Source: Bacteroidota bacterium
GTDB taxonomy: Bacteria; Bacteroidota; Bacteroidia; 2-12-FULL-35-15
Length of the DNA: 64,000 nucleotides
NCBI GenBank assembly: GCA_005772895.1
Contig: SXIH01000040.1
Coordinates: forward strand, 477-64,476
Reading direction: 5' to 3'
The notes under the pieces: model-generated
Database searches by the model: none
Seen by the model: only the letters and a program-made list of their open reading frames with translations
Told to the model about the DNA's origin: nothing
Shown: in pieces, positions 1 through 64,000 of the stretch
How the letters are laid out: each line of letters begins with the position of its first letter
Position numbering within the stretch: position 1 is the stretch's first letter
Program-made: the position numbers and the translations under genes

Positions 1-1215
1 CAATTCCAGTCTGAGGGCTCCGCTCCGTTAGTGGTGCGCGTCACTGTAGATGGCATCAGAAAGGAGATTTCTCTTAAGAAAAGAGTGCCAGTTGCTAAAT
101 GGAATAGTTCTAAAGAAACAGTTTCCGGAACCGACCACGAAACCAAATCGCTCAACAATTACATTGCAGAAGTGCGCACAGAGTTACACAATTGCTATAG
201 GACGATGCAAATTGATAAAAAGTTGATAACAGCTTTGGCAATTAAACAAGCTTTCCTTGGCGATGATCCTGACCAAAAATCTCTTTTGGATGTAATCGAG
301 TATCACAACAAAAGTATGCTTGAAACTTTAACATGGGGTACAGCAAAAAATTATTACACTACTAAGAAATATGTTGCTGAATTTTTAAAAGAGAAAAAAG
401 GCACAACGGATATTTATTTAACTCAACTCAATTATAAATTTCTCACAGAGTTCGAAATGTTTTTGCGTGGCCATGTACCAGGTGAAAATCAAAAACCTTG
501 CGGAAATAATACCGTGATGAAACACATTGAACGTTTCCGTAAAATCATTTCAATGGCAGTACGTAATGATTGGTTAAAACAAGATCCATTCATGAAGTTC
601 AAACCTAAGTTCATCAAAAAGGAAAGAGGTTTCTTAACGGAAATAGAATTAGCAGTAATTGAAAACAAAGACATTCACAACGCATCACTGAGAACGGTAA
701 GAGATTTATTTATTTTCTCATGCTACACAGGTTTAGCTTTTGCAGATTCGTACAATTTGAAAGCCGATGATATGAACAGAGGCATTGATGGAGAAATGTG
801 GTTAACAATACACCGTCAAAAAACGAATGTAAAAGCACAGATTCCACTTTTGCCACTAGCGTTAGAAATAATTGAGAGATACAAAGAGCACCCAAAAGCA
901 AAGGCGCACGGTACATTATTACCAATGCTCACCAATCAACGTTTCAATTCTTATCTTAAAGAAATTGCCGATATATGTGACATTTCTAAAAACCTAACGC
1001 ATCACTTGGCGCGCCATACTTTCGCAACAACTGTTTGTTTGCAAAATGGAATTTCTTTGGAAGCGACAGCCGGCATGATGGGTCACGCATCAACACGCAC
1101 CACCCAAATTTATGGTAAAATACTGCCGAAACGAATCAGTGCAGAAATGCAAATACTCAAAAATAAAATGAGTGGCAATGAAGGATATAAAGTTGGTTTT
1201 GTAAGAGAAGGGTAG
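1..1215 (+). CDS. int: Tyrosine recombinase / site-specific integrase, Bacteroidota type (5' end truncated by the window)
   Basis: Frame is open from base 1. Arm-binding-like N-terminus (VRVTVDG..KEISL), then FSCYTGLAFAD, RQKT, HLARHTFAT, GHAS and TQIYGK catalytic-domain motifs. Confidence 0.93.
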   Translation, partial: QFQSEGSAPLVVRVTVDGIRKEISLKKRVPVAKWNSSKETVSGTDHETKSLNNYIAEVRTELHNCYRTMQIDKKLITALAIKQAFLGDDPDQKSLLDVIEYHNKSMLETLTWGTAKNYYTTKKYVAEFLKEKKGTTDIYLTQLNYKFLTEFEMFLRGHVPGENQKPCGNNTVMKHIERFRKIISMAVRNDWLKQDPFMKFKPKFIKKERGFLTEIELAVIENKDIHNASLRTVRDLFIFSCYTGLAFADSYNLKADDMNRGIDGEMWLTIHRQKTNVKAQIPLLPLALEIIERYKEHPKAKAHGTLLPMLTNQRFNSYLKEIADICDISKNLTHHLARHTFATTVCLQNGISLEATAGMMGHASTRTTQIYGKILPKRISAEMQILKNKMSGNEGYKVGFVREG

Positions 1216-1230
1216 TATCCCCCTTCTCTT
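1203..1230. terminator. Hairpin overlapping the integrase stop
   Basis: AAGAGAAGGG-8 nt-CCCTTCTCTT perfect 10-bp inverted repeat. Confidence 0.5.
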
Positions 1231-1231
1231 C

Positions 1232-1293
1232 ATATACACAAATCCCTTATTTGTCTACACAATATACTGCGCATTAATTTCTTCGTATTTTTG
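1232..1293 (+). promoter_or_regulatory. Putative LytTR direct-repeat site plus Bacteroidota -7 promoter
   Basis: ATATACAC (1232) and GTCTACAC (1253) at 21-bp period, then GCATTAA and TAnnTTTG (1286-1293). Same layout as 3035-3097. Confidence 0.55.
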
Positions 1294-1297
1294 AGTA

Positions 1298-2332
1298 ATG
1301 AAAATGGCATCCATAAATCAAACCTTAATGATTTCCTTAAGCATTTTGCTTTGGACTGCTTTTGTGTTTTTACCTGTTGTTATGCCGGAAAGTCAGTACA
1401 ACGAATCGCCATCTAACCTATTTCATTTTCTGTACTTTTTAACACGCAGCATTTTTATTGCAACTTTCTACTTCAATTATTATTACCTGATACCAAAATA
1501 TTTGTACCAAAACAAAAGAGCAAAATATTTCGTCCTTTTTTTCGGGCTATTAATCATAGTTCCGGTGCTTTGTTTTTTTATTCGCAAAATAACGGCAGAT
1601 GCGTTTAATGTTTTTGTTCCAATGGACGCAATATTTACATCCTTTAAATTAATCCCATTGCTTTTTGGCCTACTCATTACATCCCTTGGCATTCGCTTAT
1701 TACAAGATTGGGTAAAAACTCAGCAGAAAAAAAAGGAAATCGAAGAAGAGAAATTAAAATCTGAATTGCTACTTCTTAAATCGCAAATCAATCCGCATTT
1801 TCTTTTTAATACACTTAATAATATTCGATCGCTTGCGCGGAAAAAATCGGATGACACAGAAGTTGCTATCGTAAAACTTTCTCAAATGATGCGTTACATG
1901 ATGAACGAAACATCAGCCGAAAAAGTTCCCCTTGAAAATGAAATCGACTACCTGAAAAATTATGTCGACCTACAAAAAATAAGACTTTCAAATAACACAA
2001 ATGTTACGCTCAATTTAACCGAAGATACTTTTGAAAATACCATTGCACCAATGCTCATTATTCCATTTGTAGAAAACGCATTTAAACATGGCGTAAATTC
2101 AAATGAAAAAAGTTTCATCCATATCAACATTAAAATTAATGGTGATGATTTTGTTTTGCAAGTAGAAAATTCTATAAGTAGATCCGGTTTTTTAAGTCAG
2201 GATGAAACATCTGGAATAGGATTGAAAAATGTAAAAGGGCGCCTTAATTTAATTTATCCTCATAAACATGAGTTAATTGTAAACGAACAACCCGACAAAT
2301 TTAGTATCACGTTAAAAATTAATCTTGCATGA
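1298..2332 (+). CDS. LytS/YehU-family membrane sensor histidine kinase
   Basis: N-terminal TM helices, LKSQINPHFLFNTLNNI, PMLIIPFVENAFKHG, SGIGLKNV motifs. Confidence 0.95.
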   Translation: MKMASINQTLMISLSILLWTAFVFLPVVMPESQYNESPSNLFHFLYFLTRSIFIATFYFNYYYLIPKYLYQNKRAKYFVLFFGLLIIVPVLCFFIRKITADAFNVFVPMDAIFTSFKLIPLLFGLLITSLGIRLLQDWVKTQQKKKEIEEEKLKSELLLLKSQINPHFLFNTLNNIRSLARKKSDDTEVAIVKLSQMMRYMMNETSAEKVPLENEIDYLKNYVDLQKIRLSNNTNVTLNLTEDTFENTIAPMLIIPFVENAFKHGVNSNEKSFIHINIKINGDDFVLQVENSISRSGFLSQDETSGIGLKNVKGRLNLIYPHKHELIVNEQPDKFSITLKINLA

Positions 2333-3027
2333 TTAATTGTATCGCAATAGATGATGAGCCATTGGCGATTGATATAATCGCAGATGATATCAGTAAGGTT
2401 GATTTTTTGCATTTGGTAAAAAAATGTACGAGTGCCAATGAAGCATTAGAAATTTTGGAGAAGGAGAAAATTGAATTGATATTTCTTGATATTCAAATGC
2501 CGGGCTTAAGCGGAATCCAATTCTTAAAAAGTTTCAAAAATCCACCAATTGTAATTTTTACAACTGCATATTCAAAATATGCTCTTGAAGGTTTTGACCT
2601 TGATGTTTTGGATTACCTTTTAAAGCCAATTCCCTTCGACCGATTCTTAAAAGCTTGCAATAAAGCAGCTGAGTTTATTGAATTCAAAAAGAGCACAAAA
2701 GAGGAATCAAAAAATAATTATTTTTTTATCAAGGCTGAGTACAAAACCATCAAAATTTCCAACGATGATGTCCTGCATGTAGAAGGATTGAAAGACTACG
2801 TGAAAATATTTTGCGAGAAAAAAACAACGGCACTCCTTACAAGAATGAACCTTAAAAACATGGAGGAAATACTTTCTACAAATAAATTCATTCGAGTACA
2901 CCGTTCCTTTATTGTCAACATTTCAAAGGTCAGTTCCGTTCAAAAGTCCTATATAATTGTAGGCGATAAGAAAATTCCTGTAGGCGATAATTACCGCGAT
3001 GAATTCATGAAAAGGTACAACGGATAA
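2329..3027 (+). CDS. LytTR-family response regulator
   Basis: Receiver (IDDEP, FLDIQMP, FTTAY, DYLLKP) plus LytTR (FIRVHRSFIVN). 4-bp overlap with the kinase. Confidence 0.96.
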   Translation: MINCIAIDDEPLAIDIIADDISKVDFLHLVKKCTSANEALEILEKEKIELIFLDIQMPGLSGIQFLKSFKNPPIVIFTTAYSKYALEGFDLDVLDYLLKPIPFDRFLKACNKAAEFIEFKKSTKEESKNNYFFIKAEYKTIKISNDDVLHVEGLKDYVKIFCEKKTTALLTRMNLKNMEEILSTNKFIRVHRSFIVNISKVSSVQKSYIIVGDKKIPVGDNYRDEFMKRYNG

Positions 3028-3034
3028 ACCCTCC

Positions 3035-3097
3035 GTCTACACATTTTCCTTCTCTGTCTACTCATTTGATATACGCATTAAACTATAAGTAATTTTG
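3035..3097 (+). promoter_or_regulatory. Putative LytTR direct-repeat site plus -7 promoter
   Basis: GTCTAC at 3035 and 3056 (21-bp period), GCATTAA, TAATTTTG at 3090-3097. Confidence 0.6.
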
Positions 3098-3145
3098 GGC
3101 ATCAAAGTGGTATATTATAAATCAAAAACCATAAAAACAATCACT

Positions 3146-4498
3146 ATGAAAAAACAACTATTAAAAATATTCGGAATTCTGCTTTTTGCAAACACGGTTT
3201 CAGCTCAGTCATTCGACCCGGTAATGGCAGCACAACTTCAAAACACCATTGATAGTATTAGAATTGCAAACAGCATAAAAGGGATTTCTGCTTGTGTTAT
3301 TTATCCCGGTCAAGGAACATGGAAAGGTGTTACGGGAGAATCCTATGCAGGTGTACCAATAACATCAGACATGGAATTTGGTATCGCCAGTAACACCAAA
3401 TTATTTACCGGTGTGTTGACCTTAAAGCTTGCAGAAAACAACATTATTAATCTCGATGATTCGCTTCATGAATGGCTACCTACCTTTCCTAATATTGATT
3501 CGAACATTACCATTCGTCAACTCTTGAATCACACCAGTGGGCTTGCAGACGTAAACAGTGTAGTTGGTTATTCTGATTCAATTCTCCTCGATCCATTTCA
3601 CATTTATTCACCAACTGATTTAATGACATGGGTTGGCACACCTTTATTTGCAGCAGGCACAAGTTGGAGTTATTGCAACACCAACTATTTATTAGCTGCA
3701 ATGATTGCAGAAAGTTCAACAGGTATAACCTATGGCCAACTTTTACATGATAGCATTCTTACTCCGCTTCAATTGGATAGTACATTCCTTGATGTTTATG
3801 ATGCCGTTTTAGGTACAGTTACACATCCTTGGCAAAGTGGAGTAGATAAAAATTCAATTCCGCGCGATGCTCTCAACAGCGCATCATGGTCCGCAGGTGG
3901 TATGTATTCTACTTCTGGAGAAATGGCACAATGGTATCAGGCATTAATGAGCGGTCAGGTTCTAAACAATTATGGATTTAATGAAATGACAACATTTGTT
4001 GGTTCCGGTAATTATGGAGTAGGTTTATATGAAACAACAATTTTAGGAAGAACAGTTTGGCAGCATGGTGGTACTATTTGGGGTGGATATAATTCAACCA
4101 TGATGTACGATACAACAACACAGGCAGTTATTTGCGTTCTTATTAATCAAAATCCTGCCCAGGCATTTCTTATTGCAAAAGAGATTCTTTCCGATCTTAT
4201 CACTTATCCATTGAGTGTAAATGAAAACACTTTGCAAAATACTTCGTTTTCAGTTTATCCAAACCCAACAAGCAATACACTTTTTGTAAAGTCTTTGCAG
4301 AGCCAAAGTAATTCAGTAAACATAGAAATTACAAACTCACTTGGTCAAACAGTTTTACAGCAAACACAAACAAGTACATCAACTGATGGTAGTTTTTCTG
4401 TTGATTTGGATGGAGTAACTCCCGGTTTCTACTTTTTAAAAATCACCTCCACTTCTAGCAATGAAACACAAGTAATAAAATTCATAAAGCAAAAGTAA
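3146..4498 (+). CDS. Serine hydrolase (beta-lactamase/PBP-like) with T9SS type A C-terminal domain
   Basis: Signal peptide from MKKQLL (start moved from 3095), SxxK (SNTK), YxN (YCN), LLNHTSG, HGG, and C-terminal YPNP...G.YFLKI. Confidence 0.88.
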   Translation: MKKQLLKIFGILLFANTVSAQSFDPVMAAQLQNTIDSIRIANSIKGISACVIYPGQGTWKGVTGESYAGVPITSDMEFGIASNTKLFTGVLTLKLAENNIINLDDSLHEWLPTFPNIDSNITIRQLLNHTSGLADVNSVVGYSDSILLDPFHIYSPTDLMTWVGTPLFAAGTSWSYCNTNYLLAAMIAESSTGITYGQLLHDSILTPLQLDSTFLDVYDAVLGTVTHPWQSGVDKNSIPRDALNSASWSAGGMYSTSGEMAQWYQALMSGQVLNNYGFNEMTTFVGSGNYGVGLYETTILGRTVWQHGGTIWGGYNSTMMYDTTTQAVICVLINQNPAQAFLIAKEILSDLITYPLSVNENTLQNTSFSVYPNPTSNTLFVKSLQSQSNSVNIEITNSLGQTVLQQTQTSTSTDGSFSVDLDGVTPGFYFLKITSTSSNETQVIKFIKQK

Positions 4499-4623
4499 AA
4501 AGTCTTTATATTTCGTTTTGCAAAATCGAAATAGTATTGCTGGCTATTTTTTTGATTATTATACCACAGTTTTCATTATTAATAATAGATTAATAAAAGC
4601 AGTTTGAGGTTGTGAATTTTGAA

Positions 4624-4702
4624 TACCTTTGTAATATACATTTTTCATAGTTTATTTTTTTTGTTTAAATCCCTTGTGTGCGTACACAGGGGATTTTTAT
4701 TT
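4624..4702 (+). ncRNA. Candidate ~60-nt small RNA (promoter, short U-rich body, terminator)
   Basis: TACCTTTG -7 box at 4624-4631, TTTTTCATAGTT body, strong hairpin AAATCCCTTGTGT-GCGT-ACACAGGGGATTT at 4667-4696 followed by a T run. Confidence 0.4.
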
Positions 4703-4856
4703 AGAATAACATTCATCTGGCCTTCATTTTGTGCCCCAAAAATCATTAAACAGTAAATCGAAAAAATATTGATAGTAACCAGTCCATTAATAAATTCAGA
4801 CAAGTTTTCAACTTATGCAGTTTTTCATCTCTTGTTAAGCCTAAAACCCATAGATC

Positions 4857-4883
4857 CGACCGTTTTCATTACACCGTTCGTCT
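4857..4883 (+). promoter_or_regulatory. Putative ECF sigma promoter
   Basis: CGACC-N17-CGTCT immediately upstream of the hydrolase-ECF operon. Confidence 0.5.
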
Positions 4884-4884
4884 A

Positions 4885-5769
4885 ATGAATATGGAAGCGC
4901 AATTACACACTTGGGTAGACCGTCAGGAGTATCCCTTTAAATCACAATGGTTATCACTTAAAGCTGGAAATATGCATTACATAGATGAAGGAGAAGGTGA
5001 GATTCTTCTCTTTCTCCATGGCAACCCGGTTTGGTCATATTCTTTCAGGAAATTAGTGAAAGTTCTGTCAAAAAAGTATCGTTGTATTGCAATTGATCAC
5101 TTAGGTTTCGGATTGTCTGATAAGCCACCCGGATTTAGTTACCTGCCGGAAGACCATTCTAAAAATCTAACTGAATTTATTGAATTAAAAGGGTTGAAAA
5201 ACATAACTCTTTTTGTTAATGATTGGGGTGGTCCAATTGGATTGAATTATGCTGTAAACTTTTCTGATAATATTGCAAAACTGGTTATTTTTAATACCTT
5301 CATGTGGTCAGTAAAAGGAGATAAACACTATGAAAAATTCAGTGCACTCATGGGAGGCAGAATTGGTAAGTTCCTCAACTTGAAATTTAACTTTTTTGGA
5401 AAAATTGTTATTCCAAAAGCTTATGGAGATAAAAACAGATTGGATAAGAAGACAAAATATCAATTAACCAGACATGTTCCTAGTCCAGCCGAAAGATTAG
5501 GGGTTTGGATTTTTCCGAAGGAAATAATCGGATCCTCTGAATGGCTAAACTCAATTTGGGAAAAAAGAAAGCAAATTGAGAATAAACAAACCCTATTAAT
5601 TTGGGGAATGAAAGACATTGCGTTTAGGCAAAAAGAGCTTGAAACGTTCAAATTATTTCTTAAAAACTCGCAAACTTTGGTTTTAGAAGATGTTGGTCAT
5701 TATGTTCAGGATGAAGCCGGAGAAAGTATTATAGAGCCGATAAACGAATTCTTAACAAGTAGCACATGA
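4885..5769 (+). CDS. Alpha/beta hydrolase, haloalkane dehalogenase-like
   Basis: HGNPVWSY, IDHLGFGLSDKP, DWGG nucleophile elbow, C-terminal GHYVQDE. Start may be 4891. Confidence 0.85.
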   Translation: MNMEAQLHTWVDRQEYPFKSQWLSLKAGNMHYIDEGEGEILLFLHGNPVWSYSFRKLVKVLSKKYRCIAIDHLGFGLSDKPPGFSYLPEDHSKNLTEFIELKGLKNITLFVNDWGGPIGLNYAVNFSDNIAKLVIFNTFMWSVKGDKHYEKFSALMGGRIGKFLNLKFNFFGKIVIPKAYGDKNRLDKKTKYQLTRHVPSPAERLGVWIFPKEIIGSSEWLNSIWEKRKQIENKQTLLIWGMKDIAFRQKELETFKLFLKNSQTLVLEDVGHYVQDEAGESIIEPINEFLTSST

Positions 5770-6590
5770 ATGATAGTGACACGCAATTGAAAAAAGCGCT
5801 GAATGGCGATATTAATGCATTTGAGAGTTTGTTTTCACAAATTCACCCCCAACTCAAGTCATACCTTTACCGATTGTTTGCTGATAGAAATGATGTTGAG
5901 GATATTTCACACGATACATTTGTAAAAGCATTTGATAAAATTTCAACTTTCAAAGGAGAATCGTCTCTTAAAACCTGGATATTTCAAATAGCAACAAACC
6001 TGGCATACGATGAACTGAGAAAAAGAAAGCGTTGGCAAGTTGATGTTCAGGATAGAGCTCGGGCACTTGCCGGCAGTAGTGATGAGATCAAGGCCGAATT
6101 TAAATCAGTCCAAAACAATTCGCCCTATGGCAACTATGAAATTATAGAACATATTGATTTTTGCTTTACCTGTATTTCAAAAACACTTGTTATTGAGCAA
6201 CAAATCGCTTTAATCTTAAAAGATATTTACGATTTTTCCGTTAAGGAAATTTCTTTAATAATTAATAAATCTGAAGGTGTGGTAAAACATTTGCTAATTG
6301 ATTCGAGAAAAATTATGACTAACATTTTTGATAATCGCTGCGCATTAATAAGCAAAAAAGGTATTTGTCATCAATGTTCAGAGCTTAATGGTTTTTTTAA
6401 TCCAAAACAGAATCAACAGGAAGTAATTCTTGCTCTTGATTTGGTTAAGGCATCTGATAAGTTTAACAGAGAAGAATTATTCGAGTTACGGACAAAACTT
6501 GTAAAGTCGATAAATCCACTGCAATCAAACGGTTCAGACTTACAGGAGGTGATAATGAAATGTACGCATCTGGCAATAACAAAAAATTAA
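5766..6590 (+). CDS. ECF sigma-70 factor with Cys-rich C-terminal extension
   Basis: DVEDISHDTF, FKGESSLKTWIFQIATN region 2, region 4 HTH, extension CALISKKGICHQC. Confidence 0.88.
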   Translation: MNDSDTQLKKALNGDINAFESLFSQIHPQLKSYLYRLFADRNDVEDISHDTFVKAFDKISTFKGESSLKTWIFQIATNLAYDELRKRKRWQVDVQDRARALAGSSDEIKAEFKSVQNNSPYGNYEIIEHIDFCFTCISKTLVIEQQIALILKDIYDFSVKEISLIINKSEGVVKHLLIDSRKIMTNIFDNRCALISKKGICHQCSELNGFFNPKQNQQEVILALDLVKASDKFNREELFELRTKLVKSINPLQSNGSDLQEVIMKCTHLAITKN

Positions 6591-6983
6591 TCAATGTGAT
6601 CTCAACCATTGCAAAGCATTGGAAACAGAATTAAACACCTTTGTTGGAATCCTTGGCTTTTGAAACTTCATAATAAAATTGGCAATAATTGTTTGAGGCA
6701 AAGAATTGGTAACGATAGCTAATGCAGTGATTGGATTAGTTGATTCTTCTGTAGAGGCGTAATTCCTTGCCTCTTCATCACATAAGGCCAGGTTACCTGC
6801 AACAACCATTACTTTATTTGGAATACCGTTCGTAATTGAAATTATGTTAGCGGTAATTTCTTTTGAATCCTTGATTGTAAAATAGTAATCATCTGCTAAT
6901 TGAATTTCTAGTATGCCATTATCATGTATAATGTATTTTGAATGAACACATTCAAATTTCAATTCAGGGCAAATAGCTTTCAT
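6591..6983 (-). CDS. STAS/SpoIIAA-like small protein (DUF7793-like)
   Basis: ALAIVTNS...IANFIMKFQKPRIPTKVFNSVSNALQWL pattern typical of this Bacteroidota family. Confidence 0.6.
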   Translation of the reverse strand: MKAICPELKFECVHSKYIIHDNGILEIQLADDYYFTIKDSKEITANIISITNGIPNKVMVVAGNLALCDEEARNYASTEESTNPITALAIVTNSLPQTIIANFIMKFQKPRIPTKVFNSVSNALQWLRSH

Positions 6984-7069
6984 TTATTCAATCGTTACGC
7001 AATAATAGTAATTATAAAAAAGCAAACAAGATTAATGTTCGCTTTTTTTATTTTTAAGAATTTACATTT

Positions 7070-7486
7070 TTAATCTTCCTTGGCTGCTAGCTGTCGTAAT
7101 TTTTTAAACGCAATAATGTACGGAATTAAAAACACTAAAAATGTTGCCATCATTCCAATTCCTCTAATTGAGAAGTGGTCAAGATAACCTACCAAAACCA
7201 TGTCGTAAAATTCCCTTGTAAAATTCATGATAAAAATTAAGAATATGAATTTTACATTTTGTGATTTTAAGGCGAATAATGTTGCAATTATCATAACAAA
7301 ATTCCTTCCGGCTAATGTGAAAATTGCTTGACGGTTTGCATCAATATTTTCAAATGTCCCATAAGCCCAAGATGGGTTTACGAATGCAGATATCATTTGA
7401 AACAATAAAATACAAACAACAATAACGTTAATTAAATTAATCCACATGGGGATTTTGTTGCGTTTGTAATTTGAACTTGGATTCAT
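7070..7486 (-). CDS. Hypothetical membrane protein (about 4 TM)
   Basis: 138-aa ORF with four hydrophobic segments, co-oriented with neighbours. Confidence 0.7.
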   Translation of the reverse strand: MNPSSNYKRNKIPMWINLINVIVVCILLFQMISAFVNPSWAYGTFENIDANRQAIFTLAGRNFVMIIATLFALKSQNVKFIFLIFIMNFTREFYDMVLVGYLDHFSIRGIGMMATFLVFLIPYIIAFKKLRQLAAKED

Positions 7487-7491
7487 TGTAA

Positions 7492-8328
7492 TTAGAATTT
7501 ACCGTTTGTATTTTTCCATTCTTCTTTAGGTGTTAATGGCTCAATCACATCCCAATGCTCAACAACTTTACCATTCTCAATTCTAAATAAATCATAAAAG
7601 GTCGCTTCTTTACCTCCCATTATTCCTTCGGATTGAACCAGAACAAAGTCTCCTTCAGCTAAAACAAGATGAGTTTTGTTAACCTTAAACCAAAATTGCT
7701 CCTTCGCCATTTTTATCATAAAGGCAAATGCTTCTTTTCCATCTGGTGATCCGGGATTGTGTTGAATGTATTTCTCGGAACTGATGTAAGTATCGATCTT
7801 GGATAAATCTCCCCCGATAAATACATCAGCGTACATGGCCTGAATAAGTTTCTTATTATCTGCGGTTTTATTTAAATCACTGGCTTTGACCACTCCGTCA
7901 ATCATAGTGTGACCACTTTTACTTTGCGTTTCGGTAGTTTGCATGTTGTCCCAATGCTCAACGATTAAACCGTTTTCAAATCTGAAAATATCAATAAATA
8001 TTTTTGGTCCGTAGATATCCCCCTCACTATGGGTAAAAACATAATTACTATCTTCAAATACACGAATTACATTTGTTTTATAACCATTGGCCGGTTTGTA
8101 TTTTATGAAACCATAAAAACCTTGTATGCCATCAGGTGCTCCTGCATTGTGTTGAATGTATTTGTTAGGGTTTATGTATAACGATGCCGCAGTAGTGTCA
8201 CCGGTTTCAACACTTTTTATAATGGCTAATACTTTCTCTTTGTTTGTCATTTTCGTGTTTTTTGTTTGTGCGTTTGAATAGTTAATTGTTGTAGTAACCA
8301 ATAATGCTAATGCGATTAGTTTTCTCAT
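7492..8328 (-). CDS. Secreted tandem SnoaL/NTF2-like protein
   Basis: Signal peptide from MRKLIAL (start moved from 8382). Two repeats of YIQHN..PDG...FRFENGLIVEHWD / FRIENGKVVEHWD. Confidence 0.85.
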   Translation of the reverse strand: MRKLIALALLVTTTINYSNAQTKNTKMTNKEKVLAIIKSVETGDTTAASLYINPNKYIQHNAGAPDGIQGFYGFIKYKPANGYKTNVIRVFEDSNYVFTHSEGDIYGPKIFIDIFRFENGLIVEHWDNMQTTETQSKSGHTMIDGVVKASDLNKTADNKKLIQAMYADVFIGGDLSKIDTYISSEKYIQHNPGSPDGKEAFAFMIKMAKEQFWFKVNKTHLVLAEGDFVLVQSEGIMGGKEATFYDLFRIENGKVVEHWDVIEPLTPKEEWKNTNGKF

Positions 8329-8342
8329 ATTTTCTTTAAATT

Positions 8343-8759
8343 TTAATTGTTTGATTTTAATTGCGCTATTGCAGTCGGCCATTCTTCTAAATGGTAAACC
8401 ATTTTAATTTGACCATTTTCTACAGTATGAATATCGATAGACATTGTTTCGAATGATTTTGAACCATCTAAAACCAAGCCCATAAACTCTCCGGAAGGTG
8501 ACCCGCTAAATTTACTTCTCACAATAACCTTATTGCCTTCTTGTAATATTTCTTGTGGAATCCATTTTAAATCTGGCACAAACTTCCAAAAGAAACCAAT
8601 CTGACCAATTAAGGCTTGTTTAGTTTTTGTTTCCTGTGCATTAACAGATTTAAAATCATCAGCCAAAAGTTTATTCATAATGTCAACCGGATTACTGCGA
8701 TTGTTTACAGTTAAACATTCGGTGTAGAATGTTTTAACCAAGTCTTTTATATTTTCCAT
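8343..8759 (-). CDS. SnoaL-like ester cyclase family protein
   Basis: EGNKVIVR..FSG...GEFMG...SIDIHTVENGQI motif. Confidence 0.8.
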   Translation of the reverse strand: MENIKDLVKTFYTECLTVNNRSNPVDIMNKLLADDFKSVNAQETKTKQALIGQIGFFWKFVPDLKWIPQEILQEGNKVIVRSKFSGSPSGEFMGLVLDGSKSFETMSIDIHTVENGQIKMVYHLEEWPTAIAQLKSNN

Positions 8760-8849
8760 TTTTTTGTTTTTGTTTGAGCAAAACTACTACCTTTGTCTAA
8801 ACAAATAGTTTAGTCAATAATTTAATATATAGTACATTATTATAGACCA

Positions 8850-9218
8850 ATGGCAAACACTAGAAAAAATAAAGATTACAACCCCAATAATTGTCCTGTA
8901 ACAAGTTGCATGAATAAAATAGGCGGCAAATGGAAACCTGTGGTTATATTCTTAATTACTATCGGTAAAAATCGTTTTAGTCTTCTGCAAAAGGCTATTC
9001 CTGATATATCAAAGCAAATGCTGGTAAATCAATTACGAGAACTTGAAGAAGATAATATTATAGAGCGGGTCATTTATGCTGAAATTCCACCAAGAGTGGA
9101 ATACAGTATCAGTAAATACGGAGAAACTATTTTACCAATTATTTCTGTTATGGCCGATTGGGGTAAAAAGGATTTAAAGAAATTTCCGAAAATGAAAGAT
9201 TTTAAGTCGAAAAATTGA
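8850..9218 (+). CDS. HxlR-family winged-helix regulator
   Basis: CPV...IGGKWK...RFS.LQKAIPDISKQML..QLRELE.D...R..Y.EIPPRVEYS. Divergent from the SnoaL genes. Confidence 0.93.
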   Translation: MANTRKNKDYNPNNCPVTSCMNKIGGKWKPVVIFLITIGKNRFSLLQKAIPDISKQMLVNQLRELEEDNIIERVIYAEIPPRVEYSISKYGETILPIISVMADWGKKDLKKFPKMKDFKSKN

Positions 9219-9242
9219 CATTTCAAATAATTTTCACTTCCA

Positions 9243-9284
9243 CCCAACCTCATTACCCCAATTTGTATCTTTAAAATATAGAGA
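9243..9284 (+). promoter_or_regulatory. Putative ECF promoter (autoregulatory copy)
   Basis: CCCAACCT-N12-TTGTATCTT...TAGAGA, repeated with identical core spacing at 11506-11546. Confidence 0.6.
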
Positions 9285-9294
9285 AGTATCGAAA

Positions 9295-9858
9295 TTGAGC
9301 GAAGGCGACTATGATTTAATTAATTCCTGCCTGAAAGGGAACAGGAATTCTTATAATCTGCTATATGAAAAATATGCGGGAAGGATGTTTAATGTATGTA
9401 TGCGATATGCTAATAGCCGTGAAGAGGCCGAGGATTTGCTTCAGGAGAGTTTCATAACTTCCTTTTCAAAACTCAACCAGTTTCAGATGCTTGGATCCTT
9501 TGAAGGATGGCTCAGACGCATTACAATAAACACGTGCCTACTGTCATATAGAGATAAATATAATTCGCTTTCTGTGCACATCGATGACGAATACTTTTCT
9601 GAAACAATTGCCGAAGAAATAAATGTATTACATCAAATGGAAGCTGCCGATCTTATTAAATTAATACAAAAATTACCTTCCGGCTGTAAGGCTGTTTTGA
9701 ACGCATACGCAATAGATGGTTGCTCGCATAAAGAAATTTCTGAGATGCTGGGCATCTCAATCGGCACATCAAAATCACAGCTTTTTGATGCAAGAAAAAT
9801 GCTGCGAAAGATGTTAAATACAGATACTATTACTAAAAAGGCTTATAATGAAAAATGA
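9295..9858 (+). CDS. ECF sigma-70 factor
   Basis: TTG start. EAEDLLQESF, GSFEGWLRRI, SHKEISEMLGISIGTSKSQL. Confidence 0.93.
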   Translation: MSEGDYDLINSCLKGNRNSYNLLYEKYAGRMFNVCMRYANSREEAEDLLQESFITSFSKLNQFQMLGSFEGWLRRITINTCLLSYRDKYNSLSVHIDDEYFSETIAEEINVLHQMEAADLIKLIQKLPSGCKAVLNAYAIDGCSHKEISEMLGISIGTSKSQLFDARKMLRKMLNTDTITKKAYNEK

Positions 9859-11413
9859 ACTCAACGATAAAGATTTTGATGATGCTTTAAGGGCAAAGTC
9901 TTCTGAGTATCATCCTACTCCTTCAGCCGATGTTTGGGAGAAAATTGACTATGCCATTGCTAATCTTGAAGAAAAAAAATCACGCAGAAAGTTGTTTTAT
10001 TTCAGATGGATTACAGCTGCTTTGGTCATTATTTCATCGTCACTAGCTATTTTTATTTTTACTGGTAAAAACAAAAGCAAAATTTCCGAAATAAATAAAT
10101 CGGCTTCCAATGTCCAGGTTTCGGAAAACGATAAAATAGAACAGAGCAACCATTTAAATCAAAACACAAACGATCAAAAATTTGATGACAATTCTGCTCC
10201 CAATAGCAAAGAAAAAATAGATTCAACCACGCTAAATGAAATCAATTACTCAAATAATTTAATCACAAATCAAGTTTTTTCAGGAAAAGTTAGTGTAAAC
10301 AATAACACAATTGTAAATAACAAGAACTTGATTAGCTCTAATAAATCAAATCTAAATCATGATACGATTTTAAAAGAAAATAAAGGAAATTACTCTTTCA
10401 AAAACAACAATGTAAATTCGTTCTCGAATAAGACCAATGTTGACTCCACTATAAAAATCAATAACAACAATTTGATATCACAAAAAATGATTAATAAATC
10501 ATTGCTTAATAAGGATTCAATAGCATTGAATCAAAAAAATCTTGTAAAACATGATACTACTACAGCTACGATTGATAGCGTAGCGAAGCTATCAACCATT
10601 ACAATGATTAAAAAAGACACGGCAATAAATGAAACTCCATTATCCAAAACAGAAATGGATTCCATTCTTAAAACAAAACAAAGTAAATGGTCTTTCGGAA
10701 TTTCCGTCTTGCCAATGTTAACATCAATTCGGGTATCGAATGGCCAAAATCAACCTCCCTCAAATAGTTCATTTCAACCTACAAAAGAATTTAATCAGCC
10801 CTTTGGAATTGTAGCGGGCATTAATGGTCTTTATGATTTAAATACAAAACTCAGCATTTACGGTGCTATCAATTATTATGAACGTTTTGTGCATTCCGAA
10901 TTTTCTAATTGCTATGTGAAAAATTCACCGGCACCTTATCAATCATTTTCCACTGGGGGTGGTTCAACCCGTATAAGTAAAACTGATTTTCAACCATTCT
11001 TTGATTTAAACCCTGGTGCAGACAGTATTAAAATGAACGTTGACATTAAAAATCAATACTACTTTTTGAATATTCCAATTTCACTTCAATATCAAGTAAT
11101 AAGCAAAAAAGTGCAGCTCTCTTTTATGCTAGGTGCAAATGCAAATTATTTTTTCGTACGCAAAACATCAGCACACGTTACTGATTTATCTTCGGGCGAG
11201 TCAAAAATATTATACCCACAAAATCAAATCGCTTACGAAAAACTTCATTTTGGTTTGCAGGGAGGAATGGAAATAGGGTATGGCTTTAAAAAATCTACTT
11301 TCTATTTTTCACCAACTTACATGTATTCGATTACCCCGTTTGTTAAGGGTAATTCAGGCTCTATTTACCCTAAAGGTTATGGCCTTGGTATAGGCTTTAG
11401 GTATCACCTTTAG
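9848..11413 (+). CDS. Putative anti-sigma factor with TM helix, Asn-rich linker and C-terminal outer-membrane beta-barrel
   Basis: Overlaps the ECF stop. N-terminal DFDDALRAK..PTPSADVWEKI, one TM, low-complexity N/K/S linker, alternating beta strands ending GIGFRYHL. Confidence 0.7.
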   Translation: MKNELNDKDFDDALRAKSSEYHPTPSADVWEKIDYAIANLEEKKSRRKLFYFRWITAALVIISSSLAIFIFTGKNKSKISEINKSASNVQVSENDKIEQSNHLNQNTNDQKFDDNSAPNSKEKIDSTTLNEINYSNNLITNQVFSGKVSVNNNTIVNNKNLISSNKSNLNHDTILKENKGNYSFKNNNVNSFSNKTNVDSTIKINNNNLISQKMINKSLLNKDSIALNQKNLVKHDTTTATIDSVAKLSTITMIKKDTAINETPLSKTEMDSILKTKQSKWSFGISVLPMLTSIRVSNGQNQPPSNSSFQPTKEFNQPFGIVAGINGLYDLNTKLSIYGAINYYERFVHSEFSNCYVKNSPAPYQSFSTGGGSTRISKTDFQPFFDLNPGADSIKMNVDIKNQYYFLNIPISLQYQVISKKVQLSFMLGANANYFFVRKTSAHVTDLSSGESKILYPQNQIAYEKLHFGLQGGMEIGYGFKKSTFYFSPTYMYSITPFVKGNSGSIYPKGYGLGIGFRYHL

Positions 11414-11505
11414 CGCTATTATTATTCTTTCTAATAAGTTAGCCCCTACCTCCGTGGAAGTTCTTTTCCATATTTTTCCAACCGTGAAAAATATTTTCCA
11501 AACAC

Positions 11506-11546
11506 CCCAACCTGCTTAAGTCAAATTGTATCTTATTAAATAGAGA
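11506..11546 (+). promoter_or_regulatory. Putative ECF promoter driving the T9SS cargo cluster
   Basis: CCCAACCT-N12-TTGTATCTT...TAGAGA, matching 9243-9284. Confidence 0.6.
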
Positions 11547-11567
11547 CAATCTTAAAAATCAGAAATC

Positions 11568-12887
11568 ATGAAAAAATTAGTATCATTATTAGCCATTTGC
11601 ACCGTATTAAATTCTAATGCACAAACTCCTTTTATGGGAGTGCCTGGCATTTTTGTGTTAGGATCGGTGGATGTTCCAATGTCAACTTCAGAATACACAA
11701 AATCATTTGTTACCGGAACAGCTGTTCGTACAAAATGGGAATCTATTGAACCATCACCGGGTGTCTATGATTGGTCATTTCTTGACAACGAAATTTCGAA
11801 TGCTGCATCGTATGGAAAAAAAATAAATATTTCCATTTTAGGAAAACCAAGTTGGCTTGTCGGTGAAGGCGTTACAATGTATGATTATATTGATCTAAAT
11901 CCTGCTCATACTACTTATTTAGATACATTGCAGGAAGCAATTACCTGGAGTAGTAGTTTCGTCAGTCAGCTAAAAAATCTGGTCACTCAGCTTTCGATAA
12001 AATATGCAAATGACACAAATGTTGTTTACGTTAATTGTATTTCCGGAATGATGAACAATAATCTTCCAACAAATGACATTGCTGGCAATCCATGGTACAC
12101 AACTTATTCATATGACCCTGATACGTTAATTGCAGCAATGGAAGACGTTATGGATCACTACATGAGTGTTTTTCCAAACACTCCACTTTGGAATTCGGTT
12201 GAAAATGTTTCTTTCGAAATGGCAGCTTCAGGAAACGCAAATAAATATGTCCCAGAGCAATATTCAAACTATGGTGTCGCAACATATCCGGATAGATTTG
12301 GTATTTGGCGCGAAGATTTAGCTGGATGCACAAATACTACAACCACAACTGGCCATTGGTCAATTGTTGTGTCAAATCCTTGTCGTATTGGTGCTCAAAT
12401 GCTTTGGAATGTTCAGGATGGTAGCGATGGAACGTTTCGTATGAATAATTGTGGTTTTACACCTAATACCAAAGATCATGTGTTAGACTCCGCTATGCAA
12501 ACAGGGATTTCAATTGGCATGAGATACTTTGAAATTTACAAAGCTGATATTGATGATGCAAGTCTTGCAACAATTCTTCAAAATGGTCATGATAGTTTGA
12601 TGAATATTGCTTCCGCTTGTATGCCTCTCGTTACTGGGGTTAGCAATGTTGAATCATCGGATATTTTTTCATTATATCCAAACCCAACAAGTGATGCGTT
12701 GAATATCGTGATTAGCGAAAGCAAAGGAACATATTTTCTTTATAACACCTTTGGCCAACTTATCTTAACAGGCAACCTTGCGCAGCCACAAATAACTCTT
12801 GATATATCAATGCTACATTCCGGAAACTATTTTCTGCAAATAATTACCGATAACAAAAGTGCATCAAAAATATTCACTAAGGAATAA
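11568..12887 (+). CDS. T9SS cargo, glycoside-hydrolase-like TIM barrel (GH42/beta-galactosidase-like N-terminus)
   Basis: Signal peptide, WESIEPSPGVYDWSFLD motif, C-terminal LYPNPT...GNYFLQI. Confidence 0.6.
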   Translation: MKKLVSLLAICTVLNSNAQTPFMGVPGIFVLGSVDVPMSTSEYTKSFVTGTAVRTKWESIEPSPGVYDWSFLDNEISNAASYGKKINISILGKPSWLVGEGVTMYDYIDLNPAHTTYLDTLQEAITWSSSFVSQLKNLVTQLSIKYANDTNVVYVNCISGMMNNNLPTNDIAGNPWYTTYSYDPDTLIAAMEDVMDHYMSVFPNTPLWNSVENVSFEMAASGNANKYVPEQYSNYGVATYPDRFGIWREDLAGCTNTTTTTGHWSIVVSNPCRIGAQMLWNVQDGSDGTFRMNNCGFTPNTKDHVLDSAMQTGISIGMRYFEIYKADIDDASLATILQNGHDSLMNIASACMPLVTGVSNVESSDIFSLYPNPTSDALNIVISESKGTYFLYNTFGQLILTGNLAQPQITLDISMLHSGNYFLQIITDNKSASKIFTKE

Positions 12888-12918
12888 TCCTGTTAATGAA
12901 AAAGCAAATTATCTAAGT

Positions 12919-13254
12919 ATGAAAAAATCTATTATGATTGTTGCAACTGCATTAATAATGGTTGCTTGTAACAAAGAGTCAGTTACTCCTTCAGGAGAGA
13001 TACAGTTTACAAAACTTTCGGCTGATAAGGTGATGATATCGTCATTGGAAACGAGCACTATTACAGCAAGTGTATCCAATGCCTGCTCTGAACTAACTTA
13101 CGAATGGAGCGCCTCTTCAGGCAGCATTAACGGAAGTAACGCTTCGGTGGTTTTTACTCCACCTGCAAATTCTGACAAGGTTACAGTAACCTGTACATTG
13201 AATCATCCCGGTAAGCAAACAGTAGCAAAATCTATTGAAATAGCGGTACAATAG
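12919..13254 (+). CDS. Lipoprotein with PKD/Ig-like fold
   Basis: Lipobox LIMVA-C from MKKSIM (start moved from 12859), LTYEWSASSGSI Ig/PKD pattern. Confidence 0.7.
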   Translation: MKKSIMIVATALIMVACNKESVTPSGEIQFTKLSADKVMISSLETSTITASVSNACSELTYEWSASSGSINGSNASVVFTPPANSDKVTVTCTLNHPGKQTVAKSIEIAVQ

Positions 13255-13294
13255 ATATTACAATAATAGAATAAAAAACATTCGCATCTTAAAA

Positions 13295-14293
13295 ATGATA
13301 AAAATGAAAACAATTACTTCTCTATTTTGTGCATTGGGTTTAATTATTGTAAGTGTTTCTGTTTCTGCTCAAACCCTACATCCGAGCCTCGGGCTAACTT
13401 CTGTTCCTTTGAGTTCAGACCCCATCTGTTCCTGGACAACATATCTCGATCCTGATGGTACGTATAATTCATCTGGACTACAGGCTGGTGATACAGCAAC
13501 CGACTATACATTATATGAACCAAATGGTACTCCACACAATTTATTTACGGATTTGCAAACCGGTAAACCGGTTTTATTAATTTCTGGAAGTTACACATGC
13601 CCTGTTTTCCGAGGCAAAGTTGCCACAATTAATAACCTTGTTGCTACTTATGGTACACAAGTAATTGTTTATGTTGTTTACCAAAATGAAGCTCATCCCT
13701 ATCCCGATGTAAGCCCTTACCATACTTTTAGCATGGGAGTTCCTAGTTATCCATATCCACAGCATCTTACGTATGGTGAACGCTTAAATGATATTTCTAT
13801 CATGCAGGCTGATATTAGTTCTACTGTAAATGCAACTATTTTAGTTGACGGGGCATGCAACGAATGGCAAGGGGTTTATGGTCCGGCTCCAAATAACTCA
13901 ACACTTATTTTGCCAAGCGGCATAGTTTATTCAAAACATGGTTGGTTCGACAAGGCTCCTGAATTTGATATAGAAACTGATATAAATAATGTGCTTTCTA
14001 CCTTAGGTATGGATATTTCTCAGTCATTTCCTTTGCAAGTATCGGTTTTCCCCAATCCTTCTTCAAGCGATAAAATTATATTTAGCTTGAAAGGTCAGGA
14101 AATATCAGGCAATCCTTCCGTATCAATTTTTAATACACAAGGCCAAATTATTTCTACTTCGACCAATTTGATTTTTGAAGAGAATGAGAACCAATTTATT
14201 TTCATCTCGCATGGTTTACCAAATGGCATGTATTATTATCATTTGACTTCTGACAATAGAAAAACTTCCGGTAAATTAATTATTAATAACTGA
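13295..14293 (+). CDS. Iodothyronine deiodinase-like thioredoxin-fold protein with T9SS CTD
   Basis: GKPVLLISGSYTCPVF and VVYQNEAHP match deiodinase RPLVLNFGSCT(U/C)P.F and IYIEEAH. C-terminal VFPNP...GMYYY. Confidence 0.75.
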   Translation: MIKMKTITSLFCALGLIIVSVSVSAQTLHPSLGLTSVPLSSDPICSWTTYLDPDGTYNSSGLQAGDTATDYTLYEPNGTPHNLFTDLQTGKPVLLISGSYTCPVFRGKVATINNLVATYGTQVIVYVVYQNEAHPYPDVSPYHTFSMGVPSYPYPQHLTYGERLNDISIMQADISSTVNATILVDGACNEWQGVYGPAPNNSTLILPSGIVYSKHGWFDKAPEFDIETDINNVLSTLGMDISQSFPLQVSVFPNPSSSDKIIFSLKGQEISGNPSVSIFNTQGQIISTSTNLIFEENENQFIFISHGLPNGMYYYHLTSDNRKTSGKLIINN

Positions 14294-14297
14294 TACA

Positions 14298-14972
14298 ATG
14301 AAATTTATTAAACGCACTTTGCTAACTGCCATTATTGCATTTTTTCCAATAGCAATATTTTCTCAGAATTTTGCATATACTTATGACGTTGATAGCATTG
14401 AATATGCGCAACCGGGAAATACTATAACGGTTCATGCCACAATCTCTAACCTAACGGCAAATGCACTTACACTGGATATCGTAAGAGCTGAAAACAATAT
14501 TCCTGCAGGGTGGGAAACTTCTATGTGCATTGATATATGTTTACCGCCAAATGCTAATAGTTCTGTTCTATATCTTCCCGCGTACGCCTCTCAGGCTTTT
14601 ACAATGTACTTTTTTACAGATTCAATTGCCTCAATTGGACAAACATTGATTGAAATTACCAATCAGGCTGACACTTCACAAATGCTTTCATTAAAATTTT
14701 ACGGTGAAACTTCTGCCACCGCTTCTATTTTTACCCTCAACTACCAAGATATTGATTGGAGTCTTTATCCAAATCCTGCTACCGATGTGGTTAATGTTCA
14801 ATTGAGCAATATCAATAAACCTTTTGTGTTGATGTTATATTCATCAACTGGAAAATTAATTTCTACAACAACAGAAAATAAAATTTCCATTCTTGATTTG
14901 CCTGATGGCATATATTATTTGATATTAAGATCTGAAAATGAAATTTCAAATAAAAAGGTTATAAAAAAATGA
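14298..14972 (+). CDS. T9SS cargo, small Ig-like domain
   Basis: Signal peptide, GWETSMCIDIC motif, LYPNPA...GIYYLIL CTD. Confidence 0.75.
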   Translation: MKFIKRTLLTAIIAFFPIAIFSQNFAYTYDVDSIEYAQPGNTITVHATISNLTANALTLDIVRAENNIPAGWETSMCIDICLPPNANSSVLYLPAYASQAFTMYFFTDSIASIGQTLIEITNQADTSQMLSLKFYGETSATASIFTLNYQDIDWSLYPNPATDVVNVQLSNINKPFVLMLYSSTGKLISTTTENKISILDLPDGIYYLILRSENEISNKKVIKK

Positions 14973-15574
14973 TTCAAATGTTGAAAGCAGCGTGTTTATT
15001 ATTAATAATGTGTTGTTTCATTAATGCCAACGCGCAAGAAGTAAAAATCTCAAAATATGATTTAATTCAAGCTGATAAGGATGTTTTATTGTTTTGGACA
15101 ATAGATAGCGGATCAACATGTAACGGAATGACCATTATGCGATCATTAGATGGCTTAGACTATAAGGAAATAGGATATATTGGTGGAGTGTGTGGAAATA
15201 GTAGTTCTCCTACGCCATATAATTTTACAGATGAAAATCCCTTATTGAATACTGTAAACTTTTACAAGCTGCGACTTGGCTATGGTCAGTTTACTGAGGT
15301 TAAATCAATCAAGGTGCAGTACATTGAATCTGGTAAACTTTTCGTTTATCCAAACCCCACTATTGACAATACTATTATTGAGTTTAGCAATGATAATAGT
15401 AGACGTTATTCTGTAATTATAACAAGCAGTTTTGGGAATGTTGTTTTTGTAAAAGATGAAATAACCGAAAGTCAAATTTTATTAAACACATTTGGTTGGA
15501 GCCCCGGAGCATATTACATTACTCTTTTTGATAACTCCGGAAGCATTTTAAAAGAAAAATTAATCATTAAATAA
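14969..15574 (+). CDS. T9SS cargo, small beta-sandwich protein
   Basis: Signal peptide, LFW...SGSTCNG...GVCG...FYKLRLG, VYPNP CTD. Paralogous to 25941-26543. Confidence 0.75.
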   Translation: MIQMLKAACLLLIMCCFINANAQEVKISKYDLIQADKDVLLFWTIDSGSTCNGMTIMRSLDGLDYKEIGYIGGVCGNSSSPTPYNFTDENPLLNTVNFYKLRLGYGQFTEVKSIKVQYIESGKLFVYPNPTIDNTIIEFSNDNSRRYSVIITSSFGNVVFVKDEITESQILLNTFGWSPGAYYITLFDNSGSILKEKLIIK

Positions 15575-15580
15575 AATCAA

Positions 15581-16699
15581 ATGAAAAAACGAACAAACTT
15601 AATCTATCTACTCTTGTTCTTATTAATAACTGTAAATGGGTTCTCACAATTGAGTGGTACGACACAACCAATTACATTTTTCGGACCTGTAACAAGTAAC
15701 AATGTCACCTTTACAATTTATCTCCCGCCAAATTATTCTACCAACACTTCAAAATATTATCCGGTAGTTTATCATTTACATGGCGTGAATGGTGCACATG
15801 ATGGCCCTCAGATTAATGATGTGCCTTTGGCATTTGAAACAGCCGCCACAGCCGGGTTATGGGACGAGGCAATAATTGTTTTTCCTGATGGTTATGCCAA
15901 TAGTATGTGGGCAGATAGTTATGATATGAACAAACCTGCCGAGACAAATATCATTCAAGAAATTATTCCTTACGTTGATGCTAACTACAGAACCATTCCT
16001 GACGCGCAACATCGTTTCATGGAAGGATTTTCAATGGGCGGTTTCGGAGCTTTAAAATTTTACACAAAATACCCGAGTTTGTTCTGTAAAGTTGTAAGTT
16101 ATGACGGGGCAATTCATACTTGGTCAACATTAACAGCTGCGCATCCCGATATTACTTTAGAAATATTCAATAACGATTCAACGCTATTCAATACACAAGC
16201 ATCACCTTGGACATTTTTGGTACTTAATCAAGCTTCATTTCAATCTGATACTGTAATTAATCTTAATGTAGGTGTTCTGACAACATATAATGGTTCAATG
16301 AGTAGTTATTTGAACGGACTAAGCATTCCACATGGATATGTTTTAACCGGGTGCCCGCATAATGTGAGTTGCCTTACACTTGCAGAAGGAAATAACACTG
16401 CGTTATTTTTTTCAGAATGTATCAACAATTCCACCACTTCTATTTCTGAAATTGAAAACGATGACCAATCTTTTACCATTTTTCCAAATCCTGCAAATTC
16501 TTTCGTTACGGTTCATCTAAATAACGGCACCAACAACGCTAAATTGAATATTTACAATTCATTTGGACAAAATATTTACAGCACAAATGTAGTGGAGGAT
16601 GAAAGCATAGATATTTCAAACATCCCTGCTGGCGTTTATTATATAAGATTGAATAATTCTGAAAAAATAGAAACAAAAAGACTAATTCTTAACCGATAA
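15581..16699 (+). CDS. Putative esterase (alpha/beta hydrolase) with T9SS CTD
   Basis: IYLPPNY...YPVVYHLHG, GFSMGG nucleophile motif, IFPNPA CTD. Confidence 0.85.
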   Translation: MKKRTNLIYLLLFLLITVNGFSQLSGTTQPITFFGPVTSNNVTFTIYLPPNYSTNTSKYYPVVYHLHGVNGAHDGPQINDVPLAFETAATAGLWDEAIIVFPDGYANSMWADSYDMNKPAETNIIQEIIPYVDANYRTIPDAQHRFMEGFSMGGFGALKFYTKYPSLFCKVVSYDGAIHTWSTLTAAHPDITLEIFNNDSTLFNTQASPWTFLVLNQASFQSDTVINLNVGVLTTYNGSMSSYLNGLSIPHGYVLTGCPHNVSCLTLAEGNNTALFFSECINNSTTSISEIENDDQSFTIFPNPANSFVTVHLNNGTNNAKLNIYNSFGQNIYSTNVVEDESIDISNIPAGVYYIRLNNSEKIETKRLILNR

Positions 16700-16702
16700 A
16701 AA

Positions 16703-16915
16703 ATGAAAAAGAGTATTCTTACTATATTTACAATTGTTACTTCGATAACAATTTTCGCACAATCTCCTTTTATTTGCACTCTTGGTATTTTCGTTCAGAA
16801 ATCAAACACAAAAAGTATTCGTATGGATGTATCATCATACGTAAGTGGAATTTATTTAGTCCGAATAGAATCTCCAGGCAATATATATTATAGTAAAATA
16901 ATCATTTCTGAATAA
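16703..16915 (+). pseudogene. Internally deleted T9SS cargo remnant (signal peptide fused to the last half of a CTD)
   Basis: 70 aa: MKKSIL signal, AQSPFICTLGIFV resembling AQTPFMGVPGIFV of 11568, then DVSSYVSGIYLVRI...KIII with no YPNP. Confidence 0.5.
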
Positions 16916-16939
16916 TTAAAAAACATAGCTCAATTTGTA

Positions 16940-16975
16940 AATGCCTGACATTAACATGTCGGGCATTAATTTTTC
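16940..16975 (+). terminator. Intrinsic terminator after the T9SS cluster
   Basis: AATGCCTGACAT-TAAC-ATGTCGGGCATT followed by a T-rich tail. Confidence 0.7.
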
Positions 16976-17023
16976 TTAAGTTCCGATTAATAAAATCAAT
17001 AAAAAGCTTTCGCTAATCTATTT

Positions 17024-17872
17024 GTGAATGACCGCTGTAAAACTCTTCTATTTGAACTTGAAGAGCAACTTAAATTTATTTCTCTTGAAACCGATAACCC
17101 GATAGCTTCTGCCGAGATTTCGATTCAGGTATCTCAAAAAATACTCGGCAACTTAAAAGCGTTTATAGTAAAATATAAATTCAGAAGTACATCCGAGGAA
17201 ATAAAATTTTTCAAAGAACACAAGCCTGCATTTCACAGCAAACTTATTTATCATTTACTGGTTTACTATATAGAAACCAAGCGACCAAGCGGTGGGCAAA
17301 AGGTCATTAAAAAGTATCTTCAAAATGAATTGGACAAACTAAAAAGATATTTCGATTCCAATTTAGAATTCTACACATACTACCGCACTGGCAGTAATTA
17401 TCTTGACCACAAATATTTTGTCCGCGATAAGTATGATCCTCGATTATCACCTGAACCTTTCTTCTTTGACAATGATCCGAAATTTTGCACAAGTCATGAT
17501 TATCGGGTTTCAATGATTCTGGCAAATGATTTATTGCAGGTGTATTTAGAAAATGAGTTATCAGAACTTGAAATGAAAGAACCTAAAAAAGCAGAAGTCA
17601 ATCAGAAGTCGGAAGTAACCTGGACAGGGCCCAAAGCCGCGCTAATTGAGCTTTTATATTCCTTGCATTCAGAACCGGTTATCAATTACGGCAAAGCCGA
17701 ATTACAACACATTGCTTCAACCTTAGAAAAAGCGTTTAACATTGATTTAGGGCAATATCACCGCACTTTTCTGGAATTAAGAATGCGCAAGAGTGCTCGT
17801 ACTAAATTTCTCGATAGCTTGCGCGAATCTTTAAAACAACGCATGGATAGTGCGGATGAAGATTTGAAATAG
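17024..17872 (+). CDS. rteC: RteC-domain regulator
   Basis: EEIKFFKEHKP, FYTYYRTG..YLD.KYFVR, WTG.K.ALIELLYSL, F.ELRMRK..RTKFLD.L, characteristic of Bacteroidota CTn RteC. Confidence 0.85.
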   Translation: MNDRCKTLLFELEEQLKFISLETDNPIASAEISIQVSQKILGNLKAFIVKYKFRSTSEEIKFFKEHKPAFHSKLIYHLLVYYIETKRPSGGQKVIKKYLQNELDKLKRYFDSNLEFYTYYRTGSNYLDHKYFVRDKYDPRLSPEPFFFDNDPKFCTSHDYRVSMILANDLLQVYLENELSELEMKEPKKAEVNQKSEVTWTGPKAALIELLYSLHSEPVINYGKAELQHIASTLEKAFNIDLGQYHRTFLELRMRKSARTKFLDSLRESLKQRMDSADEDLK

Positions 17873-17979
17873 CTGTCTTTATTGGTAAATGACCAAAAAT
17901 CTATCCGAACTTCTGATTACCTTCTGAAAGAAAGTAAATCAAACAATACATTTTTGTTGCCATAACAAATTAAAAAAAT

Positions 17980-18279
17980 ATGGCAGTAGAACTTATCACA
18001 AAAGATGACCTCAATTCATTCAAAATAGAGGTACTAAACGAAATCCGTCAAATCCTTAAACCAAAGGGCGGTGCACTATCACAAAAAGAATGGCTTAAAT
18101 CCTATGAAGTTCGTAAGCTTTTAGGAATCTCTCCCGGCAAACTTCAAAACATGCGTGTCAACGGCACCATTGCCTTCACGCAAATTGGTGGCTTGATGTT
18201 TTACAAATACGATGATATAGTAAAACTTATGGAAGACCATAAAACCAAGCATCCATTAATCGCCCGAAATGGAAAATGA
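17980..18279 (+). CDS. Helix-turn-helix (MerR/HTH_17) excisionase-like protein
   Basis: ELITKDDL..FK...WLKSYEVRKLLGIS.G.LQ.MR.NG.I.FTQIGG. Confidence 0.88.
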   Translation: MAVELITKDDLNSFKIEVLNEIRQILKPKGGALSQKEWLKSYEVRKLLGISPGKLQNMRVNGTIAFTQIGGLMFYKYDDIVKLMEDHKTKHPLIARNGK

Positions 18280-19103
18280 ACTACATCACTCATTTAAACA
18301 AAACGTTTGCAATTTTTTGTGAAGATGAAAGGCTAACGCCATTTCATGTGAGTTTGTATTTCAGCTTGTTTCAATACTGGAACATGGCAAGGTTTCGTAG
18401 TCCCATTTCAATCAGTCGCGATGAATTAATGCGGAGTTCAAAAATCGGTTCTGTAAATACCTACATCCGATGCATCAAAGAACTGGACAAATGGGCTTAC
18501 ATAAAATACATTCCATCATTCAATCCACAAAAAGGCTCTCAAGTTTACCTGTACAATTTTAATAATAGTAATAATAATGGCTCTGATATATCTGCTGATA
18601 AAGGCAATAATAAAACTGGTAAGAAAACTACTGGTAAAGCAGGTGAAACGCAAGTGATACCTTCTATAAACAATACAAACAAACTAAACAATACAAACAG
18701 TTTAAACGGCAATAAGCCCACACAAAAAAAAGTAATAATTAAAAAATCAATTTCAGATGGAAAAACCAAAAAAGAAAAAAGTTCCGGGAAAAAGAAAAAA
18801 GGCACAAAAGCCGAACATTCCCCCTCTCTATTGGAGAGGGAATCAGGTGGTGAGGCTCCAACTTCCCAAAGCGTTACAACTTATTTTACCGAAAAGCAAT
18901 GGCCAAGTGTTGAAGGTGAAAAATTTTTCAATCACTATGAGAGTAACGGTTGGTTAGTGGGCGGAAAAACACCAATGAGAAACTGGCAAGCTGCAGCACG
19001 TTACTGGATGTTGAACTCAGAAAAATTTAATAATGGCAAAACAAAACGAACAGCAGGAAAACTCCAGGCAAAAACTGGAAAAGATTACAACGAGCCACTA
19101 TGA
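18276..19103 (+). CDS. Putative replication initiator (N-terminal wHTH, C-terminal FFNHY..NGW..NW.AAA.W domain)
   Basis: HVSLYFSLFQYWN...ISISRDELM..SKIGS..TY..CIKEL wHTH, low-complexity linker, conserved C-terminal motif. 4-bp overlap with the HTH gene. Confidence 0.6.
   Translation: MNYITHLNKTFAIFCEDERLTPFHVSLYFSLFQYWNMARFRSPISISRDELMRSSKIGSVNTYIRCIKELDKWAYIKYIPSFNPQKGSQVYLYNFNNSNNNGSDISADKGNNKTGKKTTGKAGETQVIPSINNTNKLNNTNSLNGNKPTQKKVIIKKSISDGKTKKEKSSGKKKKGTKAEHSPSLLERESGGEAPTSQSVTTYFTEKQWPSVEGEKFFNHYESNGWLVGGKTPMRNWQAAARYWMLNSEKFNNGKTKRTAGKLQAKTGKDYNEPL
18821..18855 (+). repeat. REP-like palindrome inside a CDS
   Basis: CCCCTCTCTATTGGAGAGGGAATCAGGTGGTGAGG resembles the intergenic copy at 52314-52349. 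Confidence 0.6.
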
Positions 19104-19695
19104 GCAACAATTAATTTGGTTAGAAAAAAAAGGTATGGAAGTGTACGGGAATCATTTTAAAATAGTTGAGGAAGATAAGTTTTTATTGTGTCGCATTATA
19201 TGCTATTTTCTGCAAGATGAAAAACCTTCCGAAAAATTGAACATTAATTTTCAAAAAGGTATTTTAATCACTGGCCCTGTAGGTAGTGGAAAAACATCAA
19301 TCATGCACCTGATGCGCTTTTTTCTTCCTGCTCAAAATCGCTACAACATTAAATCCTGCCGCGATGTAAGTTTTGATTTCATAAAAGATGGTTACGAAAC
19401 AATACACAAATACAGTCGCCACAGTTTTAATAATCACAATCCGGTTACTTGGTGCTTTGATGATCTTGGAACCGAAAACAACTTGAAATACTTCGGTAAC
19501 GAGTGTAATGTGATGGCAGAAGTTTTATTAAGCCGTTACGATTTATTTGTAAGTCGCAAACTCCTTACTCATCTCACAACAAATCTCTCAGCTTCCGAAA
19601 TTGAAGAGCAATACGGCAATCGCGTTCGCTCTCGCCTTAGGGAAATGTTTAATCTCATTGCATTCGATAAACAAACAAAAGACAAACGAAAATAA
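19033..19695 (+). CDS. P-loop ATPase, DnaC/IstB-like helicase loader
   Basis: Walker A GPVGSGKT, Walker B CFDDLGTE, TTNLS...YG.RVRSRL.EMFN. Confidence 0.8.
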   Translation: MAKQNEQQENSRQKLEKITTSHYEQQLIWLEKKGMEVYGNHFKIVEEDKFLLCRIICYFLQDEKPSEKLNINFQKGILITGPVGSGKTSIMHLMRFFLPAQNRYNIKSCRDVSFDFIKDGYETIHKYSRHSFNNHNPVTWCFDDLGTENNLKYFGNECNVMAEVLLSRYDLFVSRKLLTHLTTNLSASEIEEQYGNRVRSRLREMFNLIAFDKQTKDKRK

Positions 19696-19721
19696 TTATA
19701 AACCTATAAAAAACAGAAATC

Positions 19722-20510
19722 ATGTGTAAATCAAAAATTCAAGCATTCTTTAGAAAATTAAAAACGGTATTCGGTGGAAAAGGCCAAAGAAAAAATCTGG
19801 GACAAAATCCTCGAAACAATTATGAGCAATTAGAAAGAGAAAATAAATTAGTTCTTTCGTACTTAACAGTCCGAAAGATTATTGGAATATTGGGTTTACT
19901 TTTTCCATTAATTTTAGTTCTTGGTTCATTTATTTTAGGTCACTGCTGCAACATTCAAATTTCAATCAGCAATTATTATCACACCAACATGCGCGATGTC
20001 TTTGTTGGTTATGTCTGTACACTTTCAATTTTCATGCTCTCTTACAAAGGCTATGATTTAGCCGACCGTATTGTTTCAGCCCTTACCGGTATATTCGGTT
20101 TGGTGGTGGCATTAATGCCAACCAACCTCAAAACAGATCCTATCACCGGCTTAATCCCACAATGCAACATTTGGTGTAATGTTGAAAGGCACAACTGGAT
20201 AGGTATTGTGCACTTGGTCGCTGCAGGCTTATTCATCCTTGGCATGGCTTATTTTACACTTTTCCTTTTCACCAAAGGCGAAACTACCCCCACACCGCAA
20301 AAACTCATCAGGAACAAAATATACAAGATTTCCGGTTACATTATGCTTGCGTGCATGGGCATAATGATTGTCTTTTTCGCCTTACCCGACAGCCTAACGG
20401 CCGGTCTGCTCAAATTCAAACCCGTATTTTGGCTTGAAACCATCGCATTCGTAGCCTTCGGCTTCTCATGGTTGGTTAAAGGGGAGTTTTTGTTGAAAGA
20501 CAGCGTATAA
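19722..20510 (+). CDS. Multi-TM membrane protein (DUF998-like)
   Basis: SYLTVRKIIGILG...SISNYYHT.MRD.FVG...H.VAAGLF...WLE..AF.AFG.SWLVKG, about 6 TM. Confidence 0.6.
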   Translation: MCKSKIQAFFRKLKTVFGGKGQRKNLGQNPRNNYEQLERENKLVLSYLTVRKIIGILGLLFPLILVLGSFILGHCCNIQISISNYYHTNMRDVFVGYVCTLSIFMLSYKGYDLADRIVSALTGIFGLVVALMPTNLKTDPITGLIPQCNIWCNVERHNWIGIVHLVAAGLFILGMAYFTLFLFTKGETTPTPQKLIRNKIYKISGYIMLACMGIMIVFFALPDSLTAGLLKFKPVFWLETIAFVAFGFSWLVKGEFLLKDSV

Positions 20511-20652
20511 AACAGCTTAAAAATCAATGCTTCCTTAAAAGAAATCAGGGTTTTATCAAAAATAATATACTACCCTGATTTTTAATGTTTTTTTGTTACT
20601 TTCGGGTGGCTGTATTTCAGTTTATTATCTTCATAAATATTCGTTGGTCTAA

Positions 20653-21300
20653 ATGATAAAGAAAAAAATCCCATATAAAAAAGCGATGCCTGCGAAAAAA
20701 GCAACCACAAAAAAGGTGGTGCCCGCAAAGAAGCTTAAAATTATGGTTTCATCCACTGTCTATGGTTCAGAAAGTGATTTAGAGCAGATTTACGGTTTAT
20801 TGAAAGGATATGGTTATGAAGTAATAATGTCAAAGGAAGGGACAGTTTATGTGCCAATTGGATCTTCACCTACCCAGGCCTGTTTAAAAGCAGTTGAAGA
20901 TTGTGATTTATTTTTAGGCATTATCTTTCCAAGATATGGATCAGGTATTACGCATAAAGAATTTCAAAAAGCCCTCGAATTAGATAAACCAAGATGGTTC
21001 ATAACTCATCACTTTGTTCCTTTTTCCCGTGAGATTCTAAAGCAATTTATGTACACTTCTACTAATAAAAGAATTAAAACATTTAAGTTGAATAGAAACG
21101 GTGTTATGGACAGTGAAAAAGTAATTGATATGTATAATGATGCTATACAAAATGATTTAGACCCTAAGAAAAGAAAATCAAATTGGGCGCAACCGTTTTT
21201 TAGAACAAGCGAGATAATGCCTTTTATTAACACTCAGTTTAATGATCTTGAAAAGCGCAGGGAAGAGTTGTCTGAATATAATAAAACAAAGAAAAAATGA
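20653..21300 (+). CDS. DUF4062-domain protein with Lys/Ala/Pro-rich N-terminal tail
   Basis: IMVSSTVY..E.D.EQI...L...GY, CL.AVEDCDLFLGII..RYGSGITHKEF..A. Confidence 0.8.
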   Translation: MIKKKIPYKKAMPAKKATTKKVVPAKKLKIMVSSTVYGSESDLEQIYGLLKGYGYEVIMSKEGTVYVPIGSSPTQACLKAVEDCDLFLGIIFPRYGSGITHKEFQKALELDKPRWFITHHFVPFSREILKQFMYTSTNKRIKTFKLNRNGVMDSEKVIDMYNDAIQNDLDPKKRKSNWAQPFFRTSEIMPFINTQFNDLEKRREELSEYNKTKKK

Positions 21301-22796
21301 AAACAGACCAATTGATAAAAAACCTTATTAAGCAGAAAGAAAGCGAACAGCTTGAATTTGCCGAATCCTTAAGTAAGGAGCATATTGCTAATACTGTTTG
21401 TGGTTTTTTAAATGGTAAAGGTGGTCAGATTTTAATTGGAGTGAAAGAAAACGGAACGATTACAGGAATATCAAATGCAACAAAATACAAGGAGGAATTA
21501 CATAAATATTTTTCAAGCACATTGCTTCCAGAAGCCCCTATAACAATTAGCATTGAAGATGTAGATAATAAAAACATTGCCAACATAGAAGTATGGGAAG
21601 GTGCCAAAAAACCGTACATTTCCAATGGAAGTATATATTATCGTAAAAAAGACAAAACAGTTCGTGCCAGTTCAAAAGAAATATCAGAATTAATACATAG
21701 CCGTCAGTTATCAGAAACACATTGGGAAAGACAAATTGTATTAGGAGTAGAATTAAAAGACCTTGATACTTCCGAGATAAAAAGCACAATAAAAAATTTA
21801 ACTGACTTTGGTAGTGCAAAGAAATTCTCAGGAGATGTATTGGATTTTTTAACTCACTATGGCTTATTTCAGAATGGATATTTCACTAACTCAGCGGTAG
21901 TGTTATTTGCAAAAGAACCTTCGAGATTCCTACCACAGGTAAGATTCAGAGTTTCAATTTTAAAAGATGAAAAAACGGGTAACAAGTTTATTAACGATAA
22001 ACTATTGGAAGGTAATTTATTTAAAAACTTCAGGGATATAGAACAGTATTTGCAGGCAAATTTAGAGCATCAGCGTGTGTTTAAAAGAGGCAAATGGCAA
22101 CGAACAGATGAATATATTTATCCTACCGAAGCTTTAAGAGAAGGAATAATAAACGCTTTGGTACATCGTAATTACGAAAATATTTCTGGAGGAGCCTCTC
22201 TTATTCTTTATAATGATAGATTAGAAATAACCAATACAGGAAAATTACCGGATAATATGACTGTAGCTGATCTAAAGGTTAGTCATATTTCTTCACCTCC
22301 TAATCCCGATATTGCACAGATATGTTTTTTAAAGGGTTATATTGAAAAGATAGGAAGAGGAACAATTAAAATAATAGAAGAGTTTAAAAAAGCTAAACTT
22401 AAAGAACCTGTATGGAAAACAAGTGGAGGAACTGTAAAACTTACATTCTATAATAATCTTAAACAAAATGATAAGGGAGTAACTGAGGGAGTAATTAGGG
22501 GAATAACTGAGGGAATAAGTAAAACTACAATGGCTAAAATTGAGGCTGTAGTTGAGGGAGTAACTGAGGGAGTAACTGAGGGAGTAAAAAGTAAGATAAA
22601 AGATACTGTACTTGCTATTTATAAACATGAAGGTATAAATACCAATGAAATAGCTGACGCTATTGGAGTACCTGTTAAGAGTTTAGAAAGACACATAAAG
22701 CTTTTAAAAGAGGCTAAAATAATTGAATTTAAAGGTGCTCCAAGAACAGGAGGATATCACATTGCTAAACGTATTATTAATAAAACAAAAAAATAA
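21297..22796 (+). CDS. AlbA_2 (Schlafen-like) + HATPase_c_4 (RecG-C-like) + wHTH protein
   Basis: ESEQLEF..., CGFLN.KGG.ILIGV, YP..ALREGIINALVHRNY, IEITNTG.L, PNPDIA.....GYIEKIGRG, C-terminal HTH ending G....GGY. Confidence 0.88.
   Translation: MKTDQLIKNLIKQKESEQLEFAESLSKEHIANTVCGFLNGKGGQILIGVKENGTITGISNATKYKEELHKYFSSTLLPEAPITISIEDVDNKNIANIEVWEGAKKPYISNGSIYYRKKDKTVRASSKEISELIHSRQLSETHWERQIVLGVELKDLDTSEIKSTIKNLTDFGSAKKFSGDVLDFLTHYGLFQNGYFTNSAVVLFAKEPSRFLPQVRFRVSILKDEKTGNKFINDKLLEGNLFKNFRDIEQYLQANLEHQRVFKRGKWQRTDEYIYPTEALREGIINALVHRNYENISGGASLILYNDRLEITNTGKLPDNMTVADLKVSHISSPPNPDIAQICFLKGYIEKIGRGTIKIIEEFKKAKLKEPVWKTSGGTVKLTFYNNLKQNDKGVTEGVIRGITEGISKTTMAKIEAVVEGVTEGVTEGVKSKIKDTVLAIYKHEGINTNEIADAIGVPVKSLERHIKLLKEAKIIEFKGAPRTGGYHIAKRIINKTKK
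22475..22586 (+). repeat. 12-bp coding tandem repeats (GVTE units)
   Basis: GAGGGAGTAACT units in two blocks encoding GVTEGVIRGITEGI and EGVTEGVTEGV. Confidence 0.85.
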
Positions 22797-22797
22797 C

Positions 22798-23136
22798 ATG
22801 CCGGTAAAAGTAACAACAGTTGACATTTTAAAGAAGTACTTTGAAGGAGTTACAAAAAGAGCTAATCACCATGCTCCGCAAGCAGACAGTGTAATCTACG
22901 CTTTACTTGGTATAATAGTTCTCAAAAAAGATGATGGAACAGACATCGAAGTTAGAGGTAGCAGTGATGATGCAACAGGCAATATTCTTTGGGTAACAAT
23001 CAATGGAACAAAGTACGCCTTTAGGTACGAACATTCGGATAATACAATAGAAATCAGAAGAAATTCGTATAGTGGACCGGTATTATTAAAAGTTGATAAT
23101 ACCACTACAGTAAATAATATTTTAGCCTTATTTTAA
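22798..23136 (+). CDS. VCH_CASS14-like (integron cassette protein family) small protein
   Basis: Y..GV..RA.HHA, NILWVTING..YAF.Y.H....IEIR......DN.T matches my recollection of Vibrio Cass14. Start moved from 22723; 1-bp gap to the upstream stop. Confidence 0.7.
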   Translation: MPVKVTTVDILKKYFEGVTKRANHHAPQADSVIYALLGIIVLKKDDGTDIEVRGSSDDATGNILWVTINGTKYAFRYEHSDNTIEIRRNSYSGPVLLKVDNTTTVNNILALF

Positions 23137-23137
23137 T

Positions 23138-23215
23138 GGCGTTCCCTTCGGGCGGTCTTTCTGCTGCTATCTTTTTATGAAGAATAAAAAGGATATCCGC
23201 TGCAATCCCTAACGC
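23138..23215 (+). repeat. Structured palindromic repeat, resembling the Flavo-1 RNA motif
   Basis: GCGTT...AACGC outer stem, TATCTTTTTAT/ATAAAAAGGATA inner stem, two GCTGC direct units. Rfam identity is from memory only. Confidence 0.45.
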
Positions 23216-23299
23216 ATTAAATCCTACTACAAAGAAACATTCCGTTCAAGGAGAGAAGATCCTACACACAAGCCAACACACAGGTTATAAGGTGTTCCT

Positions 23300-23900
23300 C
23301 AGCTTGTGCAGAGCAAAAAGATGCGCCAAACCAATGTAGCATTTGCTTTTTCGTACTGTTTTTTTAAGGTTTTAAGCAAAAGCTACATTGCCCGCTTCCG
23401 TTGCTCATTCCGTAAACTACATTCCGCTACTCAGCGGGTTAAAAGTATTGTCACACTTTTTGCAATTTGCACGAGCTTCGTCACGGCAGCCTCCTTTGTC
23501 CTGTCAAGCCACTTCATTCATTGCGTTGCGGTTGCCCGGTCATTCGCAAAATAAATTTTAAATAGCGGTGCTCATTTCTCTGGGCAATCCTCACTCCATT
23601 CATTTCAGTCGCTTGTCAGTCCACCGGCTGCCCATAATTTTGCTCGCCTGCTGGTCGCTTTGGGCTGCGGGGCTGTCATAGTTTTTGTAAGAAGAACAAA
23701 AACTCCGCCAGCCCCTTGTGTTTACAACATAGGTCGCACCCGTGCCTTAGTCGGCACTCCCGTGCTCCCACCCAAAGCTCCACTCGCAGGACGGCTCGCT
23801 AAAGCTGCACAAGTGTCCGCAAACCGTTCCGCGAAAAGCTTCACTATATGCAGCCACTTCTCCTACCGCACAGCCGCAGGCGCTATAACCCCAACCCACA
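23300..23900. other. GC-enriched non-coding region with multiple imperfect hairpins
   Basis: For example CAATGTAGCATTTGCTT...AAGCAAAAGCTACATTG. Visibly GC-richer than flanks, and its ORFs have atypical composition. Confidence 0.5.
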
Positions 23901-23909
23901 AAAAGCATT

Positions 23910-23951
23910 TATTTAAGTATTTGCTTAAATACGAAAATATAACTACCTTTG
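23910..23951 (+). promoter_or_regulatory. ArsR/SmtB operator and -7 promoter
   Basis: TATTTAAG-N6-CTTAAATA inverted repeat (23910-23931), TACCTTTG at 23944-23951. Confidence 0.65.
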
Positions 23952-23955
23952 TCAA

Positions 23956-24327
23956 ATGGAAGGAAACTCTTGTATCAGGGTATATGCTGACCCAACACAG
24001 ATTAAGAACTGTAAGGAATTATTGCGGACAAACTCTGAAGCCTTTGAGAATCTTGCAAAAGTTCTAGAGTTGGCAGGTAATGAAGTCCGGTTAAAAATTC
24101 TTTTTCTTCTCGAAGAGGAAAATGAATTATGTCCCTGTGATTTGAGTGATATTCTTGGTATGAGTATCCCTGCAGTTTCACAACATTTGCGAAAACTGAA
24201 AGACGGTAATATTCTTATCACAAGGCGTGAGGCCCAAACCATATATTATTCGCTGAAAAAAGAACACCTAAAAATTCTTAAACCATTTTTCAAATTCATT
24301 CGTCAGTCGAATGTTATTACAGAATAG
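23956..24327 (+). CDS. ArsR/SmtB metalloregulator
   Basis: SCIRV...C, LAGNEVRLKIL.LL....LCPCDLSDIL..S.PAVSQHLRKLKD. Confidence 0.93.
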   Translation: MEGNSCIRVYADPTQIKNCKELLRTNSEAFENLAKVLELAGNEVRLKILFLLEEENELCPCDLSDILGMSIPAVSQHLRKLKDGNILITRREAQTIYYSLKKEHLKILKPFFKFIRQSNVITE

Positions 24328-24329
24328 CC

Positions 24330-24926
24330 ATGAAACAAGGTAAACTAATAGGAGCCGGAATTCTATCTGCTATTGCAGCGTCCCTTTGTTGTATCACTCC
24401 GGTATTAGCATTAATAGCAGGTACAAGTGGCGCAGCTTCGGCATTCTCTTGGATTGAGCCATACAGACCATACCTGATAGGCTTAACCGCTGTGGTACTT
24501 GGTTTTGCTTGGTATCAAAAACTAAAACCTCAGCAAAAAACTGATTGTGATTGCGCAGTAGATGAAAAACCAAAATTCCTGCAGAGTAAAAAATTTCTGT
24601 TCATAGTTACAGTATTTGCAGTCTTGATGATTGCGTTCCCATATTACGCAAAATTATTCTATCCAAGCCCTGAGAAGGAAGTAATCATCGTTGATAAGTC
24701 AAATATCCGCAAAGTTGAATTTACTATTTCCGGCATGACCTGTGCCAGTTGTGCGGAACACGTATCGCATGAGGTGAATAAACTAACCGGTATCATCAGC
24801 GTGAATGCTTCTTATGAACATGGCAATGCTATAGTAGAGTTTGAAGATACAAAAACAACTATTACCGAAATCGAATCCGCAATAAATTCTACTGGTTATA
24901 TCGCAGCAGAAAAAAAGGAAAAATAA
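24330..24926 (+). CDS. merTP: MerT-MerP fusion heavy-metal transporter
   Basis: ASLCCITP TM motif, CDC loop, C-terminal HMA domain GMTCASC. Confidence 0.88.
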   Translation: MKQGKLIGAGILSAIAASLCCITPVLALIAGTSGAASAFSWIEPYRPYLIGLTAVVLGFAWYQKLKPQQKTDCDCAVDEKPKFLQSKKFLFIVTVFAVLMIAFPYYAKLFYPSPEKEVIIVDKSNIRKVEFTISGMTCASCAEHVSHEVNKLTGIISVNASYEHGNAIVEFEDTKTTITEIESAINSTGYIAAEKKEK

Positions 24927-24927
24927 C

Positions 24928-25137
24928 ATGGAAATTATCACTAAATCAACCATCACTTGCCCAGTATGTGGTCACAAAAAGGTAGAAGTAATGCCAACTG
25001 ACGCCTGCCAATACTTTTATGAATGTGAGAAATGCAAAACCCTTCTGAAACCAAAGCAAGGAGATTGTTGCGTTTATTGCAGCTATGGTTCCGTTAAATG
25101 CCCACCGATGCAACAAAATAATTCCTGCTGTAAATAG
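24928..25137 (+). CDS. GDCCVxC-domain Cys-rich protein
   Basis: TCPVCGH...MP.DACQYFYECEKC...LKPKQGDCCVYCSYG..KCPP. Confidence 0.9.
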   Translation: MEIITKSTITCPVCGHKKVEVMPTDACQYFYECEKCKTLLKPKQGDCCVYCSYGSVKCPPMQQNNSCCK

Positions 25138-25152
25138 CCCTTTATTTCATTA

Positions 25153-25827
25153 TCACAAGGCGTTTACATCCCGAATTAAAATCTGTCTTCGGTCATAAAA
25201 AATAACACCGTGTTTCTCAAGCTCACTAAAAACATTAGTAACGGTCTGCCTTGAAGTGGCCGTGAGTTTAGCAATATCCTCATGAGTAAGATTTAGTTTA
25301 ACCGAAATTTCATCACCAATAATTTTTCCATGCTCTTCTGAAATTTCTTTAATAAATCCTCTTATTCTTTCTTCCGAGGATTTAAAAATCAACGAGGTTA
25401 GTCTGTTTTGTATTCTTTTTAACTTCAAACCAATGAATTTTGTAATTCGCAAATTGAATTTCGGATTCATTGCCAACATTTGTTCCAAATCGTTTATATC
25501 AACACCGCAAATAACAGCTTCCTCGGTTACTTCTGCTATTTCATTCCTGTTTCCTTGATCCATTAGCGCTAATTCACCAAATATTTCTCCTGGGCCAAGT
25601 ATGTTTATAATGACTTCTTTACCGTCTTGCGAATAGCGGGAAATTTTCACCTTACCAGCTTTAAGAAAATAAATACGGTTGGAAACATCTTCTGAAAAAT
25701 AAATAACCTGTCCCTTACTGGAATTTTTCATCGAGGTCATCTTGCCAAGCTCTTCCATCTCTTTCATTGTCAATGACTCAAGTAGGTTAAAGTTTTCAAA
25801 ATACCATAGTTTCGATTTTTGTTCCAT
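25153..25827 (-). CDS. Crp/Fnr-family transcriptional regulator
   Basis: cNMP-binding domain (G.VKI...GEIFGE), HTH LTHEDIAKLTATSRQTVT. Start moved from 25872. Confidence 0.92.
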   Translation of the reverse strand: MEQKSKLWYFENFNLLESLTMKEMEELGKMTSMKNSSKGQVIYFSEDVSNRIYFLKAGKVKISRYSQDGKEVIINILGPGEIFGELALMDQGNRNEIAEVTEEAVICGVDINDLEQMLAMNPKFNLRITKFIGLKLKRIQNRLTSLIFKSSEERIRGFIKEISEEHGKIIGDEISVKLNLTHEDIAKLTATSRQTVTNVFSELEKHGVIFYDRRQILIRDVNAL

Positions 25828-25940
25828 GAGTGATGATTCGTTGGTTGGTAAAAATACGAAAATGCCAGTCATTCATTATGTCGGCACCACGACAATATTT
25901 TTTCAAATTCCTACAAATATTTGCATTAATCTGAAAACAA

Positions 25941-26543
25941 ATGAGACGCTTTTTTTTAACCATAATTTTCTTCTTTGCATTTGCTCATTTTTCGCTCAGC
26001 CAAGCGGATAGTTTACTTGGTCACTTTTCATTGCAAAAGTTACAAAGCACGGTGATATTAAATTGGACACTTCGCTCTGGCTCCACCTGTAATGGTATAC
26101 AAATATTTCGTTCCGAAGACAGCATGCAATTTGTACAAATTGGCGATATACAAGGCGTATGTGGCAGCTCAGGCACAAGTGTTGATTATTTATTTGAGGA
26201 TACCGCCCCGCTAAATGATAAAACAAATTATTATAAACTTCAACTTGGAACAAATGGCTTTTCCAAGGTTCTTGCTATTAAGATTATTAAAATACCTCCA
26301 AACGGGTCAACGGTAAGACCCAATCCAGTAGCTGAATTTATGGATGTTTATTTCTCAAACCCAAATTCGTTAAGCATGTCCTTTGTGCTTTATGATTTTT
26401 TTGGCCAGGAAGTTTTTCGGAAAGACAATTTAAATGGTGAACATCTGCATTTTGAACGCTCTGGAACAATTTCAGGTATTTACACTTACATGATTGTTTA
26501 CGAAGATGAAATTCATTCCATCGGTAAAATTATACTTCTTTGA
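25941..26543 (+). CDS. T9SS cargo-like protein, paralog of 14969-15574
   Basis: Signal peptide, LNW...SGSTCNG...GVCG...YYKLQLG, VRPNP...GIYTY. Confidence 0.7.
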   Translation: MRRFFLTIIFFFAFAHFSLSQADSLLGHFSLQKLQSTVILNWTLRSGSTCNGIQIFRSEDSMQFVQIGDIQGVCGSSGTSVDYLFEDTAPLNDKTNYYKLQLGTNGFSKVLAIKIIKIPPNGSTVRPNPVAEFMDVYFSNPNSLSMSFVLYDFFGQEVFRKDNLNGEHLHFERSGTISGIYTYMIVYEDEIHSIGKIILL

Positions 26544-26632
26544 ATTCAAAAAAATGTACTTATGTCTTACACAAGACATTTGTTAGAGTACGAAAGAAAT
26601 AGTTTTGAATTGTAATTTAAAATCACTATTCT

Positions 26633-27082
26633 ATGAAACCAAATTTAAAAACCACCCTCATTGGGGGATTAATAGCCACAACAGCAATGACCATGATTAT
26701 GCTCATGGCTCCTATGATGGGTATGCCGGAAATGCCTATTGGTAAAATGTTGGCAGATTTCATGCATCTTCCTGTTTTTTTTGGATGGACGATACATTTT
26801 ATGATTGGATTAATATTCGCATTCATTTATTCTATATTACCTGGTAAAATTTTACCAAATCAAAATTTAATCAGAGGAATTTTGTTCAGCACTATTCCTT
26901 TTTTAATGGCTCAATTGATGATAATGCCTATGATGGGTATGGGCATCTTTACTTCAGGCGCGGGAGAAATGCAAATGAAACTAGTATTTGGTAGCCTTAT
27001 CGGACATCTGATTTACGGAATTGCACTCGGGCTAACAATTAAAAAATTACGACCTGAATATAGTCATGAATGTAAATGTTGA
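26633..27082 (+). CDS. Met-rich membrane protein (DUF6789/DUF2938-like)
   Basis: GGLIATTAMT..M..APMMGMPEM...H...G......MPMMGMG...H.IYG, 4 TM. Confidence 0.65.
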   Translation: MKPNLKTTLIGGLIATTAMTMIMLMAPMMGMPEMPIGKMLADFMHLPVFFGWTIHFMIGLIFAFIYSILPGKILPNQNLIRGILFSTIPFLMAQLMIMPMMGMGIFTSGAGEMQMKLVFGSLIGHLIYGIALGLTIKKLRPEYSHECKC

Positions 27083-27119
27083 TATAAATAATAATTCTAA
27101 TAACTAAAAACAAAATCAA

Positions 27120-27446
27120 ATGAAAAAAGCCCTTACGGTATTAGCATTATCCTTGTTCATAATACAAGTAAATGCACAAACTATGCAAACTGGTGACGAA
27201 AAGAAATCGAAACCAAAAAAACATGTATGTACTTCATCCTGTACAAAGGAAAATCATATGTATGCACATGGCGAAAAAGGTCATGCTTGTAAAGATGAAT
27301 GCAAGAAGATGGAAGGAAAATCTGAAACTAAAATGGCTCTTAAAGACCATGTTTGTACAGATGCTTGTTCCAAAAATGGGAAATGCGTTATGGCTCATGG
27401 AGAAAAGGGACATACCTGTGGCGAAGAATGTAAAAAAATGAAGTAG
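27120..27446 (+). CDS. Secreted His/Cys-rich duplicated-repeat protein
   Basis: Signal peptide, then two HVC-x3-C...AHGEKGH-x-C-x3-CKK units. Confidence 0.75.
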   Translation: MKKALTVLALSLFIIQVNAQTMQTGDEKKSKPKKHVCTSSCTKENHMYAHGEKGHACKDECKKMEGKSETKMALKDHVCTDACSKNGKCVMAHGEKGHTCGEECKKMK

Positions 27447-27468
27447 TTTTAAGCTAACTGTATTTTGG

Positions 27469-27494
27469 AGCCTCACAGATGTGGGGCTTTTTTT
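27469..27494 (+). terminator. Intrinsic terminator
   Basis: AGCCTCAC-AGAT-GTGGGGCT followed by T run. Confidence 0.75.
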
Positions 27495-27529
27495 ATTCAA
27501 CACCATAAATAAAAAACACCGCAAAGTTA

Positions 27530-27691
27530 GGCGGGCGCACAAGCCAACCCTTCAAGCTTATCAAGGTCAAGCCCTCCGGGTTTTGCTAAAAAAATCTCCA
27601 CCCCCTTTCGAAGTATGGGTTTACCCTGAGCGTAGTCGAAGGGGGTAGTATTTTTTTAGTCAAAAACCTTGACAACCTTGGCATGCCCGCC
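27530..27691. repeat. Long imperfect inverted repeat with nested REP (27624-27643)
   Basis: GGCGGGC...GCCCGCC outer arms, CAAGG..TCAAG/CTTGAC..CCTTG and GGTTTTG/CAAAAACC inner arms. Nested CCCTGAGCGTAGTCGAAGGG is the exact reverse complement of 55314-55333. Confidence 0.7.
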
Positions 27692-27789
27692 TTTTGATTT
27701 GGCTTTCTTTTTTATTTTTTTCGGTTTTTGTTTTTTCTTTTAAAAATATATGGGGGGCGCAGCGCAGCATAATTTTTAATGCTCAAGCT

Positions 27790-28212
27790 ATGCTCAAATC
27801 AAAAATCAAAACACACAAAATCGGAAACAGCTACAACCAACCTCACTTTTTTATTCTGAATAAAGGAAGAAATTCAGGTAAACCAAGTCCTGAATGGTAT
27901 AGTAATTCATTTGTTTTCCTTGCAGATTCAGAGGAAGAAAGATGGCACTTTTATTATTTATGTCAAGCCTTATGGCAGGGAAAATATTTTCATCAATTAT
28001 TAATTGGCTCTGTAATTGAGTTTATACGCATTGATGAATTCGCAGTGGCATTGCATCATGCAAATATCACAATCTCTCAAAATAAGGCAGATTTTACAGA
28101 ATTACTTGGGTATTTCAAACAGTTAGATGAACATCAAACTAACCTCACAAAACAAATTAAATTGATTCACCAGGTCAGGCAATCCATGATCTATAAAATG
28201 CTACATAAATAG
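27790..28212 (+). CDS. DUF6943-like protein
   Basis: IKTH...Y..PHFFILNKG.NSGKP.....NSFV...LW....F...L.GSVI.FIRI motif seen in flavobacterial mobile elements. Start moved from 27694. Confidence 0.65.
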   Translation: MLKSKIKTHKIGNSYNQPHFFILNKGRNSGKPSPEWYSNSFVFLADSEEERWHFYYLCQALWQGKYFHQLLIGSVIEFIRIDEFAVALHHANITISQNKADFTELLGYFKQLDEHQTNLTKQIKLIHQVRQSMIYKMLHK

Positions 28213-28654
28213 TGGCAGTTTTTGCCTAATTAAATTTTATATGCAAAGGTAGCAGGTGGGCTGACCCACTTGCCAACACTAATAAAAACAAAAGACTACG
28301 GCATAAACACAGACAAACGCACAGGCTTTCATTTATTTCGTTTCCTTTTGTTTTTATTAATCCACCTACTGAATAAAGCATATAAAATTTAATAATTATG
28401 CTAAAACATCCACGCTTCAAAAAAAATGTCAATCATTCAGGTGTTTGTTCTTTTACACCACAGCTTTTACCTAACAATCTGCAGGTTTCAGCCTATGCTT
28501 TTCAAAGGTATTTGCGCAAATCGTCTTTCACTCATTCTCCAACCCCAAGCATCAAGGCTTATCAGCTTCCGTGCGGTTGCTTTGTTTGGGTTCATTCATC
28601 TGGTGTTCGTCAGCTTTCAGCATTGCCCTTTTAAGGTTTTGCTGAAATAAAAAA

Positions 28655-28675
28655 GGTCGCCCGGTATGGACGACC
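28655..28675 (-). terminator. Intrinsic terminator for the minus-strand module
   Basis: GGTCGCCC...GGACGACC hairpin preceded by an A tract on the + strand. Confidence 0.6.
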
Positions 28676-28703
28676 CTCAATTTACATAACAGATTCTGTA
28701 GGT

Positions 28704-28919
28704 TTATTTCCTCTTACCATTTCGCTTAATGTAGCCCCAAAGCTTTTTTACAGCTTCTTTTAACACAACAGACACAATGAAACTAACCACTGCGCCCAAC
28801 GCTGCAAGGACTACTGTTTTGGTGATGTCTTGCGAATCTATATTCGCTACTACGGTAAAAGCCGTTCCTCCAACAGTGCCTAAAACAGTTCCGCTTTCTA
28901 TGTGTTGATTTGGTGACAT
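28704..28919 (-). CDS. Small 2-TM protein, holin-like
   Basis: GTVGGTAFTVV...DITKTVVLAALGAVVSFIVSVVLK with basic C-terminus. Confidence 0.6.
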   Translation of the reverse strand: MSPNQHIESGTVLGTVGGTAFTVVANIDSQDITKTVVLAALGAVVSFIVSVVLKEAVKKLWGYIKRNGKRK

Positions 28920-28928
28920 TGTTTACTC

Positions 28929-29207
28929 TTAGGAAGTTTGATCAGTTTTACCTGAATCTGCTTTAGTCAGTTTGGAATGAGATTCCAAAGCGATTTTTGG
29001 ACAACCACAACTACCATCATTTTCTGTTGGTTCGATTCGGATGATAACTTTCTCCTCACTGTTATACCCAACGCGGCCGGCATCAGCTTTTGTAAGCTTA
29101 CTGCCTGCTGCTATCGCATCAATCAGTTCGCCTTTGTTCATGTCGAAAGTTTTTACTTTCACATCAAACTCAATGGTTGTGATGTTTTGTTTTTCGTTTT
29201 CTTGCAT
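28929..29207 (-). CDS. Small protein containing an HU N-terminal helix motif
   Basis: MNKGELIDAIAAGSKLTKADAGR versus HU-beta [30 protein letters not shown] is repeated at the C-terminus. Confidence 0.55.
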   Translation of the reverse strand: MQENEKQNITTIEFDVKVKTFDMNKGELIDAIAAGSKLTKADAGRVGYNSEEKVIIRIEPTENDGSCGCPKIALESHSKLTKADSGKTDQTS

Positions 29208-29238
29208 CGCAATTAAATTTTAAAGATTAAACAATGTT

Positions 29239-29463
29239 TTATTTAATAACAGCATCAGTTACTTTCAACTTTCGTTCTGTTTGAATATGAATATTCAAAT
29301 CAAAAGTTTCTTCTGTTTCGGTTTGCTCTTCGCAAACCTCAACTGCAACCATTGTTGTTAATTTTCCCAATTCAGGTCCCGCTTTGAAGCGCGGTACTTT
29401 TTTTGCTTTTACTCGGATGAATAAATCATTTTTAACCTCGTTTTTTTCACATGTATTTTCCAT
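29239..29463 (-). CDS. Small protein containing an HU C-terminal motif
   Basis: IRVKAKKVPRFKAGPEL versus HU I.I.AKKVP.FKAG..L. Start moved from 29511. Confidence 0.55.
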   Translation of the reverse strand: MENTCEKNEVKNDLFIRVKAKKVPRFKAGPELGKLTTMVAVEVCEEQTETEETFDLNIHIQTERKLKVTDAVIK

Positions 29464-29483
29464 TGTGAATGTGATTTTAAGAA

Positions 29484-29750
29484 TTAATACTCTTTTTTTT
29501 TCGGCTCGCACTCTTCGTCTTTCACTGCCACTTGGCTAACCGCAGTCGCTACGCTTCCTGCTACAATTAGGTAACCGCCAGCGGTTACGATCGCAGCGGG
29601 TAGGGCTATTGGTGCTGCCACCAATACGCCACCCACAGCTGCTAATGTTAAGCCAACTAATCGCAGTTTTTTAAAGAACGGAGGAGTGTCAGCTTTGCAA
29701 CGCTCTATGAGTGTTTTTACAAAGCCTTTTTTGTTTCCGATTTCGCCCAT
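29484..29750 (-). CDS. Small 2-TM protein, holin-like
   Basis: ER.KA.TP.FFK.LR.VGL.L.AV.G....AP..LPA.....GGY....G.V..AVSQ. Confidence 0.6.
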   Translation of the reverse strand: MGEIGNKKGFVKTLIERCKADTPPFFKKLRLVGLTLAAVGGVLVAAPIALPAAIVTAGGYLIVAGSVATAVSQVAVKDEECEPKKKEY

Positions 29751-29766
29751 TATTCAGCCTCCCTTC

Positions 29767-30516
29767 TTATGCCACCTCAACAATACTTAAAGTATTGTGA
29801 GCGCCATTTTTAAGTGAATACTGAACTGCATTTACTTCCTGGAAGAATTCAATTTGTAACAAATACAAATCAGTTCCCGCGCCTGCCGGTACACCTGCAG
29901 GCGTTAGCACCACGTTTGTTGCCACTCCATCTATTGGAAGGTTTACTACGTTGCTTGCCTGTAAATCGTACAAGCCAGTCGCAAAATCCAATTTCAGCCA
30001 AGATCCCTTTAAAGTAATGTGTGTAGCACCCGATGGAAAATTAATGTGATTGATTGGCTCCAAACCGTTGATGGTGATTACACCTGTTCCGGTATTTACT
30101 GCATACGGTTGAAACAAGATGCTTCCCAAAATTGCTTTTTTATTGAAGTTGAAATTCTTCAACAACGCTTTTGCAGCTGGTAAAGCAATTGCAACGCCAA
30201 CATTTCTCAAACCTCTTACGCTTGTCGCGTCAAGGTTTTTGATGTCGGTCATTACTTTGGTTAAACGAGAAACAACTCTGTTGTCAGAAGCAGTTTGCAA
30301 CATTGCAAACAATGCTGTTCTCAGGGTTTTACCTGAGCTTGCAGATGAGCCAAACTCCGCACCGTTCTCTCTTGTTCTCACAAAAGCGGGATCGTTTTGG
30401 ATGCGTTCCGCATCCACGCCCCCTTTTTCACGGGCTAAGTGGCCATCTTGCGTTTTGTAAAAGGAAATATCTCCGATTTTCCCTTTTAGCTTGATGATTC
30501 CTTTTTGCCTTGCCAT
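29767..30516 (-). CDS. Conserved hypothetical protein (MARQKG family) of flavobacterial mobile elements
   Basis: Basic N-terminus MARQKGIIKLKGKIGDISFYKT...F.RTRENG.EFG, beta-rich C-terminal half ending EFFQEVN...Y.LKNG. Confidence 0.75.
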   Translation of the reverse strand: MARQKGIIKLKGKIGDISFYKTQDGHLAREKGGVDAERIQNDPAFVRTRENGAEFGSSASSGKTLRTALFAMLQTASDNRVVSRLTKVMTDIKNLDATSVRGLRNVGVAIALPAAKALLKNFNFNKKAILGSILFQPYAVNTGTGVITINGLEPINHINFPSGATHITLKGSWLKLDFATGLYDLQASNVVNLPIDGVATNVVLTPAGVPAGAGTDLYLLQIEFFQEVNAVQYSLKNGAHNTLSIVEVA

Positions 30517-30757
30517 TTTTTATGGATTTAGGTTAATTTTTGATTGAATTTTTGTGTTGCAACACATCAAACGCCACTTTATCGCGAATAAATTTTGTTC
30601 GATATCACAAAAGTATTTCGTGTTCTCTCAGCTCACAACTTCGTTGTTCCGCTTCGTTCACTTTGATTCACTTTGTGCCGATTATGTATAAAAGTGTAGT
30701 AGGTAATCTCGGTATCTTTGCTCTATGTCAACCCCATAGATAAAGCATAGATAAAGT

Positions 30758-30958
30758 ATGAGTAAAACAGTTCGGGCATGTATTTACCCCAAAGATGTGA
30801 TGCGGATAACAGGAAAAAGTGAAAGGTATGCCCGGAAGTTTTTGAATGAGATCAAAAAGCATTTTGAAAAACCCAGCCACCAGTTCGTCACCGTTAGAGA
30901 GTTCTCATCTTATACCGGAATTGATATTTCCACAATAGAAACTTACTTAATTGACTAA
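30758..30958 (+). CDS. Small HTH DNA-binding protein (excisionase-like)
   Basis: CIYPKDVMRITGKSERYARK.L..IK...K..HQFVT..EF..YTGI. Divergent from the MARQKG gene. Confidence 0.7.
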   Translation: MSKTVRACIYPKDVMRITGKSERYARKFLNEIKKHFEKPSHQFVTVREFSSYTGIDISTIETYLID

Positions 30959-31143
30959 TTTATTTTGATTTATTATGTTGCATTTTCACTATATAATAAT
31001 ACCTTTGTCGCAGTTAAAGTTCTTTTTATTACTTCGTCAAATCCGTACATTTTAAGTCAAGATAATGGGGACTAATTCGGTTACTAAATCGGGTTTTGAT
31101 TCGTTAAAATTGTTGATTAACAATATATTGGGAGTGAAACAGT

Positions 31144-31160
31144 AATCTGGCCACCCCGAC
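31144..31160 (+). other. Candidate attR: tRNA-Pro-like 3' end remnant
   Basis: AATCTGGCCACCCCGAC resembles the ...ATCCTGCCACCCCGAC 3' end of CGGGGTG-starting tRNA-Pro genes and lies 78 bp before tRNA-Arg. Confidence 0.55.
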
Positions 31161-31238
31161 AAAATAAATGGTTAATGGTTATTTGTTATATCTTACTTAT
31201 AACATATTCATCGTTAACCTTTTTTTTTCATGTTAATT

Positions 31239-31312
31239 GACCCCATAGCTCAGCTGGATAGAGCAACGGTTTTCTAAACCGTAGGCCTTTGGTTCGAATC
31301 CAAATGGGGTCA
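31239..31312 (+). tRNA. tRNA-Arg (anticodon TCT)
   Basis: GACCCCA/TGGGGTC acceptor stem, GCTCAGCTGGATAGAGC D arm, ACGGT-TT-TCT-AA-ACCGT anticodon arm, GGTTCGAATCC T arm. Confidence 0.97.
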
Positions 31313-31317
31313 CCTTT

Positions 31318-31346
31318 AAAGTCAAGAATTTCTCTTGGCTTTTTTT
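31318..31346 (+). terminator. Terminator after tRNA-Arg
   Basis: AAAGTCAAGA-ATTTC-TCTTGGCTTT followed by T run. Confidence 0.65.
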
Positions 31347-31453
31347 GTTTCTCTAACCTTATACAACAAGTCAATTTTCCCGTATTTTTCATGCAATTAT
31401 CATATCCGAATGCTATATTTGTAATACATTTTAATATCATAAAATTGCCAGAT

Positions 31454-33331
31454 ATGTTTACAAATAATAGGATAGTTTTCTTATTGATTAATTCTGCACT
31501 AGTTCTGCTTACTGCTTGTGGTGGAAATGAAACGGCTACAGTTGTTAACGAAAACAGCAAAAACATCACTGCTGATCAAACAAAATTTATCAAAATTGAA
31601 GATGCTACCACTTTCCTGCCTTCATGGTCGAAAGAAAATGTATTGGTTTACAATGTTGTAGGAGAACCCGATGAGATGCATCCTACAAACGGGATTTTGG
31701 TGTATCGTGGCGAAATTATGGGTTATACACAGGTTTATTTGATCGGAACCGATTTTGAAACACTTACTTTGCGCCCGATTGCTGTGAAAGCAATGCCTAC
31801 CGTTTCTGACAATGGAAAAGAGTATACTTATGAAGTGCGCAATGATATTAAGTTTGATGATGGAAGCACATTATCTGTGGAAGATATTATATACACTTAT
31901 AAGGCAAATAAATGTCCGCTGACAAATAACCCAAGCGCTAAATCCTATCTGGAAAATTTAGTAGATATTGTTGCAGATAAAAACAATCCGAATGTATTTA
32001 CTATCATCATGAAAGAAAAGTACATTCAAAACATTAGTTTTTTGGCTGAGTTTCCAATTATGCAAAGAACTTTTTTTGATCCGAAAAATGTTTTATCAAA
32101 ATATACTTTTACTCAATTCAACGATAAAAAATTTAAAGCCGATGAGCATAAAGATTTAACCGAATGGGCAACGGAGTTCAATAGTGCTAAGTATAGCAGA
32201 GATCCAAAGTATACAGTTGGAGCAGGAGCTTATCGTTTAGAGAAATGGGATGCCGGACAAAGCATAACTTTAGTTCGCAAAGAAAATCACTGGACAAAAG
32301 GAACAGATAAAAAATATTACACTTCTTATCCGGATAAAATTGTTTTCAAACTAAACAAAGAGCCTAACTCTCAGATGTTAGAATTTAAAGCACAAACGTT
32401 GGATGCTTCTACATCTCTTTCTAATAAAACCTTAACGGAGCTTCAGGCTGATACAACTTTTAATGCCAATTATAATTCACGCTTTACTGATACGTATAAT
32501 TATGGTTTCATTGCTATGAATATGAAACCCGATGGAATCAAGAACAAAAAATTGTTTGTCGATAAGAATGTCAGAAGAGCAATGGCTTTACTTGTTCCGC
32601 TTGACGATATGAACAGAATAAATAATAAAGGAAGAAATAAGCGTACTGTCGGACCGGTTTCAATTTTAAAACCCGAATACAATAAAGATTTAAAATTAAT
32701 TCCTTTTGATATTGAAGCTGCAAAAAAATTATTGGATGAAGCAGGATGGAAAGATACGGATGGCGATAATATCCGTGATAAAATGATTGATGGCGAAAAA
32801 GTAAAAATGGAATTCAATTTGAATTATTTTACTACGTCTATCGAATGGAAAGATGTTGCAAAAATGGTTTCTGAACAAATGTATAAAGCAGGAGTGGTGG
32901 CAATCCTTAATCCGCTCGATCCTTCTGTTTTATTTGATCAGGCTGCCAATCACAATTTTGATATGTTAATTGCTTTTTGGGCAGGAAATGTATTTCCTGA
33001 AGACTACACACAAATTTGGCATACGTCTGCTTGGGCTTCAAAAGGCTCAAACTTTGCAGGTTTTGGTAATGCAGAATCAGATGCTTTGATTGATTCAATA
33101 AAATATACACTTGATCCTGCTAAATCAATTCCTATGTTAAAACGTTTCCAAGAAATTGTATACGATGAGCAGCCATATATTTTTATGTTTGCCGGAGTAA
33201 GAAGAAATATTATTCACAAACGTTTTGGTAATCAGGAAATGTATTTTGAACGACCTGGTGTGTGGTTAAGTAATCTTCGCTTACTGCCAAGTTCAGGTAC
33301 TGCTATGAAATTATCTGCCAATCCAAATTAG
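31454..33331 (+). CDS. oppA: Peptide ABC transporter substrate-binding lipoprotein (OppA/DppA-like)
   Basis: Lipobox LLTA-C after moving start to 31454. KFDDG..LS.EDI.YT, GAGAYRL..W, NVRRAMA, YDEQPYIF. Confidence 0.9.
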   Translation: MFTNNRIVFLLINSALVLLTACGGNETATVVNENSKNITADQTKFIKIEDATTFLPSWSKENVLVYNVVGEPDEMHPTNGILVYRGEIMGYTQVYLIGTDFETLTLRPIAVKAMPTVSDNGKEYTYEVRNDIKFDDGSTLSVEDIIYTYKANKCPLTNNPSAKSYLENLVDIVADKNNPNVFTIIMKEKYIQNISFLAEFPIMQRTFFDPKNVLSKYTFTQFNDKKFKADEHKDLTEWATEFNSAKYSRDPKYTVGAGAYRLEKWDAGQSITLVRKENHWTKGTDKKYYTSYPDKIVFKLNKEPNSQMLEFKAQTLDASTSLSNKTLTELQADTTFNANYNSRFTDTYNYGFIAMNMKPDGIKNKKLFVDKNVRRAMALLVPLDDMNRINNKGRNKRTVGPVSILKPEYNKDLKLIPFDIEAAKKLLDEAGWKDTDGDNIRDKMIDGEKVKMEFNLNYFTTSIEWKDVAKMVSEQMYKAGVVAILNPLDPSVLFDQAANHNFDMLIAFWAGNVFPEDYTQIWHTSAWASKGSNFAGFGNAESDALIDSIKYTLDPAKSIPMLKRFQEIVYDEQPYIFMFAGVRRNIIHKRFGNQEMYFERPGVWLSNLRLLPSSGTAMKLSANPN

Positions 33332-33392
33332 GATGAGAATAAATGGTTGAAGAGTAAACAAGATGCTTTTTTCTTTTTGATATCGAAATTCT

Positions 33393-34871
33393 ATGCTTCA
33401 ATACATTCTAAAACGTATCCTGATTTTTATTCCCACTCTTATTGCGATTACACTTTTAGGTTTTATTATTAGTGTAAATGCTCCCGGGAATCCTGAAGAG
33501 AGAATGGTTACTTCTGCACAAGGGAACGGTGAAACAGGAGCACAATCTTTAGGGCAAATTCAAGAAAAAAAACGCTGGAGAACGAAATTAGGATTAGATC
33601 TTCCGGTTTTTTATTTCTCATTAACTTCTCTTTCTCGTCCGGATACACTTTATAAAATTGATGACAGAAATGAAAAAGAAGCACTCGATCGTTTAATTTC
33701 TAAGTATGGTAATTGGGAAAATATACAAGCATATCATATTTCTTTGAGTAAGTATTATGCTGCACAACTTTTATTTGTTGCTGATACAAATCAGTTAAAG
33801 CAATATGATAAAAATGCTGTGCTTGAAACGATCAATCAATTAAAGTTTGAAGTGTCGGCATTAAAAGCTTCGTATGAGCCTGCTATTATTAATGCTAAGA
33901 TGGATAAAGTAAGTGTTTTGCTTTCTTCTTATCCATTTTTATCTTCCTTTAAATCAGATTTCGAAAAAGTAAAGATTGATTATTTAGCAATAGAAAAAAA
34001 TGCTACTGCCTGGAAAAATTATATTCCCCGAATTGCATTTTATGGTTTTAAAAATCAATACCATCGTTGGTTGTTCGGTGATGGAGGAAAATTTTCAAAA
34101 GGTTTATTATTGCATGGCGATTTCGGAACATCTTATGTTACCCGGCAACCAATATCGGATGTGATTTATTCTAAAATCGGGTGGTCGCTTTTCTTTTCTA
34201 TGTTATCGGTTGTTTTGGCTTATGTTATAAGTATTCCAATAGGAGTAAGAGCAGCAGCAAAAAGAGGTTCCCGTTTTGACAGATACTCTTCTGTTATTTT
34301 ATTTTTGTTGTATTCTATGCCATCGTTTTGGCTGGCAACATTGCTAATTATGACATTTGCAAATACAGATGCATTATCGTGGCTTCCTGCATCGGGTGTG
34401 AAACCTGCTTTGGGATATCCTGACGGAGCTTCACTTTGGGAGATGATCAAAATTTCATTTCCATATATAATTCTTCCAGCTATTTGTTATACCTATAGTT
34501 CGTTTGCCTTTTTATCACGCACCATGCGAGTATCTATGTTGGATGTAGTGAATCAGGATTATATCAGAACTGCAAGAGCTAAAGGTTTACCCGAAAGTAA
34601 AGTTATTTGGAAGCACGGATTAAGAAATGCTTTATTGCCTATCATTACTGTTTTTGCAAATGTTTTTCCAGCGGCAATTGGTGGATCTGTAATCATCGAA
34701 AGCATTTTTACTATTCCAGGAATGGGTTCTGAAACAATTTATGCAATTCAGAACAATAATTATCCAATGATAATTGCTGTGCTTACAATTACTGGATTTT
34801 TAACGCTATTAGGTTATTTGATTTCCGACATATTATATGCTATTGTTGATCCCCGAATTTCTTATAAATGA
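33393..34871 (+). CDS. oppB: Peptide ABC transporter permease (OppB-like)
   Basis: MLQYILKRIL..IPTL, GDFGTS, QDYIRTARAKGL EAA motif, RNALLP, DPRI. Confidence 0.93.
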   Translation: MLQYILKRILIFIPTLIAITLLGFIISVNAPGNPEERMVTSAQGNGETGAQSLGQIQEKKRWRTKLGLDLPVFYFSLTSLSRPDTLYKIDDRNEKEALDRLISKYGNWENIQAYHISLSKYYAAQLLFVADTNQLKQYDKNAVLETINQLKFEVSALKASYEPAIINAKMDKVSVLLSSYPFLSSFKSDFEKVKIDYLAIEKNATAWKNYIPRIAFYGFKNQYHRWLFGDGGKFSKGLLLHGDFGTSYVTRQPISDVIYSKIGWSLFFSMLSVVLAYVISIPIGVRAAAKRGSRFDRYSSVILFLLYSMPSFWLATLLIMTFANTDALSWLPASGVKPALGYPDGASLWEMIKISFPYIILPAICYTYSSFAFLSRTMRVSMLDVVNQDYIRTARAKGLPESKVIWKHGLRNALLPIITVFANVFPAAIGGSVIIESIFTIPGMGSETIYAIQNNNYPMIIAVLTITGFLTLLGYLISDILYAIVDPRISYK

Positions 34872-36238
34872 TGGAAGAACAAAAAGAAAATATCTTAATT
34901 TCGGACTCCTGTCACTTCGAGCGGAGCCGAGAAGTTAATTTAAAAAAAATTGCATGGAAACAGTTTAAAAAAAATAAACCAGCATATTTTTCTTTTAAAA
35001 TTTTAATTGTACTTATTGTGCTCGCATTGATTTCGCCAATAATTGCAACCGATCAACCTTTGTACTGCAAATATAAAGGTGTGAACATGTTTCCTGCATT
35101 CTCGTTTTCAAATTCATGTGAAATAAAAAATGAAGACGGTTCAGTAGAAATTCTCCAATATGATATTGCTGAATGGAAATATTTAGATGCTACAACTATT
35201 ATTTTTGCACCTATTGCTTATGCACCAAACAAAACCGATTACGATAATGCTGATTATGTTGCACCAAATGGAAAGCAAGTATTCAAAGATAAAAGCGGAA
35301 ACCTTGTTGAAATGCCAACTAAATTCCGCCATTGGTTAGGAACCGGAAAGGCAGGAGAGGACGTGCTTTCTGGATTAATTAACGGAACGCGTGTTTCATT
35401 ATTAATAGGAATTTTGTCTATGACTATTGCTTCCTTCTTAGGAATTTTTTTAGGAGCAATAGCAGGATATTTTGGAGATAAAAAATTGCAGACTACCAGA
35501 GGTTCCTTCTGGACTATGGTTATAGGATTAGTATTTGCATACTATTATGGTTTTTCTGTCCGTTCATACAATATTGCAGATGCATTTGCAACTTCCGGTT
35601 TCGCAGTATTAACTCAGTTGATTATTAGTTTGATTATTTTTTCATTCGTCTCTTTTTTATTTTATCTCTTAGGAAAACAAATTGGAAAAATTTCATTTTT
35701 AAGCACACGAGTTTTTATTCCTGTTGATTCAATTGTTTCCCGCACAATCGAAATTTTAATTTCAATGCCTTTGCTGATTTTAATTATTTCTATTTCTGCA
35801 ATTGCAAAAGAAAAATCAATGATTAATCTAATGGTGATTATTGGTTTGACTACCTGGACAGGTATAGCTAGATTAACAAGAGCAGAGTTTTTGAGAATTA
35901 CCAATTTAGAATACATTCAAGCAGCAAAGTCCATGGGATTTAAAGAGTTTCATATAATGTTCAAACATGCTTTACCCAACGCACTGGCACCTGCTATGGT
36001 GGCTATTGCATTTGGTGTAGCTTCTGCTATTTTAATTGAGTCTTCATTATCGTTTTTAGGAGTAGGTGTTCCGCCATCTACAGTTACATGGGGTTCTTTA
36101 TTAAATGCTGGTCGGGAACAATTTAGTGCCTGGTGGTTGGTGGTCTTCCCGGGTTTAGCTATATTCTTAACCGTTACTATTTACAACCTATTAGGCGAAG
36201 GATTAAGAGATGCGCTTGATCCCAAATTGAAGAAGTAA
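34868..36238 (+). CDS. oppC: Peptide ABC transporter permease (OppC-like)
   Basis: AWKQFKKNK, HWLGT...G.DVLS, R.EFLR...EYI.AA...G, ESSLSFLG.G, GEGLRDALDP. Confidence 0.93.
   Translation: MMEEQKENILISDSCHFERSREVNLKKIAWKQFKKNKPAYFSFKILIVLIVLALISPIIATDQPLYCKYKGVNMFPAFSFSNSCEIKNEDGSVEILQYDIAEWKYLDATTIIFAPIAYAPNKTDYDNADYVAPNGKQVFKDKSGNLVEMPTKFRHWLGTGKAGEDVLSGLINGTRVSLLIGILSMTIASFLGIFLGAIAGYFGDKKLQTTRGSFWTMVIGLVFAYYYGFSVRSYNIADAFATSGFAVLTQLIISLIIFSFVSFLFYLLGKQIGKISFLSTRVFIPVDSIVSRTIEILISMPLLILIISISAIAKEKSMINLMVIIGLTTWTGIARLTRAEFLRITNLEYIQAAKSMGFKEFHIMFKHALPNALAPAMVAIAFGVASAILIESSLSFLGVGVPPSTVTWGSLLNAGREQFSAWWLVVFPGLAIFLTVTIYNLLGEGLRDALDPKLKK
34911..34932 (-). repeat. REP-like palindrome inside the oppC N-terminal coding region
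   Basis: GTCACTTCGAGCGGAGCCGAGA. Its reverse complement differs by 2 nt from the intergenic copy at 41341-41362. Confidence 0.7.
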
Positions 36239-36344
36239 ATATTAACAAAATCAATTATTTTCTTACATAACTAGGTAGTACTCTTGTATTTACAATTTAA
36301 TTTTCTTAACTTGCAGTATTGTTTAGCTACTCTCATTAAAAACG

Positions 36345-38366
36345 ATGAACATGAAAATCAAAAGTGTTTTAGTTATAATGTTACTCCTGTTTGCTTTCTC
36401 AAGCTTTTCTCAGGTAAAAAAATATATTGGTAAAGCCGAAAATGCAGTCTATATAGGCGACTGTCCCAAAGCAAAAGAATATTACTTAAAAGCCCTTGCA
36501 ATTGAAAAAGATAATTACCAGGCCAATTTAGGCTTAGGATTAACTATGGCTTATTTCATGGAAGATTTTGAAGATTGTTTGCCATATCTCGAAAATGCTT
36601 TAAGATTATCACCTGTGAACAATGTTTCCATTGATCTTTATTATGCATTAGGTAAAACCTATCATTATTTGGGGCGTTATACTGAAGCACTTACATATTA
36701 TGAAAAAATGATTGAATATGATGAACCAGATAACATCATGTTTCAACCGGAATTAAATAAGCGGATGGACGATTGTAAATACGCAATGGCAAATCCTCAA
36801 TTCAGTAATGCAAATAAATGGTATGTTGTAAATGCCGGAAAAACAATTAACACAGCAATGCCCGAATACGTTCCTGTTTTGATTGGTGATAATAAAATGA
36901 TTTTTACTTCTAAACGTAAAGACGATGAAAAAGAAAAAATCAATAAAGACAATGGACAGTATTTTGAAAGCATGTATATAACCGATATTAACAACGGTTA
37001 CACTTCTAATCCTTCGCGTTATTCAATTCCTTCTTTAAATCCAAAATCGAAATTTAAAAATTCTAATGAGTCTATTATTTCAATGATTCCTGGTACAAAG
37101 AAAATTTTTATTTATAAAGATCAGAAATTATATGAAGGCGATTTAACAGCAACTACAAAATCGCCCGATCAAATTAGTAAAGTCATCAATTTTGATGAAT
37201 ACCAGAATCATGCTTTTGTTGGTGAAGCTGGTAAGGAAATTTATTTTACTAGTGATGCCGAAAAAGGTTTAGGTGGGAATGATATATATCGTTCAGTTAA
37301 GTTGTCAGATGGAAGCTGGGGTGCTCCAGAAAATTTAGGCGAAGCAGTTAATACAAAATTTGAGGAAGAAGCTCCGTTTATGAGTGAAGATGGTAAAACA
37401 TTGTTTTTTGCTTCTACCGGACATCCAGGTTATGGAGGATTTGATATTTATAAAACTGTTTATGAAAATGGAAAATGGTCAACTCCAGTAAATATGGGTC
37501 AGCCGTTTAATAGTCCTGCAAACGATTTATTTTATGTTGGCTCATCCGATGGAACAGTAGGATATATGTCTTCTTCCCGTAAAGGTGGAAATGGCGATAT
37601 GGATATTTATAAAATAAATTATACCGATAAATTACCTAAGAATTGTAATTCAAATCTTAGTTCGAGTTTGGTTATAAACTATAAAGAGATTTCTACTGGT
37701 AGTAGTCGTTATGAATTATCTTCAACAATTCCGAATGATTTGAGAGATAAGATAATTTCTTATGAATTAATGGTTAATGATTCAGTTGTGAGTGATTCCT
37801 ATTCAGCTTTGGAATATGATTTTAAATCAAATGGAAATTATTTACTAAAAGCTAAAGTGGTTGCGTGGTGTGATACTTGCATCAATTTATTTGTAGCATG
37901 TAATGAAACCAGATTGGAAATCAAAAAAGCAGAAGCAATTCTTCCTGTTTTAGCTTCATTGGATGATTTAAATATAATTCACGGAGAACTAAATAGTGAT
38001 GTGTTGAAACAGTTAGGCTTTGATTTCACTTCTCTGTATTTTGATAATAATAGTTATACGCTTCGTGCAGATGCAGTTGCATCATTGGAGAAAAATATTG
38101 AATTGTTAAAAAAATATCCTGATTTTAAAATTGTTTTAAATGGTTATACGGATGCTAAAGGTGCGGAAGATCATAACAGACGACTGTCAAGAAACCGTGC
38201 AGATGCTGTTAAACAATTCTTAAAACAATATTCACTTAAAAATAAAGTGGATGTAAATGGCAAAGGAGAAACCGACCTTGTAAATAATTGTGGTAACGAT
38301 TCTGATTGTGATGACACTTTACATCAGAAAAACAGAAGAGTGGAAATAAAAATTGTAAAAAAATAG
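36345..38366 (+). CDS. TPR + PD40 + OmpA-domain protein (PorE-like architecture)
   Basis: N-terminal TPRs, GG.DIY / EEAPF...DG..LFFAS PD40 repeats, C-terminal YFD...GYTD..G....N..LS..RA...NRRVEI. Confidence 0.9.
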   Translation: MNMKIKSVLVIMLLLFAFSSFSQVKKYIGKAENAVYIGDCPKAKEYYLKALAIEKDNYQANLGLGLTMAYFMEDFEDCLPYLENALRLSPVNNVSIDLYYALGKTYHYLGRYTEALTYYEKMIEYDEPDNIMFQPELNKRMDDCKYAMANPQFSNANKWYVVNAGKTINTAMPEYVPVLIGDNKMIFTSKRKDDEKEKINKDNGQYFESMYITDINNGYTSNPSRYSIPSLNPKSKFKNSNESIISMIPGTKKIFIYKDQKLYEGDLTATTKSPDQISKVINFDEYQNHAFVGEAGKEIYFTSDAEKGLGGNDIYRSVKLSDGSWGAPENLGEAVNTKFEEEAPFMSEDGKTLFFASTGHPGYGGFDIYKTVYENGKWSTPVNMGQPFNSPANDLFYVGSSDGTVGYMSSSRKGGNGDMDIYKINYTDKLPKNCNSNLSSSLVINYKEISTGSSRYELSSTIPNDLRDKIISYELMVNDSVVSDSYSALEYDFKSNGNYLLKAKVVAWCDTCINLFVACNETRLEIKKAEAILPVLASLDDLNIIHGELNSDVLKQLGFDFTSLYFDNNSYTLRADAVASLEKNIELLKKYPDFKIVLNGYTDAKGAEDHNRRLSRNRADAVKQFLKQYSLKNKVDVNGKGETDLVNNCGNDSDCDDTLHQKNRRVEIKIVKK

Positions 38367-38376
38367 AATATTATCT

Positions 38377-39201
38377 CTATTCTTTTTTACCGAAGACATA
38401 TTTAATTCCAATATTTGCACCCCAGCTGCTATAAGGTAAATATATCTTTAATGATTTATTGTTTTGGTAAGGTTCTATGCTAACGCTTGGGTTATAACTA
38501 TCTACAAATTCTGTTACTTTTTCTCTCTGATCCAATGTTGCAAGTTTATCTTCTCCATTAATAGTATAGCTGGTTGTTTCTAGTTGTTTTGGTGCCCACG
38601 ATTGAGAAATAAAGTTTATTTCAGCAAATAAACCCCATTTATCTGTTAAGTCAATATCCAATCCTAAATTCCCTTTAAATCCAAAGGACATCCCGCCACT
38701 GAAAACAGCTGTTTCTTCAATCTTATCGATATTGCCACCCCACATAGAATAGTAGCTTACAGATTTATCAGTTAATGTTGTTCCTAAACCAAGTACACAT
38801 CCGATTTTTGCATAAGGTTTTATTCTGTTTTCTGCGGCCGAAAATTTCAAGGTCGGAATAATGCGATACATTCTTCCCCTTAGTTGTTCTGTTTGTGGAG
38901 GGGTATACGGATCCATTGCATCTGTAAATTCTACTTTATCACCAATCAGATAAGTGAAATCAATTTCTGCAGCTAAATTTTTATTGAAATGATATCCAAC
39001 CCCAATCCCAAAATCTAATCCTTTGCCAAAAGAGCTTTTTACAGATTCAATTTTGCTAGGACTATAATTAGCACTTATACTCATAGGAGCTAAGTCAAAC
39101 CCATAAGAAGTGTTTGTGTTAATATAAAACTGTGCTTTAGAGCAAAGCGCTGTAATAATAATAATAATAATAAATGTAGCAGTTGTTTTTAATGTTCTCA
39201 T
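38377..39201 (-). CDS. Outer-membrane beta-barrel protein
   Basis: Signal peptide, amphipathic strands, C-terminal GANIGIKYVFG. Confidence 0.75.
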   Translation of the reverse strand: MRTLKTTATFIIIIIITALCSKAQFYINTNTSYGFDLAPMSISANYSPSKIESVKSSFGKGLDFGIGVGYHFNKNLAAEIDFTYLIGDKVEFTDAMDPYTPPQTEQLRGRMYRIIPTLKFSAAENRIKPYAKIGCVLGLGTTLTDKSVSYYSMWGGNIDKIEETAVFSGGMSFGFKGNLGLDIDLTDKWGLFAEINFISQSWAPKQLETTSYTINGEDKLATLDQREKVTEFVDSYNPSVSIEPYQNNKSLKIYLPYSSWGANIGIKYVFGKKE

Positions 39202-39407
39202 AGTATTATTTTTTTATCAAAGATTGTTCATTATGAAATAGTGCAGAATGATTTATGTCATATTACATGGTGGGTTTTGTCATATACTTATGCTGATATA
39301 TGAATACTATGTATTAATCACATTCAACTGTTAAAAACTTCCTCTATTCCCTTTTTTAACAATCATTTGATTTTCTAAGTTTATCTTTAAATAAACACTT
39401 ATTAATT

Positions 39408-39434
39408 CCTTCCCTTTGGGGAGGTTAGGAGGGG
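39408..39434 (+). repeat. REP-like palindrome directly before the mpl start
   Basis: CCTTCCC-TTT-GGGGAGG-TTAGGAGGGG, same class as 52314-52349. Confidence 0.6.
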
Positions 39435-39436
39435 CC

Positions 39437-40804
39437 ATGAATGTACACTTAATAGCAATTGGCGGAAGCGCCATGCACAATATGGCTATTGCCATGCATA
39501 AAAAAGGTTTTAATGTCACTGGTTCTGATGACGAAATTTTTGAACCATCTAAAAGCCGTTTGTCTAAACTTAATTTGCTTCCTGCAAAAGAAGGTTGGGA
39601 CACAAACAATATTCATTCAGGTTTAGATGCTGTTATTTTAGGTATGCATGCACGTATTGATAATCCTGAATTAATCAAAGCTCAGGAGTTAGGACTGAAG
39701 ATTTATTCGTATCCTGAATATATTTACGAGCAGACAAAAGATAAAACCAGAGTAGTAGTTGGTGGAAGTCATGGAAAAACAACAATTACCGCAATGATTT
39801 TACACGTTTTAAATTTTCATAAGATTGATTGTGATTATTTAGTAGGAGCACAGCTGGAAGGTTTTGATACTATGGTAAAATTAACTAAAGAGGCAAAAAT
39901 TGCAGTAATTGAGGGAGATGAATATTTAAGCTCGCCAATCGACCGCAGACCCAAGTTTCATTTGTACAAACCCAACATTGCTATTTTAAGCGGAATAGCC
40001 TGGGATCATATCAATGTATTCCCCACTTTTGATTTTTATGTAGAACAGTTTCAAATTTTTGTAAATCAGATAGAGCAGGGTGGAAGCTTAGTTTATTGTG
40101 AATTGGATAAAGAAGTAAAGAAAGTATGCGAACTTGCCCGTGCAGACATAAAAAAGTTTCCTTACTCAGTGCCAAGCCATAAAATAGAAAACGGGATAAC
40201 TTATCTTACTGGACAAAACCCAGAAACAGAACTAAACATTTTCGGTGACCACAATCTTATGAATTTGAACGGAGCCCGATTAGTTTGCAATCAGCTGAAC
40301 ATAACTGACGAACAATTTTACCAAGCCATTCAAAGTTTCAAAGGTGCGGCAAAACGTTTGGAATTAGTAAAACGAAATGAAGTCACAGCTATGTATAAAG
40401 ATTTTGCACATTCTCCTTCCAAATTAAAAGCAACTACTCAAGCAGTAAAAAAACAATTTCCGAATCGTAAATTAATTGCTTGTATGGAGTTACATACTTT
40501 TAGTAGTCTTACTGAAGAGTTTTTAAAAGAATACAAAGGTTCCATGGAATTAGCAGATGATGCTATTGTATATTTTAACCAGCATACCATTGAACATAAG
40601 AAACTCAAGCCAATTACTGAAGAGCAAGTAAAGAATGCTTTTGGTGGAAATAATATCAGAGTTATCACCAATACTCAAGTATTACAGGAAGAGCTTTTGA
40701 AAATGAATTTCGAAAATAAAAATCTCCTGATGATGAGCTCAGGGAATTTTGATGGAATTGATTTTAAGGCTTTGGGTGAGAAGATTGTAATTAATTCTCA
40801 CTAA
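39437..40804 (+). CDS. mpl: Mur ligase, Mpl/MurC-like peptidoglycan recycling ligase
   Basis: VHLIAIGGSAM, GSHGKTT, IEGDEY, DFAHSP. Start moved from 39416. Confidence 0.88.
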   Translation: MNVHLIAIGGSAMHNMAIAMHKKGFNVTGSDDEIFEPSKSRLSKLNLLPAKEGWDTNNIHSGLDAVILGMHARIDNPELIKAQELGLKIYSYPEYIYEQTKDKTRVVVGGSHGKTTITAMILHVLNFHKIDCDYLVGAQLEGFDTMVKLTKEAKIAVIEGDEYLSSPIDRRPKFHLYKPNIAILSGIAWDHINVFPTFDFYVEQFQIFVNQIEQGGSLVYCELDKEVKKVCELARADIKKFPYSVPSHKIENGITYLTGQNPETELNIFGDHNLMNLNGARLVCNQLNITDEQFYQAIQSFKGAAKRLELVKRNEVTAMYKDFAHSPSKLKATTQAVKKQFPNRKLIACMELHTFSSLTEEFLKEYKGSMELADDAIVYFNQHTIEHKKLKPITEEQVKNAFGGNNIRVITNTQVLQEELLKMNFENKNLLMMSSGNFDGIDFKALGEKIVINSH

Positions 40805-41303
40805 AAGGAGGTGTGGGATTTTTTCTCTGAAAAATTGCACTTGCAATTAACGAAGAAATTAATCCAAAGAATAGAACCGGAGGAACTAATTTAAATGAAT
40901 TGAAAGTGCTTCTTTCAGCAATTAGAAATTCATTTAATTCATCACCTGAAAGCGTTTTAGCAAACTCAGAATTTTTGGCCTCACTTAAAAAGAAATCAAT
41001 GGTGTCGGGAGTGATGAATTTGTAATAGATGTAGTTAAAAATGACTATTACCAAAGCTATCATTAAGCTATAGACTACTCCAGCCCTTAATCCCTGACTA
41101 AATTCTAAGAACCCATTTTTGCTTTTTCTTGTAAGAAAAATAGTAAGGAAAATACCCGATATTAAAACTCCCAGAGTAACATAGTTTCTATAGATGTAAA
41201 CTTCAACAGAATAAAATCCAAGCGATTTTGCAAACAAATACCAGGCAATACAAATAATTAATCCTGCTATAATTCCTAGTTTTACATTTATTCCAATCTT
41301 CAT
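40791..41303 (-). CDS. DUF4199-like membrane protein
   Basis: 4 TM with K.G.I.G...G.L.FS.GL..G...S pattern. Confidence 0.7.
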   Translation of the reverse strand: MKIGINVKLGIIAGLIICIAWYLFAKSLGFYSVEVYIYRNYVTLGVLISGIFLTIFLTRKSKNGFLEFSQGLRAGVVYSLMIALVIVIFNYIYYKFITPDTIDFFLSEAKNSEFAKTLSGDELNEFLIAERSTFNSFKLVPPVLFFGLISSLIASAIFQRKNPTPPFSEN

Positions 41304-41340
41304 ACTGATTTAACTTTCATTCACTTTATAACTCCCTTGT

Positions 41341-41460
41341 TCTCGACTCCGCTCGAACTGACGGGTGTTTTATTGTCTATTGTATACTGTCTACTTTTCT
41401 TTCGGTTTTTTGTCTTCCGTCTTTTGCCTATTGCCAACTTTTTGAATTTTGACTTTTTTC
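41341..41460 (+). repeat. REP (41341-41362) followed by degenerate heptamer repeats
   Basis: TCTCGACTCCGCTCGAACTGAC, then about 7-bp periodic TATTGTC/TACTGTC/GTCTTCC-type units. Confidence 0.55.
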
Positions 41461-41469
41461 TCGTTTAAC

Positions 41470-43047
41470 TTATCCGTTCATCGAAATCAAAAACTCCTCA
41501 TTTGTCTGAGTATTTTTAATTCTGTCTTTCATAAATTCCATTGCTTCTACCGGATTCATGTCCGACAAGTGTTTACGCAAGATCCAAACTCTTTGCTGTG
41601 TATCTTTGTCCACCAATAAGTCATCTCTTCGTGTACTTGATGCAACAATATCAATTGCAGGGTAAATACGTTTGTTTGCAATTTTTCTATCCAATTGAAT
41701 TTCGGAGTTACCTGTTCCTTTAAATTCTTCAAAGATTACCTCATCCATTTTAGAACCAGTCTCCGTTAAAGCTGTTGCAATAATTGTTAATGAACCGCCA
41801 CCTTCAATTTTACGCGCAGCTCCGAAGAAACGTTTTGGTTTGTGTAATGCATTTGCATCCACACCTCCTGATAATACTTTTCCTGATGCAGGTTGTACTG
41901 TATTGTAAGCACGTGCTAAACGAGTGATTGAATCTAAAAGAATACAAACATCGTGTCCGCACTCTACCATTCGTTTTGCTTTTTCCAAAACAATGTTGGC
42001 AATTTTTACGTGACGATCTGCAGGTTCATCAAATGTTGAAGCAATAACTTCTGCCTTTACGCTACGAGCCATGTCTGTTACCTCTTCCGGACGCTCATCA
42101 ATCAATAGAATGATTAAATAAGTTTCAGGATGATTTGCAGAAATTGCATTTGCGATATCTTTTAATAAAACCGTTTTACCTGTTTTTGGCTGTGCCACAA
42201 TCAATGCACGTTGTCCTTTTCCAATAGGCGTGATCAAATCAACAATACGGGATGAAAGGTTTTGCTGTGCATGACCAGTCATATTAAATTTCTCGTAAGG
42301 AAATAATGGAGTTAAATAATCAAAAGGAACTCGATCACGTACAAATGCTGGTTCGCGACCGTTTATTTTTTCTACTTTAATTAATGGGAAATATTTTTCA
42401 CCTTCTTTTGGCGGACGAATAGTTCCTCTTACAGTATCACCTGTTTTTAAACCGAAAAGTTTTATTTGTGATTGAGATACATAAATATCATCGGGTGAGT
42501 TCAAATAGTTGTAATCCGATGAACGCAAAAAACCGTATCCATCAGGCATAATTTCCAACACACCTTCGCTGGAAACAATTCCATCAAAATTGTATATATC
42601 AGTAGGGCGGGCGTTATTGTATTTCGAACGGTTTTGATTGTCTTTATTATCGCTGTTTCCGTTATTTTCTTGAGAAGATTGATTTTGGTTGGTAACATTT
42701 TCTGAAGAGGTTTCAGAAACTACCGGAGGGTTTTCATTGGTAACAGATGATTCACTTTTTGTTGTTTCAAAATCATCGTCATTAAAAATAGCAGCAGGTT
42801 CTACTTCTTGTTTTGCCTTAGGTTCGTTTTCTGAACTTTCCGGTCTGTTTTTTCGTGGACGAAGTATTCGTTCATCCGATTTTGTATGTGAGGTTTTAGA
42901 TTCTGAAGGCTTTATTGCCTGCTGATCTAAAATTTTATAGATCAATTCTTGTTTTTTTAAAGCTTCGTATTTGGGGATATCCAAGCTTTTTGCAATGTCT
43001 CTTAATTCACCAACAAGTTTGTTGTTTAATTCAATAATGTCGTACAT
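41470..43047 (-). CDS. rho: Transcription termination factor Rho with N-terminal insertion
   Basis: [47 protein letters not shown]. Confidence 0.99.
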
Positions 43048-43228
43048 AGGTTGTTTGTTAGGTTAATACATCAATTCGGATGATTGATTTTTTAGGATAG
43101 AAGTAAAAATAATTTGTGTGTTTTATTCGATAAAATTTTGATTGTTTTTTGTTATGTGAATACATAACAGCGAAACGCAATACAATAATACGAAGAATTT
43201 TTAATATACAAGTAAAAATAACTAAAAT

Positions 43229-43726
43229 TTAGGCTCTTTTCCCTAATTCTATCACCTCTAAATCCTTAATCTTATCACTATCAATTGTAAATCTTACCAT
43301 TGTTTTTACATTATGAAAACCATGATTCCCAGCTGCTCCCGGGTTAATGTGCAGTAATTTAAACTTGTCATCATACATTACTTTTAATATATGTGAATGT
43401 CCGCATATAAATAATTGGGGTTTATGTTCTTTTATTTCTTTTAATGCTTCAGCAGAATATCTGTTTGGATAACCACCAATATGTGTCATAAAAATTTTCA
43501 CTTTTTCACATGTAAAAATTTGATTTAAAGGATGCACTTTTCTGACATCAGTTCCATCAATATTTCCATAAACCGCAATTACAGGTTTGATTTTTGAAAG
43601 TTCATCGGTAATTGAAATGGTTCCTATATCACCTGCATGCCATATCTGGTCACAGGAATCAAAATATTTAAAAATTTTTGGATCTAGATAATTGTGTGTA
43701 TCTGATAAAAGTGCGATGCGTAACAT
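43229..43726 (-). CDS. Metallophosphoesterase (YfcE-like)
   Basis: LSDTH, HAGD, VYGNID, THIGG, GHSH, NPGA. Confidence 0.92.
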   Translation of the reverse strand: MLRIALLSDTHNYLDPKIFKYFDSCDQIWHAGDIGTISITDELSKIKPVIAVYGNIDGTDVRKVHPLNQIFTCEKVKIFMTHIGGYPNRYSAEALKEIKEHKPQLFICGHSHILKVMYDDKFKLLHINPGAAGNHGFHNVKTMVRFTIDSDKIKDLEVIELGKRA

Positions 43727-43740
43727 TGTACAATATTAAA

Positions 43741-43775
43741 AAAAATGTCCCGAGTTTTTAGCTCAGGACATTTTT
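43741..43775. terminator. Bidirectional-type terminator
   Basis: AAAAATGTCCCGAG-loop-CTCAGGACATTTTT. Confidence 0.7.
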
Positions 43776-43797
43776 AAATTTTAATTAAATGCACAAT

Positions 43798-46700
43798 CTA
43801 TTTTACTATAGTCACTGTTCCAATATATTTATGTCGTTTACCCATATTATCTCTTACCTCAATATTGTATACATAAACATCTTGTTGAGCAACTTCTCCT
43901 TTATTCTGAACTTTTCCGTTCCAGCCTTCATTTACAGAAGTAGATCTGAAAATCATATTTCCCCATCTGTCGAAAATACGCATTGTAAATTCTTCAATGT
44001 TTTGTCCCTGAGGAGCAAATATTGGATTCAATCCATCGCCATTAGGAGTAAATCCGCTTGGGATATAGAAAGTGTATTCAGGTTCAATAACCAAGCAGTT
44101 TGTGATAGCATCGGTACAACCACCATTACTTTGAACTGTTAGTGTTACACAATAAGTACCGGTATCAGCGTAAGTATGAGTCGGATTCATTTGAGAACTT
44201 GAATTCGGTTCATAAAGGTTAAGCGGGTCACCAAAATCCCAGGACCAAGTAGTTGCATCTACAGAAAGGTCTGTAAAATTAATTGTTGGATTTACAGTGT
44301 TTGTTGGCTGAGGTCCAAAAATAAATTGTGCAATCGGTTGAGGATAAATTGTGATCATATTATTGATTGTACTTGTTGATGTACATCCACCATTTGAAGT
44401 TACTGTTAAAGTAATATCATAAGTTCCAACAGTGTAACAAACAGGAGCAGGAATTTGTACTGATGATGTTGACCCATTTCCAAAGTCCCAAGCCCAATTT
44501 GTAACAACTCCACCAGTAACGGTTGAGGCATCTGTGAAAGTAACACAAGTAGGATCACAACCAGAAGTCACATCTGAACTGAATATAACAACCGGAACTT
44601 GTAAAACAGTTACAGTTACTGTTCCAGTTGCAGGTAATACAGTACATCCATCAGTAATAGTAATTGTATAAGTTGTAGTTGTTGCAGGAGAAACAGTAAA
44701 TGTACTTCCCGCTCCACCACCAGGCATCCAGCTGTAAGTATATGTTCCATTACCTCCGGATGGTATTGCACTTAAAGTGGTGTTTGCTCCAGGACAGATT
44801 GAAACGTTTGCGCTAGGAGTTACTCCCAAAGGAGGATTTACAGTTACAACAACTGTTTGCGGACTTTGTGAAACACAACCTGCAGTATCTGTCGCTACAA
44901 CAGTATAAGTTGTAGTTATGGTTGGAGAAACAGTATTGCTTGGTCCTGTGAAAGCTGGGGCCATCCAATCAAATGTATAACCTCCGGATGCATATCCGCC
45001 ATTTGCTGAAGCATTCAAAGTTGTACTTTGTCCTATACAAATAGTAACAGGAGGAATAACATCAATAATAATTACGTTTGGTTGAGTTATAGTAGCACTT
45101 GCAGTAACAGTACATCCGCTTGCGTCTGTAATAGTACAAGTATATGAACCAGGGCACAATCCTGTTGCTCCGGGAGTTGTTTGTCCGTTTGTCCATAAAT
45201 AAGTATAAGGCGCAGAACCCAAACTAGCAGTTACGGTTGCTGTTCCATCACATAATCCGTTACAAGAAACAGATGTTGAAGTGATTGTAGCAGTTACACC
45301 AGGAGTGTTAGGCACGGTTACACAAATGCTGTCGAAACAACCATTTGCATCTGTAACCGTAACACAATATAATCCCGGGATTAAGTTTGTTGCAGTAGGA
45401 GTAGTTTGTCCGCCAGGCGACCATAAATATGTGAAACCACCTGTTCCGCCTGATGCGACAACCGTTGCAGAACCATCTGGTTGATTACAATTAGAAGTTG
45501 TTGTTGAACCCGCCAATACAATTTGAGTAGGTTCAGTTACTGTAATTGTATTTTGTGCCGTACATCCGAACATGTCGGTTACTGTAACTGTATAAGTGGC
45601 TGCGCATAGACTGTTAACTACAGTGCCCGTTGAACCTGTAGTCCAACTATAAGTATATCCTCCAAAACTTCCTGATGCGGTTACACTTCCTGTTCCATTA
45701 CAAGCTGCAAAGCAACTTGCCGGAGTAACGCTTACGGTTGCAACTAAAGGAGAACCAACTGTTATCATAACAGCATCTGTTCCTGTGCAGCCAAATGCAT
45801 CAGTAACAGTTACTGTATAAGTAGTAGTTGCTGCAGGTGTAACGTTAGGTGTTGCACTTGTTGAAAAACCTGGTGTTCCCGGAGCATCCCAAGAAAAAGT
45901 ATAACCGCCACCTGAAGGAGTAACTCCTAAAGTGTAATTTCCTCCTGAACAAATACTATCATCAACTCCTGCATTTACGGTAATACTAGCGGCTACAGTA
46001 ACAGTAACAGTTGTCAAAGGTCCGATACATCCCAAAGCATTGCTTTGTACGTAATATGAAGTTGTTGCTGTTAAAGGAGGAGTAGTATAATTTGTTCCTG
46101 TTCCTAATAAAGTTCCACCAGGCGCATCGTACCATTCATAAACTGGTCCCGATGTGCTTGCAGTTAATGTCGCAGTCATTCCATTACAAATTGTAACGTT
46201 TGGAACAACTGGCGCTACAGGTGTTGGATTTACAGTGATGTTTACTGTTCCCGGTAAACTGGTACAACCGGCAGCAGATGTTGCTGTAACTGAATATGTT
46301 CCTGTTGCTCCTGTTGTTGCAGAAGCAATAGATGGATTTTGTAAAGCTGATGTGAATCCACCTGGTCCCGTCCAACTCCATGTTGGGCCTGTAGAAGTAG
46401 TAGATAAATTCAATGTTGTGCCTGAACAAATTGGTGTTGTTCCCGATGCCACTGGTGTAGCAGGAGTAGGATTAATTGTTACTGTAGTTGAAGATGGGGT
46501 TCCAACGCATCCTGACAAAGTAGGAGTAACGGTATAAACTCCCGAATTAGCTACAACAGGTGAAGCTATTGTAGGATTTTGAAGTGCAGATGTAAATCCT
46601 CCTGGACCTGTCCAACTATAAGTCGCACCTGGTATTCCGGGCAAGCAACTTAAATTTAATGCTGTTCCTTCGCAAACTGGTCCGTTATTGCTAGCTGTTA

Positions 46701-47649
46701 CAGCAGGAACGATTGTTTGTAAAACCACAACAGTATCTGTACTTGCCAAAGCCGCTCCACAACCAGAAGTTCCGGTAATGGCTGCATAATAAGAAGTGCT
46801 TGGCTGACCAGCAGGAGGAGTAACTGTAATAGGAGAACCTGTTCCAACTAATGTGTTTGAAGGTAATTCATACCAGTTGATAGTATACGTAGCAACCCCG
46901 TTTGGAGTATATCTATAAGCTTCGTTGGTTGTTGTCCATGCTGTACTGTTTCTTCCTGGTACCGTATAAGCAATTGTTCCTGGTAAATTGTGAATTCCTT
47001 GAACGGCTGTTCCACCTGCCCAAGCCATACAGTTAGGTTTAGTAGCAATGTGATTCTCAATAATATTAGTAGACTCATAAATAACAATTTGAAATCTTCC
47101 CAATGTTGTAGTACAAGAAAACATAGGGCAATTGTTCCAAGATACCACAAGTCTTCTGTTGGGAGCAACTCCTAAAGTCTGATAATTAATGTATGGTCCT
47201 CCCGCAACTCCCGGATGCCAGTCTTGCCATGGTCCCATAATACAATTTTTAGGAACAGTAGCAGCTGTAGAAGGTATAGGGGCAGAGGTAAATGTGGTAG
47301 CTGTTGGAGAGAATGATATCCAACCGTTTGAACCGATGTAAAATTGTGTATAGCTATTTCCGAAGAAACAAAATGTGAATCCAATAGGTAATACTCCACT
47401 TTGAGAGTCATCAGTAAGTGTAACAAATGTTCCTCCAGTATATGAATTTGGAGCATATCCTATATTACTTACGGCATAACTAGTTGTTGGTAAACTTCCT
47501 GGTCCTCCGGGAGTAACAACTGCTGTTAAGTTGGCGCTTCCACCAGCACAAATTGTTTGAGTTTCAGGTGAAGCATCCACCGTTTGAGCAAAAGAAGCAC
47601 TTGATAAAGATAGTAGTGCTGCTATTGGAAATATTTTAAATTTTTTCAT
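43798..47649 (-). CDS. Large T9SS type B (CHU_C / gliding-motility CTD) surface protein with NIDO-like, Ig-like, SprB and PKD repeats
   Basis: Signal peptide, PIGFTFCFFG...GSNG.ISF, YSWTGP.GF, GTYTVTVTD..GC repeats, W.WDFG PKD, C-terminal IP.GFTPNGDG.N..F...IFDRWG. Confidence 0.93.
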   Translation of the reverse strand: MKKFKIFPIAALLSLSSASFAQTVDASPETQTICAGGSANLTAVVTPGGPGSLPTTSYAVSNIGYAPNSYTGGTFVTLTDDSQSGVLPIGFTFCFFGNSYTQFYIGSNGWISFSPTATTFTSAPIPSTAATVPKNCIMGPWQDWHPGVAGGPYINYQTLGVAPNRRLVVSWNNCPMFSCTTTLGRFQIVIYESTNIIENHIATKPNCMAWAGGTAVQGIHNLPGTIAYTVPGRNSTAWTTTNEAYRYTPNGVATYTINWYELPSNTLVGTGSPITVTPPAGQPSTSYYAAITGTSGCGAALASTDTVVVLQTIVPAVTASNNGPVCEGTALNLSCLPGIPGATYSWTGPGGFTSALQNPTIASPVVANSGVYTVTPTLSGCVGTPSSTTVTINPTPATPVASGTTPICSGTTLNLSTTSTGPTWSWTGPGGFTSALQNPSIASATTGATGTYSVTATSAAGCTSLPGTVNITVNPTPVAPVVPNVTICNGMTATLTASTSGPVYEWYDAPGGTLLGTGTNYTTPPLTATTSYYVQSNALGCIGPLTTVTVTVAASITVNAGVDDSICSGGNYTLGVTPSGGGYTFSWDAPGTPGFSTSATPNVTPAATTTYTVTVTDAFGCTGTDAVMITVGSPLVATVSVTPASCFAACNGTGSVTASGSFGGYTYSWTTGSTGTVVNSLCAATYTVTVTDMFGCTAQNTITVTEPTQIVLAGSTTTSNCNQPDGSATVVASGGTGGFTYLWSPGGQTTPTATNLIPGLYCVTVTDANGCFDSICVTVPNTPGVTATITSTSVSCNGLCDGTATVTASLGSAPYTYLWTNGQTTPGATGLCPGSYTCTITDASGCTVTASATITQPNVIIIDVIPPVTICIGQSTTLNASANGGYASGGYTFDWMAPAFTGPSNTVSPTITTTYTVVATDTAGCVSQSPQTVVVTVNPPLGVTPSANVSICPGANTTLSAIPSGGNGTYTYSWMPGGGAGSTFTVSPATTTTYTITITDGCTVLPATGTVTVTVLQVPVVIFSSDVTSGCDPTCVTFTDASTVTGGVVTNWAWDFGNGSTSSVQIPAPVCYTVGTYDITLTVTSNGGCTSTSTINNMITIYPQPIAQFIFGPQPTNTVNPTINFTDLSVDATTWSWDFGDPLNLYEPNSSSQMNPTHTYADTGTYCVTLTVQSNGGCTDAITNCLVIEPEYTFYIPSGFTPNGDGLNPIFAPQGQNIEEFTMRIFDRWGNMIFRSTSVNEGWNGKVQNKGEVAQQDVYVYNIEVRDNMGKRHKYIGTVTIVK

Positions 47650-47829
47650 AGTGTTTATTTTTAAGAAATAAGAGTACTTCCTTAAAATATCTTTCTTAAT
47701 TACTAGACTCTCAAAGGCTTAAAAAGGTTGCATGTTTATCTTGTTTTATCGGGTATGTGAAGATATAGTTAAGAATACTCGACCAACTATGAAAAGTGAA
47801 GGATGAAGTCGGTAAATGGAAAGGGAAAA

Positions 47830-48594
47830 TTATATCTTTTCTAAAAGCTTACTCTTTATCCAGCCCACATTGCCATTTGCTATTTGTATCTCAGTCCAGT
47901 CATCGGTTTCCTGAGTTACAAATACTTTTGTTCCTTTGTGTAAGATAAAAAGCTTTGTTCCTTTTTCATTTGGTGAACCTGTAATGGTTGCAGTACCGGA
48001 AATAACAATCGCATCTGAGCTATTTTTCGTCATTTCATATTTGTTTTGAGCAATAAAAAAGATAAAAATAGTAATCAAACAAATTAATGTTCCTCCAAAG
48101 AAGCCGAGTTTTTTTAATGCATTATTATAAGCTAAAATATAGATGCCAAATAAAAAAAGTGAAACAGAAAACAGAATGATGCAGATAATCGACCACTCTT
48201 TTTCATTGAATATATTGATAATGCCATTTTTCCATTCAGATAAAAACAGTTGAGGTGCAGCATCTATTTTATCTTCTGTTTTTTGATTTACATGCTTTAG
48301 GTTGCTATGTATATCCTCATCATCAGGATTTATTTTTTTTGCTCTTTCATAATTTAAAATAGCAAAACCAATATTGTTTGTTTTGTAATAGGCATTTCCT
48401 AAGTTGAAATATACTTCCGCTGAAACAGAATTACTCTTAATCAAACTTTCATATTGTTCAATAGCTTTTTCGAAATTACCTCTTGCATAAGAAGCATTTG
48501 CACTATCAAATGCAATTTGTTCTTTGCTTGCAAATGTTGTTATGCAAATAAAGAAAACAAATAAAAATGCAGTTATTGTTTTATACAATTTCAT
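47830..48594 (-). CDS. batE: BatE (TPR + SH3)
   Basis: YFNLGNAYYK...AILNYERA, TM pair, F.LH.GTKV...W..I...NG..GWI. Start moved from 48639. Confidence 0.88.
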   Translation of the reverse strand: MKLYKTITAFLFVFFICITTFASKEQIAFDSANASYARGNFEKAIEQYESLIKSNSVSAEVYFNLGNAYYKTNNIGFAILNYERAKKINPDDEDIHSNLKHVNQKTEDKIDAAPQLFLSEWKNGIINIFNEKEWSIICIILFSVSLFLFGIYILAYNNALKKLGFFGGTLICLITIFIFFIAQNKYEMTKNSSDAIVISGTATITGSPNEKGTKLFILHKGTKVFVTQETDDWTEIQIANGNVGWIKSKLLEKI

Positions 48595-50386
48595 TTTCAA
48601 TTTTAGTAATGAGTTCAACCGTGCTGTTGTATATACCATTCAAATCTCCTGATACAGAAGTTGGTGCATATCTGGCAAACTCACAGTTATCCAATGTTGT
48701 AATAAGTTTTTCTATTGTTCCTTCTGAAACACTTCTGTTTTTTAAAGTTTCTGAAATATGTTCCTTGTTTAAATCTGCTACAGGAATATTTAGTTTATCG
48801 CTGATATATCCATACAAGGATTTAAATATTTCGATGTAAAATAATTCTTTGTTGTTTGCTTTTAAATGTTGTGTGGCAATTGACAAACGCTTTCTCGCCA
48901 TCTTAGTCGCCATTCTGCTTTTTACTGCAATGCCGTCTTTGTTTTGTTCTATGTTTTTTCTTCTGATAAATAAAAACAAAATGAAACAAATAAGCGGAGA
49001 AATTAATAGCGTATAGAATAGGGCAGAGCCAAAAAAGAAGTTTTCTTTTTCTTTTAATACTGTTGATGTTTTGATATAACGAATGTCGTTCCCTAAAACT
49101 TTTAATTCCTCTTTAGCGTTTGTGCCGCCTACAACAGTTGCTGAGGTGCCGGTTCCTTTTTCAACATGTAAGTTAAAAGTGGGAGAAGGAAGTGTGATAT
49201 ATTCTTTTTTACTTGGATCAAAATAGCTAAAGTTTAAAGGCTCTATTTGATAGTCTCCTTCGTGACGAGGAATAAAAAGGTAATCAAATGTTTTTGTTCC
49301 GCTAATTCCGCTTCTAGTTACCGAAATATTTTCACTTGTTTTAGCATCATAAGTTTCAAAATCTTCGGGCAAATTTACTTTTGTAGGCTCAATCAATTTA
49401 ATATTTCCATTTCCCGAAAGTGTTAATGTGAGATTTACTGCTTCATCTGCTTTTATTTTTTCTTTCGACATTACAGCTTTATAAGTATAGCTACCAACAG
49501 CACCCGAAAAGCCTTCCGGTTTGCCTGTTTCGGGTAATGCTTGTACATCAATAATGACAGGAGTGCTTTTCATTGGGTGTAAAACTTCTTCATAACCTAC
49601 CCCCATCATTTGTTCAAAAATATCGCGCGGTTTTCGTTTTGATTTCTGGCGGACTACACACTCTATTTCAAAAGGATCAATGGTTAATTTTCCTGTATGC
49701 TGTGGAATAAGATATGTTTTATAAATTTCACCAACTACATAAGTAATTCCATCAATTGTTTCGTTTGTTTGTTTTGTTTGCTCATTCGTTTTTATATTTT
49801 GAACGAAAAATCCATCGTAACTAGGAAGTTTAGTGATGTTGCGGAGCTGCATTTCCATGCGGGTATATACTTTAAAAGTAACATCTATTACTTCTCCAAC
49901 ATATACTTTTGATTTGTTTACTTGTGTACGGACAAAAATATTATCACCTAAATCCGAAGTAGTAGGTTTGGTAACTGCTTGTCCGCTTGTATTGTTATTC
50001 TGATTACCTGAACTAACAGCTCCTTTTGTAACTTCTATTGTAATAGAATTGGATTGAATAGTTTTTCCATTCGATAAAATGGTAGCAGGACCAAGTGTTA
50101 ATTTCCCTTCCTTTTTTGCCGCTATAACGTATGTTAAAGAAGAAGATTGGTTTACCACATTATTTGTAATAGAAGTACTGGAAGATTGATAAGGACCTTC
50201 AAGTATTTCAAACTCCGACATAGGAGGCAACTTGAAATTTTTACCACCACCACTCAAAGAAAACTGCACCTGAAAGCCTTCACCCACAGCAACCTTGGTT
50301 GAACTAACAGTGGTTGTGAGCGTTTGCGCCAACGTATAATTCGTCAGAAGTGTAATTATGAATAATATGTAAGCTACTCTTTTCAA
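48581..50386 (-). CDS. batD: BatD
   Basis: V.VGE.F.V.F, V.VGE.I.VTFKVY, V.PLP...P..F.GAVG, DIRYIK. TTG start. Confidence 0.92.
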   Translation of the reverse strand: MKRVAYILFIITLLTNYTLAQTLTTTVSSTKVAVGEGFQVQFSLSGGGKNFKLPPMSEFEILEGPYQSSSTSITNNVVNQSSSLTYVIAAKKEGKLTLGPATILSNGKTIQSNSITIEVTKGAVSSGNQNNNTSGQAVTKPTTSDLGDNIFVRTQVNKSKVYVGEVIDVTFKVYTRMEMQLRNITKLPSYDGFFVQNIKTNEQTKQTNETIDGITYVVGEIYKTYLIPQHTGKLTIDPFEIECVVRQKSKRKPRDIFEQMMGVGYEEVLHPMKSTPVIIDVQALPETGKPEGFSGAVGSYTYKAVMSKEKIKADEAVNLTLTLSGNGNIKLIEPTKVNLPEDFETYDAKTSENISVTRSGISGTKTFDYLFIPRHEGDYQIEPLNFSYFDPSKKEYITLPSPTFNLHVEKGTGTSATVVGGTNAKEELKVLGNDIRYIKTSTVLKEKENFFFGSALFYTLLISPLICFILFLFIRRKNIEQNKDGIAVKSRMATKMARKRLSIATQHLKANNKELFYIEIFKSLYGYISDKLNIPVADLNKEHISETLKNRSVSEGTIEKLITTLDNCEFARYAPTSVSGDLNGIYNSTVELITKIENEIV

Positions 50387-50394
50387 TTTTTATT

Positions 50395-50450
50395 GTTTCT
50401 AGTTTCTAGTTTTCAGTTTATTGTTTCTAGTTTCTAGTTTTTAGTTTTGT
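50395..50450 (+). repeat. Heptamer tandem repeat (GTTTCTA, 8 degenerate units)
   Basis: GTTTCTA GTTTCTA GTTTTCA GTTTATT GTTTCTA GTTTCTA GTTTTTA GTTTTGT between batC and batD. Confidence 0.85.
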
Positions 50451-50503
50451 TTACTGATTATTTCCAAAAACTGTAAACTAAAAACTTCAGACTCTCAACT
50501 AAA

Positions 50504-51271
50504 CTACCAATCTTTCTCAATTTCCACCTTCACACCTTTAGCTTTTATTTTCTTCATTTTATCCTGAAGATTTTTCTCGTCATTTTGCAATGCATCTAAC
50601 AAACGCTGAGCATCCTCTTTCGAGATTTTATTTTTTTGCTCTTCTTGTTTTTCTTTGTCTTTATTTTCTTTGTTTTCTTTTTCTTTCTCCTCTTTTTCCT
50701 TTTCTTCTTTTTCTTTTTTGTCTTTATCCTTATTCTTGTCTTTGTCTTCTTTCTTCTCTTTGTCTTTTTTCTCCTGCTCCTTTTTTTGTTGTTCTTGCTG
50801 TTGTTTTAAATACTGTTGTGCATACGCTAAATTGTATCGTGTATCAGCATCATTTGGGTTATTTTTTAATGCATTTTTATAAGCATCTACACTTTCCTGA
50901 TATTTTTTTGATTTTAATAGTGAATTTCCCAAATTGTGAAAAGCCTTAGCCAAGGTATCTTTTGAAGTAGCTCTATGTGTTAATAGTTGAAACTGGTTAG
51001 CCGCTTCTTCATATTTTCCTTGTTTGTAGTAGGCATCACCTAAATTGAATGCACCCTTGTATGAATCTTTGTTTTTTTCTAATGCTTTGCCAAATTGTTT
51101 TTCAGCAGTAACATAATCTGATTTTTTATAAGCTTCATTTCCGTCTTTCAAATGTTTCTTTTCCGATTGAGCATAACTAAATGATGGAAAAGCAAACATC
51201 AGCACAAACAGGAAGCTGTTTATGTTATGCAAATTCAATTGTGTATGAATTTTACTGTTTTTCATTTCCAA
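50504..51271 (-). CDS. batC: BatC (TPR protein)
   Basis: FNLGDAYYKQ, HNLGNSL, YK.AL..NP.D...RYNLA, K/E tract, EDAQRLL.AL...EK, EKDW. Confidence 0.9.
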   Translation of the reverse strand: MEMKNSKIHTQLNLHNINSFLFVLMFAFPSFSYAQSEKKHLKDGNEAYKKSDYVTAEKQFGKALEKNKDSYKGAFNLGDAYYKQGKYEEAANQFQLLTHRATSKDTLAKAFHNLGNSLLKSKKYQESVDAYKNALKNNPNDADTRYNLAYAQQYLKQQQEQQKKEQEKKDKEKKEDKDKNKDKDKKEKEEKEKEEKEKENKENKDKEKQEEQKNKISKEDAQRLLDALQNDEKNLQDKMKKIKAKGVKVEIEKDW

Positions 51272-52310
51272 ATAAATTCAATCGTTTGTAAAGTTTACTT
51301 TTGCGCTCCGTTAAAAGCGTTTCAATTAATAGCAATAAAAATGCCCCTGCAATAAACCATTGAAAACGATCTTCATAATCGCTGTACATTTTACTTTCAA
51401 ATTGTTTTTTCTCTAATTTATCAATCGCATCTAGAATATTATTTAATCCAGCATCCGAATTGGTTGCGCGGACATAAATTCCATTTCCTGCTGAGGATAA
51501 TTCTTGCAACATTTGTTCATTTAATTTTGTTACTACAGTATTTCCATCTTTATCTTTTTTAAATCCTTCGCGCACATTTCCTTTGTATACTGGAATTGGA
51601 GCGCCTTCTGCTGATCCCATTCCAATTGTATGAATAGTAACTCCTTTTTCTACTGCATCTTCTGCGGCATCCAAAGCGTTCTGATCATGATTTTCTCCAT
51701 CTGTTATAATTACTATCGCTTTGTTTTTTCCTTCATCTTTTCCAAAAGATGTCATTGCCATTTCAATTGCTTTCCCAATATCTGTTCCCTGGGTAGGAAT
51801 TAAATCGGTGCTGATGCTTTCCAAAAATAATTTAGCAGCAGAATAATCTGTTGTGATTGGAAGTTGAACATAAGCTTCTCCACCAAAAACTATAATTCCA
51901 ATTCTGTCGCCTTCTAGTTTGTCAATTAACTTTGAAAGTGCTTGTTTTGATTTTTCTAAACGGTTAGGAGATAAGTCTTCTGCTTTCATACTGTTGGAAA
52001 CATCCAAACAAATCATTAAATCGGCACCCTTACGTTTTACTTCTTCTAGTTTTGTTCCTACTTGAGGGTTTATTAATCCTATTATTAATAATGTAAACGC
52101 AACTAAATACAATGCTGTTTTCCATACTCGTTTTGTCATTGAAACATCAGGGAACAGTTGTTGAATAACAGAAATATCACCAAATGATTTCAACGCATTT
52201 TTTCTCCATCTTCTCACAAACCATAAAGCAAGCAGAAGCAGTGGAATAATTCCAAAGGCGTAAATGAAATATTTGTTTTCTAATAGAAACATATAAATAT
52301 TTTTCACCAT
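51252..52310 (-). CDS. batB: BatB (VWA)
   Basis: DVSNSM.AED..PNRL, DRIG.IVF.G.A, PITTDY, ITDGENH. Confidence 0.93.
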   Translation of the reverse strand: MVKNIYMFLLENKYFIYAFGIIPLLLLALWFVRRWRKNALKSFGDISVIQQLFPDVSMTKRVWKTALYLVAFTLLIIGLINPQVGTKLEEVKRKGADLMICLDVSNSMKAEDLSPNRLEKSKQALSKLIDKLEGDRIGIIVFGGEAYVQLPITTDYSAAKLFLESISTDLIPTQGTDIGKAIEMAMTSFGKDEGKNKAIVIITDGENHDQNALDAAEDAVEKGVTIHTIGMGSAEGAPIPVYKGNVREGFKKDKDGNTVVTKLNEQMLQELSSAGNGIYVRATNSDAGLNNILDAIDKLEKKQFESKMYSDYEDRFQWFIAGAFLLLLIETLLTERKSKLYKRLNLFGNEKQ

Positions 52311-52313
52311 AGT

Positions 52314-52349
52314 CCCCTCTCCATTTGGAGAGGGGATTTAGGGGTGAGG
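52314..52349 (+). repeat. REP-like palindrome between batA and batB
   Basis: CCCCTCTCC-ATTT-GGAGAGGGG-ATTTAGGGGTGAGG. Confidence 0.75.
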
Positions 52350-52350
52350 T

Positions 52351-53361
52351 TTATGGTATACTTTTTAAAAGCGTATTTTTTAATAAAAATTCAAGTAATA
52401 ATAATATTGCTGCTGTTATTGCAAATGGTAAAAAATGTTCTGATTTATTTGTGAAATTCTTTTCTTCAAAAATTGTTTTTTCTAATCGGTCAATTTCTTT
52501 GTATACTTCTTTCAATTTATCATTATCAGTCGCACGGAAATATTTTCCACCGGTTAAATCAGCAATTTCTGTCATTGTTTTTTCATCAATTACTACTTCA
52601 GCCCATTCATAAGCATAACTGCCATCCGGATATATTCCTGCAAACGACAATGCTTTACCTGTAGTTCCTAATCCAATTGTATAAACACGAACGCCAAATG
52701 CTTTTGCGATTTCCGCTGCTGTCATTGGAGCAACTGAACCTTGGTTGTTTACACCATCCGTTAATAAAATGACAACTTTGCTTTTTGCTTTGCTGTCTTT
52801 GATTCGTGTTGTCGCTGTTGCTAATCCATTTCCAATTGCTGTCCCATCTGCCAACATTCCCAATTTTATTCCTGAGAATAAATTCTTTATTACATCGTGA
52901 TCGGAGGTAAGCGGACATTGAGTAAAACTTTCACCACTAAAAATTACTAAACCAATTCTATCATTCGGACGACTATCAATAAATTTGGTAGCCACTTCTT
53001 TTGCAGCTTCTAATCTGTTTGGTTTAAAATCTTTTGCCAACATACTGGATGAAATATCCAATGCAATCACAATGTCAATTCCTTCTGTTTTTACGTCTTT
53101 GTAACTTGAGCGTGATTGTGGACGCATCAATACCAAAATTAAAATTGATAAAACCGCAAGTCTAATAATAATGATTAAGTGACGTAAATATTGTTTGTAT
53201 GATGTTCTTACTTTCTCAAATCCTTCTAATGATGATGTTTTTAATTCAGCATTTAATGTTTTGTTCTTAAAAAAATACCAAACGATAATCACAGGAATTA
53301 CCAGAAATAACCAGCGTAATTCTTTATTTGCAAATGTGATATCGTTAAAAAATTCAAACAT
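52351..53361 (-). CDS. batA: BatA (VWA)
   Basis: LDISSSMLA.DF.PNRL, DRIGLV.F.GE..TQCPLT.D, GTAIG.GL, LLTDG.NN.G. Confidence 0.94.
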   Translation of the reverse strand: MFEFFNDITFANKELRWLFLVIPVIIVWYFFKNKTLNAELKTSSLEGFEKVRTSYKQYLRHLIIIIRLAVLSILILVLMRPQSRSSYKDVKTEGIDIVIALDISSSMLAKDFKPNRLEAAKEVATKFIDSRPNDRIGLVIFSGESFTQCPLTSDHDVIKNLFSGIKLGMLADGTAIGNGLATATTRIKDSKAKSKVVILLTDGVNNQGSVAPMTAAEIAKAFGVRVYTIGLGTTGKALSFAGIYPDGSYAYEWAEVVIDEKTMTEIADLTGGKYFRATDNDKLKEVYKEIDRLEKTIFEEKNFTNKSEHFLPFAITAAILLLLEFLLKNTLLKSIP

Positions 53362-54368
53362 TACTTTTTCCCTTTTTCCTCTTTTGACTTATCTTCCTCT
53401 CCACTATAATCCTGTTTAGTTCCATGAATAAAATCATAACTGTTAGTCATGCTCATTTCGTTTTCCGTTGGCAAAGGCTGTTCTTTTGCAAACTTCACTA
53501 GATCGGCTAATATCAATACACTTTTTAATTTTGATTTGCTCTCATCGTCAATTGCTACTTTTCTGAAACCAAATAAAATTTCATCTGTTGTTTGCTCAAG
53601 CGCTTGTATTTTAAATCTATTCTCAATGTATTCACGTATAATATCGGTAAGCTGACTGTGATATAATTTAAGTTTGCCGGCTTGCCATAAGTTTTCTGTT
53701 TTTAATTTATCCAGTTTTTCAAATGCAATAATATGAGCAGGAATTTTTGGAATCTCTACTTCAATCATTGGCGGTTTTACTTTTCTTGTATATCTCACAA
53801 TTAAGAAGAAAATAAGAAGAACTAGCAATGCTCCAAGTAAAACCCATACATACACCATATTGTCTTTAATCCAATCTATCCAGGAATAGGTTTCTTCGAA
53901 AGGCTCTTTGATATCTTTGATTGCTTGTGTTGTATCAACAGCCATTGTGCTCACTTGTAGTAAAAGTGGGTCTGTGAAAATTCCATTTGTATCTCCTGCT
54001 AAAAATTTGAAAGGAGGAATTGCCCAATATCCAGAATCGAAAGAAGTAATACTTAATGTTTGAGTTTGAGTAAATAAAAACGGGTCAGCTTTGTCAACTA
54101 TGGTATCAATTTTACTCTGACTAACAACTTCAACTTCTTTTCTGATTGTGTCAGCAATCTCCGGCCATAAAACTTGAATACGTTTTCCATCATCAACACG
54201 ATATTGAATACTCAAAAGTAATTTTACCTGCTGTCCGATTTGTATTTCGTTGCTGTCAAGTTTTGCTGTAGCTTTTATTTGTTGTGCTGATGAAATAAAT
54301 GGAATAGCCAACATACTCAGCATAAGTAATGCTAAAAATATGTTTTTATATGTTGACTTTAGTTTCAT
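53361..54368 (-). CDS. Bat-operon hypothetical membrane protein
   Basis: I.IG.Q..L, TSFDSG...IP, DIK....P, TM, E.TT.EI, ADLVKFAK. Confidence 0.8.
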   Translation of the reverse strand: MKLKSTYKNIFLALLMLSMLAIPFISSAQQIKATAKLDSNEIQIGQQVKLLLSIQYRVDDGKRIQVLWPEIADTIRKEVEVVSQSKIDTIVDKADPFLFTQTQTLSITSFDSGYWAIPPFKFLAGDTNGIFTDPLLLQVSTMAVDTTQAIKDIKEPFEETYSWIDWIKDNMVYVWVLLGALLVLLIFFLIVRYTRKVKPPMIEVEIPKIPAHIIAFEKLDKLKTENLWQAGKLKLYHSQLTDIIREYIENRFKIQALEQTTDEILFGFRKVAIDDESKSKLKSVLILADLVKFAKEQPLPTENEMSMTNSYDFIHGTKQDYSGEEDKSKEEKGKK

Positions 54369-54423
54369 TTTTTTAATTCGTAATTCGTATTTTTCGTACT
54401 AATTAGTATTTCGATGGCGATGG

Positions 54424-55287
54424 TTATCTGCGCTTAAATAAATTCGTCAATGGCGGAATGTACGACTCCTCTGTATTAATATTTGCAGTATCTACACCGC
54501 TTTTGTTAAATGCATCTTTCAAGAAGGCTTCTCGTTTTTTAGCGTTCACAATAAATTGTGTTCTTACATTTTTATCAGAAGTATCTACCCATTTTAATTT
54601 TCCTGTTTCTGCATCAACAAGTTTTAATAATCCTACATTTGGTAATTCTTGTTCACGTTTATCATAAATTCTTAAAGCAACCAAATCGTGTTTTTTGTTG
54701 GCAATTTTTAATGCATCACTGAAGTTGGAATCCATAAAATCAGAAATCACAAAAGCGATACTTCTCTTTTTGATAACTCCAGTCAGATATTTTAATGCTA
54801 ATTCTATGTTTGTCTTTTTGTGTTCCGGTTTGAATTCAATCAAATCACGTATGATTCGCAATACGTGTGTTTTTCCTTTTTTAGGAGGAATAAATTTTTC
54901 AATTTTATCAGTGAAAAAGATAATTCCGATTTTATCATTATTTTGGATAGAGGAGAAGGCAAGTACTGCACACAATTCGGTAATTAAATCTTGCTTAAGC
55001 TGCTTACGTGTTCCAAATTCTCCAGAAGCACTCACATCCACCAAAAGCATTACCGTCATTTCACGTTCTTCTTCAAATACTTTTACAAATGTAGAATTGA
55101 ATCGGGCAGTAACATTCCAATCAATTGAACGAATATCATCACCCGGTTGGTATTCACGGACTTCAGAAAAAGTCATACCGCGACCTTTAAAAGCACTGTG
55201 ATATTCTCCCGAAAAAATTTGGTTGGAGAGACCACGTGTTTTTATTTCAATCTTTCTTACTTTTTTTAGTAACTCGCTTGTTTCCAC
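54424..55287 (-). CDS. DUF58 protein
   Basis: G.Y.S.FKGRG..F.EVREY..GDDIR.IDWNVTAR, EEERE, ISDF. GTG start. Confidence 0.95.
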   Translation of the reverse strand: METSELLKKVRKIEIKTRGLSNQIFSGEYHSAFKGRGMTFSEVREYQPGDDIRSIDWNVTARFNSTFVKVFEEEREMTVMLLVDVSASGEFGTRKQLKQDLITELCAVLAFSSIQNNDKIGIIFFTDKIEKFIPPKKGKTHVLRIIRDLIEFKPEHKKTNIELALKYLTGVIKKRSIAFVISDFMDSNFSDALKIANKKHDLVALRIYDKREQELPNVGLLKLVDAETGKLKWVDTSDKNVRTQFIVNAKKREAFLKDAFNKSGVDTANINTEESYIPPLTNLFKRR

Positions 55288-55313
55288 TTTCAGTAAAAAG
55301 TTTTCTAATAATG

Positions 55314-55337
55314 CCCTTCGACTACGCTCAGGGTGAC
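55314..55337 (+). repeat. REP-like palindrome
   Basis: CCCTTCGACTACGCTCAGGGTGAC, near-identical to 62173-62196. Confidence 0.8.
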
Positions 55338-55421
55338 GTACATATTAGGATTTGACTTTGAAATTTTTAGAACCTTATTAAACACAGATTCGTAAATTCG
55401 TTTTGATTCGTTATCCGTAAC

Positions 55422-56408
55422 CTAAGGGACTTCGACAGTATTCAAGATCTCATTAATAATCATTTCGGTAGTGATGTTTTCTGCTTCTGCTTCGTAGGTT
55501 AATCCAATTCGGTGGCGCAATACATCGTTACAGATTGCGCGAACATCTTCAGGAATGACATAGCCTCTACGCTTAATAAATGCGTATGCTTTTGCAGCCA
55601 TTGCTAAATTGATACTTGCACGTGGAGAACCACCAAAGCTTATTAATCCGGCAAACTTGTTTAATTTATATTCAGCAGGGAATCTTGTTGCGAAAACAAT
55701 GTCTACAATATATTTCTCAATTTTTTCATCCATGTAAACATCTTTCACCACTTTACGTGCTGTTAAAATATCTTCAGGCTTTAAAATCGGATTTACTGCC
55801 GGATATTCATTTGCTAAATTGTGACGGATAATTTTTCGTTCATCCTCTTTTGAAGGATAACCAATTACCACTTTCAACATGAAACGATCTACTTGTGCTT
55901 CCGGTAAAGGATATGTTCCTTCTTGTTCGATTGGGTTTTGAGTAGCTAATACTAAAAACGGATTTGGTAATTTGAATGTTTGCTCACCAATGGTTACTTG
56001 TTTTTCTTGCATGGCTTCTAGTAAAGCACTCTGCACTTTTGCCGGAGCACGGTTAATCTCATCGGCTAAAATAAAGTTTGCGAAAATCGGACCTTTCTTT
56101 ACAGAAAATTCTTCCTTTTTCTGACTATATATCATTGTTCCAACTAAATCGGCTGGAAGCAAATCGGGAGTAAACTGGATGCGGTTAAATTCTGCATGTA
56201 TTGTACTTGCCAATGATTTTATGGCTAAGGTTTTTGCTAATCCCGGAACACCTTCCAAAAGTATGTGTCCGTTTGATAGAAGTCCGATTAATAAACGTTC
56301 AACCATGTGTTTTTGTCCTACAATTACTTTGTCCATTTCCATGGTAAGTAAGTCAACAAAGGCACTTTCCTTTTGAATGCGCTCATTTAATTCTTTAATA
56401 TCCGTCAT
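55422..56408 (-). CDS. moxR: MoxR-family AAA+ ATPase
   Basis: GVPGLAKT, RIQFTPDLLPAD, DEINRAPAKVQSALLE, ATQNP.E.EGTYPLPEAQ.DRF. Confidence 0.97.
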   Translation of the reverse strand: MTDIKELNERIQKESAFVDLLTMEMDKVIVGQKHMVERLLIGLLSNGHILLEGVPGLAKTLAIKSLASTIHAEFNRIQFTPDLLPADLVGTMIYSQKKEEFSVKKGPIFANFILADEINRAPAKVQSALLEAMQEKQVTIGEQTFKLPNPFLVLATQNPIEQEGTYPLPEAQVDRFMLKVVIGYPSKEDERKIIRHNLANEYPAVNPILKPEDILTARKVVKDVYMDEKIEKYIVDIVFATRFPAEYKLNKFAGLISFGGSPRASINLAMAAKAYAFIKRRGYVIPEDVRAICNDVLRHRIGLTYEAEAENITTEMIINEILNTVEVP

Positions 56409-56531
56409 TTGTTTGATTTTTTATTCCCGCCAGAGCGGAATTGTTTAGCATTTTTTTGTTCAGACAAAATTAATACAATGCCTTGCTAATAGGTGTTTCA
56501 GGCTGTTAAAAATTGTTAAAGCAACTCATGT

Positions 56532-56770
56532 GATAGGAACGCAGATCTTTATGATTATTATGATAAAAAATGATTTTTTTAAAGGCTAAATAGTAGGATA
56601 AATTATGTTGAAAAGATATATGTCTCTGTGGAAGAAGCTTGCTTCTCTATGTAAATACACAGTATAAAAAACTATGTGTCTATGTGTTTAAATTTTTTTA
56701 CGCTACGAATTGGGAATTAGGATAGGAACGCAGATTATTATGATGGTTATGATAAAAAATGTTTTTTTTT
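56532..56770 (+). repeat. Pair of ~49-bp direct repeats in the moxR-truA intergenic region
   Basis: GATAGGAACGCAGAT..TTATGAT..TTATGATAAAAAATG at 56532 and 56721. Confidence 0.75.
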
Positions 56771-56880
56771 ATTTGCTGGATGTTTTTATGATTTATTGCC
56801 TTTGGCAATTTGATAGATGCTTGTTGTGTGTTATTTCGATTAGAGACAGAAGCTTTTTAAGTGTTAAATTCCTTACATTT

Positions 56881-56908
56881 GTCGTCCCTCGACTACGCTC
56901 GGGATGAC
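56881..56908 (+). repeat. REP-like palindrome
   Basis: GTCGTCCCTCGACTACGCTCGGGATGAC. Confidence 0.75.
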
Positions 56909-56924
56909 AAATTCGGATATGTTA

Positions 56925-57689
56925 ATGAAACGTTATTTCATTCAGCTTTCATACAACGGAACAGCTTACCACGGTTGGCAAGTCCAGGAGAATACGCTTT
57001 TGACTATTCAGCAGGTTATTAATGAAATGCTTTCTAAATTGTTAAATGAAGGTGTAACAGTAATGGGTTGTGGAAGAACGGATACAGGAGTTCATGCAAC
57101 TGATTATTATGCACATTTTGATACTTCAGTTGATTTGCTTGCTGATGAAGCTAAATGGATTTTTAAATTCAATCATGCATTGCCAGCTGATATTGCGATT
57201 CATAAAATACTGAAAGTAAAAGAAAATGCAAATGCTCGTTTTGATGCTGTTGCCAGAACGTATCAATATGTTATAAATAAGAAGAAAGACCCGTTTAGAA
57301 TTGCCGCTTCTTGTTTTATTTATGGCGATTTGAATGTGGATGAAATGAACAAAGCATGTAAAGTGTTATTTGACTACTCCGATTTTTCTGCATTTGCTAA
57401 AAGTAATACTCAAACAGGTTCCAATATTTGTAAATTGTATAAAGCGGAATGGAGACAGGAAAATGATTTGTTGATATTCACTATTTCTGCCGATAGATTT
57501 TTAAGAAACATGGTGAGAGCAATTGTTGGAACAATGTTGGAAATTGGAAAAGGAAAAAAAACGATTGAAGAGTTTAAAGAAGTTATTGAAAGTAAGAATC
57601 GTTCAAATGCCGGACTATCAGCTCATGCCTGCGGTTTGTATTTAATAAAAGTAGATTACCCCAAAGATTATTTTAATCAACTAGAATGA
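56925..57689 (+). CDS. truA: tRNA pseudouridine(38-40) synthase
   Basis: Y.GT.YHGWQ.Q, GCGRTDTGVHA, ARFDA..RTY.Y, DRFLRNMVRAIVG. Start moved from 56904, which lies in the REP. Confidence 0.97.
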   Translation: MKRYFIQLSYNGTAYHGWQVQENTLLTIQQVINEMLSKLLNEGVTVMGCGRTDTGVHATDYYAHFDTSVDLLADEAKWIFKFNHALPADIAIHKILKVKENANARFDAVARTYQYVINKKKDPFRIAASCFIYGDLNVDEMNKACKVLFDYSDFSAFAKSNTQTGSNICKLYKAEWRQENDLLIFTISADRFLRNMVRAIVGTMLEIGKGKKTIEEFKEVIESKNRSNAGLSAHACGLYLIKVDYPKDYFNQLE

Positions 57690-59521
57690 GCGTAGAAAAG
57701 AAAAAAACGATTGTTGGAAGAGCGGTTGACATTGCCATTCTGAAAAGGATATTTACTTATGTAAAACCTTACAGGAAAAATTTTGCCTTGGCTGTTTGCA
57801 CAACTATTTTTCTTGCGTTTCTATCTCCGGTACGACCAATATTAATTCAATACACTTTAGATAAGTTTGTTTTCGCTTCTCCCAAGATTTCAATTGTCCA
57901 AACTTTTTTTGATAAGTTCATAAGTGTTGGAAATAATTCCAATATGGAAATGTTGTTTATCATGACAATGGTGCTAATCACTTTGCTTATTTCTGAAGCA
58001 GTGATGCAATTTTCCGATTCGTATTTAACAAACAGTCTTGGACAAAAAGTGATTAAAGACATACGTGTTCAACTATATAAGCACATTGTTAACATGAGAT
58101 TAAAATATTACGACAAAAATCCGATTGGAATGTTGGTGACACGTGCAGTTTCCGATATAGAAGTAATTGCAGATATTTTTTCAAATGGATTGATTGTAAT
58201 CATAGGTGATATTTTAAAAATTGTGGTGATTGTAATAGTAATGTTTGTCATCAATGTGGAACTTACATTAATTGTTTTAACTACTATTCCTCTTTTATTA
58301 ATTGCAACCTATATATTTAAAAAATCTGTGCAACGTTCGTTTCAGGAAGTGAGAACACAAGTTGCACGATTAAATTCATTTGTGCAGGAACATATTACAG
58401 GGATGAATATTATTCAGATTTTTAACCGTGAAAAAGCTGAATACAAAAAATTTGATGAGATAAATGCAAAACACAGAAATGCAAATGTGGATTCCATTAT
58501 GGCATATTCTATTTTCTTTCCCGTTGTCGAAATTCTTTCATCCTTAGCGCTTGCATTAATTGTTTGGTGGGGCGGAAAAGGAGTTTTGCAAGGACATACA
58601 ACAATTGGACAATTAATGTCCTTCATTTTGTTTTTGAACATGATGTTCCGTCCGATCCGTCAGTTAGCTGATCGTTTTAATACTTTGCAAATGGGAATGG
58701 TTTCTTCTGAAAGGGTTTTAAAAGTTTTAGATACACTTGAAATAATAGAAAACAAAGGAACAAAACAGGCGACCAATATTCAAGGAAATGTAGAATTTAA
58801 AGATGTATGGTTTGCTTACAACGAAGAAGATTGGATAATCAAAAATATTTCCTTTTCTGTAAAAAGCGGTGAGACAGTTGCATTGGTTGGTGCAACGGGA
58901 GCAGGAAAATCTTCTATTATTAATTTGCTGAACCGCTTTTATGAATACAACAAAGGCACCATTGCAATTGACGGAACAGATGTCAGAGATTATGAATTAA
59001 CCTCGCTGAGAAAAAATATTGGAGTTGTGTTGCAGGATGTGTTTTTATTTTCGGATACGATTGCAAATAATATTTCATTGAATAATCCGGACATTACCCG
59101 TGAACAAATTATAGCTGCATCTAAAATGGTAGGAGCACATGAGTTTATAAGTAAACTACCAAATACTTATGATTACAATGCTATGGAAAGAGGAGGAATG
59201 TTATCTGTCGGACAACGACAATTGATTTCTTTCATCAGAGCATACGTTTACAATCCTAAGATTTTAGTTTTAGATGAAGCAACATCTTCTATTGATACCG
59301 AATCAGAAAAACTTATTCAAAATGCCATTGATATTCTAACAAAAGGAAGAACCTCTATTGTAATTGCACACCGATTAGCAACCATTCAAAAAGCAGATAA
59401 AATTATTGTGATGGACAAAGGTGAAATCATTGAAATGGGTAATCACCAGGAATTGCTGAAGAAAAATGGTCAATATAAACGTTTGTTTGAATTACAGTTT
59501 AAGGAAGAGGGAGTGGTTTAG
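57686..59521 (+). CDS. ABC exporter, fused permease/ATPase (MsbA-like)
   Basis: TM domain, GATGAGKS, LSVGQRQL, LVLDEATSS, IAHRL. Confidence 0.95.
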   Translation: MSVEKKKTIVGRAVDIAILKRIFTYVKPYRKNFALAVCTTIFLAFLSPVRPILIQYTLDKFVFASPKISIVQTFFDKFISVGNNSNMEMLFIMTMVLITLLISEAVMQFSDSYLTNSLGQKVIKDIRVQLYKHIVNMRLKYYDKNPIGMLVTRAVSDIEVIADIFSNGLIVIIGDILKIVVIVIVMFVINVELTLIVLTTIPLLLIATYIFKKSVQRSFQEVRTQVARLNSFVQEHITGMNIIQIFNREKAEYKKFDEINAKHRNANVDSIMAYSIFFPVVEILSSLALALIVWWGGKGVLQGHTTIGQLMSFILFLNMMFRPIRQLADRFNTLQMGMVSSERVLKVLDTLEIIENKGTKQATNIQGNVEFKDVWFAYNEEDWIIKNISFSVKSGETVALVGATGAGKSSIINLLNRFYEYNKGTIAIDGTDVRDYELTSLRKNIGVVLQDVFLFSDTIANNISLNNPDITREQIIAASKMVGAHEFISKLPNTYDYNAMERGGMLSVGQRQLISFIRAYVYNPKILVLDEATSSIDTESEKLIQNAIDILTKGRTSIVIAHRLATIQKADKIIVMDKGEIIEMGNHQELLKKNGQYKRLFELQFKEEGVV

Positions 59522-59541
59522 TAGCAATCTTACTTCTAAGA

Positions 59542-60021
59542 TCATTGTTTGAATTTTATAAAATATTCTTTCCCGCCATAATTCGTTTTTAACCACAACT
59601 CCTTCTCCTTTAATCGCATAATATCCCATGTAATATCTTCTGCTCCATATGGGCCAATAGAAAAATTAATGGGCGGATTCAAACTAACTTGATGAATATA
59701 AATATCATTTTTACCATTTTTAAATTCCCAATAACCAAATGTTTTATAATCATTATTATTTGAGAGGTAAGAAAATGTACATCTTCCATGAGAATCTTCT
59801 GTTTTGTAAAAACCAATTTTTCCAAAATATTGAAGAGACCTAACATAGCTTGTTGAATCATATCCATTTATACCAAAGTAATCTACTTCCCATTCTCCAA
59901 CCAATCTATGCTTTTTTGTATAAATGCTAGCTACTGGACCATCAGGATATTTTTTACATCCCAAAAGAAAAAGAAAACTTAAGACAGAGAGAATTAATGA
60001 TATTCTAATTAATAACTTCAT
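59542..60021 (-). CDS. Hypothetical lipoprotein (lipocalin-like)
   Basis: Lipobox FLLG-C, CKKYPDGP...RL.GEW, W.I.RL...ELWL. Confidence 0.7.
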   Translation of the reverse strand: MKLLIRISLILSVLSFLFLLGCKKYPDGPVASIYTKKHRLVGEWEVDYFGINGYDSTSYVRSLQYFGKIGFYKTEDSHGRCTFSYLSNNNDYKTFGYWEFKNGKNDIYIHQVSLNPPINFSIGPYGAEDITWDIMRLKEKELWLKTNYGGKEYFIKFKQ

Positions 60022-60068
60022 ATGCTAATATAGCAATAATTATTTTAAGATTTGCTTTTTAATAGTGA

Positions 60069-60094
60069 GAGATTACTTCGTTCCTCGTAATGAG
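60069..60094 (+). repeat. REP-like palindrome (third class)
   Basis: GAGATTAC-TTCGTTCCTC-GTAATGAG with ATTAC/GTAAT stem, downstream of uvrA. Confidence 0.5.
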
Positions 60095-60105
60095 GCTCCG
60101 CAAGT

Positions 60106-63003
60106 TTACACCGATTTCAAAACACTCAACTTCTCCTTCAAATAAGCTCCGGTATAAGAACCTTTGCATTTTATTAAATTCTCCGGTACACCTTCAAACA
60201 CAATATTTCCTCCGGCAGTTCCACCTTCTGGACCTAAGTCAATAATCCAATCCGCACATTTAATTATTTCTGCGTTGTGTTCAATGATGATGAGTGAATG
60301 TCCTTGTTTTATTAATGCATTGAATGCATAAAGTAGTTTGGAGATATCATGAAAATGCAGTCCTGTTGTTGGTTCATCAAAAATGAAGAGAGTAGGAGTG
60401 TTGCTGTTTTGTCCTATTCCTAAAAAGGATGCTAATTTAATTCTCTGTGCTTCTCCGCCACTCAATGTGCTACTTGGTTGTCCTAAATGCACATAACCCA
60501 AACCAACATCAGAAAGTGGTTGTAATTTTTGCACAATCTTTTTTTCTGTATTGGTTGGTCGCTGTGGTAAACTGAAAAAATCAATTGCATCATCTACGGT
60601 CATGTTTAAAATATCAGAAATGTTTTTTTCTTGGTATTGAATTTCTAAAATATCTTGTTTAAAACGATTTCCATTACATGATTCACAAACCAAATGAATA
60701 TCCGCCATGAATTGCATTTCTACAGTTACTTCACCTTCGCCTTCGCAGACTTCACATCTTCCTCCATCTACGTTAAATGAAAAGTGTGATGGTTTGTATC
60801 CTCTGTTTTTTGCTAATTGCTGGTCGGCAAACAATGCACGGATTTCATCGTATGCTTTTACATAGGTTACAGGATTAGAACGTGACGATTTTCCAATTGG
60901 ATTTTGGTCAATCATTTCTACGGCTCCAATGTTTCTATAATCTCCGTTTAGTTTTTCGAATGTTCCAGTTGCTTCACCAAATCCTCCGTGAATTTTTTTC
61001 AAGGCAGGATATAAAACTCTTTTTACCAAAGATGTTTTTCCGGAACCACTCACACCTGTAACAACGCACATTACATTTAATGGAAATTTTGCTGTTACAC
61101 CTTTTAAATTATTTTCTCTTACACCAGTGAGTTCAATAAATTGATTCCAATTTCTTCTTGACGAAGGAACAGGAATACTTTCTTTTCCTGTTAAGTATAA
61201 TGCAGTTAAACTTCTTTCTTCGTTTGCTAATTCTTTATGCGTTCCCTGGAAAACTAATTCGCCACCATGTGTTCCGGCATGCGGACCAATATCAATCAAC
61301 TGATCGGCAGCACGCATAATTTCTTCATCGTGTTCAACTACAATAACAGTGTTTCCAATATCTCTTAAAGAATTTAAAACTTTAATTAGTCGCTCCGTAT
61401 CGCGGGAGTGCAAACCAATACTTGGCTCATCCAAAATATACATGGAACCAACCAAACTGCTTCCTAAAGAAGTCGCCAAGTTAATTCTTTGTGATTCTCC
61501 GCCTGATAAAGTATTTGATAAACGATTCAATGTTAAATATCCCAATCCAACATCATCTAAAAATTGCAAACGATTTTTTATTTCAACTAAAATTCGTTTC
61601 GCCACTTCTGTTTCGTAAGTGGTTAATTTTATTTTCGAAAAGAATTCCAATGAATCTTTGATAGGCATCAATACCACATCATTGATAGAATGATCAGCTA
61701 CTTTTACATATGTTGCATCCTTGCGGAGACGTGTGCCTTGACAATCCGGACAAACGGTTTTTCCTCTGTAGCGGGAAAGCATTACACGGTATTGAATTTT
61801 GTAAGCTTGTGCTTCCAGATGTTTAAAGAATTCGGTTAATCCTTGGAAATATTTATTACCAGTCCACAGTAATTTTTTTTCTTTAGCTGTTAAATCATAA
61901 AACGCACGGTGAATCGGGAAATCAAATTTGTGCGAATTGTTAACTAAAACATTTTTCCATTCACTCATTTTATCACCTTTCCAGCAAACAATTGCATCTT
62001 CAAAAACAGAAAGATTTTTATTCGGAATAACTAAATCTTCATCAATACCAATAACACTTCCAAAACCTTCACAAAGTTTACAAGCACCTATCGGATTGTT
62101 GAAACTGAAGAAGTCGGTTGTAGGCTCTTCGAAGGTTAGTCCATCTAATTCAAACTTGTTTGAAAATTGACGCCCTTCGACTCCGCTCAGGGTGACGTTG
62201 GATTTAGGATTTTTAGATTTAGGATTTAGGATTTTGGGTTCTTCGCCCATTATTTGAATAGAGCAATCTCCAGCACCTTCGTAGAAAGCAGTTTGTACCG
62301 AATCGGAAATACGATTTTCGTTGTCTTCATCATCCGGGCGAACTGTTAAACGATCTACTACAATATAGATCTGTTCTTTTTCCGAAAATTTTTTGGAAAT
62401 GAAATCTTCTATTTTAGCAACTTCTCCGTTTTGTTGAATACGGGTAAAACCTTGCTGTGCTAAAAGTTCTAATTGCTTTTTGAAAGTTTTATCAGTTTGT
62501 TTTTTTATAGGTGACAGAACTAAAATTTTTGTTTCAGGAGTCAATGAGTTGATGTATTTAGAAACATCATCAACCGTATCACGCTTCACCTGATTTCCGG
62601 AAAGGGGCGACATGGTTCTGCCAATACGAGCAAACAATAATTTTAAGTAATCATAAATTTCGGTAGAAGTCCCAACTGTGGAACGCGGATTCCGTGAATT
62701 TACTTTTTGCTCAATGGCAATTGCAGGAGAAATACCTTTAATATAGTCGACTTCGGGTTTATCAATTCTACCTAAAAACTGACGTGCATAGGAGGACAGA
62801 CTTTCAACATATCGTCTTTGTCCTTCCGCATATAAAGTGTCAAAAGCCAAAGAAGATTTTCCTGAACCTGATAGTCCGGTAATAACAACCAGTTTATTGC
62901 GCGGAATGGCTACATCAATATTTTTAAGATTGTGAACGCGGGCACCTTTAATAAGGATATATTCTTTGGAATTGAGTTCTTCTATGTTTTTAGGCTTAGC
63001 CAT
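60106..63003 (-). CDS. uvrA: Excinuclease ABC subunit A
   Basis: [54 protein letters not shown]. Confidence 0.98.
62173..62236 (+). repeat. REP + heptamer repeats inserted in frame within uvrA
   Basis: CCCTTCGACTCCGCTCAGGGTGAC followed by GATTTAG-like units. Encodes [22 protein letters not shown] on the minus strand. Confidence 0.8.
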
Positions 63004-63311
63004 TAATGCTGTAAAATGTTAAATTTTGAAAAAATCACCTCAAAATTCGGGGTATTTATCTCAAAGGCCTGCAAAATTAATCAATTCTGTTTTGTTTTTA
63101 GGGATATGTGATGTATATTTGTTAAAGCAAAAGAAATTATTTTCAGGTTCACGCAACATTTGAATAATTTCTGCGTTAAACTCAACATATTTCAATTTAT
63201 TATTCACCCAAGGCGATTTAGCAAAATTTGTGAAAGCCTTTAAAAACTGAAGAAACATAAGGAAACCTCTACTTTTTTATATTAAGTTTTACATAAAAAA
63301 AAGGAGGACCT

Positions 63312-63914
63312 ATGGCAATTCAACAGTTTGTAGACGACCAAGAGCTCGTTAATCAGTACATCAAGGGTGATGAATCAGCACTATCTACCTTAATCACACG
63401 CCACAAACGTAGAATTTTCAGCTACATTATGTTAACTGTTAAAGACAGAGCATTGGCTGAAGACGTATTCCAAGACACCTTTATTAAAGTGATCAACACC
63501 TTGAAAAAAGGACACTATAATGAAGAAGGTAAGTTTTTACCTTGGGTACTCCGTATTTCCCACAACCTTATTATTGATACATTCAGACGTGATAAGCGTA
63601 TGCCGACAATCAGCGGTGGAACTAATGATGAGGGCGAAGAGTTCGACATTTTTAGTGTGTTGGGAGTTTATGATAAAACTGCTGAAGATGAAATTATTCA
63701 GACACAAGTTCGAAAAGACATCCGTAAACTGGTAGAAGCTTTACCTGCAGAACAAAGAGAAGTGTTAATGATGCGTCATTACTATGATATGAGCTTTAAA
63801 GAAATATCAGAACAAACCAATGTGAGTATTAATACTGCTTTGGGACGAATGAGATACGCTTTAATTAATCTCCGTAAGATGATAGAGGAGAAGGAGTTGA
63901 TAATAAGTCTTTAG
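63312..63914 (+). CDS. ECF sigma-70 factor
   Basis: LAEDVFQDTF.K.I, Y.E.GKFLPW..RI.HN, SFKEI...T.VSINTALGRMRYAL.NLR. Confidence 0.95.
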   Translation: MAIQQFVDDQELVNQYIKGDESALSTLITRHKRRIFSYIMLTVKDRALAEDVFQDTFIKVINTLKKGHYNEEGKFLPWVLRISHNLIIDTFRRDKRMPTISGGTNDEGEEFDIFSVLGVYDKTAEDEIIQTQVRKDIRKLVEALPAEQREVLMMRHYYDMSFKEISEQTNVSINTALGRMRYALINLRKMIEEKELIISL

Positions 63915-63940
63915 TTAATTGGGTTAATTAAGTTATTTAG

Positions 63941-63971
63941 AAGGGTTGTTTCGAAAGAAATGACCCTTTTT
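63941..63971 (+). terminator. Intrinsic terminator
   Basis: AAGGGTTGTTTC-GAAA-GAAATGACCCTT followed by T run. Confidence 0.75.
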
Positions 63972-64000
63972 ATTTACTAAGATGCTTATTAGAACTGTCA

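Follow-up and report, generated by a model that had tools for sequence, protein, structure and literature searches.

A deiodinase-like protein with a cysteine at the selenocysteine position, predicted T9SS export signals, and an Ig-like partner in an uncultured Bacteroidota bacterium

Results

Gene organization and predicted domains of the locus

The window, i.e., the entire 64-kb stretch of DNA analyzed here, contains a near gap-free array of genes for exported proteins on the forward strand (11568..16699), as judged from the ORF list and from matches to Pfam and NCBIfam. In order, the array comprises genes for a GH-like T9SS protein, a small lipoprotein-like ORF, a deiodinase-like protein, a partner protein, a 201-aa T9SS protein, and a T9SS esterase, and the sole strong terminator-like site is located at 16940-16967. 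Directly upstream of the array lies a gene for a putative anti-sigma protein of 521 aa (9848-11413, forward strand), and an ECF sigma factor (Sigma70_r2, r4_2, TIGR02937) is encoded on the same strand at 9295-9858. The core order of the GH-like, deiodinase-like, partner, and esterase genes is kept in a relative, L085; the L085 operon is preceded by a gene whose product shares 79% identity with the C-terminal part of the 521-aa protein.

The deiodinase-like protein, an exported form of the Cys type, is encoded by an ORF of 332 aa on the forward strand (13295..14293) with matches to T4_deiodinase and Por_Secre_tail; gene callers place its start at Met4 (13304), which gives a protein of 329 aa (P0001). 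An initial annotation of the DNA had read this ORF as a secreted deiodinase homolog based on two strings, both of which are present in the translation, i.e., GKPVLLISGSYTCPVFRGK at aa 90-108 (nt 13562-13618) and VYVVYQNEAHP at aa 125-135 (nt 13667-13699). By eye, we read aa 1-25 (13295..13369) as a signal peptide consisting of MIKMK, a hydrophobic core, and a predicted cleavage site, SVSA/Q; among 120 homologs, Ala-Gln is the majority state at the predicted cleavage position. The signal peptide is followed by a conserved, family-specific N-terminal strap (aa 26-63; 13370..13483) that contains Cys45 (TGT, 13427-13429). Residues Pro38, Cys45, and Gly61 of the strap are invariant in the 120-homolog set A1, and in an AlphaFold2 model, the strap is coil with a pLDDT of 86-95. 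The deiodinase-like thioredoxin-fold domain spans aa 64-236 (13484..14002) based on Pfam, the alignment to Dio3, and Foldseek. At the C-terminus, aa 251-332 (14045..14290) form a type A T9SS sorting domain (CTD), of which aa 251-331 match Por_Secre_tail (PF18962) with 41.3 bits against a Pfam cutoff of 27 and TIGR04183 with 42.3 bits against an NCBIfam cutoff of 23. These features support export via Sec and T9SS, as read in the initial annotation. Based on its predicted features, the protein carries the signature of type A T9SS cargo, i.e., a Sec signal peptide together with a type A CTD, and it would therefore be expected to reach the cell surface or the surrounding medium.

Evidence for membership in the deiodinase family

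T4_deiodinase (PF00837) matched aa 64-213 with 34.7 bits, above the gathering score of 27 (E, 1.5e-8; profile positions 75-216). The top PDB match by phmmer was mouse Dio3 (4tr3) over aa 65-211 (E, 3.4e-7), and a profile of 120 family members had Dio3 (6.3e-9) and Dio2 (3.7e-6) as its only thioredoxin-fold matches in the PDB. The same two proteins were the best Foldseek matches of the AlphaFold2 model of the protein (pLDDT 90.4), with E values of 2.1e-9 for Dio3 and 1.9e-7 for Dio2 and ~19% identity to Dio3 in the Foldseek alignment; they also had the highest query coverage (TMq of 0.42 and 0.44 for Dio3 and Dio2, respectively, versus 0.36 for ResA). Among 55 relatives that have a longer, fused form described below, 54 matched T4_deiodinase (best, 1.7e-12), 34 matched AhpC-TSA (best, 9e-6), and 23 weakly matched Redoxin.

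The initial annotation had stated beforehand that a better match to generic peroxiredoxin or TlpA folds lacking the deiodinase insertion would speak against the homology. We observed no such preference. In the Pfam scan, AhpC-TSA did not match the window protein, Redoxin reached 13.6 bits and fell below its cutoff of 26.6, and the TlpA/ResA-type and peroxiredoxin families scored below the deiodinases in sequence-profile searches. The NCBIfam model NF038285 ('deiodinase family protein') matched at profile positions 174-321 of 347 with 49.5 bits, well short of its cutoff (250), and the window protein is not a member of that model. These sequence and fold matches support that the gene product is a true bacterial homolog of the iodothyronine deiodinases, and we are highly confident that it is an exported protein of the deiodinase family.

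Active-site residues and conserved cysteines

The putative active-site motif S99-Y-T101-C102-P-V-F-R106 is encoded at 13589..13612. In the alignment, SGSYTCPVF is paired with FGSCTUPPF of Dio3, placing Cys102 (TGC, 13598-13600) at the position of Sec170 in agreement with the initial reading. With Dio1-3 (mouse Dio3, 4TR3/4TR4; mouse Dio2, 9H48), the window protein shares the thioredoxin fold, a Prx-like N-terminal hairpin, the nucleophile motif S-x-T-(U/C)-P-x-F, and a Tyr-x-x-Glu-Ala-His-Pro strand that leads into a loop-D-like insertion. Specifically, Y129-x-x-E132-A-H134-P (13679..13699), which corresponds to Tyr197, Glu200, and His202 of Dio3, forms the N-terminal edge of the insertion (~aa 136-156; 13700..13762), which is coil from a beta strand to the next helix. 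In the model, ~23 coil residues extend from His134-Pro135 to the helix beginning near residue 160, and DSSP assigned coil to P0001 residues 127-156 with a lower pLDDT of 69-86. In the sequence alignment, the insertion and the Dio3 loop differ by 3 residues in length, and Gln156-His157, the counterparts of Dio3 Gln218-His219, follow directly. An insertion is present at the loop-D position of the deiodinases.

The proton relay of the deiodinases consists of Ser167, Thr169, Tyr197, Glu200, His202, and His219 in Dio3 numbering (PMC11592359). The window protein has all six residues (Ser99, Thr101, Tyr129, Glu132, His134, and His157), and five of the six are conserved family-wide, while 223 of 261 relatives have Pro in place of His219. 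The Ser, Thr, Cys, Tyr, Glu, and His equivalent to Dio3 residues 167, 169, 170, 197, 200, and 202 are kept in 220-259 of these relatives, with Cys at the catalytic position in 259, Thr in 246, the Tyr129 and Glu132 positions in 254 each, and the His134 position in 256; Arg106 is present in 256 of the 261. By contrast, the thyronine clamp is absent. In an alignment extended by eye, Glu259 and Arg275 of Dio3 correspond to Asn200 and Trp217, respectively, and the proximal and distal cysteines are not kept, with Tyr100 in place of Cys168 and Ala in place of Cys239. The N-terminal membrane anchor of the deiodinases is also lacking, and instead the protein has a cleavable-type signal peptide and the C-terminal T9SS CTD.

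The mature window protein contains exactly three Cys residues, i.e., Cys102, Cys45 in the strap, and Cys188 (TGC, 13856..13858) in the core. Of the sequences compared, 218 have both Cys45 and Cys188, 20 have neither, and at most 4 are discordant; the absences are scattered over several branches. We note that the sequences lacking this pair are the most divergent members, which may reflect few independent events. A Cys pair in the linker of the long forms behaves in the same way (48 sequences have both residues, 7 have neither, and none is discordant), and 57 of 58 sequences have the Cys pair of the partner domain, C77/C81. The catalytic Cys is the sole conserved Cys without a co-varying partner. 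Because all other conserved Cys residues co-vary with a partner, disulfides probably staple the protein and leave it as a 1-Cys enzyme, and we consider catalysis by the lone Cys to be more likely than not. As judged from co-occurrence, Cys188 is the probable disulfide partner of Cys45, and this bond would staple the N-terminal strap to the core, a feature that, like the Ig-like partner domain, Dio1-3 lack. We also considered Cys188 as the counterpart of the resolving Cys239 of Dio3 and rejected this assignment; Cys188 is located at the opposite end of the strand, four residues past the aligned Asp, and it tracks Cys45, not Cys102.

The Ig-like partner and the fused long forms

The partner gene (14298..14972, forward strand) begins 4 nt past the stop codon of the deiodinase-like gene and encodes a 224-aa protein with a signal peptide, an Ig-like beta-sandwich (GW..S.C77.D.C81), and its own T9SS CTD. 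In BLASTP, this protein matched the middle domain and CTD of the long forms P0004 and P0017 (2e-26). These fused long forms are single chains of 440-455 aa in which the catalytic domain is followed by the Ig-like domain and then by the CTD. The Ig-like domain is fused in 73 of 84 loci, while in the true short forms, it is split but adjacent. This sequence relationship supports that the partner is the detached middle domain of a protein that is usually fused. The clade of the window protein is sister (100/100) to the fused forms and apart from the other split clade; the existence of two separate split clades argues that the split occurred at least twice and that adjacency was retained.

The model of the partner is all-beta (pLDDT 92.2), and its Foldseek matches are generic Ig-like/FnIII-like folds only, e.g., RbmA, the factor XIII barrels, and the N-domain of PorA. 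A scan of 55 long forms identified no Pfam model for the domain, and word-index searches for other architectures, with the 224-aa protein and with the middle region of P0004, returned only close relatives. Around the fused homologs, we found no shared conserved neighbors hinting at a substrate, and the Ig-like domain is the sole consistent association. Compared with L085, the deiodinase-like gene has a dN/dS of 0.10 (77% identity to the homolog) and the partner gene has a dN/dS of 0.27. Both genes are under purifying selection.

Distribution and known relatives

The window protein has many relatives: ~290 homologs are close to it, clustering at 50% identity gave 857 clusters, and homologs occur in 186 species genomes. 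Among the best 80 genome matches, all of which we inspected, all were from uncultured Bacteroidota or Ignavibacteria, and the near confinement of the family to uncultured lineages explains why it has not been studied. Database entries of the family (e.g., P0044 and P0047) carry the name 'T9SS type A sorting domain-containing protein' or 'deiodinase-like protein', the latter being in use at NCBI for some members. The T9SS deiodinase-like proteins of Bacteroidota and Ignavibacteria form one family with the window protein, with 35-77% identity, shared invariant residues, and a shared CTD. Unlike most of these relatives, the window protein and its partner are encoded by two adjacent genes for exported proteins within an operon linked to an ECF sigma factor, in what is probably a mobile element.

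Bacterial deiodinase-like proteins were described from marine metagenomes in 2005 by Zhang and Gladyshev (PMC1088965), and their function is given as unknown (PMC1088965, PMC13188914). These proteins and those of NF038285 are likewise prokaryotic PF00837 proteins with Sec and Cys forms and a presumed redox role. The bacterial PF00837 selenoprotein form that has been listed carries a UxxC motif (PMC13188914), whereas the family of the window protein has a single Cys in T-C-P-V-F. In a literature search, we found no paper joining a deiodinase with T9SS and none joining deiodinase, Bacteroidetes, and dehalogenase. The family itself is, thus, already known; the new points are the kept relay with a lost clamp, the co-variation of the Cys residues, the split Ig-like partner, and the shared operon.

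Discussion

The explanation that, in our view, best accounts for these observations overall, and to which we give an even chance, is that of an exported Cys-type enzyme of the deiodinase branch that works with an Ig-like partner. In the mechanism that we propose, the thiolate of Cys102 would attack an electrophilic atom of a small, probably phenolic, substrate, and the Ser/Thr/Tyr/Glu/His network would donate a proton, by analogy with the first half-reaction that deiodinases catalyze. The Cys45-Cys188 disulfide would leave Cys102 as the sole free thiol and make the protein a 1-Cys enzyme. The enzyme would act jointly with the Ig-like protein, which would probably serve as a module for substrate binding or anchoring. 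Among the candidate reactions, the most specific is the reductive removal of a halogen to give a sulfenyl halide or sulfenic acid, which would then be reduced by an external thiol or sulfide. Dehalogenase activity, which the initial annotation had proposed, is plausible from the sequence relationship, but reductive dehalogenation specifically is a tentative assignment that we regard as unlikely. An even more specific version, to which we assign little probability, is that of a cofactor-free single-Cys surface dehalogenase of natural halophenolics that uses the Ig-like protein as a binding partner, is recycled by environmental sulfide or thiols, and represents a prokaryotic extracellular counterpart, possibly an evolutionary relative, of the deiodinases. 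Several observations argue against the favored explanation. The thyronine clamp and the equivalents of Cys168 and Cys239 are lacking in the aligned sequence, most of the family has Pro where this protein has His157, the neighbors of the long forms give no hint of a substrate, and no extracellular reductant is evident, leaving a surface enzyme without a known supply of reducing equivalents.

Other activities of a Cys on this fold were weighed against the same data. Deiodinases have been described as peroxiredoxin-like (PMC11592359), peroxiredoxins/BCPs are among the Foldseek matches (~2e-6), and together with the weak AhpC-TSA and Redoxin matches of the long forms and the conservation of Arg106, this would fit with an extracellular 1-Cys thiol peroxidase directed against surface peroxides, in which Cys102 is peroxidatic and Arg106 stands in for the Prx arginine. 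However, the Prx Pfam models were below threshold for the window protein, and a PDB search with the family profile (E <= 0.01) returned no Prx. Moreover, the PxxxTxxC motif is absent, with Ser at -3 and no Pro at -7, and when aligned by eye, Asn201 (Asn in 192 of 261) occupies the site of the arginine that is essential in Prx proteins. A peroxidase would face the same reductant problem as the favored enzyme, and we consider it improbable. Our estimate is similarly low for a surface protein for thiol-disulfide or persulfide/polysulfide exchange of the ResA/TlpA/DsbE type, which would target sulfur species or disulfides in surface or prey proteins and use Cys45-Cys188 as a relay. Such a function has a precedent in HBP35 of Porphyromonas gingivalis, a T9SS-exported, haem-binding thioredoxin-fold protein with thioredoxin activity and a type A CTD (PMC10202324). 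Foldseek matches to the TlpA/ResA/CcmG/DsbE proteins and the peroxiredoxins range from 2e-7 to 5e-6, with ResA, DsbE, CcmG, and DipZ as strong matches (2e-7 to 4e-6; TMt ~0.8, also for ResA), and by eye, a cis-Pro-like G-P-A-P is kept as in TlpA-type proteins (Pro199 in 235 of 261). Nevertheless, the similarity to TlpA/ResA/CcmG is one of fold alone, since T-C-P-V-F lacks the second Cys of a CxxC motif; the profiles favor the deiodinases over every TlpA-like PDB chain, and an exchange function would explain neither the insertion nor its Glu-Ala-His-Pro edge, which is specific to Dio.

A surface binder that is not redox active would dispense with the need for a reductant. Here, Cys102, His134, Glu132, and Tyr129 would ligate a metal or haem for scavenging or sensing. 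Clustered Cys, His, Glu, and Tyr residues, which are invariant here, typically serve as such ligands, and thioredoxin-fold copper chaperones, i.e., Sco, exist; HBP35, as a T9SS-exported haem binder of the same fold (PMC10202324), points in the same direction. Yet, we found no sequence or fold match to Sco or to the thioredoxin domain of HBP35 in the PDB and Foldseek searches, and neither phmmer against the PDB nor the family-profile search of the PDB detected similarity to HBP35 outside the CTD. In the deiodinases, the same residues constitute a proton relay, and Pfam and ORF annotation identified no metal-uptake genes in the operon. We therefore hold metal or haem binding to be quite improbable. 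Least probable, to a degree that we would be surprised to see it borne out, is a true iodothyronine/iodotyrosine deiodinase like vertebrate Dio1-3. It would account for the complete relay, including His157 as the His219 equivalent, but Trp and Asn replace Arg275 and Glu259, the partners that clamp the carboxylate and the 4'-OH; the host, an uncultured bacterium from freshwater, would not be expected to encounter thyronines; and in the view of Zhang and Gladyshev, the bacterial homologs are unlikely to act on thyroid hormones (PMC1088965).

Regardless of which activity applies, this exported single-Cys branch is a clean and easily expressed test case, being small and cofactor-free with one reactive Cys and a defined partner. 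If dehalogenation of halophenols or iodotyrosines were its function, it would add to the corrinoid and flavin enzymes a third way for microbes to dehalogenate reductively, one that needs no cofactor and is located extracellularly, and it would bear on the origin of the thyroid-hormone deiodinases. If it has another activity, the protein would still reveal how the ancestral deiodinase scaffold is used.

The initial annotation also placed the gene on a mobile island together with a haloalkane-dehalogenase-like hydrolase. The deiodinase-like gene is flanked by genes for a tyrosine integrase (1-1215) and RteC (17024-17872), and this position makes a mobile element plausible. A tRNA-Arg gene at 31239-31314 is not obviously an integration site. 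The alpha/beta hydrolase encoded at 4885-5769 does resemble haloalkane dehalogenases in the PDB (~1e-28) but falls below every NCBIfam cutoff. We rejected a functional link between this hydrolase and the deiodinase-like protein; the hydrolase belongs to a different transcription unit, appears cytoplasmic, and has no CTD. Its gene is located 7.5 kb away behind oppositely oriented genes and, thus, provides no evidence for a shared dehalogenation pathway. In the window, at least eight other ORFs carry a CTD.

The enzyme is very probably an exported member of the deiodinase family

The enzyme gene (13295-14293, plus strand) is an intact ORF of 332 aa, which gene callers start at Met4 to yield a 329-aa protein (P0001). 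The two motifs that the initial annotation had aligned to vertebrate deiodinases occur at aa 90-108 and 125-135, and the residue at the selenocysteine position is a cysteine, as proposed (Cys102; codon TGC, 13598-13600). In Pfam scans, the enzyme matched T4_deiodinase with 34.7 bits (gathering score, 27; E 1.5e-8; aa 64-213) and Redoxin with only 13.6 bits, and had no match to AhpC-TSA. In the PDB, its sequence is closest to mouse Dio3 (4tr3; E 3.4e-7; aa 65-211), with Dio2 second, and using a profile from 120 homologs, Dio3 (6.3e-9) and Dio2 (3.7e-6) were the sole thioredoxin-fold chains at E <= 0.01. An AlphaFold2 model built on the 120-homolog alignment was confident (mean pLDDT 90.4); in Foldseek, Dio3 (2.1e-9) and Dio2 (1.9e-7) were the top matches with the largest query coverage, and ResA, DsbE, DipZ, and peroxiredoxins ranked below. 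Among 55 long-form relatives, i.e., homologs of 440-455 aa with an Ig-like domain in the same chain, T4_deiodinase matched 54 (best 1.7e-12), AhpC-TSA 34 (best 9e-6), and Redoxin 23. Thus, Pfam, PDB, and Foldseek all favor deiodinases over a generic peroxiredoxin/TlpA fold lacking the deiodinase insertion, and the proposed homology is supported by a Pfam score above threshold and by Dio3 being best in both sequence and fold.

The suggestion that the protein is secreted and carries a T9SS sorting domain was also supported. The type A C-terminal sorting domain (CTD) scored above threshold in two libraries (PF18962, 41.3 bits, cutoff 27; TIGR04183, 42.3 bits, cutoff 23), and the N-terminus, as read by eye, is a Sec signal peptide with predicted cleavage between SVSA and Q, Ala-Gln being the majority state at this site in the family. 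We therefore assign the enzyme with high confidence to the deiodinase family as an exported member.

The Dio active-site network is retained

For residue comparisons, positions were paired according to the HMMER alignment with the Dio3 chain, in which chain index + 113 gives the Dio3 number and places Sec170 on the aligned cysteine; conservation was scored as column counts over 120 and over 261 relatives. Ser99 (Dio3 Ser167), Thr101 (Thr169), Cys102 (Sec170), Tyr129 (Tyr197), Glu132 (Glu200), and His134 (His202) are kept in 220, 246, 259, 254, 254, and 256 of the 261 relatives, respectively. Exactly these Dio residues plus His219 make up the proton relay proposed from the Dio2 structure, where they sit at the edges of a Dio-specific omega loop, loop-D (PMC11592359). 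The His219 position is occupied by His157 in the window enzyme and by Pro in 223 of 261 relatives. In the model, a coil of ~23 residues extends from His134-Pro135 to the next helix, in the same place as loop-D in Dio. These comparisons show that the enzyme retains the Dio active-site network.

Other Dio features differ. Dio3 Cys168 is replaced by Tyr, Glu259 by Asn200, and Arg275 by Trp217, which is invariant, while Cys239 has no counterpart; export signals stand in place of the Dio membrane anchor. The family also has additions of its own: its N-terminal strap (aa 26-63) is conserved, and Arg106, four residues past Cys102, is near-invariant. Because of these additions and a score of 49.5 bits against NCBIfam NF038285 ("deiodinase family protein"), far below the cutoff of 250, we regard the enzyme as a distinct branch of the family.

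Cysteine co-occurrence points to a single free thiol

The mature enzyme contains three cysteines, Cys45, Cys102, and Cys188. Across the 261 relatives, Cys45 and Cys188 occur together in 218 and are missing together in 20, with at most 4 sequences having only one of them. The sequences without this pair are spread over several branches of a quick tree and rank as the most divergent in the family, which makes it uncertain how many times the pair was lost independently. A linker Cys pair of the fused long forms was present in 48, absent in 7, and never discordant, and C77 and C81 of the Ig-like domain co-occurred in 57 of 58 sequences. Each conserved cysteine except the catalytic one, therefore, has a co-varying counterpart, as would be predicted for an extracellular protein that is stapled by disulfides and keeps one thiol free and reactive. 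This co-occurrence suggests that the protein is probably a 1-Cys enzyme, unlike the bacterial selenoprotein form with its UxxC motif (PMC13188914).

The Ig-like partner probably arose by gene splitting

The partner gene (14298-14972, plus strand) begins 4 nt downstream of the enzyme and encodes a 224-aa protein that carries a signal peptide and a CTD separate from those of the enzyme. The protein matches the region of the 440-455-aa homologs that spans the middle domain and CTD (BLASTP 2e-26) and contains the motif R.ENN.P.GW..S.C.D.C. Its model (pLDDT 92.2) shows an Ig-like beta sandwich followed by the CTD; Foldseek returned generic folds, and no Pfam family covers the Ig-like domain. Of 84 loci with a family member, 73 have this domain in fused form, 8 encode it separately, and 3 lack it. 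At L001/L005, L007, L009, and L031, the genes are truly split and the partner follows directly downstream; of the other separate cases, L066 and L068 seem to carry frameshifts and L057 represents a tandem duplication. The latter (L057:2935-5760, one Bacteroidetes MAG) carries two fused deiodinase-like genes in tandem, each with a catalytic and an Ig-like domain.

In a maximum-likelihood tree, the short clade of the window (P0001-P0003) is sister to the fused homologs P0004 and P0005 (support, 100/100) and stands apart from the other split clade; the split thus arose at least twice. After each split the halves remained adjacent, each with acquired or kept export signals of its own. In comparison with L085, a metagenomic contig that has a related operon and a 77%-identical homolog of the enzyme, dN/dS was 0.10 (enzyme) and 0.27 (partner). 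Since the halves stayed together, each carries export signals, and dN/dS is low, a functional tie between the two proteins is likely; a domain that served only as a spacer ought to vanish after a split. The partner (vs L085:3751-4425, 58% aa identity) evolves much faster than its operon neighbors (86-91%; dN/dS, 0.04-0.06), consistent with weaker or diversifying constraint on a binding module exposed at the surface.

The pair lies in an ECF-linked operon on a probable mobile element

The pair is part of a near gap-free plus-strand array (11568-16699) encoding a GH-like T9SS protein, a small lipoprotein-like ORF, the enzyme, the partner, a 201-aa T9SS protein, and a T9SS esterase. Genes for an ECF sigma factor and a 521-aa putative anti-sigma protein (9295-11413, plus strand) precede it, and one strong terminator-like site (16940-16967) follows. 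The core order on L085 is the same, with aa identities of 79% (anti-sigma), 86% (GH-like), 77% (enzyme), 58% (partner), and 91% (esterase). Fused homologs in other genomes have unrelated neighbors, and the operon is therefore lineage-specific and carries little information on the substrate.

Two genes of window 9848-16699 are missing from L085:1-5705, namely those for the small lipoprotein-like protein (12859-13254) and the 201-aa T9SS protein (14969-15574). Residues 21-38 of the 12859 ORF resemble the signal peptide of the L085 enzyme (78% identity over 18 aa), which suggests that genes were inserted or deleted via recombination inside signal-peptide-coding sequence. The 521-aa protein (9848-11413) had no Pfam or NCBIfam match whatever; over its C-terminal 174 aa it shares 79% identity with a separately called L085 gene, and the ORF upstream of that gene aligns with the mid-region of the 521-aa protein at 39%, so the L085 copy may be split or frameshifted. 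In NCBIfam, the esterase (PF00756; 15581-16699) was most similar to extracellular PHA depolymerases and to bifunctional xylanase/feruloyl esterases (feruloyl-esterase part), with every score far below cutoff.

The array sits between a tyrosine integrase (1-1215) and RteC (17024-17872), with defense and mercury-transport genes in the same region, making the suggested mobile island plausible and location on a mobile element probable. We gave no weight to the suggested link to a haloalkane dehalogenase (HLD)-like hydrolase, because that alpha/beta hydrolase (4885-5769) lies 7.5 kb from the enzyme with minus-strand genes between and is below every NCBIfam cutoff, HLD models included. It matches PDB HLDs at about 1e-28 and is much closer to the solved structures 8ooh (E 6e-88) and 8ckp (E 5e-84), both deposited only as "Alpha/beta fold hydrolase."

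Possible reactions of the enzyme

In the mechanism we propose, the lone Cys102 thiolate would attack a small, probably phenolic substrate at an electrophilic atom, and protonation of the leaving carbon would fall to the Ser/Thr/Tyr/Glu/His network, mirroring the first half-reaction of deiodinases. Oxidized Cys102 would then need an external thiol or sulfide for reduction, and the Ig-like partner may provide binding or anchoring. Catalysis by a lone cysteine is the reading we somewhat favor; dehalogenation specifically is a tentative possibility. Against this mechanism, the thyronine clamp is missing and no source of reductant is apparent outside the cell.

Among the alternatives, taken in order of declining probability, a 1-Cys peroxidase, with Cys102 as the peroxidatic residue, is unlikely, since Redoxin scores low, AhpC-TSA has no match, and peroxiredoxins are missing from the profile hits in the PDB at E <= 0.01. 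Exchange of thiol-disulfides or sulfur species is also unlikely: ResA and DsbE match in fold, but the sequence profile prefers deiodinases, and binding of a metal or heme is doubtful given the conserved relay residues. A true iodothyronine deiodinase is highly improbable, the clamp being lost despite the retained active-site network.

Distribution of the family

A 2005 study described Sec- and Cys-type deiodinase-like proteins of bacteria, assigning them no function but presuming a redox role (PMC1088965), and a 2026 review still describes them as uncharacterized (PMC13188914). Some family members are already named "deiodinase-like protein" by NCBI. Our literature search found no paper combining a deiodinase with T9SS; HBP35 is a precedent for a T9SS-exported thioredoxin-fold protein (PMC10202324). 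With this gene, an exported deiodinase-family branch that is catalogued but unstudied gains a further member, one that adds an independent gene split with the partner retained, the 1-Cys pattern, and the ECF-linked operon on a probable mobile element.

Clustering at 90% gave ~289 homologs, nearly all with PF00837 + PF18962 architecture, and clustering at 50% gave 857, 301, and 94 clusters at E <= 1e-3, <= 1e-10, and <= 1e-30, respectively. Two signature peptides were present in 186 of ~185,000 species genomes. The best 80 of these 186 are all metagenome-assembled, with no cultured isolate among them, and belong to Saprospiraceae, Lewinellaceae, Flavobacteriales, Chitinophagales, Cytophagales, and Ignavibacteria. 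Habitats in their record titles (loci L005-L084) include activated sludge, groundwater, lakes, and a Black Sea 150 m sample, and window DNA was detected in freshwater metagenome runs.

Follow-up and report, generated by a model that had tools for sequence, protein, structure and literature searches.

The window, the 64,000-nucleotide stretch of DNA analysed here, carries a pair of overlapping genes that is, on balance, best read as a two-gene candidate anti-phage module, probably of the abortive-infection type, in which an NADase is controlled by an ATP-dependent Schlafen-wHTH partner. The conserved unit consists of the genes for a DUF4062 protein and a Schlafen-ATPase. These are regarded as one functional unit because of their adjacency, translational coupling and co-evolution, their occurrence as a fusion protein, and their restriction-modification neighbours. 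According to the window sequence and its ORF listing, positions 20653-23136 hold three plus-strand genes; these and the adjoining features are as follows.

20653..21300, + strand: gene 1, a free-standing DUF4062 protein (TIR-like/nucleoside-deoxyribosyltransferase-like), 215 aa (Pfam, AF2, Foldseek)
21297..22796, + strand: gene 2, a 'Schlatpase'-wHTH protein (SLFN_AlbA_2, GHKL ATPase and wHTH), 499 aa (Pfam, AF2, Foldseek)
22798..23136, + strand: gene 3, a Cass14-like small protein, 112 aa (PF18315, PDB 3IMO, phrog_5959)
19722..20510, + strand: a multi-TM ORF, 262 aa, excluded from the module
20540..20583, + strand: a hairpin with a U-run, likely the terminator of the membrane-protein gene (RNA fold)

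Gene order and pairing across genomes

Direct reading of the sequence places a 4-bp overlap (ATGA, 21297-21300) between genes 1 and 2, and the TAA stop codon of gene 2 (22794-22796) is followed one base later by the ATG of gene 3 (22798). The ORF listing includes an alternative TTG start for gene 3 at 22723; the ATG at 22798 is taken to be the real start because all of the Cass14-like homologs (47/47) are about 112 aa long. The ORFs, the overlap at 21297, the 1-bp gap and the domains had been described in the same way in an earlier note on this DNA, and both the sequence and Pfam bear that description out.

Upstream of these genes there is a strong match to RteC (E 9e-82), together with HTH_17 and an AAA protein (19033-19695) that matches DnaC-like helicase-loader PHROGs (E 1e-13). 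These matches support in part the 'replication core' that had been proposed for this region, which also includes a 275-aa protein, which has no family in Pfam or NCBIfam and matches only PHROGs of unknown function (best E 3.2e-14). The element that carries the gene pair as cargo is an integrative one of the RteC type. To delimit the island, direct repeats (at least 13 nt) of the tRNA-Arg region were sought but not found, and no restriction-modification system adjoins the window's copy of the pair. The hairpin at 20540-20583 (12-bp stem, -15.9 kcal/mol, z -2.67 by RNA folding) lies after the membrane gene in the 142-bp spacer 5' of gene 1, and was overlooked by a simple terminator scan because its loop exceeds 8 nt. 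The transcription unit of the module is likely to begin 3' of it.

Gene neighbourhoods were compared in 160 independent loci: 80 from genomes, with DUF4062 as the anchor, and 80 from metagenomes, with the Schlafen-ATPase subfamily as the anchor. A Schlafen-ATPase gene is found immediately downstream of DUF4062 in every genome locus (80/80), and DUF4062 is found immediately upstream of the Schlafen-ATPase in 78 of the 80 metagenome loci, or 71/72 when only loci with 600 nt or more of sequence on that side are counted; overall, 158 of the 160 loci have the partner gene. The overlap between the two genes is mostly 4 or 8 bp, and the pair is usually translationally coupled. The pairwise-identity matrices of the two proteins are correlated (r 0.68; the highest value under permutation was 0.09), and in one 640-aa fusion protein (P0387) DUF4062, SLFN_AlbA_2 and HATPase_c_4 are joined in a single chain, although this fusion has a single representative and could be explained by a sequencing frameshift. 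With adjacency of 80/80 and 78/80, this correlation and the fusion, the earlier suggestion that DUF4062 and the Schlafen/ATPase/wHTH protein form one unit in a defence context is supported.

The pair is distributed over many bacterial phyla and methanogens. Two relatives (L082 and L083, at 79-80% DUF4062 identity) contain the pair alone, with neither a Cass14-like nor a membrane gene, and a copy of the pair on a Hymenobacter plasmid adjoins traK/M/N. A distant DUF4062 protein encoded on the Acinetobacter plasmid pC9_4 has a partner with HATPase_c_4 and a wHTH, but no Schlafen match.

The two proteins and a proposed division of labour

Gene 1 belongs to the DUF4062 family, with a match to PF13271 of 54.3 bits (E 1.6e-14) against a gathering cut-off of 24.7. 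The protein consists of a lysine-rich N-terminal tail (aa 1-28) and a single alpha/beta domain, modelled by AF2 (pLDDT 81.7) as five strands and two C-terminal helices and lacking a sensor domain of its own; most proteins of the family have 175-230 aa. A putative catalytic glutamate, Glu103, lies within the motif T100-H-K-E103-F, of which T100 and E103 are invariant in all 140 distinct DUF4062 family members. Foldseek places nucleoside 2-deoxyribosyltransferases at the top of the matches, followed by the TIR domains of SPARTA, RPP1 and SfSTING. PADLOC v2, NCBIfam and PHROGs provide no named system for this protein, and a PDB sequence search gave no matches for gene 1 or gene 2, with no DUF4062 structure in the PDB copy searched. 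A tblastn search of phage records detected no DUF4062 relative, and a search of a plasmid collection with DUF4062 yielded two distant matches only.

DUF4062 has recently been characterised as a TIR-like NADase that provides anti-phage defence by abortive infection, in the single-gene systems Swarozyc (10.64898/2026.05.01.722283) and Evangelion (10.64898/2026.06.25.731849). The earlier note's lead, a 'Rossmann-like' domain of defence-type proteins, pointed to defence as these 2026 preprints do, but as a description of the domain it is outdated by them. The catalytic glutamates in these systems are KpSwz E97 and Eva01 E87 (10.64898/2026.05.01.722283; 10.64898/2026.06.25.731849), to which E103 of gene 1 appears, from its position in the motif, to be equivalent. 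By homology to the characterised DUF4062 proteins, gene 1 is predicted to encode an NAD+ hydrolase, and its subfamily would share this activity. As its top Foldseek matches are nucleoside 2-deoxyribosyltransferases and not TIR NADases, the substrate could be another nucleotide.

Gene 2 contains an SLFN_AlbA_2 domain (aa 15-124, nt 21339-21668, E 3.7e-19), a linker or middle region, a GHKL ATPase domain (HATPase_c_4, aa ~270-385, nt ~22104-22451, E 1.2e-16), a low-complexity linker with TEGV repeats and a C-terminal winged helix (aa ~440-490, nt ~22614-22766), for which the Pfam matches to HTH_20 and HTH_24 are weak and near the cut-offs. Members of its family are 460-530 aa long. Foldseek searches with the AF2 model (pLDDT 74.6) matched 3LMM (DIP2311, E 1e-21), SLFN5/11/12/14, the tRNase domain of SAMD9, the CA domains of histidine kinases and ArsR/MarR winged helices. 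Neither Pfam nor Foldseek detected the ligand-sensing domains SLOG, CARF or SAVED. In PADLOC, gene 2 has as its best match a pAgo model (E 1.3e-20), which it covers at model positions 54-455 only, corresponding to the SLFN-GHKL part. The PADLOC check proposed earlier gives no match for the DUF4062 protein and a partial one for its partner.

The two active sites of this protein differ in their conservation. Nine GHKL residues (E282, N286, H290, N313, G315, N336, P337, G353 and G355) are invariant in 139/139 family members. The Schlafen nuclease motif, Ex4(E/D)xK, is less well preserved: E15 is found in 124/139 sequences, E/D20 in 131/139 and K22 in 97/139, and the full motif in 89/139 (64%), leaving it incomplete in 36%. 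In the window the motif is E15-x4-E20-x-A22 and lacks the lysine. At its E, E/D and K positions it reads EEA in the window, EEV in L081 and EEI in both L082 and L083, the last two of which are also without the third acidic residue. The degenerate motif suggests that in the window's clade the main role of the Schlafen domain is probably binding or sensing.

A division of labour can be proposed on this basis. In the single-gene systems Swarozyc and Evangelion, an AUX region is needed in cis for defence, and the Swarozyc AUX region binds the phage portal. Gene 1 corresponds essentially to the catalytic domain alone, minus this C-terminal auxiliary sensor domain, and gene 2 would supply the missing sensing and switching in trans. 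Gene 2 may bind a nucleic acid or protein that signals infection, which would be the trigger, and ATP binding at its GHKL domain may then drive oligomerisation, as shown for SLFN-pAgo. In RzAgo, the SLFN-pAgo studied, the Schlafen-GHKL module is an ATP-driven tRNase that tetramerises upon ATP binding and has E314 and N318 in its ATP site (10.64898/2026.05.29.728809). If the two proteins form a physical complex, the assembly would gather DUF4062 subunits into an active NADase, and the resulting NAD+ depletion would stop phage growth. Members with a full Ex4(E/D)xK motif may have a second output, in that their Schlafen domain would cleave tRNA.

The direction of control proposed here could also be reversed. 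In a Thoeris-like arrangement, DUF4062 would sense infection and make a nucleotide signal or otherwise activate its partner, and the Schlafen-GHKL protein would cleave tRNA. A tRNase effector function in defence has been demonstrated for Schlafen-GHKL modules and for other prokaryotic Schlafens, Schlafens activated by cyclic oligoadenylate are described in PMC13462974, and conservation of E15 and E20 is about 90%. As the nuclease motif is intact in 64% of partners, the effector could be the Schlafen domain, and DUF4062 the sensor or signal maker. Against this, 30% of partners, among them the entire window clade, have lost the nuclease lysine, gene 2 has no detected SLOG, CARF or SAVED domain to receive a signal, and the 4-bp overlaps and the fusion suggest a stoichiometric complex and not a diffusible signal. 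The reversed arrangement is considered unlikely, although it is the strongest of the alternatives.

Restriction-modification neighbours and relation to known systems

Restriction-modification subunits make up about a third of the immediate neighbours of the pair. Type I HsdS, HsdM or HsdR genes occur in at least 25 of the 80 genome loci; the typical order on one strand in Bacteroidota is HsdR-HsdS-[pair]-HsdM, and in methanogens HsdM-[pair]-HsdS. Of 119 immediate neighbours, type I S subunits account for 19 and type I methyltransferases for about 23 (S or M together, 42/119), and Eco57I-like, GmrSD and HEPN proteins are found as well. A third conserved gene was sought by clustering the 932 neighbour ORFs of 80 loci, and only HsdS, HsdM and HsdR recurred. 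Hsd genes do not adjoin the pair in most loci, among them the window, L081-L083 and the Hymenobacter plasmid, which indicates that restriction-modification is not an obligatory partner of the pair.

Two anticodon nucleases, PrrC and RloC, are encoded within type I restriction-modification loci, and PrrC, with EcoprrI, acts as a guard of type I restriction-modification. Like them, the pair is a probable abortive-type module that often lies between hsd genes and includes a domain of the tRNA-nuclease type. The proteins are unrelated, however, and the embedding of the pair is frequent but not obligatory, with no evidence of control by Hsd proteins. A comparable guard function, in which the Hsd complex holds the pair inactive until a phage anti-restriction protein causes it to fire, would account for the recurrent gene orders and the many S and M neighbours, and the SLFN-pAgo preprint (10.64898/2026.05.29.728809) reports Schlatpase modules that are either fused to type I S subunits or encoded next to them. 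It is nevertheless improbable as a general explanation, given the majority of loci in which Hsd genes are not adjacent.

An extended form of the preferred reading includes such sensing as one element. In it, the Schlafen domain would have exchanged its nuclease function for that of a sensor, within an ATP-driven scaffold that assembles a sensor-less DUF4062 NADase and possibly senses the inactivation of type I restriction-modification, and the resulting system is widespread in bacteria and methanogens. This fuller version is put forward tentatively, and falls short of being probable.

The pair might instead be a toxin-antitoxin or addiction module that stabilises mobile elements and restriction-modification operons, with DUF4062 as the toxin, the wHTH partner as a neutralising and autoregulating protein, and no dedicated anti-phage role. 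A compact, coupled two-gene unit on mobile DNA (the RteC element and the Hymenobacter plasmid), a DNA-binding wHTH on the larger protein and an NADase as a plausible toxin would all be in keeping with this. A 499-aa ATPase with an invariant ATP site exceeds the needs of a neutralising antitoxin, though, and the dominant context of the pair is type I restriction-modification operons on chromosomes. As an account of the pair on its own, addiction has little probability. Many abortive-infection systems are themselves similar to toxin-antitoxin modules, and so this explanation overlaps with the two-gene anti-phage module and does not exclude it.

Among the known systems, Swarozyc (KpSwz) and Evangelion (Eva01) share with the pair the PF13271 family, the invariant glutamate of the T-x-x-E motif, a TIR/NDT-like fold and a spread over mobile elements and defence islands, and a similar output of NAD+ depletion and abortive infection is expected. 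By the descriptions of those systems, the pair is set apart by the missing AUX region in gene 1 (AF2, 215 aa) and by the partner gene found in 158/160 loci. Gene 2 has exactly the architecture of the Schlatpase class (SLFN_AlbA_2, HATPase_c_4 and a C-terminal HTH), which is tied to restriction-modification loci and is represented by RzAgo (10.64898/2026.05.29.728809) and by the pSlfn HisKinase-HTH class (PMC13056530). The E314/N318 pair of the RzAgo ATP site corresponds to E282 and N286 of gene 2 (139/139). About 60,000 Schlatpases have been counted (10.64898/2026.05.29.728809), and the pSlfn HisKinase-HTH class accounts for 19% of prokaryotic Schlafens (PMC13056530). In these papers no conserved partner is reported and the Schlafen domain is treated as a tRNase effector, whereas the gene 2 subfamily is preceded by DUF4062. 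In a published test, Schlafen-histidine-kinase-type fusions alone gave no defence, which fits the need for a partner but would equally fit a role outside defence.

SPARTA (short pAgo TIR-APAZ) and Thoeris likewise combine a TIR-type enzyme with a separate nucleic-acid-binding or sensor protein, and have an oligomerisation-dependent NADase. The pair has no Argonaute, APAZ, SIR2, SLOG or Macro domain, its TIR-like domain is of the DUF4062 lineage and its partner is a GHKL ATPase. No PADLOC model for Thoeris matched gene 1 or 2, no SLOG, Macro or SIR2 domain was found with Pfam, and the window's ORF listing contains no further ORF of the Argonaute MID-PIWI kind that would indicate short pAgo/SPARTA.

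The earlier statement that no named system has this gene combination agrees with the PADLOC v2 result for the DUF4062 protein and with a search of literature text, in which no paper naming both 'DUF4062' and 'Schlafen' was found. In the text of a further DUF4062 preprint (10.64898/2026.09.04.749371), the word 'Schlafen' is absent and 'ATPase' appears twice. The pair may already be depicted in that preprint or in figure panels such as Swarozyc Fig. S1G ('selected DUF4062 operons').

Both domains, whose human counterparts include TEP1/NWD1 and SLFN11/SAMD9, were established as immune effectors only in 2025-2026, and in the literature examined DUF4062 and Schlafen are each handled as a self-contained single-gene system. 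In its extended form, the two-gene module would be the first split DUF4062 system controlled in trans. An obligate pairing kept from Bacteroidota to methanogens, with sensing in trans, would be a new architecture for DUF4062 immunity. It would also provide a functional hypothesis for one DUF4062-linked subfamily of the phenotype-less Schlafen-GHKL-HTH class, and a natural case of a Schlafen nuclease site decaying while the catalytic site of its partner remains invariant. For annotation, genes in type I restriction-modification operons that currently go by 'ATP-dependent DNA helicase RecG', 'RNA-binding domain-containing protein' or 'DUF4062 domain-containing protein' could become one recognisable unit.

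The Cass14-like and membrane genes

Gene 3 is a clear full-length homologue of the VCH_CASS14 integron cassette protein (PF18315, E 1.5e-18; PDB 3IMO, E 7.7e-23, residues 3-112; phrog_5959, E 2.5e-17), but is located here outside an integron and has no link to the pair elsewhere. It is probably co-transcribed with the pair in the window. The earlier note had assigned it the role of sensor component, and had suggested that gene-neighbourhood conservation of the trio be checked. The comparison does not support that role: a Cass14-like homologue occurs in 0/160 pair-carrying loci and the trio was found again only in L081. That locus contains the same RteC element at 92-94% protein identity, with all four genes in the same order, and is not an independent observation because it is a near-identical copy. 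The Cass14-like gene is a lineage-specific passenger and not a conserved member of the module.

The multi-TM ORF (19722-20510), proposed earlier as a fourth component, has no family match in Pfam, PADLOC, NCBIfam or PHROGs. Its homologue was detected in 1/160 loci, as a weak tblastn match (L055) situated 3 kb from the pair. This weak, non-adjacent match and the hairpin rule out the membrane gene as part of the module, and the presence of a terminator-like hairpin between it and DUF4062 argues that it is transcribed separately. A system of three or four genes with a Cass14-like ligand sensor and a multi-TM membrane effector is thus very improbable: the 1-bp gap after gene 2, the four-gene order in L081 and the defence-rich surroundings of some Cass14 homologues speak for it, but these two genes do not recur with the pair across the 160 loci, L082 and L083 have the pair alone, the hairpin splits off the membrane gene and Cass14 has a different recurrent partner elsewhere.

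Cass14 homologues are found in unrelated contexts, some of them rich in defence genes (after an Upx-like gene, or among TIR genes). Their recurrent partner, which was sought in the window and is absent there, is a protein of 72-76 aa encoded upstream with a 17-nt overlap, as seen in L084 and L090.

A conserved two-gene unit

The genes at the locus are as follows:

20653-21300, +, DUF4062 gene (gene 1), 215 aa; Pfam DUF4062, E 1.6e-14
21297-22796, +, Schlafen-ATPase gene (gene 2), 499 aa; Pfam SLFN_AlbA_2, E 3.7e-19, and HATPase_c_4, E 1.2e-16
22798-23136, +, Cass14-like gene, 112 aa; Pfam VCH_CASS14, E 1.5e-18

The ORF listing, the sequence and Pfam all agree with the earlier note on these three ORFs, their overlap and gap coordinates and their domains. 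On inspection of the sequence, genes 1 and 2 share an ATGA overlap at 21297-21300, and the TAA stop of gene 2 (22794-22796) is followed by a single base and then by the ATG of the Cass14-like gene at 22798. The C-terminus of the gene 2 protein is a winged helix by a weak Pfam match, and the Cass14-like protein has a full-length homologue in the integron-cassette protein PDB 3IMO (E 7.7e-23).

An alignment of the DUF4062 protein with 23 homologues, 55-77% identical to the query and nearly all of 175-230 aa, was used in a search that yielded 80 loci from one-genome-per-species contigs. A gene 2 homologue lies directly downstream of DUF4062 on the same strand in all 80, with an ORF overlap of 4 or 8 bp in most. 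The bacterial hosts include Bacteroidota, Neomarinimicrobiota, Thermotogota, Verrucomicrobiota, Cyanobacteriota (Sericytochromatia), Planctomycetota, Spirochaetota, Alpha-, Beta- and Deltaproteobacteria, Latescibacterota, Lentisphaerota and Clostridia, and the archaeal hosts include Methanoculleus and Methanomicrobiales. In the reverse test, on 80 metagenome loci fetched with an alignment of the gene 2 protein and 26 homologues, DUF4062 is directly upstream in 78, and one of the two exceptions is a contig that has no upstream room. Across 126 loci, the pairwise identities of one protein correlate with those of the other at r 0.68, the maximum over 500 permutations being 0.09. When 1.84 billion representative proteins were searched with a profile, 85 clusters scored E 1e-30 or better, nearly all of them stand-alone small proteins; one protein of 640 aa (P0387) carries DUF4062, SLFN_AlbA_2 and HATPase_c_4 within one chain and is a Rosetta-stone fusion, although as a single sequence it could be a frameshift artefact.

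Adjacency in both directions, the overlaps, the correlated identities and the fusion bear out the grouping of genes 1 and 2 in the earlier note, and the two almost certainly constitute one functional unit. The neighbourhood conservation that the note had proposed to examine in Bacteroidota extends well beyond that phylum, and it is genes 1 and 2 that co-occur, not the trio.

Other arrangements of these domains were also seen. A 373-aa library protein (P0421) has DUF4062 fused to a canonical TIR_2 domain, and several proteins of 350-410 aa have DUF4062 at the C-terminus and an unannotated N-terminal half. At one homologous locus (L011, 2747-5529), upstream of the copy linked to DUF4062 there are two more Schlafen-ATPase paralogues, which share 26-27% identity with the window protein and lack a DUF4062 of their own, so that the linkage is confined to one Schlafen-ATPase subfamily.

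Folds, conserved residues and a proposed mechanism

In its AF2 model (pLDDT 81.7), the gene 1 protein consists of one alpha/beta domain of five strands plus two terminal helices, and lacks any further domain. Structurally it comes closest to nucleoside 2-deoxyribosyltransferases; next come the TIR domains of SPARTA, RPP1, SfSTING and BtTir. All 140 distinct family sequences keep T100 and E103 of a T-x-x-E motif. DUF4062 is a TIR-like NADase by experiment: the anti-phage system Swarozyc acts by NAD+ depletion and abortive infection, is triggered when its auxiliary (AUX) domain binds the phage portal, and needs its catalytic Glu as well as the AUX domain for defence (bioRxiv 10.64898/2026.05.01.722283). 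For Evangelion, the preprint's text describes NAD+ depletion and abortive infection, the need for an auxiliary region, and E87 as the putative catalytic Glu (10.64898/2026.06.25.731849). The window DUF4062 family keeps the T-x-x-E motif but, unlike these two systems, has no AUX domain. Residues 1-28 of the window protein (20653-20736) form a lysine-rich, AKKA-type N-terminal tail, found in a subset of the family (about 205-217 aa) and missing from members of 175-195 aa, which could bind nucleic acid.

Structures similar to the gene 2 model (pLDDT 74.6) are the full-length structural-genomics protein 3LMM, those of mammalian Schlafens and the tRNase domain of SAMD9, together with ATP-binding domains of histidine kinases and winged helices of the ArsR/MarR type. 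The gene 2 protein shares the Schlatpase architecture (SLFN_AlbA_2 plus GHKL ATPase) of the SLFN-pAgo proteins, in which the GHKL domain's binding of ATP leads to tetramerisation and thereby to an active Schlafen tRNase (bioRxiv 10.64898/2026.05.29.728809). Among 139 distinct DUF4062 partners, the GHKL residues E282, N286, H290, N313, G315, N336, P337, G353 and G355 are invariant. The Schlafen nuclease motif is variable (E15 in 124/139, E/D20 in 131/139, K22 in 97/139) and complete in 89. It reads EEA in the window and, among the closest relatives, EEV in L081 and EEI in both L082 and L083, and the Lys is also missing from P0387 and from a Hymenobacter copy. A second unusual substitution in the window protein, besides A22, is N292, at a position of the 'HRDY' motif that holds D or E in 136/139.

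A more distant, small DUF4062 protein is found on the Acinetobacter baumannii plasmid pC9_4 (1984-4351 of the fetched locus), in an overlapping set of a 166-aa hypothetical protein, the 182-aa DUF4062 protein and a 440-aa 'Fic family protein'. The last consists of HATPase_c_4 and a Fic-like C-terminal wHTH, with no detectable Schlafen domain. In this sister architecture, the Schlafen domain has been replaced.

Taken together, the residue conservation and the Schlafen-less partner suggest that the part of the partner that cannot be spared is the GHKL-wHTH core, and that DUF4062 supplies the constant catalytic output. In the mechanism tentatively preferred here, which may be correct, the DUF4062 protein would be an NADase without a sensor of its own, activated when its Schlafen-GHKL-wHTH partner assembles in an ATP-dependent way, with tRNA cleavage as an extra output where the Schlafen motif is intact. 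The gene pairing and its coupling, the fusion, the folds, the pattern of conservation and the genomic context are observed; we infer the enzyme activity of this DUF4062 subfamily, a physical complex, what triggers the system and which protein controls the other. The main rival explanation makes DUF4062 the sensor or signal maker and the Schlafen protein the effector.

Genomic context and comparison with known systems

Among 932 clustered neighbour ORFs from the 80 genome loci, no families recur other than type I HsdS, HsdM and HsdR (Pfam), and type I Hsd genes are present in at least 25 loci. The usual order in Bacteroidota is HsdR-HsdS-[DUF4062-Schlafen]-HsdM on one strand, and in methanogens HsdM-[pair]-HsdS. 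The directly adjacent proteins of 150 aa or more (n=119) include 19 type I specificity subunits, about 23 type I methyltransferases, and Eco57I-like, GmrSD and HEPN proteins; the neighbourhoods also contain type ISP and OLD-family nucleases. On a Hymenobacter plasmid the pair adjoins traK/M/N, and it is in none of the phage records searched. This context is the signature of a horizontally moving defence-island gene pair, and the pair is likely to be an anti-phage module. A PrrC-like guard of type I restriction-modification and a toxin-antitoxin-like stabilisation role are both possible, and each is compatible with a defence function.

The immune roles of both component domains are already known; what looks new is the gene combination. 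No PADLOC v2 model matches the DUF4062 protein, and gene 2 matches only the Schlafen-GHKL part of a pAgo model and pieces of Aga models. As described in the text of the Swarozyc and Evangelion preprints (10.64898/2026.05.01.722283; 10.64898/2026.06.25.731849), DUF4062 systems are single-gene, and Schlafen, AlbA and HATPase go unmentioned in their main texts and supplementary text. A literature text search returned no paper with both 'DUF4062' and 'Schlafen'. The Schlafen papers found no conserved partner gene (PMC13056530; bioRxiv 10.64898/2026.05.29.728809), and among tested Schlafen systems only DUF262-Slfn and Ig-like-Slfn constructs gave defence (PMC13056530). Judged from the text of these two DUF4062 preprints and of the Schlafen papers, the pair looks undescribed as a system, in keeping with the earlier note, which knew of no named system with this combination.

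Flanking genes and the surrounding element

The earlier interpretation, in which the Cass14-like gene and perhaps an upstream membrane gene (19722-20510) belonged to the system, holds for the first two genes but not for the third and fourth. The Cass14-like protein has no tblastn match in any of the 160 fetched loci, and the membrane protein has one weak match, 3 kb away from the pair. The membrane ORF (262 aa) has no match in Pfam, PADLOC, NCBIfam or PHROGs, and a stable hairpin with a U-run lies between it and the DUF4062 gene. Among close relatives, the Cass14-like gene is found in L081 (DUF4062 94% identical), which is the same RteC element with the same gene order, including the membrane, Cass14 and ArsR/MerT genes; in L082 and L083 (79-80% identity) the pair stands alone, followed by convergent unrelated genes. 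The settings of 47 Cass14 homologues differ from locus to locus: 3' of a Upx-like gene and near SoFic (L086), amid ThsB_TIR, TIR_2 and NUDIX genes (L090), near TrwB, Dam and ASCH genes (L084) or beside housekeeping genes (L089). A three- or four-gene system is therefore unsupported by the neighbourhood counts, the closest relatives, the Cass14 contexts and the separating hairpin, and the Cass14-like gene is probably co-transcribed with the pair in the window as a passenger.

In L084 (4799-5339) and L090 (1298-1850), Cass14 is preceded, with a 17-nt overlap, by homologous acidic, helical proteins of 72-76 aa (39% identity, E 1e-18), and the two genes may form a small cassette of their own; this partner was looked for in the window and is absent. 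The Cass14-like protein also matches phrog_5959, a phage protein family without an assigned function.

Two features mark the surrounding element:

31-1215, tyrosine integrase, Bacteroidota-type, at the left edge of the window
31239-31314, tRNA-Arg(TCT) gene, about 30 kb right of the integrase

The region around the pair reads as an integrative element with ends not fixed, because the search for island ends found no repeat of the tRNA-Arg region of at least 13 nt. No tra genes turned up in the window. The "replication core" described upstream is plausible but only partly shown: its genes are those of RteC, an HTH_17 protein, a DnaC-like loader (PHROG E 1e-13) and a 275-aa protein that has no Pfam or NCBIfam family and matches only PHROG families of unknown function.

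Just 3' of the locus lies a metal-resistance-like cassette (23956-25137), made up of an ArsR-family regulator, a MerT-HMA fusion and a Cys-rich protein of 69 aa; L081 has it too. The intervening 23137-23955, about 820 bp, has no convincing ORF and a GC of 0.44, compared with about 0.33 in its surroundings. Directly past the Cass14-like stop, at 23146-23222 (-), the Flavo-1 RNA motif (RF01705) is matched over its full model length at 39 bits (E 1.2e-6), below the gathering score of 42. Apart from two indels, 22700-24000 aligns to L081 at 89% identity.

Follow-up and report, generated by a model that had tools for sequence, protein, structure and literature searches.

A conserved right-end module headed by the MARQKG gene in a large family of Bacteroidota tyrosine-recombinase islands

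What does a compact operon of small genes, headed by a 249-residue protein with no match to known families, do at the end of a Bacteroidota integrative element? The operon lies in a 64,000-nucleotide stretch of contig SXIH01000040.1 (the window), and a sequence-only reading of that DNA had suggested that it may be the particle or DNA-export module of a small mobile element, with the 249-residue protein (MARQKG) as a nucleocapsid or coat. Five minus-strand open reading frames span positions 28704-30516. In order of transcription they are the MARQKG gene (29767-30516), the gene for TM88 (29484-29750; 88 aa, two transmembrane [TM] segments, Gly/Ala-rich helices and an amphipathic N terminus), a variable-slot gene for a small soluble protein (29239-29463; 75 aa from the ATG at MENTCEK), the gene for HU92 (28929-29207; 92 aa, soluble, with an HU-like N-terminal motif) and the gene for TM71 (28704-28919; 71 aa, two TM segments, basic C-terminal tail). 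With the ATG start of the 75-aa gene, the intergenic gaps are 16, 20, 31 and 9 nt, so the tight packing first described (9-31 bp) holds; an alternative GTG start at 29511 would make this gene overlap the one upstream. Divergent from the operon, on the plus strand, is a 66-aa HTH gene (30758-30958), a candidate Cox-like excisionase/repressor. Convergent with the operon is the plus-strand DUF6943 gene (27790-28212), a conserved cassette partner, followed on the same strand by a small conserved ORF (28398-28634; 78 aa, C-terminal end ...LPCGCFVWVHSSGVRQLSALPF). The minus-strand operon appears from its sequence to end in an intrinsic-terminator-like hairpin (28646-28680, minus), GGGTCGTCC-ataccg-GGCGACC, after which comes a minus-strand T run.

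Synteny mapping showed that the module gene order is kept in 80 related loci from different Bacteroidota species, which bears out the earlier statement that the gene set recurs. The dN/dS values of the five minus-strand ORFs and the HTH gene, 0.09 to 0.32 with synonymous sites near saturation (pS 0.59-0.83), indicate that all six are under purifying selection. Low dN/dS in six ORFs and a gene order kept in 80 loci place the module far above chance. MARQKG is the most constrained (0.086); TM88 (0.17) has homologs in 54 of the 80 loci and TM71 (0.20) in 47, HU92 stands at 0.22, and the 75-aa gene (0.32), with homologs in only 9 of 80, occupies a variable operon slot. DUF6943 (Pfam match, E 1e-40; dN/dS 0.23) lies beside the cassette in 46 of the 80 loci, convergent every time. 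Its profile found nothing significant among PDB sequences, and a suggested likeness to the HsdS specificity domain was dropped, as sequence searches gave it no support. The 78-aa ORF is open in at least 23 loci (dN/dS 0.33) and is already annotated, at 77 aa, in L083 and L084; it has no family match, and by our reading of the alignment most of its variation is in the third position of codons. When all the cassette proteins were searched against Pfam, PHROGs, NCBIfam and PADLOC, nothing but sub-threshold noise came back, save for DUF6943 and a Cox-like hint considered below. PADLOC profiles gave no match for MARQKG, TM88, p90, HU92, TM71 or DUF6943, and a weak mad1 match (E 0.0013) for the HTH gene. 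We did not find the module described in the literature on DUF6943, satellites or RteC islands.

Membership of an integrative element, part of the original proposal, is supported. The window opens within a tyrosine integrase gene (1-1215, plus; its N terminus is cut by the window start, and the frame is open from base 1) with Arm-DNA-bind_5, Phage_int_SAM_5 and Phage_integrase domains. This integrase is 73% identical to the one that follows the HTH gene in locus L008 and 48% identical to that of a circular 25.3-kb Marivirga replicon. Both of these run in the order MARQKG | HTH, terminal motif, integrase, and this gene order in two other replicons is what links the integrase to a module 30 kb away. 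The island's left end falls outside the window, and the integrase is probably the left-end gene of the same island. Two further backbone genes lie between them, an RteC regulator (17024-17872, plus; Pfam RteC, E 9e-82) and an HTH_17 excisionase-family gene (17980-18279, plus; Pfam HTH_17, E 1e-6). A few loci have homologs of both within a distance of 4-10 kb of the cassette, and the HTH_17 gene and the next two backbone genes are common to the window, L008 and the Marivirga replicon.

At the right end, the HTH gene stops 205 bp short of the element terminus. The intervening non-coding right arm of the attachment region (30959-31163) contains GGGACTAATTCGGTTACTAAAT (31067-31089) and has TCTGGCCACCCCGACAAA (31146-31163) as its terminal motif; the GGGACTAATTCGGTTAC motif is found again ahead of the L008 integrase. 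Seven loci (L003, L011, L006, L018, L016, L013 and L032) lose their homology with the window at 31160-31167 and have unrelated flanks past that point. These independent breakpoints show by alignment that the element ends at about 31163, and the small divergent HTH gene does adjoin the element end, at what had been named as a candidate attR. In 17 loci, a complete tRNA gene lies about 440 bp (-437 to -455) before the MARQKG gene, with housekeeping genes beyond the tRNA in the loci inspected. Homologs of the module are linked to att sites, and the tRNA junctions and breakpoints together fix the right end. No att direct repeats were found within 10 kb of the tRNA junctions, which suggests that the elements are longer than the flanks examined, and no excision joints are visible in the source metagenome contigs holding the window. 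The expected join is present in the L008 junction contig and in the circular 25.3-kb Marivirga record; as these sequences show, circularisation would put the 66-aa HTH gene directly upstream of the integrase.

In a large family of Bacteroidota tyrosine-recombinase islands, the 27.8-31.16 kb region forms the conserved backbone module of the right end, and relatives occur on plasmids. A variable cargo slot, containing defence and toxin-antitoxin genes, separates this module from the remaining backbone. Our census covered 146 cargo ORFs from 80 loci, falling into 105 Pfam families, of which the 25 most frequent were considered. They include HipA, AbiEii, M78/IrrE, AAA_15, SMODS and T5orf172; tra, relaxase, capsid and terminase families are not among these 25. 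The cargo of the window includes SLFN/AlbA_2, DUF4062 and an AAA ATPase. MARQKG marks the end of a widespread environmental island family with defence and toxin-antitoxin cargo, and its gene, taken with the terminal motif or a tRNA junction, is a practical anchor for locating islands and their cargo slots. Among plasmids, MARQKG homologs occur on seven from Fulvitalea (44-325 kb). In two of three that were inspected, the homolog lies beside rep/parAB (pFA12) or near rep (pFA9). The Fulvitalea plasmids and the Chitinophagaceae-type loci, about a third of the total, carry the HTH and MARQKG genes without the 2-TM genes; by this distribution, the HTH-MARQKG pair is the minimal conserved unit.

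MARQKG itself is cytoplasmic by sequence, with no signal peptide. It has 5106 relatives at E <= 1e-3 when clustered at 90% identity and 3661 at 50%, nearly all of them 248-253 aa long. Apparent domain fusions were rejected, the longer members being mis-called starts or low-complexity tails. An AF2 model (pLDDT 92.3, pTM 0.85) has an N-terminal beta-meander, a basic helical domain and an acidic beta-sandwich. This agrees with the basic N-terminal arm and beta-rich C-terminal half that had been read from the sequence: residues 1-135, the best-conserved part, have a pI of 10-11, and the C-terminal sandwich half has a pI of 4.7. Two models (pLDDT 82.8 and 92.3) were compared with the PDB by Foldseek, and the pLDDT 82.8 model with BFVD as well. 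None of the three runs gave a match at E <= 1e-3, the best hits being generic Ig-like sandwiches (adhesin repeats) with TM < 0.4. The structural comparison that had been suggested for this protein cut both ways: the fold resembles no capsid, coat or tail protein, and no ordinary enzyme or regulator either. The MARQKG profile found nothing significant among PDB sequences, no family matched in Pfam, PHROG, NCBIfam or PADLOC, and we could recognise no fold or motif for binding DNA or RNA. MARQKG is one of the larger protein families without a Pfam, PHROG or NCBIfam model or a structural relative.

The divergent region between MARQKG and the HTH gene appears to be a compact control region, with testable parts, at the island end. 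Alignments of upstream regions place the promoter-proximal region and 5' leader of the operon at 30517-30615 (minus), with a Bacteroidetes-type -7 box TACTTTTG (30608-30615, minus), an invariant ATTCGCGATA (30580-30589, minus) and a palindrome GTGTTGCAACAC (30554-30565, minus). The sequence TCGCGA is found at -53 to -91 in 45 of 76 loci, with one outlier at -140. We do not claim an RNA element in this leader, which folds no better than shuffled sequences and for which RNAalifold gave no consensus. Abutting the HTH gene start are two tandem operator-like 11-bp repeats, CATAGATAAAG x2 (30735-30756). In nearly all tRNA-type and HTH-type loci the 11-bp motif recurs at -230 to -265, in one to three copies with 11-bp phasing, against a background of 1.4 matches per kb. 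The HTH gene, always divergent and at about -440, is found in 54 of the 80 loci and is absent from all 17 tRNA-type loci. The window protein matches phrog_575 weakly (E 0.01). In a mixed set of 53 proteins that included 13 HTH homologs, four matched phrog_575, the best at E 7e-6, and we attribute these matches to the HTH family; its profile found nothing significant among PDB sequences.

We tentatively favour the view, at a probability of about 0.42, that the module is a control and maintenance unit, in which a Cox-like protein and a basic MARQKG partner are combined with membrane-active accessories. The 66-aa HTH protein would be a Cox-like excisionase/repressor. MARQKG may be a nucleic-acid-binding partner of the control region, with a role in maintenance, regulation or recombination; its basic N-terminal half, its strong constraint and its divergent transcription beside the HTH gene point this way. 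The phased 11-bp repeats, which are kept with or without the HTH gene, may be its site of action. The 2-TM proteins, the HU-motif peptides and an occasional DUF5675 peptidase would be lineage-specific accessories co-expressed with MARQKG, most likely membrane-active (exclusion, suicide or lysis type), a role read only from the size, topology and charge of the TM proteins. The conserved synteny and purifying selection argue for such a unit, as do its terminal position (tRNA junctions in 17 loci, a common breakpoint and motif in seven), the L008 and Marivirga forms with the HTH gene before the integrase, and the phrog_575 matches. So do the occurrence of the HTH-MARQKG pair without TM genes and on plasmids near rep/par, the shared position of the operator-like repeats in the two element types, and a cargo with defence families and, among the 25 most frequent families, no tra, relaxase, capsid or terminase. 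The arrangement also resembles the P2 Cox and lambda cI-rexAB-cro control regions, where divergent units stand at the integration end: on one side is a small HTH protein with Cox-family HMM matches, and on the other a promoter that drives a larger protein together with small membrane proteins. The likeness has its bounds. Unlike the P2 and lambda regulators, MARQKG lacks an HTH or repressor-like fold and has no PDB match at E 1e-3, and the elements here are not phages, no structural or packaging genes having been found. Against the control-unit reading, moreover, MARQKG has no recognisable nucleic-acid-binding fold or motif, its conservation across orders is far above that usual for immunity-type repressors, and the 17 tRNA-type loci, which lack the HTH gene, show that the two genes need not occur together. 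The Cox-like call has against it the weakness of its HMM scores (E 0.01 for the copy in the window) and the lack of a PDB sequence match.

The resemblance to lambda can be read in another way. MARQKG would be the cytosolic sensor, and the two 2-TM proteins, with four helices between them, the depolarising effector, of a Rex-like exclusion or abortive-infection system, possibly expressed from the element's control region much as lambda rexA-rexB are alongside cI. A cytosolic protein of about 250 aa encoded in one operon with small membrane proteins, divergent from a Cox/Cro-like gene and on islands with defence cargo, fits this scheme, and known folds are often absent from new defence proteins. 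We nevertheless consider it unlikely. MARQKG remains strongly constrained where the TM genes are missing, in about a third of loci and on plasmids; there is no PADLOC match and no PDB fold match at E 1e-3; and the module core is universal in the family and fixed in position, whereas the neighbouring defence cargo is shuffled.

A third possibility concerns the conserved structure on the far side of the operon. Between DUF6943 and the 78-aa ORF lies a very stable branched hairpin (28229-28393), with a minimum free energy of -47 kcal/mol against -22.9 for shuffles (z = -7.8). At least 29 loci keep it, with nucleotide identities of 68-92%, one covarying pair (CG, AU or GC) and, as we read the alignment, compensatory apical stems. 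Rfam found nothing other than tRNA over 27.5-31.4 kb and no match for the hairpin. If the module served the mobilisation or establishment of an island without a relaxase, this hairpin might be an oriT or a single-strand promoter or origin, and MARQKG, DUF6943 and the small ORF might recruit co-resident conjugative machinery or have an early role in the recipient. ICEs are known to mobilise islands that have just an oriT (PMC5704250), which counts for this idea, as do the presence of RteC, a CTnDOT-type regulator, the conservation of the hairpin in both sequence and structure, and the HTH-MARQKG pair on plasmids. In the window ORFs we detected neither a relaxase or Mob domain nor a tra gene, and these are also absent from the 25 most frequent of the 105 cargo families. 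The window element shares with NBU1/NBU2, Tn4555 and relaxase-less mobilisable islands an Arm-DNA-bind_5/SAM_5 tyrosine integrase and an RteC-type regulator, and in the circular form its family, like them, has a small HTH gene ahead of the integrase. Insertion beside the 3' end of a tRNA gene, as in those elements, is seen in one subgroup here; another, like Tn4555, has many insertion sites and a fixed element terminus (PMC5704250). Unlike NBU1/NBU2 and Tn4555, no MobP-type relaxase or recognisable oriT was found here, and defence and toxin-antitoxin genes, not antibiotic resistance, make up the main cargo. We know of no counterpart of the MARQKG, DUF6943, small-ORF and hairpin end module in NBU1/NBU2 or Tn4555-type elements. 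The hairpin is only a candidate oriT. Nothing in the module resembles any known oriT, relaxosome or leading-region protein, MARQKG is on the strand opposite to the hairpin, small ORF and DUF6943, and the Fulvitalea and Marivirga plasmids are typed as non-mobilisable. On balance, a mobilisation role seems improbable.

The small membrane proteins suggest a fourth reading, in which the TM proteins, with DUF5675 where present, would open the envelope and release element DNA, vesicles, particles or MARQKG itself, perhaps in the manner of holin-endopeptidase secretion or colicin-type release. The sequence-only reading had called both proteins holin-like. In size, topology and tail charge this stands for TM71, which with its homologs (61-71 aa) has two predicted TM segments, a weakly hydrophobic first helix and a K/R-rich tail, and so has the small size, two TM segments and charged C-terminal tail of class II or pinholin-type proteins. 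TM88 also has two TM segments, but its tail is acidic or mixed. Holin family membership did not stand: neither protein matched a family in Pfam, PHROG, NCBIfam or PADLOC, and none of 23 TM-protein homologs matched a holin PHROG. By its predicted features, TM71 is pinholin-like in features only.

A candidate muralytic partner for such a cassette is found elsewhere in the family. No endolysin gene stands beside the 2-TM genes of the window, as had been noted, and Pfam scans of the window ORFs found no endolysin, terminase or capsid domain. In 9 of the 80 loci and in the Marivirga replicon, a DUF5675 gene lies between MARQKG and TM88, with the TM88 gene directly after it. Its product, a C82/YkuD-like peptidase with relatives in 136 phage genomes, has been proposed as a C82-like lysin (bioRxiv 10.64898/2026.04.11.717860). 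It is this phage-related peptidoglycan peptidase, rather than the amidase named earlier, that accompanies the gene set where such an enzyme is present. Nor do the HU-motif ORFs replace the enzyme, as had been supposed, since DUF5675-bearing loci have it together with HU-motif or other small ORFs. HU92 has a repeated SKLTKADxG motif, present in one to four copies across family members, and its Pfam Bac_DNA_binding match is weak (E 0.022) and limited to residues 1-24.

Small 2-TM proteins, one with a charged tail, and an adjacent peptidase in nine loci are thus what the module has in common with holin-endolysin cassettes, holin-endopeptidase systems and colicin lysis genes, and a MARQKG protein with a basic N terminus and no signal peptide would suit a cargo for release. 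Unlike holin cassettes, however, the module has no holin family homology and no lysin in the window, its TM proteins are not found in phage genomes, and its head gene encodes a conserved cytoplasmic protein that also occurs without them, alone on plasmids up to 325 kb. With no capsid, coat or tail fold, and no packaging genes either among the window ORFs or in the commonest cargo families, lysis or release is a long shot. We would give similarly poor odds to an unrecognised system in which MARQKG, the small membrane proteins and the hairpin serve the spread or survival of relaxase-less islands and plasmids; it might take the form of lysis-driven DNA release into vesicles, or of a switch or partition protein binding a conserved host machine. 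Were MARQKG to regulate excision, or such a new route of spread or exclusion to exist, a gap would be filled in how relaxase-less elements persist and move in Bacteroidota.

The particle or DNA-export apparatus first proposed is not supported, and in our reading the module does not encode a virion or capsid: MARQKG has no capsid, coat or tail fold by Foldseek against the PDB and BFVD, it has no phage relatives and resides on plasmids up to 325 kb, the 2-TM genes are often missing, and nothing supports a virus-like particle. Indeed, tblastn of MARQKG, TM88 and TM71 against 50,697 phage records gave no matches, a scan of 2.9 million IMG/VR contigs, limited to two peptide motifs, gave no confirmed relatives of MARQKG, and no terminase, portal, scaffold or capsid-size genes are among the window ORFs or in the 25 commonest of the 105 cargo families.

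Just outside the conserved element, the right flank contains a terminator-like hairpin with a T run (31170-31228, plus) and a tRNA-Arg(TCT) gene (31239-31314, plus). This tRNA was considered as the target of the window element and is probably incidental, as its 5' end faces the element, unlike the tRNA-3'-end configuration of the 17 tRNA-type loci, and the terminus lies 75 bp before it.

Five tightly packed ORFs on the minus strand make up the operon in the window (28704-30516), with intergenic gaps of 16, 20, 31, and 9 nt that confirm the tight packing (9-31 bp) claimed in the sequence-only reading. The first encodes the 249-aa protein with the N-terminus MARQKG (29767-30516), and is followed on the same strand by genes for TM88, an 88-aa protein with two Gly/Ala-rich transmembrane (TM) helices (29484-29750); a 75-aa soluble protein (29239-29463), for which an ATG start was chosen over an overlapping GTG; a 92-aa protein (28929-29207), residues 23-46 of which align with HU-family positions 1-24 (Pfam E = 0.022); and TM71 (28704-28919), 71 aa long, which has two TM segments and ends in a basic tail. 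A terminator-like hairpin (28646-28680) comes after the operon, and a 66-aa HTH gene (30758-30958, plus strand) diverges from it. All six ORFs are under purifying selection (6/6, median dN/dS 0.09-0.32) with synonymous sites near saturation. This marks them as genuine genes whose conservation is more than a by-product of recent transfer.

One genome per GTDB species was scanned for relatives of MARQKG, which are encoded at 501 places, and the best 80 of these loci were studied with 10 kb of flank each. The gene order in these 80 is constant, bearing out the earlier claim that the gene set recurs: the divergent HTH gene at about -440, MARQKG, a DUF5675 peptidase in some (9/80), a 2-TM protein, one to three small soluble proteins (most with SKLTKADxG), a second 2-TM protein, and finally two genes convergent with the operon, a 77-78-aa small ORF and DUF6943. 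About one-third of the 80 loci lack the TM genes entirely (the Chitinophagaceae type); in these, the small ORF and DUF6943 come straight after MARQKG. Outward of DUF6943 and of the HTH gene, no conservation was found in the best 80 of 501 loci. The small soluble proteins (28929-29207 in the window; homologs in loci L002, L004, L026, L027, and L039) carry SKLTKADxG(R) one to four times, often at the extreme C-terminus, and in many of them CGCP motifs and an ELIDAIA segment resembling HU helix 1 occur as well; these motifs suggest a repeated peptide module or mimicry of the HU N-terminal segment.

At E ≤ 1e-3, MARQKG has 5106 relatives in 90%-identity clusters and 3661 in 50%-identity clusters, all named hypothetical in their sources and none with a Pfam domain. 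The family is uniform in length (almost all 248-253 aa); longer members, considered as domain fusions, were rejected as mis-called starts or low-complexity tails. A structure model from a diverse alignment (pLDDT 92.3, pTM 0.85) comprises a three-stranded meander (residues 12-30), a helical domain (residues 36-133), and an eight-stranded sandwich (residues 139-248). Conservation is highest in residues 1-135, which are basic (pI 10-11), and the sandwich is acidic, in agreement with the basic N-terminal and beta-rich C-terminal halves described from the sequence. The family and the end module are described in none of the libraries or literature searched.

The ends of the elements could be read from related loci. 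In seven independent loci with the HTH gene, similarity to the window breaks off within 31160-31167, directly after a common motif, TCTGGCCACCCCGACAAA (31146-31163), which places the HTH gene next to the element end, as had been proposed. The flanks past this break are unrelated and are mostly terminator hairpins. Elements of this HTH type (window 31146-31228; L003, L006, L008, L011, L013, L016, L018, and L032) terminate in TCTGGCCACCCCGACAAA at many different sites, each directly adjoining a terminator-like hairpin, a pattern that suggests either a low-specificity integrase preferring terminators, like that of Tn4555, or a variable terminator owned by the element. Moreover, the metagenome contig L008 and a Marivirga sp. 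BKB1-2 record deposited as a 25.3-kb circular plasmid (L081, NZ_CP129969.1) both run from MARQKG through the HTH gene and the terminal motif to a tyrosine integrase about 230 bp further on, the exact HTH-terminus-integrase junction expected of an excised circle (L008 1-1900; L081 18300-22000). These integrases are 73% (L008) and 48% (Marivirga) identical to the ORF at window 1-1215, which extends past the window start. An HTH_17 gene and the two backbone genes following it are common to the Marivirga record and the window, where RteC and HTH_17 lie at 17.0-18.3 kb. In the Marivirga record, MARQKG and the integrase appear frameshifted and the DUF5675 gene is truncated. Given the shared breakpoints, the junctions with the integrase, and the shared backbone genes, the window most likely contains an island some 31 kb long that extends from the integrase as far as position 31163 and includes RteC and HTH_17; since the left end lies beyond the window, we infer the link between island and integrase. 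The tRNA-Arg gene at 31239 is probably incidental, because its 5′ end points towards the element and it lies beyond the conserved terminus. Elements of this kind, tyrosine-recombinase islands or mobilisable transposons, are already known from Bacteroidota (PMC5704250); what the libraries and papers searched do not describe is the conserved end module, above all the MARQKG family.

A second element type has, instead of the HTH gene, a complete same-strand tRNA gene (Lys, Cys, Asp, Met, Arg, Phe, or Glu) at -437 to -455 (17/80 loci), followed by its own terminator and then tandem 11-mers; beyond the tRNA, the loci inspected have housekeeping genes. The 11-mer, GGTAAAACATAGGTAAAACA or a variant (L004, L005, L010, L017, L020, L023, L026, and L034), lies immediately to the element side of the tRNA terminator, at about -330 to -300 relative to the start of MARQKG, and HTH-type elements bear GGGACTAATTCGGTTAC in its place; the tandem 11-mers probably serve as arm-type sites for the integrase. 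Two phased 11-bp repeats (30735-30756) adjoin the HTH-gene start and occur at the equivalent position in nearly all loci of both types. A Bacteroidetes-type -7 box precedes the operon, whose leader contains an invariant ATTCGCGATA and shows no significant folding.

MARQKG also occurs on plasmids. Each of seven plasmids (44-325 kb) of one Fulvitalea axinellae strain carries a homolog, and the three inspected (pFA12, pFA9, and pFA3) all have an HTH gene or similar small ORF upstream, confirmed as an HTH homolog on pFA12, and no TM genes downstream. On two of these three, MARQKG is close to rep or parAB. The pFA12 and pFA9 homologs are 97% identical, and that of pFA3 is 55-57% identical to these two.

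The module is well supported as a conserved terminal backbone of integrative islands and related plasmids with defence cargo. As to its function, the window HTH copy weakly matches phrog_575, Cox-like excisionase and repressor (E = 0.01); four proteins of a mixed set of 53, including 13 HTH homologs, match the same family (best E = 7e-6), and we attribute these matches to the HTH family. We favour a role in control and maintenance, with MARQKG as a putative nucleic-acid-binding partner of the Cox-like excisionase/repressor at the att end. This reading is favoured because the HTH-MARQKG pair is the minimal conserved unit and lies at the junction joined to the integrase on circularisation, because the conserved half of MARQKG is strongly basic, and because the operator-like repeat is kept with or without the HTH gene. 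That the module is instead a Rex-like exclusion system is possible but unlikely.

At 28229-28634, downstream of DUF6943, a hairpin some 165 nt long precedes a conserved ORF of 78 aa that contains Cys. The hairpin is very stable (z = -7.8), with one covarying pair and, judged from the alignment by eye, compensatory apical stems; hairpin and ORF retain 68-92% nucleotide identity across at least 29 loci, and the region matches no Rfam family. Candidate roles for the hairpin are oriT, single-strand promoter/origin, and ncRNA. That the module serves mobilisation or establishment, with this hairpin at its centre, is a more doubtful proposition than exclusion. In the source freshwater metagenome assemblies, unitigs break at 28604-28754, which spans the small-ORF 3′ end, the terminator, and the TM71-gene 3′ end; word depth increases there, and a third run has this stretch at depth 19 and is without the remaining window sequence. 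These observations indicate that near-identical sequence at this spot is present in other organisms of the sample.

A lysis or release module is less probable still. DUF5675 is phage-related (found in 136 phage records) and has been put forward as a C82-like lysin in a 2026 preprint (bioRxiv 10.64898/2026.04.11.717860). TM88 and TM71 match no holin or other family and have no hit in phage records, and the apparent holin likeness of TM71 is one of size, topology, and charge. Least supported is the original proposal of a particle module with MARQKG as coat: Foldseek found no PDB or BFVD match below E = 1e-3, nor did the sequence profile match the PDB; tblastn against 50,697 phage records and a motif-limited scan of IMG/VR found no relatives; no packaging genes were seen in the window ORFs or among the 25 most frequent cargo families; and MARQKG is present on very large plasmids.

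Element-side cargo of the 80 loci, surveyed in 146 ORFs, includes HipA, AbiEii, M78/IrrE, AAA_15, SMODS, DUF3800, and T5orf172; of the 105 Pfam families present, the 25 most frequent comprise no tra, relaxase, capsid, or terminase family. In the window, the cargo stretch encodes an AAA ATPase, DUF4062, a Schlafen/AlbA_2 protein, an integron-cassette protein, and a metal cluster (23956-25137) of an ArsR-family regulator, a MerT-HMA fusion, and a GDCCVxC-domain (seleno)protein (NCBIfam E = 2e-31), after which comes a Crp-family regulator on the opposite strand. At 19033-20510, a 220-aa AAA_23/AAA_15/SMC_N-type ATPase N-terminus is followed 27 nt on by a domain-less 262-aa ORF; the two may derive from one defence ATPase through a split or a frameshift, and the N-terminal part occurs in the Marivirga replicon as well. 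The 3′ portion of the Schlafen/AlbA_2-HATPase_c_4 gene contains a 33-nt unit based on the 12-nt repeat AGGGAGTAACTG, in six overlapping copies (22474-22599).
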